From Abditibacteriaceae bacterium (GTDB lineage Bacteria; Armatimonadota; Abditibacteriia; Abditibacteriales; Abditibacteriaceae), in assembly GCA_031425655.1 (NCBI GenBank), contig JANPJS010000223.1:1-15942 (forward strand): a stretch of DNA of 15,942 nucleotides. Reading direction: 5' to 3'. Below, piece by piece: positions 1 to 15,942 of the stretch (position 1 is the first letter of the stretch; every line of letters begins with the position of its first letter). Both the position numbers and the translations under genes were made by a program. Below the pieces are notes generated by a model. It worked only from the letters and a program-made list of their open reading frames with translations. It was not told the origin of the DNA and ran no database searches.

Positions 1-27
1 AATCTTTTCTGCGGCCCCGTTGGTAAA

Positions 28-103
28 AGATTCCTCGACTGCGTTGTCCCACCCGCAAGCGGGTTCCCGGACTGCGTTTCGGCCCAACTCCGCTCGGAAT
101 GAC
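28..103. repeat. REP-like palindromic repeat (AGATTCCTCGACT...CTCCGCTCGGAATGAC) interrupted by an internal insertion; probably the right half of an inverted REP doublet truncated by the window edge
   Basis: The ends match, from memory, the reverse complement of the widespread GTCATTCCGAGCG...GAGGAATCT-type REP. AATCTTTT (1-8) is inverted relative to AAAAGATT (25-32), suggesting a partner copy just left of the window. Internal hairpin ACCCGC-AA-GCGGGT (51-64). Lies downstream of the wzc stop. Confidence 0.6.
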
Positions 104-198
104 ACACTCTCTGGCTCCAATTTGCCTCCAAAGTTGCTTAGTTTGATGACTATGGGATGAGGTAACGGCATGGCTAACTAAAACAAGTCGTTATCTCA

Positions 199-2589
199 TT
201 AGGACGGACGGGATTCGCCGTTCACCGATGGCAGATTTTTGGATTCATTTGCATCGCGCGCGGTGACAACGGCAGTTTTCACAGTGTTTTCGAGGGCGTT
301 TTCCTCATTCTGAGTGCCGTTAGACTTGTGGTAATCGCCATAGTAGCGGTATTTGTAGCCATAGTAACTGCCGAAATCAAGCGAGACTTTGTTCAGCACT
401 ACGCCCAGCAATTTCGTGCCGGTTTGCGCCAAAATCTGGCGCGTGCGCGCCACTTCGCGCTTGCCGGCCTCCTGCGCAGAAACCACGAGCAACACACCAT
501 CCACCATTGAAGCCACAAATTGTGCGTCGGCCATGGATAAGGCGGGCGGGCTGTCAATCACCACGAAGTCGGCTAATTCCGCCAGTTTTCGGATACAGGC
601 GCGGCCCGCCTGTGAGTGCAGGAGTTCAGGAGGATTAGGCGGCAGTGGGCCGCTGGTCAGCACCCGCAATCCCGGAATCGGCGTGTCCTGCAAGGCTTCA
701 TCGAGAGTTGCCAGGCCGGTGACCACGCTGGTGAAGCCGATGCGGTTCGACAGTCTCATCAAACGGTGCAAACTGGGGCGCCGCAGGTCGCAATCTACCA
801 GGATCACACTCTGGCCACTCAAGGCGGTGACGATGGCAAGATTAACCGAGCTAATGGATTTGCCCTCGCTGGGCTGACTGCTGGTCAGGGCAATGAGACG
901 CAACGGCCCGTCAATCGCCGAGAAAACGAGATTGGCGCCCAACATACGATAGCTTTCCAGCAACACCGAAGGCTGGTCGTATTGAGTAAGCAAACTCTGC
1001 TGCGTCGAATCCTTGATAAAAGGCACATGCGTCAGAACAGGCAAGTGGCTGGCGTTTTCGGCGTCCTCGTCGGTATGCACATGGTCATCCAAACGCTCCA
1101 GCAACGCCGCTAAAGCCAGTGCGATGATGAGGCCCAGCCAGACGAACATCATCAAGTTTTGCCCCTTGCGCGGGCTGATCGGGCTGCCGGGCACCGCAGC
1201 CGTGGAAAGGATGCTGGCGTTTGCCGTGCGCGCTTCTAAGCTGATGCGCAGAGTTTGATACTGCTCGTTGAGCATTTGATAAGTCTGCTGCTGCGCCGCC
1301 ACGTCGGTAGTCAGTTGGCTAAAGCGATACTCCCGCTCCGGAAGCTGCGCCAAGCGAGCGCGCGCCTGCACCGCCGTGGCGCGCAAAGCCTGCGCCCGCG
1401 CCTGCGCCGCCCAATAATCGCTCTGGGTTTTAATGATTTCCTGAGTCGTCTGTTGCCAAACGGGGTTGGCGGTTTTGTTCTGGTCGCCAATCTGCGTGGC
1501 TGTCTCGGTGCGCAGGCGGTCGGTAATGGATTTAATCTGACCGTCAATGTTTCGCACTTCCAAGCTGGCCGGAGTGAAGGTCTGCAGCACGGCCAAACGC
1601 TCAAGCTCCAACTTGGTGAGTTGCTCCTTGAGCGCCTCGACCACCGGGCGAGCCACAATCGTAGTGGACGTAATTTCAGGCGCTATTTTAGCTGCCGCAG
1701 AGCGTAGCTGGCCCAACTGCGCCGCAGTTGTTGCGCTTTGCATCTCAGCCTGCTCCAAACCTGATTCCAGTGAACCCAAACGCGCCGTGATTTGCTGAAT
1801 CTCCGTCGTCATGTCCGCCATCTGGTATTGCTGCTTGAACTTCTTAAGCGCGGTGCTCGCTTGATCCAAACGGCCCTGCACGATTTTCAATTGATCTTCG
1901 ACATATTTCGTGGCGACACGCACCTGCCCCCGATTTTGCTCACGACTTTGCTCAATATATTCGGCACTAATCGCGTTGACCATCGCCGCCGCCGCACTGG
2001 GGCTATAGCTTTGCGTGGTGATAGCAACGACATCGGTGTTCCGCACCGGTTTGAACGTCGTGCTGGAATATTCCGAGAGCGCCTGCCGATTTACCGCTGA
2101 AAGTCGGCCCAGAGCGCCTTTTTGAACCGGGGCGCTCTTGAGGATCTCGATCTGAGTTTCCAACTTGCGCGTTTGGGAGTTGCTAAAGAAATCGTTCAAA
2201 AAGGGCACGTCCTCGTTGCCGCCGCCGCGCGATGCCGTGCTAACCAAAATCGTGGCGCCTGCCTGATAAATCGGGCGGGTCATCCAAGTGGTAAGAATGC
2301 CGACGGCCATTACCAACAGAAAACCAGCGGCGATTGCTCTGCGGCGCCGAAGTAGCATTGCCACGAACTGTCGCAAATCCTGGCCTCCGACCTCCTTGTC
2401 ATAACGGCGGTTGAAGCGGTTGTCGAGAGCCGGGTAAGCGCCGTCCTCCATGTTTGAGCGGACCAACATGAGGTCTCTACCAGAGGAACCAGTGGGGCCA
2501 ACGGAACTGACTGGGCTAACAGGGCCAGCCGTCTCGTTCTCTGAATAACGCGATTGTTGAAAATTGTCGGAGTTGTGCTGACTGCTCAA
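199..2589 (-). CDS. wzc: Polysaccharide co-polymerase / BY-kinase (Wzc-type tyrosine autokinase, GumC family)
   Basis: Two TM helices (AIAAGFLLVMAVGILTTW; LMMFVWLGLIIALALAALL) flank a long coiled-coil periplasmic region. Proline-rich PGSPISPRK precedes TM2. Walker A SSQPSEGKS, A' ILVDCDLRRP, Walker B VVIDSPP, C-terminal Tyr cluster YYGYKYRYYGDY. The start is uncertain (TTG at 2589 or a downstream ATG). Confidence 0.93.
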   Translation of the reverse strand: MSSQHNSDNFQQSRYSENETAGPVSPVSSVGPTGSSGRDLMLVRSNMEDGAYPALDNRFNRRYDKEVGGQDLRQFVAMLLRRRRAIAAGFLLVMAVGILTTWMTRPIYQAGATILVSTASRGGGNEDVPFLNDFFSNSQTRKLETQIEILKSAPVQKGALGRLSAVNRQALSEYSSTTFKPVRNTDVVAITTQSYSPSAAAAMVNAISAEYIEQSREQNRGQVRVATKYVEDQLKIVQGRLDQASTALKKFKQQYQMADMTTEIQQITARLGSLESGLEQAEMQSATTAAQLGQLRSAAAKIAPEITSTTIVARPVVEALKEQLTKLELERLAVLQTFTPASLEVRNIDGQIKSITDRLRTETATQIGDQNKTANPVWQQTTQEIIKTQSDYWAAQARAQALRATAVQARARLAQLPEREYRFSQLTTDVAAQQQTYQMLNEQYQTLRISLEARTANASILSTAAVPGSPISPRKGQNLMMFVWLGLIIALALAALLERLDDHVHTDEDAENASHLPVLTHVPFIKDSTQQSLLTQYDQPSVLLESYRMLGANLVFSAIDGPLRLIALTSSQPSEGKSISSVNLAIVTALSGQSVILVDCDLRRPSLHRLMRLSNRIGFTSVVTGLATLDEALQDTPIPGLRVLTSGPLPPNPPELLHSQAGRACIRKLAELADFVVIDSPPALSMADAQFVASMVDGVLLVVSAQEAGKREVARTRQILAQTGTKLLGVVLNKVSLDFGSYYGYKYRYYGDYHKSNGTQNEENALENTVKTAVVTARDANESKNLPSVNGESRPS

Positions 2590-2683
2590 ATTAGTGATTT
2601 CCCGTAAAAAACTCTTGGGGGGTGGCGCGTAAAACCGTGTGGCTTAAACAAAATTTATCTCATTTGCAAATTGACCAAAACCA

Positions 2684-4678
2684 CTACGGAAATATAGCGC
2701 CGAACACACCCACAGTGCTGATAAGGCTGGTGAACTTCTGCCAAAAGGAGCGTGAAACCTTGCCCGGCGGCACATAAAGCACGTCCCCGTCCTGCAACGG
2801 CTGGTTCAGAGCCTTCAGGTCACCGGTGGCAACCTTGCTAAGCGAAAGAATTTGCGTCGTTGCACCTTGCGGCGTCTGGCGCACCAGAGCGATTTCATCT
2901 ACTCTGGCACGTTCCTTGGGGCCGCCTGCCTGATTCAGCGCATCGCCCACGGTCAAGGTCTCGTTTTCGGGTATAGGATAGTAGCCGGGCCGATTGACTG
3001 CCGCCATGACGCTCACGCGCATCGTGTTTTTCGGCACGACTACATAATCGCCTTCTTCGAGGACACGTTGCGGCTTGCTGCCGCCGGTGCGCAACCCGTG
3101 CATATCCACTATTTTCATGGCGCCGTTGGCCGAGGTCACGCTTACACGCGAAAGCGCCGCCATAACCGTTGGGCCACCGGCTTTCAGGATAAGCTCAGCC
3201 AGCCCGTCGGTTTCTTTCAACTCATAAGGACCGGGTCGTTCGATTTCGCCGTTGATGTAAATAAGCGGAGTCTTGCGCGCTGTGACACTGATCAAATCTC
3301 CATCCAAAACCGTCTCGTCCAAGCTGGGATCAACCAATTCCTGCACTGCAACAGCGAGCACAGCGGTCGGAGCCGTGACCGGTGCCGTGACCGGTGCCGC
3401 GTCCGCTGTGCGCGGGACAGAGGGTGTAGAAACCAGAGGCGTTGGGGCAGAAGCCTTTCGGCGCGACAAAATAATGCGCGACGTTTCCGCTTTTATGCTG
3501 ATACCGCCGACTAAGGCGACCACATCGCGCAAGCGCGCAGTGTTCCCTTCGTCCAGATAATAAGTGCCGGGATTCAACACCGCGCCCAATACCGTGACAC
3601 CACGCAACTCAGGAATATCCACGAGATCGCCAGGCTGCAATGCCAGATTGCTGTCGCGGTCGCCCAAGCGCAGCACCTTGTGCAGGTTGACCTGCTGGGA
3701 AGTGCCGTCAGCGTGCTGCACGCTCACCCGTGTCAGCGCCGCTTTCCCACTGGGGCCGCCGGCTAAAATCACGGCCTCGGCGATACGCAGCGCCTTGCCA
3801 TCTTCCATCGGATAAAAACCCGGCTTTTGCACCGCGCCTAAAACCGTCACCGCATCGTTGAATTCAGGAATGTTGATGACATCGCCGGCCTGCAATGCAA
3901 GATTCTTATCGCCTGGCCGGACACTTCGCAAGTTCATCGGCACCATAGTGCCATCGCCGCGCTTTAAGGTGGCCCGTGAAAGGCCGGCGTTAGGCTTAGG
4001 ACTTCCGGCAGCGGCTATAGCTTCGGTTATGGTGCTGCCGATAGGCACTTCGACTATACCGGCATTTTGCACCTGTCCCATCACAGTCACGCGAATGGTG
4101 CGCGTGGTGAAGCGCATCGTGTCTCCGGCTTGCAAAAGCAGATTAGCCGCGTGATTACTATCGCGGAGCAAAGCGGCGAGGTCGAGCGAGATCGGCTTTT
4201 GATTGGCGCGCACTAAACTGCCGTCAATCAGTTCTGGCCGATCTGTAGTGCCGCCAGCCGCCGCCAGTGCTTCGGAGATGCGCCAGCCGGGCTTTAAGGA
4301 CACCACACCCGGCTTTGCCACAGCGCCTAACACGAAGATTTCGCGCGGACGCGGCGCCGTCAGCGTCACGATGACGTGCGGCTCGTTCATCACGACACGA
4401 AGCTTTTTGGTGATTTCGCTGGAAACTTGCTCTACCGTTTTCTTGGAAACGGTAATAGACCCAACCGACGGCAAAGAGATTTTGCCCGCTGTGCTCACCG
4501 TAATGCTGGGCACGCTCAGCTTATCCTGCCCTAAGACCGCTACCGAGATTACATCGCCCGCGTCCAGAAAATAATCATCTGCGTGCGCTACTAATCCAAA
4601 TCCGCAAAGCGCGAAGCAGATTAATAACAAAAAACTGATACGTCCAGAGCGGCGTTGGGTAGCCTCATTCAACATCAT
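2684..4678 (-). CDS. Polysaccharide export protein (Wza/OPX-like): N-terminal Poly_export domain, six SLBB/beta-grasp repeats and a C-terminal amphipathic helix
   Basis: Signal peptide ending VAHA|DD. Poly_export motif YFLDAGDVISVAV...GKISLPSVGSI. Six repeats of the pattern V.V.G.V..PG.Y.L.......EA...AGG. C-terminus SFWQKFTSLISTVGVFGAIFP. Adjacent to wzc. Confidence 0.88.
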   Translation of the reverse strand: MMLNEATQRRSGRISFLLLICFALCGFGLVAHADDYFLDAGDVISVAVLGQDKLSVPSITVSTAGKISLPSVGSITVSKKTVEQVSSEITKKLRVVMNEPHVIVTLTAPRPREIFVLGAVAKPGVVSLKPGWRISEALAAAGGTTDRPELIDGSLVRANQKPISLDLAALLRDSNHAANLLLQAGDTMRFTTRTIRVTVMGQVQNAGIVEVPIGSTITEAIAAAGSPKPNAGLSRATLKRGDGTMVPMNLRSVRPGDKNLALQAGDVINIPEFNDAVTVLGAVQKPGFYPMEDGKALRIAEAVILAGGPSGKAALTRVSVQHADGTSQQVNLHKVLRLGDRDSNLALQPGDLVDIPELRGVTVLGAVLNPGTYYLDEGNTARLRDVVALVGGISIKAETSRIILSRRKASAPTPLVSTPSVPRTADAAPVTAPVTAPTAVLAVAVQELVDPSLDETVLDGDLISVTARKTPLIYINGEIERPGPYELKETDGLAELILKAGGPTVMAALSRVSVTSANGAMKIVDMHGLRTGGSKPQRVLEEGDYVVVPKNTMRVSVMAAVNRPGYYPIPENETLTVGDALNQAGGPKERARVDEIALVRQTPQGATTQILSLSKVATGDLKALNQPLQDGDVLYVPPGKVSRSFWQKFTSLISTVGVFGAIFP
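3372..3399. repeat. In-frame 12-bp tandem duplication (GCCGTGACCGGT x2 + GCCG) encoding APVT-APVT in a Pro/Ala/Thr linker of the export protein
   Basis: Perfect direct repeat at 3372-3383 and 3384-3395. Confidence 0.85.
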
Positions 4679-4700
4679 TTGTTCATCCTGCTATGAAACA

Positions 4701-4785
4701 GCGGCTACACCCTCGAAGAGATGTAGCCGCATCCGTTAACCTGCGAACACCGTCCGTCATCAATTGCTTGATGACGGACGGGTTC
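4701..4785 (-). terminator. Tandem intergenic stem-loops (terminator, attenuator or mRNA-stabilising structure) between the Ig-repeat gene and the export gene
   Basis: Perfect 14-bp inverted repeat CCGTCCGTCATCAA (4750-4763) / TTGATGACGGACGG (4768-4781); the loop reads GCAA (GNRA) on the minus strand. A second stem GCGGCTACA (4701-4709) / TGTAGCCGC (4722-4730) is followed on the minus strand by only a weak U-tract (TGTTTC). Confidence 0.6.
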
Positions 4786-4874
4786 TACACCTATACGTCT
4801 GGGACTACTAAGGAAAGTTACTGCACAGCGACAAGTCCAGTTTATGCCGGCAACTCCCTTCCCGTGGCGCTGTC

Positions 4875-6938
4875 CTATTCGGACGGCTCATCTTTAAACG
4901 GTTCATCGTTCGACGACCGGGTGGCAGATGGCCGAAGCCGATTCTGCACGGGGGCCGGGGCCTCTACGACGCGCAGGTTGAGAATAATTCGGCCTTTGTT
5001 GCCGGCATTGTCAAAGGCTTCAAGGATCAACTGGTAATCGGAGGGGATCAAGTCTGTCGCGGCATTCGTGCCAGGTTGCGGCAAGTCATCGCTTACCAAC
5101 CAGTTGTCAGTGCCCACAGCGGTCAGGCGAGGCTGGGCGGGTAACGCGACCCATTGATGTGTCGTGCCGTCCCACGTCATCTGGTCGGCGTAACGGTAAA
5201 TGCCGACCTTAACGACGCTCAGACCACTCTCTGCCGTAATGCCCGCAATATCCTCCGCAGTGCCGGCAATGGCAGTCAAATCGGTAACCGTCATGCCGCT
5301 GAAGTGCGAGTCGCAGGATATGCTTGGCGCGCTCGTGTCAACAGTTACAGCCGCTGTCGCAGTCAGTGACTGGTTTCCGGCCCGGTCAGTAGTAACCGCT
5401 GTAATCGTGTAGCCGCCATCAATTTCCTGAGTTGGCGGTAGCTGCTGCGTGCGCGCCCATGTGCCGGAAAGATCGCCGTTAGCCACGTTCATGCTGGTTG
5501 TCAGCAGAGTTGTTGGAGCCGCCCAACCCGTGCCATTCCAGTAAAAGTCATCTGAGTCACGCTGAATCTGTAAATTGACGGAAGCCACGTTCAGGCCGCT
5601 GGAGCTACCGTTGGCAGCAGCGACATCCGTAGTTGTGCCCCGGATACTTTCCAGATGACGGATGCTCGTGCCGTCGCTGGGAACGGTGATGATGGGAGCC
5701 GCAGGCGCTACGCGATCAAACTCAATGACTTGGAGAATTTGAGATTGGTTACCCACTTTATCCGTTACCTTGACAATGACGTTGTATTTGCCGTCCGTCA
5801 AGTTCGCGCCGCTCAGGTTCGGATTACGAGTCCAAGTCAGCGGCGTGGTGTTGAGGGTCAGAGCTGCCGTCAATTTGCGCGAGGCGTAATTTGCATCGGC
5901 TGAAGTAACGTAAGTGTTACCATTCCAAAATGCCCCGATCTGTTGGCCAATCGGACGGCGGAAAATTTCAACCGTAACCGCACCGGCGGCAAATTTGCTT
6001 CCCCCCAGATTGTCATCCATAGTGCCCGACAATGTGGGAAATGACGTGGCATTGGTGATAGTCGGCAAGACGGAGGTGATTGCCGCTGTCGGCGGGGTGC
6101 CATCCACAGTAATGTTCAACAGGTCGGCTCTGGTAGACGCATTGCTGGCGATATCAGTGGAAACGGCAAAGAAGTCATAGTTACCGTTTTCGGTAAGCGG
6201 CGTCGGCGAATTGTAAGTCCACGTCGTCGGCGTCGTGAGAGTAGCAGTTAATACTGGCGCAGCAGCCAGATTAGCGGCTGTTACGAAAGCGTTGCCGTCC
6301 CAATATCGCCCGGCGCTAGGGCCGAGAACCTGTCTTATTTGCACTTTGACGTTAGAAACACCGCTCAAAGCGTCAAACGCAGTGCCTTTCAAAGTCGGGA
6401 AAGGCTTAAAAATCGCACCGGACGGCGCAGGTGGAGTGCCCCAAGCCACAGTAGGCCTCACCTTGTCAATGATGATAGTGTCCACGTCTTCAGCCGTATT
6501 AGGCACTGCTGCGTTGTCCGTTGCCCTGGACGTGATTTCAATGCTATCTCCATCGTTAAGCGCGGCGAGCGGGGGATTGACGTTTTTGATCCAAGTGCGG
6601 TTCATAGGCGGATTCGTGCCACCATTAAATGTCGCGACGAACACCGAGGAAGCGACAGCAGGACTAGTTGGCGGCATAGCCAAAGAGAAGCTCGTCCCAT
6701 TCCAATACAGTCCGGCACGGCGGTAGAACACTTCCACCTTGACCACGTTGGTGTCATCGGTCGCCACACCAGCCACACTGTCAAGACTCTTGTGATAGCT
6801 GGGGGGGGCTACGATAGCCACACCTGTGACGTTCACGTTAGTGACCGTGGTCTGTGCGAAAGCGGGGGCCGCGTAGCTTGCCAACATGGCGCCGAACGCG
6901 AGCACTGGCTTTCTCATTGCTCTTTCAAAACTGTTCAT
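4875..6938 (-). CDS. Secreted protein with five tandem bacterial Ig-like repeats (putative surface/matrix protein), 687 aa
   Basis: Start reassigned to ATG 6938, with SD AGGAGG 4 nt upstream. Signal peptide ending APAFA|Q. Thr/Ala/Val-rich. Five ~125-aa units with G.a.D...sG...V.V.i...[YFT]W[ND]G...W...Y...a.D.aGN and D...P linkers. Confidence 0.85.
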   Translation of the reverse strand: MNSFERAMRKPVLAFGAMLASYAAPAFAQTTVTNVNVTGVAIVAPPSYHKSLDSVAGVATDDTNVVKVEVFYRRAGLYWNGTSFSLAMPPTSPAVASSVFVATFNGGTNPPMNRTWIKNVNPPLAALNDGDSIEITSRATDNAAVPNTAEDVDTIIIDKVRPTVAWGTPPAPSGAIFKPFPTLKGTAFDALSGVSNVKVQIRQVLGPSAGRYWDGNAFVTAANLAAAPVLTATLTTPTTWTYNSPTPLTENGNYDFFAVSTDIASNASTRADLLNITVDGTPPTAAITSVLPTITNATSFPTLSGTMDDNLGGSKFAAGAVTVEIFRRPIGQQIGAFWNGNTYVTSADANYASRKLTAALTLNTTPLTWTRNPNLSGANLTDGKYNVIVKVTDKVGNQSQILQVIEFDRVAPAAPIITVPSDGTSIRHLESIRGTTTDVAAANGSSSGLNVASVNLQIQRDSDDFYWNGTGWAAPTTLLTTSMNVANGDLSGTWARTQQLPPTQEIDGGYTITAVTTDRAGNQSLTATAAVTVDTSAPSISCDSHFSGMTVTDLTAIAGTAEDIAGITAESGLSVVKVGIYRYADQMTWDGTTHQWVALPAQPRLTAVGTDNWLVSDDLPQPGTNAATDLIPSDYQLILEAFDNAGNKGRIILNLRVVEAPAPVQNRLRPSATRSSNDEPFKDEPSE

Positions 6939-7015
6939 AATTCCTCCTGAATGTGTGGCATAACAAAGAGATTGTCCATGCCTTATTACTTGTGCCTTGT
7001 CATTATAACCCATTC

Positions 7016-7657
7016 TTATTTAGTCGAACCCATGGGCTTCATGACCTGGTTCAGCGCCGTGGCCATCTTTTCCAGACTGCTCACAGCTTTGTCAATTGCG
7101 TCATAGGTTTGTTTAATGCACAGCATTTGCGGAGGAGATGCACCGCCACTCAGCGCATCAGTCGCCTGAAGCAAAGCCATCAAGTCGCCGCGCAAGCTTC
7201 TCATAGCCTTAGCCGTTTGATAAATAGCAGTCCTGCTGACTTTACCATCCGCCGGCAGAATGCCCTTGCCGCTCTTGTTCAACTTGGCAATATCCCCGGT
7301 AACTTTGTTCATTGCCTGATGGTATTGCCGCACCATGGGCGAATCCGGGAAGTTGGTGGTCACGCATTGGTCAGCCGCAGCAAAATCGCTGGCGGACAAT
7401 CCCATCGCGCCGGTTGACAGGTCTTGAAGGGCGCCTTGCATATCCGCCGGCAATCCGGCAAAGCCGCCGCCGAAGGCGAATTCGTTGGCGCCGGATGTCG
7501 TAGCCAGATGCGTCACGACGCCACCTGTTACATTGGACTGAAACCCACCCTGCTGCGCCATGGCCACGCCGCTGACCATGATGTTGGCCAGCAGGCACGT
7601 TGCCACGGATAGACGCTTTGCCAGTCGAGAAAAACGCTGATCGTTCATTGTTTGCAT
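7016..7657 (-). CDS. Secreted hypothetical protein, predicted mostly alpha-helical, 213 aa
   Basis: GGAG SD 6 nt upstream of the ATG. Signal peptide ending VAMA|QQ. Amphipathic helical C-terminal half; two Cys in the mature region. Co-oriented and 25 bp from the upstream gene. Confidence 0.8.
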   Translation of the reverse strand: MQTMNDQRFSRLAKRLSVATCLLANIMVSGVAMAQQGGFQSNVTGGVVTHLATTSGANEFAFGGGFAGLPADMQGALQDLSTGAMGLSASDFAAADQCVTTNFPDSPMVRQYHQAMNKVTGDIAKLNKSGKGILPADGKVSRTAIYQTAKAMRSLRGDLMALLQATDALSGGASPPQMLCIKQTYDAIDKAVSSLEKMATALNQVMKPMGSTK

Positions 7658-7682
7658 AGTTTACTCCAGTTGAAAACCAGAT

Positions 7683-8654
7683 TTAATAACCAAAACGGTA
7701 GGCGGCACCGATAGTGAAACGTGTGCCGTCACCGGCACGATTCGCCACGTCAACAAAAGTGGGTGTGATAACCAAAGGCAGTCGCTTGAAAGGCACAAGC
7801 GAAACTCCGAGGTTCAAATCCTGCCCGGTCCATTCTGCAAAAGGACGCACATAACGACTCGCTTGCAAAGCAGCGCTGCCGAAAATCCCCACGCCGTTGT
7901 CGCCGGCGAAAACATCCTGCTCCGATTGGAAACGACCGTTGCCAAGACCTAACGACAAATGCAGTCGGCTAAAGGATTGACGGGCATCCTTTTTCAGGTC
8001 AATCTGCTTTGTCACAACGCCGTAAAAGCTGCGGCGCTGGTCGGAAGTCTTATTAATCCCAATCGCATCATCGGCGCCAAAAGCGACCGCCCAATTGTTG
8101 TTGAGAGGCCGATGTATCTTGAAGCTCAGTGACGTTCGACGGCCAAAACCGCCGCCTCCGGTTCCACCATTGTTGGAGAGATCCAAAATGTTCAATGCCA
8201 AGTCCACGCCTACGGTCTGCGGACTCCCAAAACTCATTACCAAGCCGGCCACAGCATCGTTGTTATTTGCGTAACGCACACGATCTTGATACGCGAAACC
8301 AACCGCGCCCAACCCTTTGAAGCCGCCATAAGCCACGGGCGTATTGGCAGTTAGGCCGGGCACAATCGCTTCCATCAATGGCGGCGAGGACGGAACATCC
8401 ACGCCTTGTAAGCGCTGCTGAAGCTGTGTTCTACGCGCTATCATCTCCTGCACGATTGCCGCATTGGGAGCCGGTATACCGACCTCTGGCTGGGGAAAAC
8501 CACGCGTGGAAGCGCCGGCAATCGGCACATCGCCGGGAAGCACCACACCACTTGCGTTTCCTTGCGCCGAGGCAGAGAAATGAGACGAGTTCATGAGGAG
8601 CAATGCCGCACCGGCCAAACTTGTCCTCACACTACTTTTTTTGCAGAAATCCAT
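7683..8654 (-). CDS. Putative outer-membrane beta-barrel protein of unknown function, 323 aa
   Basis: Start reassigned to ATG 8654, with SD AAGGAGA 7 nt upstream. Signal peptide ending ASA|Q. Pro-rich linker followed by many alternating amphipathic strands. Aromatic C-terminus FTIGAAYRFGY resembles a BAM beta-signal. Confidence 0.75.
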   Translation of the reverse strand: MDFCKKSSVRTSLAGAALLLMNSSHFSASAQGNASGVVLPGDVPIAGASTRGFPQPEVGIPAPNAAIVQEMIARRTQLQQRLQGVDVPSSPPLMEAIVPGLTANTPVAYGGFKGLGAVGFAYQDRVRYANNNDAVAGLVMSFGSPQTVGVDLALNILDLSNNGGTGGGGFGRRTSLSFKIHRPLNNNWAVAFGADDAIGINKTSDQRRSFYGVVTKQIDLKKDARQSFSRLHLSLGLGNGRFQSEQDVFAGDNGVGIFGSAALQASRYVRPFAEWTGQDLNLGVSLVPFKRLPLVITPTFVDVANRAGDGTRFTIGAAYRFGY

Positions 8655-8726
8655 TAAGGTTTCTCCTTCAATCAAGATGGTTTCGACAACAACGATTCGG
8701 CGGCCACATCGCTAAAGCATCATGCG

Positions 8727-8752
8727 GCAATCGCCACAGTATCGGCGATTGC
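8727..8752. promoter_or_regulatory. 9-bp perfect inverted repeat about 70 bp upstream of the beta-barrel gene (5'-leader hairpin or operator)
   Basis: GCAATCGCC (8727-8735), 8-nt spacer, GGCGATTGC (8744-8752). Confidence 0.4.
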
Positions 8753-8983
8753 TTACCATAATGCAAATAAAGATCAATGAGATTCATGTTTGCCTATAAT
8801 TCCATGTAGAATTTTCTGCATTCATCAAGTGATTTCGTTCGCGATTTCAACGCTTCTCAGCGACTTTTAGCATTCATAAATACGTTGACTCGCTTGAATC
8901 CGGTCAAGAATCTTGTGGTAAATCGCCTAAGGCACAGGCCGCACCCCTAAATCTTGCGATTTTCGCGCAAAAGCGGGCCTGAT

Positions 8984-11900
8984 TTACAACACAGTGACGG
9001 ACAATCCATGACTATCAATAGCGAAATCGAAAAAGCGCGCGTGCTGGTTCGGAGGGGTTTCCTGTAAGGCACGGCGAATGTGAAGTGTTGCCGCTTCGTC
9101 GCGGGCCAGCATGAGTATGAATCCGCCGCCGCCGGCGCCACACACGTTGCACGCCGCCAAATAAGGCCGCACGCGCGCAATGATTGTCTCAATGTTGTCG
9201 TTGGTGCTACTCGGATCGAGAGCCTTTTTCAATTCCCAATACTCCGCGAGACAATCACCAAAAGTGCGAATATCATTGACTTCCAGCGCATGTTTGGCCG
9301 CAGCGGCGCCTCGTTTCAAGCGAGCGATGGTGGCCATGACTTCCGGCTCGCGCGCTAAATAGCGGCTCAAAACATTGTGCAATATATCTTTGGCCAAGCG
9401 CTTTTGTCCGGTGAAATAAAGCAGCATGCGCCGATGCACTTCATTGGCTTCGGGGCCGGAGCCGCCAATGCTCGTCCATTGCAAAGTCGGTTTTTGCTCA
9501 ATGCCGGGCTGCGTCGTAATGAATTTCACGCCGCCTACGATGCCGCCGATTTGATCTTGCCAACCGCCGCCACTGGTCATGCGCTGCTCCAACAATGTGG
9601 TTCGAGCAATCAAATCAGTCTGAATCATTTCGCCGCCGTTCACGCGCGACAGACACGAAATAATAGCTGCGCCCAAAATGCTGCTGGTGCCCATGCCGCT
9701 GCCCTTGGGCAGTCCGCTAAAAAGCGTCAGGTCTAAGCCGCCGCCCAGCGTTTCCAACCAATCCACGAAGAGTTTGTCGCCCTTTGCGGCGTCTTGCGGA
9801 GCCATGGTGTGCGGGTCGGGGACAATTCCGGCCAAAATGAGCGCTTCTTTTGCTAATCCGCTCCAATGGTCTAATTTTATCGTTTGCAAAAACGGCGTCA
9901 GATCGCGATAAATTTCCTGACGCCCCAAATCAATGCTGGTCAGTCGAATGCAGCGCTCATCGTTCAATTTGGCGATGACTTGAAGAGGATATTGCCGGTT
10001 CAGCGTAACCGCGGCGTTGAGCACGGCGCCGCCCTGCTCGAAACAAATAGGCGGCGTATCAGTCCAGCCTCCGGCGAAATCAATGCGGGCCGGCGCCGTG
10101 ACCCACACAGTTTGATCGTGCAAAATAGCAGCGGGGCGGGGCGCAGTTGGAAGATCGATCACGTCTTCGACCGCTTTAGCGATCAGATGAAAAGCGGCGC
10201 TATTGAAATCGGCAGCGCGTTTTACGGGAAAATCGGCGAAGCGCGTGGCTATCGCATACGATTCGCTCATCCGCAAATCGTTCTGCGCCGGTGCGGAAGC
10301 CGGTGCTGAATGAAACTCACTTTCCGCTAACTCCGCGATCAGGGCCGCAACGCGGAATAAGCGGGTGCGTGTCAAGGGAGGCAATTGATCGGGGTTTGGA
10401 AAGCGTCTGGCCAACTGCGCCATCAACCTTTGCAGCGACGAAACGGCTTTTCCCGAACTCAAGGCGCTATCAGGAACACAAAGCGAAATTCTCTTCAACG
10501 CTTCAGCCGCCGGAAAATCATCGTGTTCTAAAAGTTCGTCTAAAATACGCCGGCAATCCATAATGCGGCTGATTTCATGGCGATACTCAAACAGTTTTTG
10601 GGAATCCACAGCTTTTATCAACTCGGCCAGACTGTAACGCGGTTGATCGCCCCAAACCTGCAGAAGCTCGCTCGCCGCGTCTGCGGCGCCGTCACTCATG
10701 ATGTCCCGCAAAAGCTGCATCGCTTTCCACTTGTGGTCGCCGGTCAGCCACAAGCGCGCAAACCACGTTGACTTCTCGTCTTCCTCATTCCACAGCATCT
10801 CTGCGCCGATTCCAGCATCAATCAGCCTGCGAATGGAGTGATTCAGGAAAAGACAGCGCCCGGAATCGAGCGTGCGCTTGTTGTCATCGTCTACGCCGAA
10901 TAAAACCGGCACGCAAAGGGCATCGCCGACCGCGTCTTGATGCAGAGGCCGAACCGGCAGGCAAACCAGCCCGATTCCTACGGGAAAATGCAAGTCGAAT
11001 GCTTGGCTTTCGGCATTTGCGCTGCCCCACCCGATTAAGACGTTGTTGCCTTCTAAAACCAGTGGACGCGCTGGGATTTCCTGATCCAATACGCAGCCTT
11101 CGATATAAGCGCGGCCCTTAATGTCGAGAACATCAAGGTTTCCCGTCGTATTAAAAATGGTCGGGCCGGTGTGTTCTCGTAAACGATGCGATGTCACTTC
11201 ATCAAGATCGTCATCGGTGCGATGCCCGTTTTTAAAGGCAAACAAGCGTGCCGTGCGACTTGGCGCCGTGAATTTGTTGAGAAGGTCGCGTGTCGTTCCG
11301 ACGTGAAAGAACTCGCCGTCGGGCACCGCAACCACGTTAAAAGGAAGCTTCGCCGCGCGAATTTTGTCGTAAAAACGGCCTAAGACACGCCGCGCGACCG
11401 AGTTTTGATGAACAGCGGCGATGCTTTCGAGATAGCCGGAGCGGGAAATTTCCGTCGGCAAAGCCAACATGATTTCCTGATATAAATCCACCGTTCCCAC
11501 TTGCCCGTTGAGAATGGCGGAGTGCAGCCCTGCGCCGATTTTCACGCCACGTTTGCGCGCTTCGATTCCTGCTGCGCTTAATAAAGTCTCCACCGCTGCC
11601 GGCGACAAGCACAAAACGCCGGAGTCCACCAAAATTCGTCCCGTCGGGTCTACGGCGTGTTGCTTGACCATTTCGTCGCGCGTCGGCTTTTGCAGAAAAT
11701 TCGTCACCGGGCCGCCGATGCTGGGATTGGGCGTGAGATAAACGCCATGCTGCTCGCCGACACTCGGCGGCGCCGCGAAGCCCAGTCCGGTGATGCCCGA
11801 CGGCGTTTGTAAATCCGTGCGAGCCGCATCGAAAGTCAATAAAACGTCGCCGGAACAAATGATAACCTGCCCTTCGTCAGCCGCAGGAATTTTGCCCAGA

Positions 11901-12301
11901 GTTTGAACCAGCAAGTCGAAAAGCGAAGCCGGATAACGATTCCACGCCGGCTGACCCGACGGAACAATATCGCAGGGCATCGGCATGAAAATTTTGCCCA
12001 GAGCAGCGTAAGCCGGCAGCCGGCGCGCATCGCCACCAGAGTGCGCGATCAAAACCCGGCGGCCCTGAAAGCGTTCGGCGAGCGTTTCTCCGCGCGAAAA
12101 AAGGGACGACGCCAACTCCGTCAGCACCATCAATGTGCTGCCGCCCGAACCCACGCGCCTGCCGTCCGGGTCGGCGATCACGCGCCAGATTACACCCGGC
12201 GCGAGTTGGCCGCGTCGCTCCCGTTCCGTTAATTGCTGACGATAAACCTGCGCTTGAGTCTCGCTGGCCGCCGTCAACACGATTACGTCGAATGTCTTCA
12301 T
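8984..12301 (-). CDS. fkp: Bifunctional L-fucokinase / L-fucose-1-phosphate guanylyltransferase (GDP-fucose salvage enzyme)
   Basis: N-terminal nucleotidyltransferase motifs DPDGRRVGSGG, HSGGDARRLP, SGDVL, HGVY, FLQKP and FFHVGTT. C-terminal GHMP kinase motifs PARIDFAGGWTDTPP, LPKGSGMGTSS, GGGWQDQ and GAGGGG. ATG 12301 is preferred over TTG 12325, which overlaps a TATAAT box. Confidence 0.88.
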   Translation of the reverse strand: MKTFDVIVLTAASETQAQVYRQQLTERERRGQLAPGVIWRVIADPDGRRVGSGGSTLMVLTELASSLFSRGETLAERFQGRRVLIAHSGGDARRLPAYAALGKIFMPMPCDIVPSGQPAWNRYPASLFDLLVQTLGKIPAADEGQVIICSGDVLLTFDAARTDLQTPSGITGLGFAAPPSVGEQHGVYLTPNPSIGGPVTNFLQKPTRDEMVKQHAVDPTGRILVDSGVLCLSPAAVETLLSAAGIEARKRGVKIGAGLHSAILNGQVGTVDLYQEIMLALPTEISRSGYLESIAAVHQNSVARRVLGRFYDKIRAAKLPFNVVAVPDGEFFHVGTTRDLLNKFTAPSRTARLFAFKNGHRTDDDLDEVTSHRLREHTGPTIFNTTGNLDVLDIKGRAYIEGCVLDQEIPARPLVLEGNNVLIGWGSANAESQAFDLHFPVGIGLVCLPVRPLHQDAVGDALCVPVLFGVDDDNKRTLDSGRCLFLNHSIRRLIDAGIGAEMLWNEEDEKSTWFARLWLTGDHKWKAMQLLRDIMSDGAADAASELLQVWGDQPRYSLAELIKAVDSQKLFEYRHEISRIMDCRRILDELLEHDDFPAAEALKRISLCVPDSALSSGKAVSSLQRLMAQLARRFPNPDQLPPLTRTRLFRVAALIAELAESEFHSAPASAPAQNDLRMSESYAIATRFADFPVKRAADFNSAAFHLIAKAVEDVIDLPTAPRPAAILHDQTVWVTAPARIDFAGGWTDTPPICFEQGGAVLNAAVTLNRQYPLQVIAKLNDERCIRLTSIDLGRQEIYRDLTPFLQTIKLDHWSGLAKEALILAGIVPDPHTMAPQDAAKGDKLFVDWLETLGGGLDLTLFSGLPKGSGMGTSSILGAAIISCLSRVNGGEMIQTDLIARTTLLEQRMTSGGGWQDQIGGIVGGVKFITTQPGIEQKPTLQWTSIGGSGPEANEVHRRMLLYFTGQKRLAKDILHNVLSRYLAREPEVMATIARLKRGAAAAKHALEVNDIRTFGDCLAEYWELKKALDPSSTNDNIETIIARVRPYLAACNVCGAGGGGFILMLARDEAATLHIRRALQETPPNQHARFFDFAIDSHGLSVTVL

Positions 12302-12324
12302 AAATTTATCGGCTGGCAATGTCA

Positions 12325-12395
12325 ATTATATAACCAACGGCGCGGATTTTAGAAAGCGAGATTAATCAGAAACGGGCGTAACCAATGGGTATAAT
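12325..12395. promoter_or_regulatory. Back-to-back putative sigma70 -10 boxes for the divergent fkp and esterase/glycosidase units
   Basis: Perfect TATAAT on the minus strand at 12325-12330 and on the plus strand at 12390-12395, in an AT-rich gap. No convincing -35 boxes. Confidence 0.45.
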
Positions 12396-12443
12396 TCTCT
12401 CTAACATACAGCAGAGAAGAATCATTACCATAAGAAGCAGCCT

Positions 12444-12598
12444 GAAAAGTCCCCCTCCCCTTGCCGTTTTAAGGCGGGTGCCCTCTGGGCAAGTGTTAGG
12501 GTGGGGTTCTGCCATTCCCCGAACCCCATCCCACCTGCCCAGAGGGCACCCGCTTCCCCTTGATACGGCAAAGGGGAAGGGAGCCACCAGCACTTTTC
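12444..12598. repeat. 155-bp composite inverted-repeat element (REP doublet / MITE-like) containing two inverted copies of the TGCCCAGAGGGCACCCGC core
   Basis: Terminal GAAAAGT (12444-12450) / ACTTTTC (12592-12598). Imperfect outer arms 12450-12474 / 12558-12582. Perfect 18-bp arms 12474-12491 / 12536-12553. Inner stem 12499-12509 / 12521-12531. Sub-hairpin CTTCCCCTT (12553-12561) / AAGGGGAAG (12571-12579). Confidence 0.85.
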
Positions 12599-12617
12599 TA
12601 AGAAATTCCAGACTGCT

Positions 12618-13502
12618 TTGGCTCTCACTATGCCTATTTGTTCACAAATTCGCGCCACCCCCAGCCTATTTCCTGAACCGATTTTGCTGTGGCCGGATGG
12701 CGCGCCTGATTTGAAAGCCGGCATCGGCGAAGAACACGACACCACACCGCCCGACCCGAAAATGCCACTCGAACAGCACGTCATTCGTTTGGGCAACGTG
12801 ACAAAGCCGGCGATCACGGTTTTTCGCCCGGCGCCCGAAAAAGACACCGGCGCGGCGGTCGTGGTTTGTCCCGGCGGCGGTTATAACATTCTGGCTTATA
12901 ACCTCGAAGGCAGCGAAATCTGCGCGTGGCTCAATTCCATCGGCGTGACCGGCGTGCTGCTCAAATATCGCGTGCCGGGACGCCTCACCGCGCAATATCG
13001 TGCGCCGCTGCAAGACGCACAACGCGCTCTCGGATTGGTGCGTTTTCACGCGAAAGACTGGAATATTGACGCAAAGCGCGTCGGGATTCTCGGTTTTTCA
13101 GCGGGAGGCCATCTTGCGGCAGCCGCCGGCACCAATTTCGAGACGCGCGCTTACGCCCCGGTTGACGACGCCGATAACGAAAACTGCCGGCCCGATTTCA
13201 CGATCTTAATTTACCCGGCCTATCTCACAACCGAGGATTTAACGACGCCCGCGCCCGACATCAAAGTAAATGACAAAACGCCTCCGGCTTTCATCGTGCA
13301 AACGCAGGACGACACGGTTCAGGTCGAAAACGCCTACGTTTACGCGCTGGCCTTGAAAAACGCCAAAGTCGCCGCCGAATTGCACGTTTATCCGACCGGA
13401 GGCCACGGTTACGGTCTGCGACCTTCCGGCAACGCCGTTTCACAGTGGCCGCAGCGCGCGGCGGAATGGCTTGCGGTGCAAGGCTGGCTCAAGGCAAAGT
13501 AA
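12618..13502 (+). CDS. Alpha/beta-hydrolase, probable carbohydrate (acetyl) esterase
   Basis: Oxyanion motif CPGGGY, LKYRVP, nucleophile elbow GFSAGGHL, Asp in QDD and His in GGHGYG. The start is uncertain (TTG 12618 or ATG 12630, no clear SD). Confidence 0.87.
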   Translation: MALTMPICSQIRATPSLFPEPILLWPDGAPDLKAGIGEEHDTTPPDPKMPLEQHVIRLGNVTKPAITVFRPAPEKDTGAAVVVCPGGGYNILAYNLEGSEICAWLNSIGVTGVLLKYRVPGRLTAQYRAPLQDAQRALGLVRFHAKDWNIDAKRVGILGFSAGGHLAAAAGTNFETRAYAPVDDADNENCRPDFTILIYPAYLTTEDLTTPAPDIKVNDKTPPAFIVQTQDDTVQVENAYVYALALKNAKVAAELHVYPTGGHGYGLRPSGNAVSQWPQRAAEWLAVQGWLKAK

Positions 13503-13507
13503 ACATC

Positions 13508-14344
13508 ATGCGAAACATCACTCACTTTTTACTTTGTGCCGCGCTTATCGCTTTCATGGCTCCGGTAGCGCGGGCGACGGCGTGGGAGGTTTATCTGCTG
13601 GCCGGGCAGTCGAACATGGACGGGCGCGGCAAAATGTCTAATCTCAGCGAAGCGCAGCGGGCGCCGCTCGAAGACGCCTGCATTTTCTACCGCAATCCGC
13701 CGGCAACCAGCGACGGCTGGAAGCCGCTGGCGCCGGGCTACAGCATGGCTCTGGGCTATAAAGGCACGCTGCCGTCGGCGACTTTCGGCCCCGAAATCGG
13801 CTTCGCGCAGGCCATCACGAAGGCGCGCCCCGGCGACCATCTGGCGCTGATTAAAGGCTCGAAGGGCGGCAGCAGCCTGTCGAAAGATTGGAATCCCGGC
13901 CTCAAAAATCAGTCCGAAACTCACGGCTTTTGCTACCGCAACTTCCTCGAAACTGTCGAATTGGCGAAGAAAGCTCTGCCCGGCGGCGATACATTCGTCA
14001 TTCGCGGCGTTTTATGGCATCAGGGCGAATCGGACTCCGGTTCGAGCGTCGAGCTTTACCAGCAGCGATTGACGACGTTTATCGCGCGCTTGCGCGAAGA
14101 CCTCGACCAGCCGAATTTGCCTTTCGTTATCGGCGAGGTCTTCGATAACGGCAAGCGCGATTCCGTGCGCGCCGCACAACGCGCCGTGGCCGCAGCCATC
14201 CCGCACACGGCGTTCGCTTCCGCCGCCGACCTGAAAACTTCCGACGCCGGCACGCATTTCGATGCCGCCAGCCAGATTACGCTCGGCGAACGCTTCGCCG
14301 CCGCGCTGCTGCCACTCTTCAACGAGGCGACTCCAAAACCATGA
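13508..14344 (+). CDS. Secreted SGNH-type O-acetylesterase (SASA / CE6-like sialate or xylan O-acetylesterase), 278 aa
   Basis: Start reassigned to ATG 13508, 5 nt after the upstream stop. Signal peptide ending VARA|. Motifs LLAGQSNM, FGPEIGF, WHQGESD and DAGTHF. Confidence 0.88.
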   Translation: MRNITHFLLCAALIAFMAPVARATAWEVYLLAGQSNMDGRGKMSNLSEAQRAPLEDACIFYRNPPATSDGWKPLAPGYSMALGYKGTLPSATFGPEIGFAQAITKARPGDHLALIKGSKGGSSLSKDWNPGLKNQSETHGFCYRNFLETVELAKKALPGGDTFVIRGVLWHQGESDSGSSVELYQQRLTTFIARLREDLDQPNLPFVIGEVFDNGKRDSVRAAQRAVAAAIPHTAFASAADLKTSDAGTHFDAASQITLGERFAAALLPLFNEATPKP

Positions 14345-14355
14345 AACGGCGATAC

Positions 14356-14411
14356 TTTTAATGGAACACGGATTTACCTGCCCAGAGGGCGAAGCCCGTG
14401 TTCCATTGAAA
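14356..14411. repeat. Intergenic palindrome carrying the CCTGCCCAGAGGGC core at its apex
   Basis: 12-bp perfect arms AATGGAACACGG (14360-14371) / CCGTGTTCCATT (14396-14407), extendable by T/A pairs. Core at 14377-14390. Confidence 0.85.
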
Positions 14412-14431
14412 ACTGTTAGCACCATCACCCC

Positions 14432-15886
14432 ATGAAATCAGAAAAACTCAAAAACCAGAAAACAGGCCAATCGCGGCGCGAATTTTTGCAGAATTCGGCC
14501 ATCACGGGCCTCGGCGCATTGGCTCTTAACGGCGCGACTTCGGCAGCGGATAAAAGCGTTGCCTCACCTGCCGCAAACGCCAGGCTCGGCGCCACACGAG
14601 CGCGTCCGAAAGGGCAAAAGTCGGTGCATAATCTCACCACCAAGCCGCTGAACAAAGTGCGCGTGGCGGTCATCGGCTGCCATCGCGGTTCCACGCACGC
14701 ACACGACGCCGCAGCGGTTGAATTCTCCGAATTGGTGGCCGTCTGCGATTGGCGAAAAGAACGCGCTGATGCCGTGGCCAACAGCGTCGTGAAAAATCGC
14801 GGTCGAGCGCGGCCCGAAGTTTACGGCGGAACCGAGCATATTTGGGAAAAGATGGTTGACCGCGACGACATTGACGCGGTGTATATCGCCACGCCGTGGG
14901 AATGGCACGTCCCGATGGCGATCCGCGCAATGGAGCGCGGCAAACACGCCTTTATCGAAGTCTCGGCGGCAGTTACGGTCGAGGATTGCTGGAAGCTCGT
15001 GGACACCAGCGAGCGCACGCAGCGCCATTGCGTGATGCTGGAAAACTGCTGTTACGGCGAAAACGAACTCTTCGTGCTGAACATGGCGCGTCAGGGCATT
15101 TTCGGCGATTTGCTGCACGGCGAATGCGCTTATATTCACGATCTGCGCGGCTTACTTTTCGATTTGGGCAGCGAAGGCGAATGGCGTCGCAACTATCACA
15201 CGCAAATGGACGGCAACCTGTATCCGACGCACGGCTTAGGCCCGGTCGCGCAATATCTGAGTCTCGGACGCGGCGATCAGTTTTCGTATTTGGTTTCGCT
15301 GAGTTCACCCGAACGGGGACTAACCAAATGGCGCGATGAGCACAAACCAAATGGCGGCAAACACGCCGGCGAGCGTTACCTTTGCGGCGACATGAACACC
15401 ACGCTGATTAAAACCGCGCAGGGCCGCAGCATTATGGTGCAGCACGACGTTGTCAGCCCGCGCCCGTATTCGCGCATCAATATGCTGTCAGGCACCGGCG
15501 CTACCTTTCTTGATTATCCGGCGCGCCTGACGATAAACAAGCCCAAACAATACGAGCTGAAATCCGGCGGTTCGCACGATTGGCTCAACGGCGAAGATAT
15601 GCAAAAAATGCGTGACAAATTCACGCATCCTTTGTGGAGCGGCCTGCGCGACGCGGCCAAAGGCGGCGGTCACGGCGGCATGGATTTCGTGATGAACTAT
15701 CGCCTGCTCGACCGCATTCGCAAAGGCCAAACGCCCGACAGCGTGGTTTACGACGCCGCCGCGTGGAGCAGCATTCTTGAACTTTCGTCGCGTTCCGTAG
15801 CCAGCGGCAGCCTGCCGATAAACATTCCCGATTTCACACGCGGCGCCTGGAAAACGCTTCCGCCTGCGCCCATTGAAGGCGTTTAA
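14432..15886 (+). CDS. Tat-exported NAD+-dependent glycoside hydrolase family 109 (alpha-N-acetylgalactosaminidase-like; Gfo/Idh/MocA fold)
   Basis: Twin-arginine signal SRREFLQ. Rossmann start VRVAVIG. Motifs IATPWEWH, MLENCCY, NLYPTHGLGP, GDMNTT, PRPYSR and the GH109 catalytic GGHGGMDF. Confidence 0.9.
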   Translation: MKSEKLKNQKTGQSRREFLQNSAITGLGALALNGATSAADKSVASPAANARLGATRARPKGQKSVHNLTTKPLNKVRVAVIGCHRGSTHAHDAAAVEFSELVAVCDWRKERADAVANSVVKNRGRARPEVYGGTEHIWEKMVDRDDIDAVYIATPWEWHVPMAIRAMERGKHAFIEVSAAVTVEDCWKLVDTSERTQRHCVMLENCCYGENELFVLNMARQGIFGDLLHGECAYIHDLRGLLFDLGSEGEWRRNYHTQMDGNLYPTHGLGPVAQYLSLGRGDQFSYLVSLSSPERGLTKWRDEHKPNGGKHAGERYLCGDMNTTLIKTAQGRSIMVQHDVVSPRPYSRINMLSGTGATFLDYPARLTINKPKQYELKSGGSHDWLNGEDMQKMRDKFTHPLWSGLRDAAKGGGHGGMDFVMNYRLLDRIRKGQTPDSVVYDAAAWSSILELSSRSVASGSLPINIPDFTRGAWKTLPPAPIEGV

Positions 15887-15894
15887 GAATAAAC

Positions 15895-15939
15895 CACGGA
15901 TGAATCCTGCCCAGAGGGCGCCCGATAAACACGGATTTT
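15895..15939. repeat. Degenerate 10-nt tandem repeat (CACGGATGAA / GCCCGATAAA / CACGGATTTT) interrupted by the CCTGCCCAGAGGGC core; runs to the window edge
   Basis: Units at 15895-15904, 15920-15929 and 15930-15939. Core at 15906-15919. 15906-15924 matches 12534-12552 at 18 of 19 positions. Confidence 0.75.
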
Positions 15940-15942
15940 TCT

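Follow-up and report, generated by a model that had tools for sequence, protein, structure and literature searches.

A sharply bounded 20-nt micro-element nested in unrelated host repeats of an Abditibacteriaceae genome

How does one and the same hairpin-like sequence of about 20 nt come to lie inside several larger repeats of different architecture? The question is raised by a stretch of 15,942 nt of Abditibacteriaceae DNA (assembly GCA_031425655.1, contig JANPJS010000223.1; the whole stretch is called the window in the following). An earlier note, made from its letters alone, proposed a dispersed ultra-small mobile element. We are highly confident that the sequence is a non-autonomous mobile micro-element, and we discuss below its unit, its target sites, the search for its enzyme and the possible modes of its movement.

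The unit and its copies

The micro-element consists of a sharply bounded 18-nt core, CTGCCCARAGGGCRCCCG, and two variable 5' bases, i.e., the unit comprises 20 nt, with about 2 bits within the core and less than 0.4 outside. Sister elements are 21-24 nt long. Within the window, TGCCCAGAGGGC has exactly the four exact matches that had been reported (12480-12491 on the minus strand; 12536, 14379 and 15908 on the plus strand), compared to a mean of 0.07 in shuffled windows, where 0/200 shuffles reach four. All four are intergenic and lie in different host repeats, as had been claimed. The four sites thus stand, but the coordinates given for three of them had to be shifted to the full 20-nt units of Table 1. 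Also, one of the four is cut at its 3' end, probably through deletion between the arms of its host doublet, and a fifth, sister element is found near the start of the window. Three of the four sites have empty counterparts elsewhere in the genome (Table 1). Each arm of the REP-like doublet carries one copy, in slots that differ, and doublets of this type adjoin DUF559 genes in the window's genome.

Table 1. Copies of the micro-element, their host repeats and neighbour genes (window positions; x, number of occurrences).
Feature	Position	Strand	Remark
Micro-element copy, junction bases A,C and core with one C-to-T change	12475..12494	-	empty host slot 12x elsewhere in genome
Micro-element copy, junction bases A,C and full 18-nt core	12533..12552	+	empty host slot 28x elsewhere in genome
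Micro-element copy cut at 3' end	14376..14391	+	form unique in genome (1 match)
Micro-element copy, junction bases T,C and full core, in CACGGAT decamer tandem	15905..15924	+	empty slot 4x elsewhere
Sister element, longer loop (ACCC-GCAAGC-GGGT stem), within GATTCCTCGAC/CGGAATGAC repeat	47..69	+	
Host: REP-like doublet, CCCCTT/AAGGGG hairpins	12451..12581	.	fold z -9.6
Host: AATGGAACACGG inverted repeat	14360..14408	.	type flanking GxxExxY (PF13366) genes in window's genome
Host: AACCACGGATGAA...ATAAACACGGAT decamer tandem	15893..15938	+	type flanking a GxxExxY gene (C126)
Fucose pyrophosphorylase/GHMP kinase gene, outside element	8984..12325	-	
Alpha/beta hydrolase gene, outside element	12618..13502	+	
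Sialate O-acetylesterase family gene, outside element	13445..14344	+	
GH109/Gfo-Idh-MocA gene, outside element	14432..15886	+	

Genome-wide, the enrichment is clear. Among the approximately 330 copies in the window's genome, TGCCCAGAGGGC is found 201 times exactly, where Markov models predict between 0.39 (order 2) and 4.3 (order 6), which rules out a chance origin. The core itself shows 222 exact matches and 332 with up to two mismatches, while the reversed-genome control yields 0 at the latter setting. Copies cluster at repeats: 248/305 intergenic ones have a repeat no more than 12 nt away vs 4609/20000 random intergenic C sites, given the stricter of two proximity criteria (the laxer one had a background of 2358/5000).

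The element is found in two phyla, namely Armatimonadota and Chloroflexota, which the earlier note had missed. The same core is multi-copy in 12/12 genomes of one Thermomicrobiales family (two of them unpublished), and in only 2/301 sampled Chloroflexota; single matches in other phyla look like chance coding matches and are left out of these counts. In the 9 regions retrieved from genome G160, every copy occupies the same slot of a single host repeat, so the element can travel as a passenger.

Target sites and the replacement of five bases by twenty

Comparison of filled and empty host sites, both of which are available, shows that a 5-nt slot becomes 20 nt, i.e., a net gain of 15 nt without target duplication. 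The element does enter larger repeats, as proposed, but by replacement rather than plain insertion. An empty form was found for 145/230 distinct contexts, with a modal gap of 4 nt in 102/145, where empty sites within one genome are to be read as paralogues and not as proven ancestors. In a stricter run, 87/148 contexts have an empty form and 74/87 of these a 5-nt slot; the slot's first base is C in 74/74 and the base before the core is C in 71/74. In filled sites, the core is usually preceded by the first base of the slot, and this in turn by T. The extra base is T in 75, C in 25, A in 22 and G in 1 of 123 contexts from 45 target families (copies within one host family are not independent events), and A is commoner after C in both phyla (17/53 vs 6/61; 8/17 vs 1/21).

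The rule of the kept base has exceptions. It fails in one Thermomicrobiales host family, where the slot starts with G and the product has A; on the Thermomicrobiales data, we dropped the rule that a target C changes to T or A in favour of an extra base plus a kept base. The tRNA gene of G013 has T instead of C as the slot's first base, and a sister subfamily in metagenomes shows no junction T in 125 contexts. No fresh insertion event was seen; at the sites of the window, no empty allele appeared in contigs of four sequencing runs, a result that carries no weight.

Orthologous empty sites are available for three genes. The tRNA-Arg gene measures 87 nt in the window's genome and 72 nt in G013, tyrS is longer by 15 nt at two sites compared to 3/3 congeners, and dxs by 15 nt compared to 3/5 relatives. 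In-frame copies in coding sequences, for which the earlier note had suggested looking, are present (PAQRAP and related peptides). Since the net gain is 15 nt and no stop codon occurs in either strand of two 20-mers tested, the element can persist in genes, and it gives rise to insertions of 5 residues in proteins. The 30 non-repeat sites examined were hand-picked; an Rfam search returned tRNAs only.

Further coding targets are part of mobile DNA. Thermomicrobiales copies occupy the same codon of diverged transposases, i.e., homologous transposase-like genes that are 44-68% alike over a 180-nt flank are filled at the same codon (4 pairs, among them L023/L169, which we take to be putative transposases from a sequence motif, L169 having no Pfam match). 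A fifth pair, 89% alike, was left out of the count because it probably reflects common descent. The junction bases of such homologous filled sites differ (TA vs TG). Five IMG/VR matches lie in genes of phages (portal, prohead protease), where they represent target sites, and no enzyme was found in the 3/5 loci whose ORFs were listed.

With regard to structure, the suggested mini-hairpin of the core is supported by compensatory stem changes: in 336 family matches, the outer pair of the stem is G-C 291 times and A-T 34 times, with no pairing in the other 11. Relatives show covarying loop stems, and the stem of the top strand tolerates U-G wobble. The hairpin alone is not unusually stable (z of -1.9 and -0.5). 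The proposal that the element targets hairpin-forming DNA, on the other hand, found no support in the data. The 45 target families share no common pairing state at the slot, and mean slot pairing is the same as that of neighbouring positions, for DNA or RNA parameters and on either strand. It is also at variance with copies that nest in tandem heptamers and decamers and in coding sequence. Besides these and other repeats, the element nests in itself (Thermomicrobiales loci L161, L170, L174, L178).

An IS110 inserted in the element and the search for an enzyme

The element also serves as the target of a larger insertion sequence, which the earlier note had missed. The IS110 of the window's genome, known here from its ends as its middle is unassembled, is inserted only in the element, such that all 10 right-end and 9 left-end junctions abut element halves. 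A PF02371 C-terminal domain (C101:5343-5531, E 7.5e-16) adjoins a junction. The junctions carry the CT core on both sides, i.e., duplicated, and a 9-bp sub-terminal inverted repeat is present. Within the left end, a 9-nt and a 7-nt match to the two target halves flank an inner stem, and the predicted fold pairs these guide-like matches partly together. Such matches suggest that the IS may have evolved an RNA guide aimed at the element. A supposed third element of 30 nt turned out to be a remnant of an IS110 end. The right-end junction pattern was not found in the carriers G001, G003, G017 and G044, and carrier G002 shows one loose, chance-like match. IS110 bridge-RNA elements such as IS621 target REPs, as the excerpted text of PMC11208160 describes. 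The IS110 studied here has in common with that type PF02371 and the CT core, and the matches in its long left end would correspond to a left guide of 9 nt and a right guide that is a reverse complement. Its target is a mobile 20-mer in many unrelated hosts and not one REP family.

No enzyme that copies the element was identified by neighbourhood or profile searches. In line with the earlier note, none lies in the window, and no gene family is enriched beside copies: 358/4354 predicted genes (called by a simple script, not a standard caller) are near a copy and 8 have copies on both sides. Across the profiled genomes, the element is tracked neither by those partner enzymes whose co-occurrence the earlier note suggested testing (RVT_1, GxxExxY, Y1, DUF559) nor by LigD and SRAP. 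RVT_1 occurs in 27/41 relatives but was not found in the top carriers; the PF00078 profile has 0 matches in the window's genome, G000, and in G001 and G002, two of its three congeners (97, 85 and 93% complete), and a weak match with a stop in G003, where this absence covers PF00078-type reverse transcriptases and divergent ones could escape the profile. The LigD primase-polymerase is found in 0/5 carriers. DUF559 is present in 16/25 genomes at E 1e-15, and in 0/6 genomes of a genus in which four carry the element. GxxExxY (23/25) is too common to discriminate, and Y1/HUH is found in 24/25 family genomes such that its presence is uninformative. SRAP (21/25) is missing in carriers G002, G015 and G019. 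Beside Y1 genes, the family hairpin was found neither at four scanned nor at two read by eye, and the inspected genes adjoin other repeats. Finally, no master template with conserved flanks is seen among 22 unique-context copies or partial matches.

Mode of movement and relation to known elements

We consider it about evenly balanced that one trans-acting pathway copies the element in with replacement and that repeats then spread it. Four target bases would be lost and the 18-nt hairpin core put in their place; the base just upstream of the core would be kept or matched, and an additional base (in most cases T, or A if C precedes it) would appear one position further upstream. The loss of target bases, the lack of a duplication and the poorly templated junction base suggest that the target is nicked or receives a staggered cut and that DNA is then synthesised on a donor hairpin, and speak against cut-and-paste. 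Inside a repeat, copies would be multiplied by the repeat's own spread and by gene conversion. Among possible enzymes, a HUH/Y1 (RAYT-like) nickase combined with a host polymerase is the candidate that conflicts least with the data, albeit one of rather low probability. It is suggested by the other strand of the element, where the tetranucleotide CGGG is followed by a short hairpin as in REPs, and by HUH cleavage leaving a 3'-OH able to prime synthesis (HUH chemistry and guide-directed cleavage are covered in the excerpts of PMC8266576). The 4-nt loss and the extra T are not explained by known RAYT chemistry. It is rather improbable that a novel dedicated DNA-writing enzyme, as part of a system moved between phyla, exchanges four bases for a fixed 18-nt tag, adds an untemplated base and prefers mobile DNA, i.e., repeats, attC-like sites, tRNA arrays, prophage genes and conserved transposase codons.

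That short-patch recombination alone is at work, i.e., that filled sites convert sites with similar flanks and no dedicated enzyme exists, is unlikely in our view. While the proximity of intergenic copies to repeats is in its favour and short local homology could explain the shared codon of the four transposase pairs, recombination cannot explain why 5 nt become 20 nt alike in 45 target families that are unrelated and in three genes (tRNA-Arg, tyrS, dxs), nor does it agree with the differing junction bases of homologous filled sites. It probably amplifies copies and does not start them. Somewhat less likely is RNA-templated writing, with a small RNA as template for target-primed reverse transcription. 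Such a process would produce the target loss as well as an untemplated base. The junction signature resembles those of non-LTR and group II intron junctions and the U-G wobble tolerated in the top-strand stem would fit, but the missing RVT_1 in G000 to G002, the stop within the G003 match and the missing master locus argue against it.

The remaining explanations fare worse. Very unlikely is the capture of an abundant oligonucleotide in the repair of cuts by host-repeat nucleases (GxxExxY, DUF559, GIY-YIG, Y1): host repeats flank exactly those nuclease genes in the window's genome, but different nucleases would not yield one geometry, LigD was found in none of the five carriers profiled, and the coding targets have no such nuclease site. 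It is highly improbable that the IS110 inside the element has produced it or left it behind as a footprint; all known junctions abut element halves, but the duplicated CT core is that of an ordinary IS110 insertion into an existing site, and other carriers lack the pattern. Finally, the counter-reading of the earlier note, i.e., that the element always belongs to a single longer repeat or is due to chance, has next to no probability left. The single host and slot in G160 agree with it; for the window's genome, it is refuted by the copy number, the 45 target families and the empty orthologues.

For Nostoc and related cyanobacteria, Elhai et al. in 2008 reportedly described small dispersed repeats, the families SDR1-8. 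SDR elements are 21-27 nt long, sharply bounded and multi-copy, are embedded in tandem heptamers, other repeats and themselves, and show compensatory structure as well as filled and empty sites between relatives. Judged by these descriptions, the likeness proposed by the earlier note is supported in size (about 20 nt), dispersal, nesting, compensated hairpin and filled/empty sites, with the difference that our element resides in Armatimonadota and Chloroflexota, not cyanobacteria. Palindromic elements of Rickettsia (RPE) are much longer. In-frame insertion into housekeeping genes, described for RPE in PMC3733652, is shared by our element (here tyrS and dxs), which lacks the CGTC tag and is mostly nested in repeats. 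SDR5 inserts precisely between bases 3 and 4 of HIP1 according to PMC4390886, whereas four target bases are lost with our element (5 nt to 20). With REP/REPIN sequences and their RAYT (TnpA-REP) Y1 transposases, as far as covered by the excerpts of PMC3116915, PMC8266576 and PMC3733652, it has in common a short hairpin, an unpaired end tetranucleotide and a mostly extragenic location with some intragenic copies. It differs by its CCCG/CGGG tag (not GTAG or CGTC), by its stem of 4-5 bp and by entering other repeats as one unit, and it flanks none of six inspected Y1 genes. MITE identity was rejected, since there is an internal hairpin only, no terminal inverted repeats are present, and target bases are lost instead of duplicated. 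Our literature search found no description of the family; Elhai et al. 2008 may bear on the novelty of the junction rule.

To our knowledge, how 20-nt elements move has been an open question ever since SDRs were described in 2008. The product can now be recognised by an exact signature, namely 20 nt in place of 5 nt and a junction base that varies, and orthologous empty sites in essential genes provide a test of movement. The occurrence of the same core in two phyla serves comparative enzyme hunting, for which the usual reverse transcriptase (RVT_1) and LigD are excluded in the top carriers. The IS110, given its predicted guide, would represent a natural case in which a guide RNA has been redirected to a different mobile element, with three levels formed by repeat, micro-element and IS. 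A dedicated writer, if true, would act in nature as an editor that makes short insertions, and it might serve the host by marking or disabling mobile elements.

Abundance and replacement geometry

The micro-element, i.e., two variable 5' bases followed by an 18-nt hairpin core (20-mer), is real. Within the window, its inner 12-mer has four copies (mean of shuffled sequences 0.07), in agreement with the earlier note, which had read them from 3.5 kb of it, and the 12-mer is enriched in the whole genome (G000, 5.98 Mb) as well, with 201 occurrences vs. 0.39-4.3 under Markov models. A 19-position pattern yields 222 exact, 85 one-mismatch and 25 two-mismatch copies in G000 and none in the reversed genome at the same mismatch level. 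Positional information is about 2 bits within the core and below 0.4 outside, and both strands are evenly used (112 vs. 113). A purpose-written gene caller places 315 of the 332 copies between genes. Abditibacteriaceae records also contain the element, and its host repeats there (the larger repeats holding a copy) are those of G000. The window itself encodes sugar and envelope genes without mobile function, in line with the note's statement that no candidate enzyme lies there.

The comparison of filled and empty sites proposed in the note was productive: an empty form is found within the genome for 145/230 distinct contexts, with a modal gap of 4 nt (102 contexts). When the base preceding the pattern is allowed for, a 5-nt slot fits 123/203 contexts (45 target families). 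The slot's first base is C in all 123, while the product starts with T (75), C (25), A (22) or G (1). A stricter run gives an empty form for 87/148 contexts and a 5-nt slot for 74 of these 87; the slot begins with C in 74/74 and C precedes the core in 71/74. No target duplication is present at filled sites.

In the Thermomicrobiales (Chloroflexota), a second phylum with the same core, TA or TG are often the two bases ahead of the core, and slots starting with A or G mostly result in TA or TG. Given this and the slot data from G000, the product is best read as keeping both flanks and the first base of the slot, with one extra base between the left flank and that kept base, and with the 18-nt core where the slot's other four bases had been. 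The kept-base rule is broken in one host family (slot G, product A). An extra A is commoner after C in both phyla, counting kin that are not independent. Of 30 non-repeat sites picked by hand, 22 have A ahead of the slot and 23 have T as the extra base.

Targets and gains in genes

Repeat-adjacent positions hold 248/305 intergenic copies vs. 23% of random intergenic C sites, a figure inflated because filled repeats themselves spread. Repeats of the types found beside GxxExxY, DUF559, GIY-YIG and Y1 genes in G000 serve as hosts, as do heptamer tandems resembling those next to a four-helix-bundle gene. That hairpin-forming DNA is targeted, as the note proposed, is not borne out, i.e., no common structure marks the slot among the targets compared. 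Genome-wide, these host repeats of G000 also hold many other hairpin modules that are small and variable (GCTTCGC, GGCTTCGCC and CCTACGG types), and these may be further micro-elements.

Length differences in conserved genes are gains. A tRNA-Arg(TCG) gene within a tRNA array measures 87 nt in G000 vs. 72 nt in the compared genome G013, where the slot's first base is T; it is the sole tRNA-Arg(TCG) called in G000. Two family members in tyrS of G000 each add 15 nt relative to 3/3 congeners, and one in dxs adds 15 relative to 3/5 relatives; congener G002 shares a decayed copy at the dxs site, where G005 has a separate indel. Entire host repeats including the element lie within predicted genes on five G000 contigs (C13, C109, C150, C202, C267), and the start of one such gene resembles alanyl-tRNA synthetase (putative name).

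The in-frame copies that the note suggested looking for were found in Thermomicrobiales and viral contigs, namely in transposase (IS256, IS4/IS5, ISAs1-type, IS66, Tn3), portal and protease genes. Insertion hot spots exist: in each of four homologous gene pairs, which are 44-68% alike in 180 nt of flanking sequence, both members hold a copy at one and the same codon, and in two pairs the junction bases differ; a governing rule was not found. At one IS256 site, empty homologues carry C at the slot, which rests on the unpublished genome G045.

Features of the window and of the compared genomes (C, contig; L, locus)
Feature	Position	Remark
Secreted-looking ORFs (two)	window 7016-7657 and 7683-8675	no Pfam match
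Fused fucose pyrophosphorylase/GHMP kinase	window 8984-12325	1113 aa, ordinary
IS110 with guide-like matches to micro-element	G000:C101:5162-5552 and 18 other junctions	middle unassembled
Small element with ~19-bp terminal inverted repeat	G000:C138 near 6806 (-)	in loop of one copy
Host sites, presumably attC-like	G000:C29:5000-5100; C16:49080-49230	one or two copies each, plus other small modules
Copy in broken, presumably IS1-like frame (L234)	G000:C135 near 1006	at what we take to be a conserved acidic motif; no Pfam match for the frame
Closely spaced tRNA gene arrays	G000:C61:85-845 (L012); G013:C45 (L011)	

Enzymes and mechanism

Ten right and nine left ends of an IS110 (one left end being an internal remnant) all abut micro-element halves; a CT core is present on either side, the inverted repeat is sub-terminal and 9 bp long, and a PF02371 domain lies next to one junction. 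The left end matches the left target half over 9 nt and, as reverse complement, the right half over 7 nt. Excerpts of PMC11208160 describe IS110 bridge RNAs with a guide layout of this kind, which the two matches may represent, although in the predicted fold of the left end the two putative guides would partly pair with each other. Four other carriers returned no such junction, and a fifth gave one loose match that looks fortuitous. The IS110 uses the micro-element and does not make it.

Among candidate writers, the reverse transcriptase suggested in the note (searched as RVT_1) was not found in G000 or two of three congeners, although 19/24 family genomes have a match. LigD is found in 0/5 carriers, and DUF559, another partner suggested in the note, and SRAP are absent from some. 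The co-occurrence check for GxxExxY and HUH returned GxxExxY and Y1 nearly everywhere among the genomes profiled. The evidence speaks least against an HUH/Y1 enzyme: the opposite strand of the micro-element shows a tag-plus-hairpin layout as in REP, and RAYT cleavage, according to excerpts of PMC8266576, is directed by the REP tag and leaves a 3'-OH. However, such an enzyme leaves the extra junction base unaccounted for, and neither the gene neighbourhoods of copies nor the flanks of the Y1 genes inspected link any Y1 gene to the micro-element. The loss of target bases together with the gain of one leads us to infer a cut at the target, after which a donor hairpin would serve as template for DNA synthesis. 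Within families, recombination probably multiplies copies.

Distribution and relation to known elements

The 20-mer is present in 10/41 relatives, i.e., in 3/3 congeners (122, 25 and 46 copies), 4/6 genomes of another genus and two singles, and in 0/16 relatives outside the family. All 12 genomes of one Thermomicrobiales family, including the unpublished G045 and G348, carry 1-89 copies, but the 20-mer is present in 2/301 genomes sampled of that phylum; among the matches listed, Herpetosiphonaceae and Chloroflexia records recur. Because the distribution is patchy, it suggests a transfer between phyla.

In a wider family, the stem is retained while the loop differs. For 336 family matches, the outer stem pair is G-C in 291, A-T in 34 and other in 11. 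The A-T type matches 25/41 relatives (clearly over control in about ten) and at least 124 metagenome stretches, and reaches 127 copies in G039 from another family of the phylum. No T was seen at the junction in this subfamily, and we thus claim the junction rule for the 20-mer only.

The micro-element is neither a GTAG/CGTC REP nor a MITE. In line with the note's analogy, the micro-element works like SDR elements and may belong to them, but the one SDR insertion mode described, in excerpts of PMC4390886, differs. No published account of the 20-mer family was found in the literature searched, where the original SDR description is represented second-hand. The micro-element is mobile, inserts with constant geometry and is tolerated in frame. 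It belongs to a kind of element that is already known, and its version of it, the 20-mer, is new.
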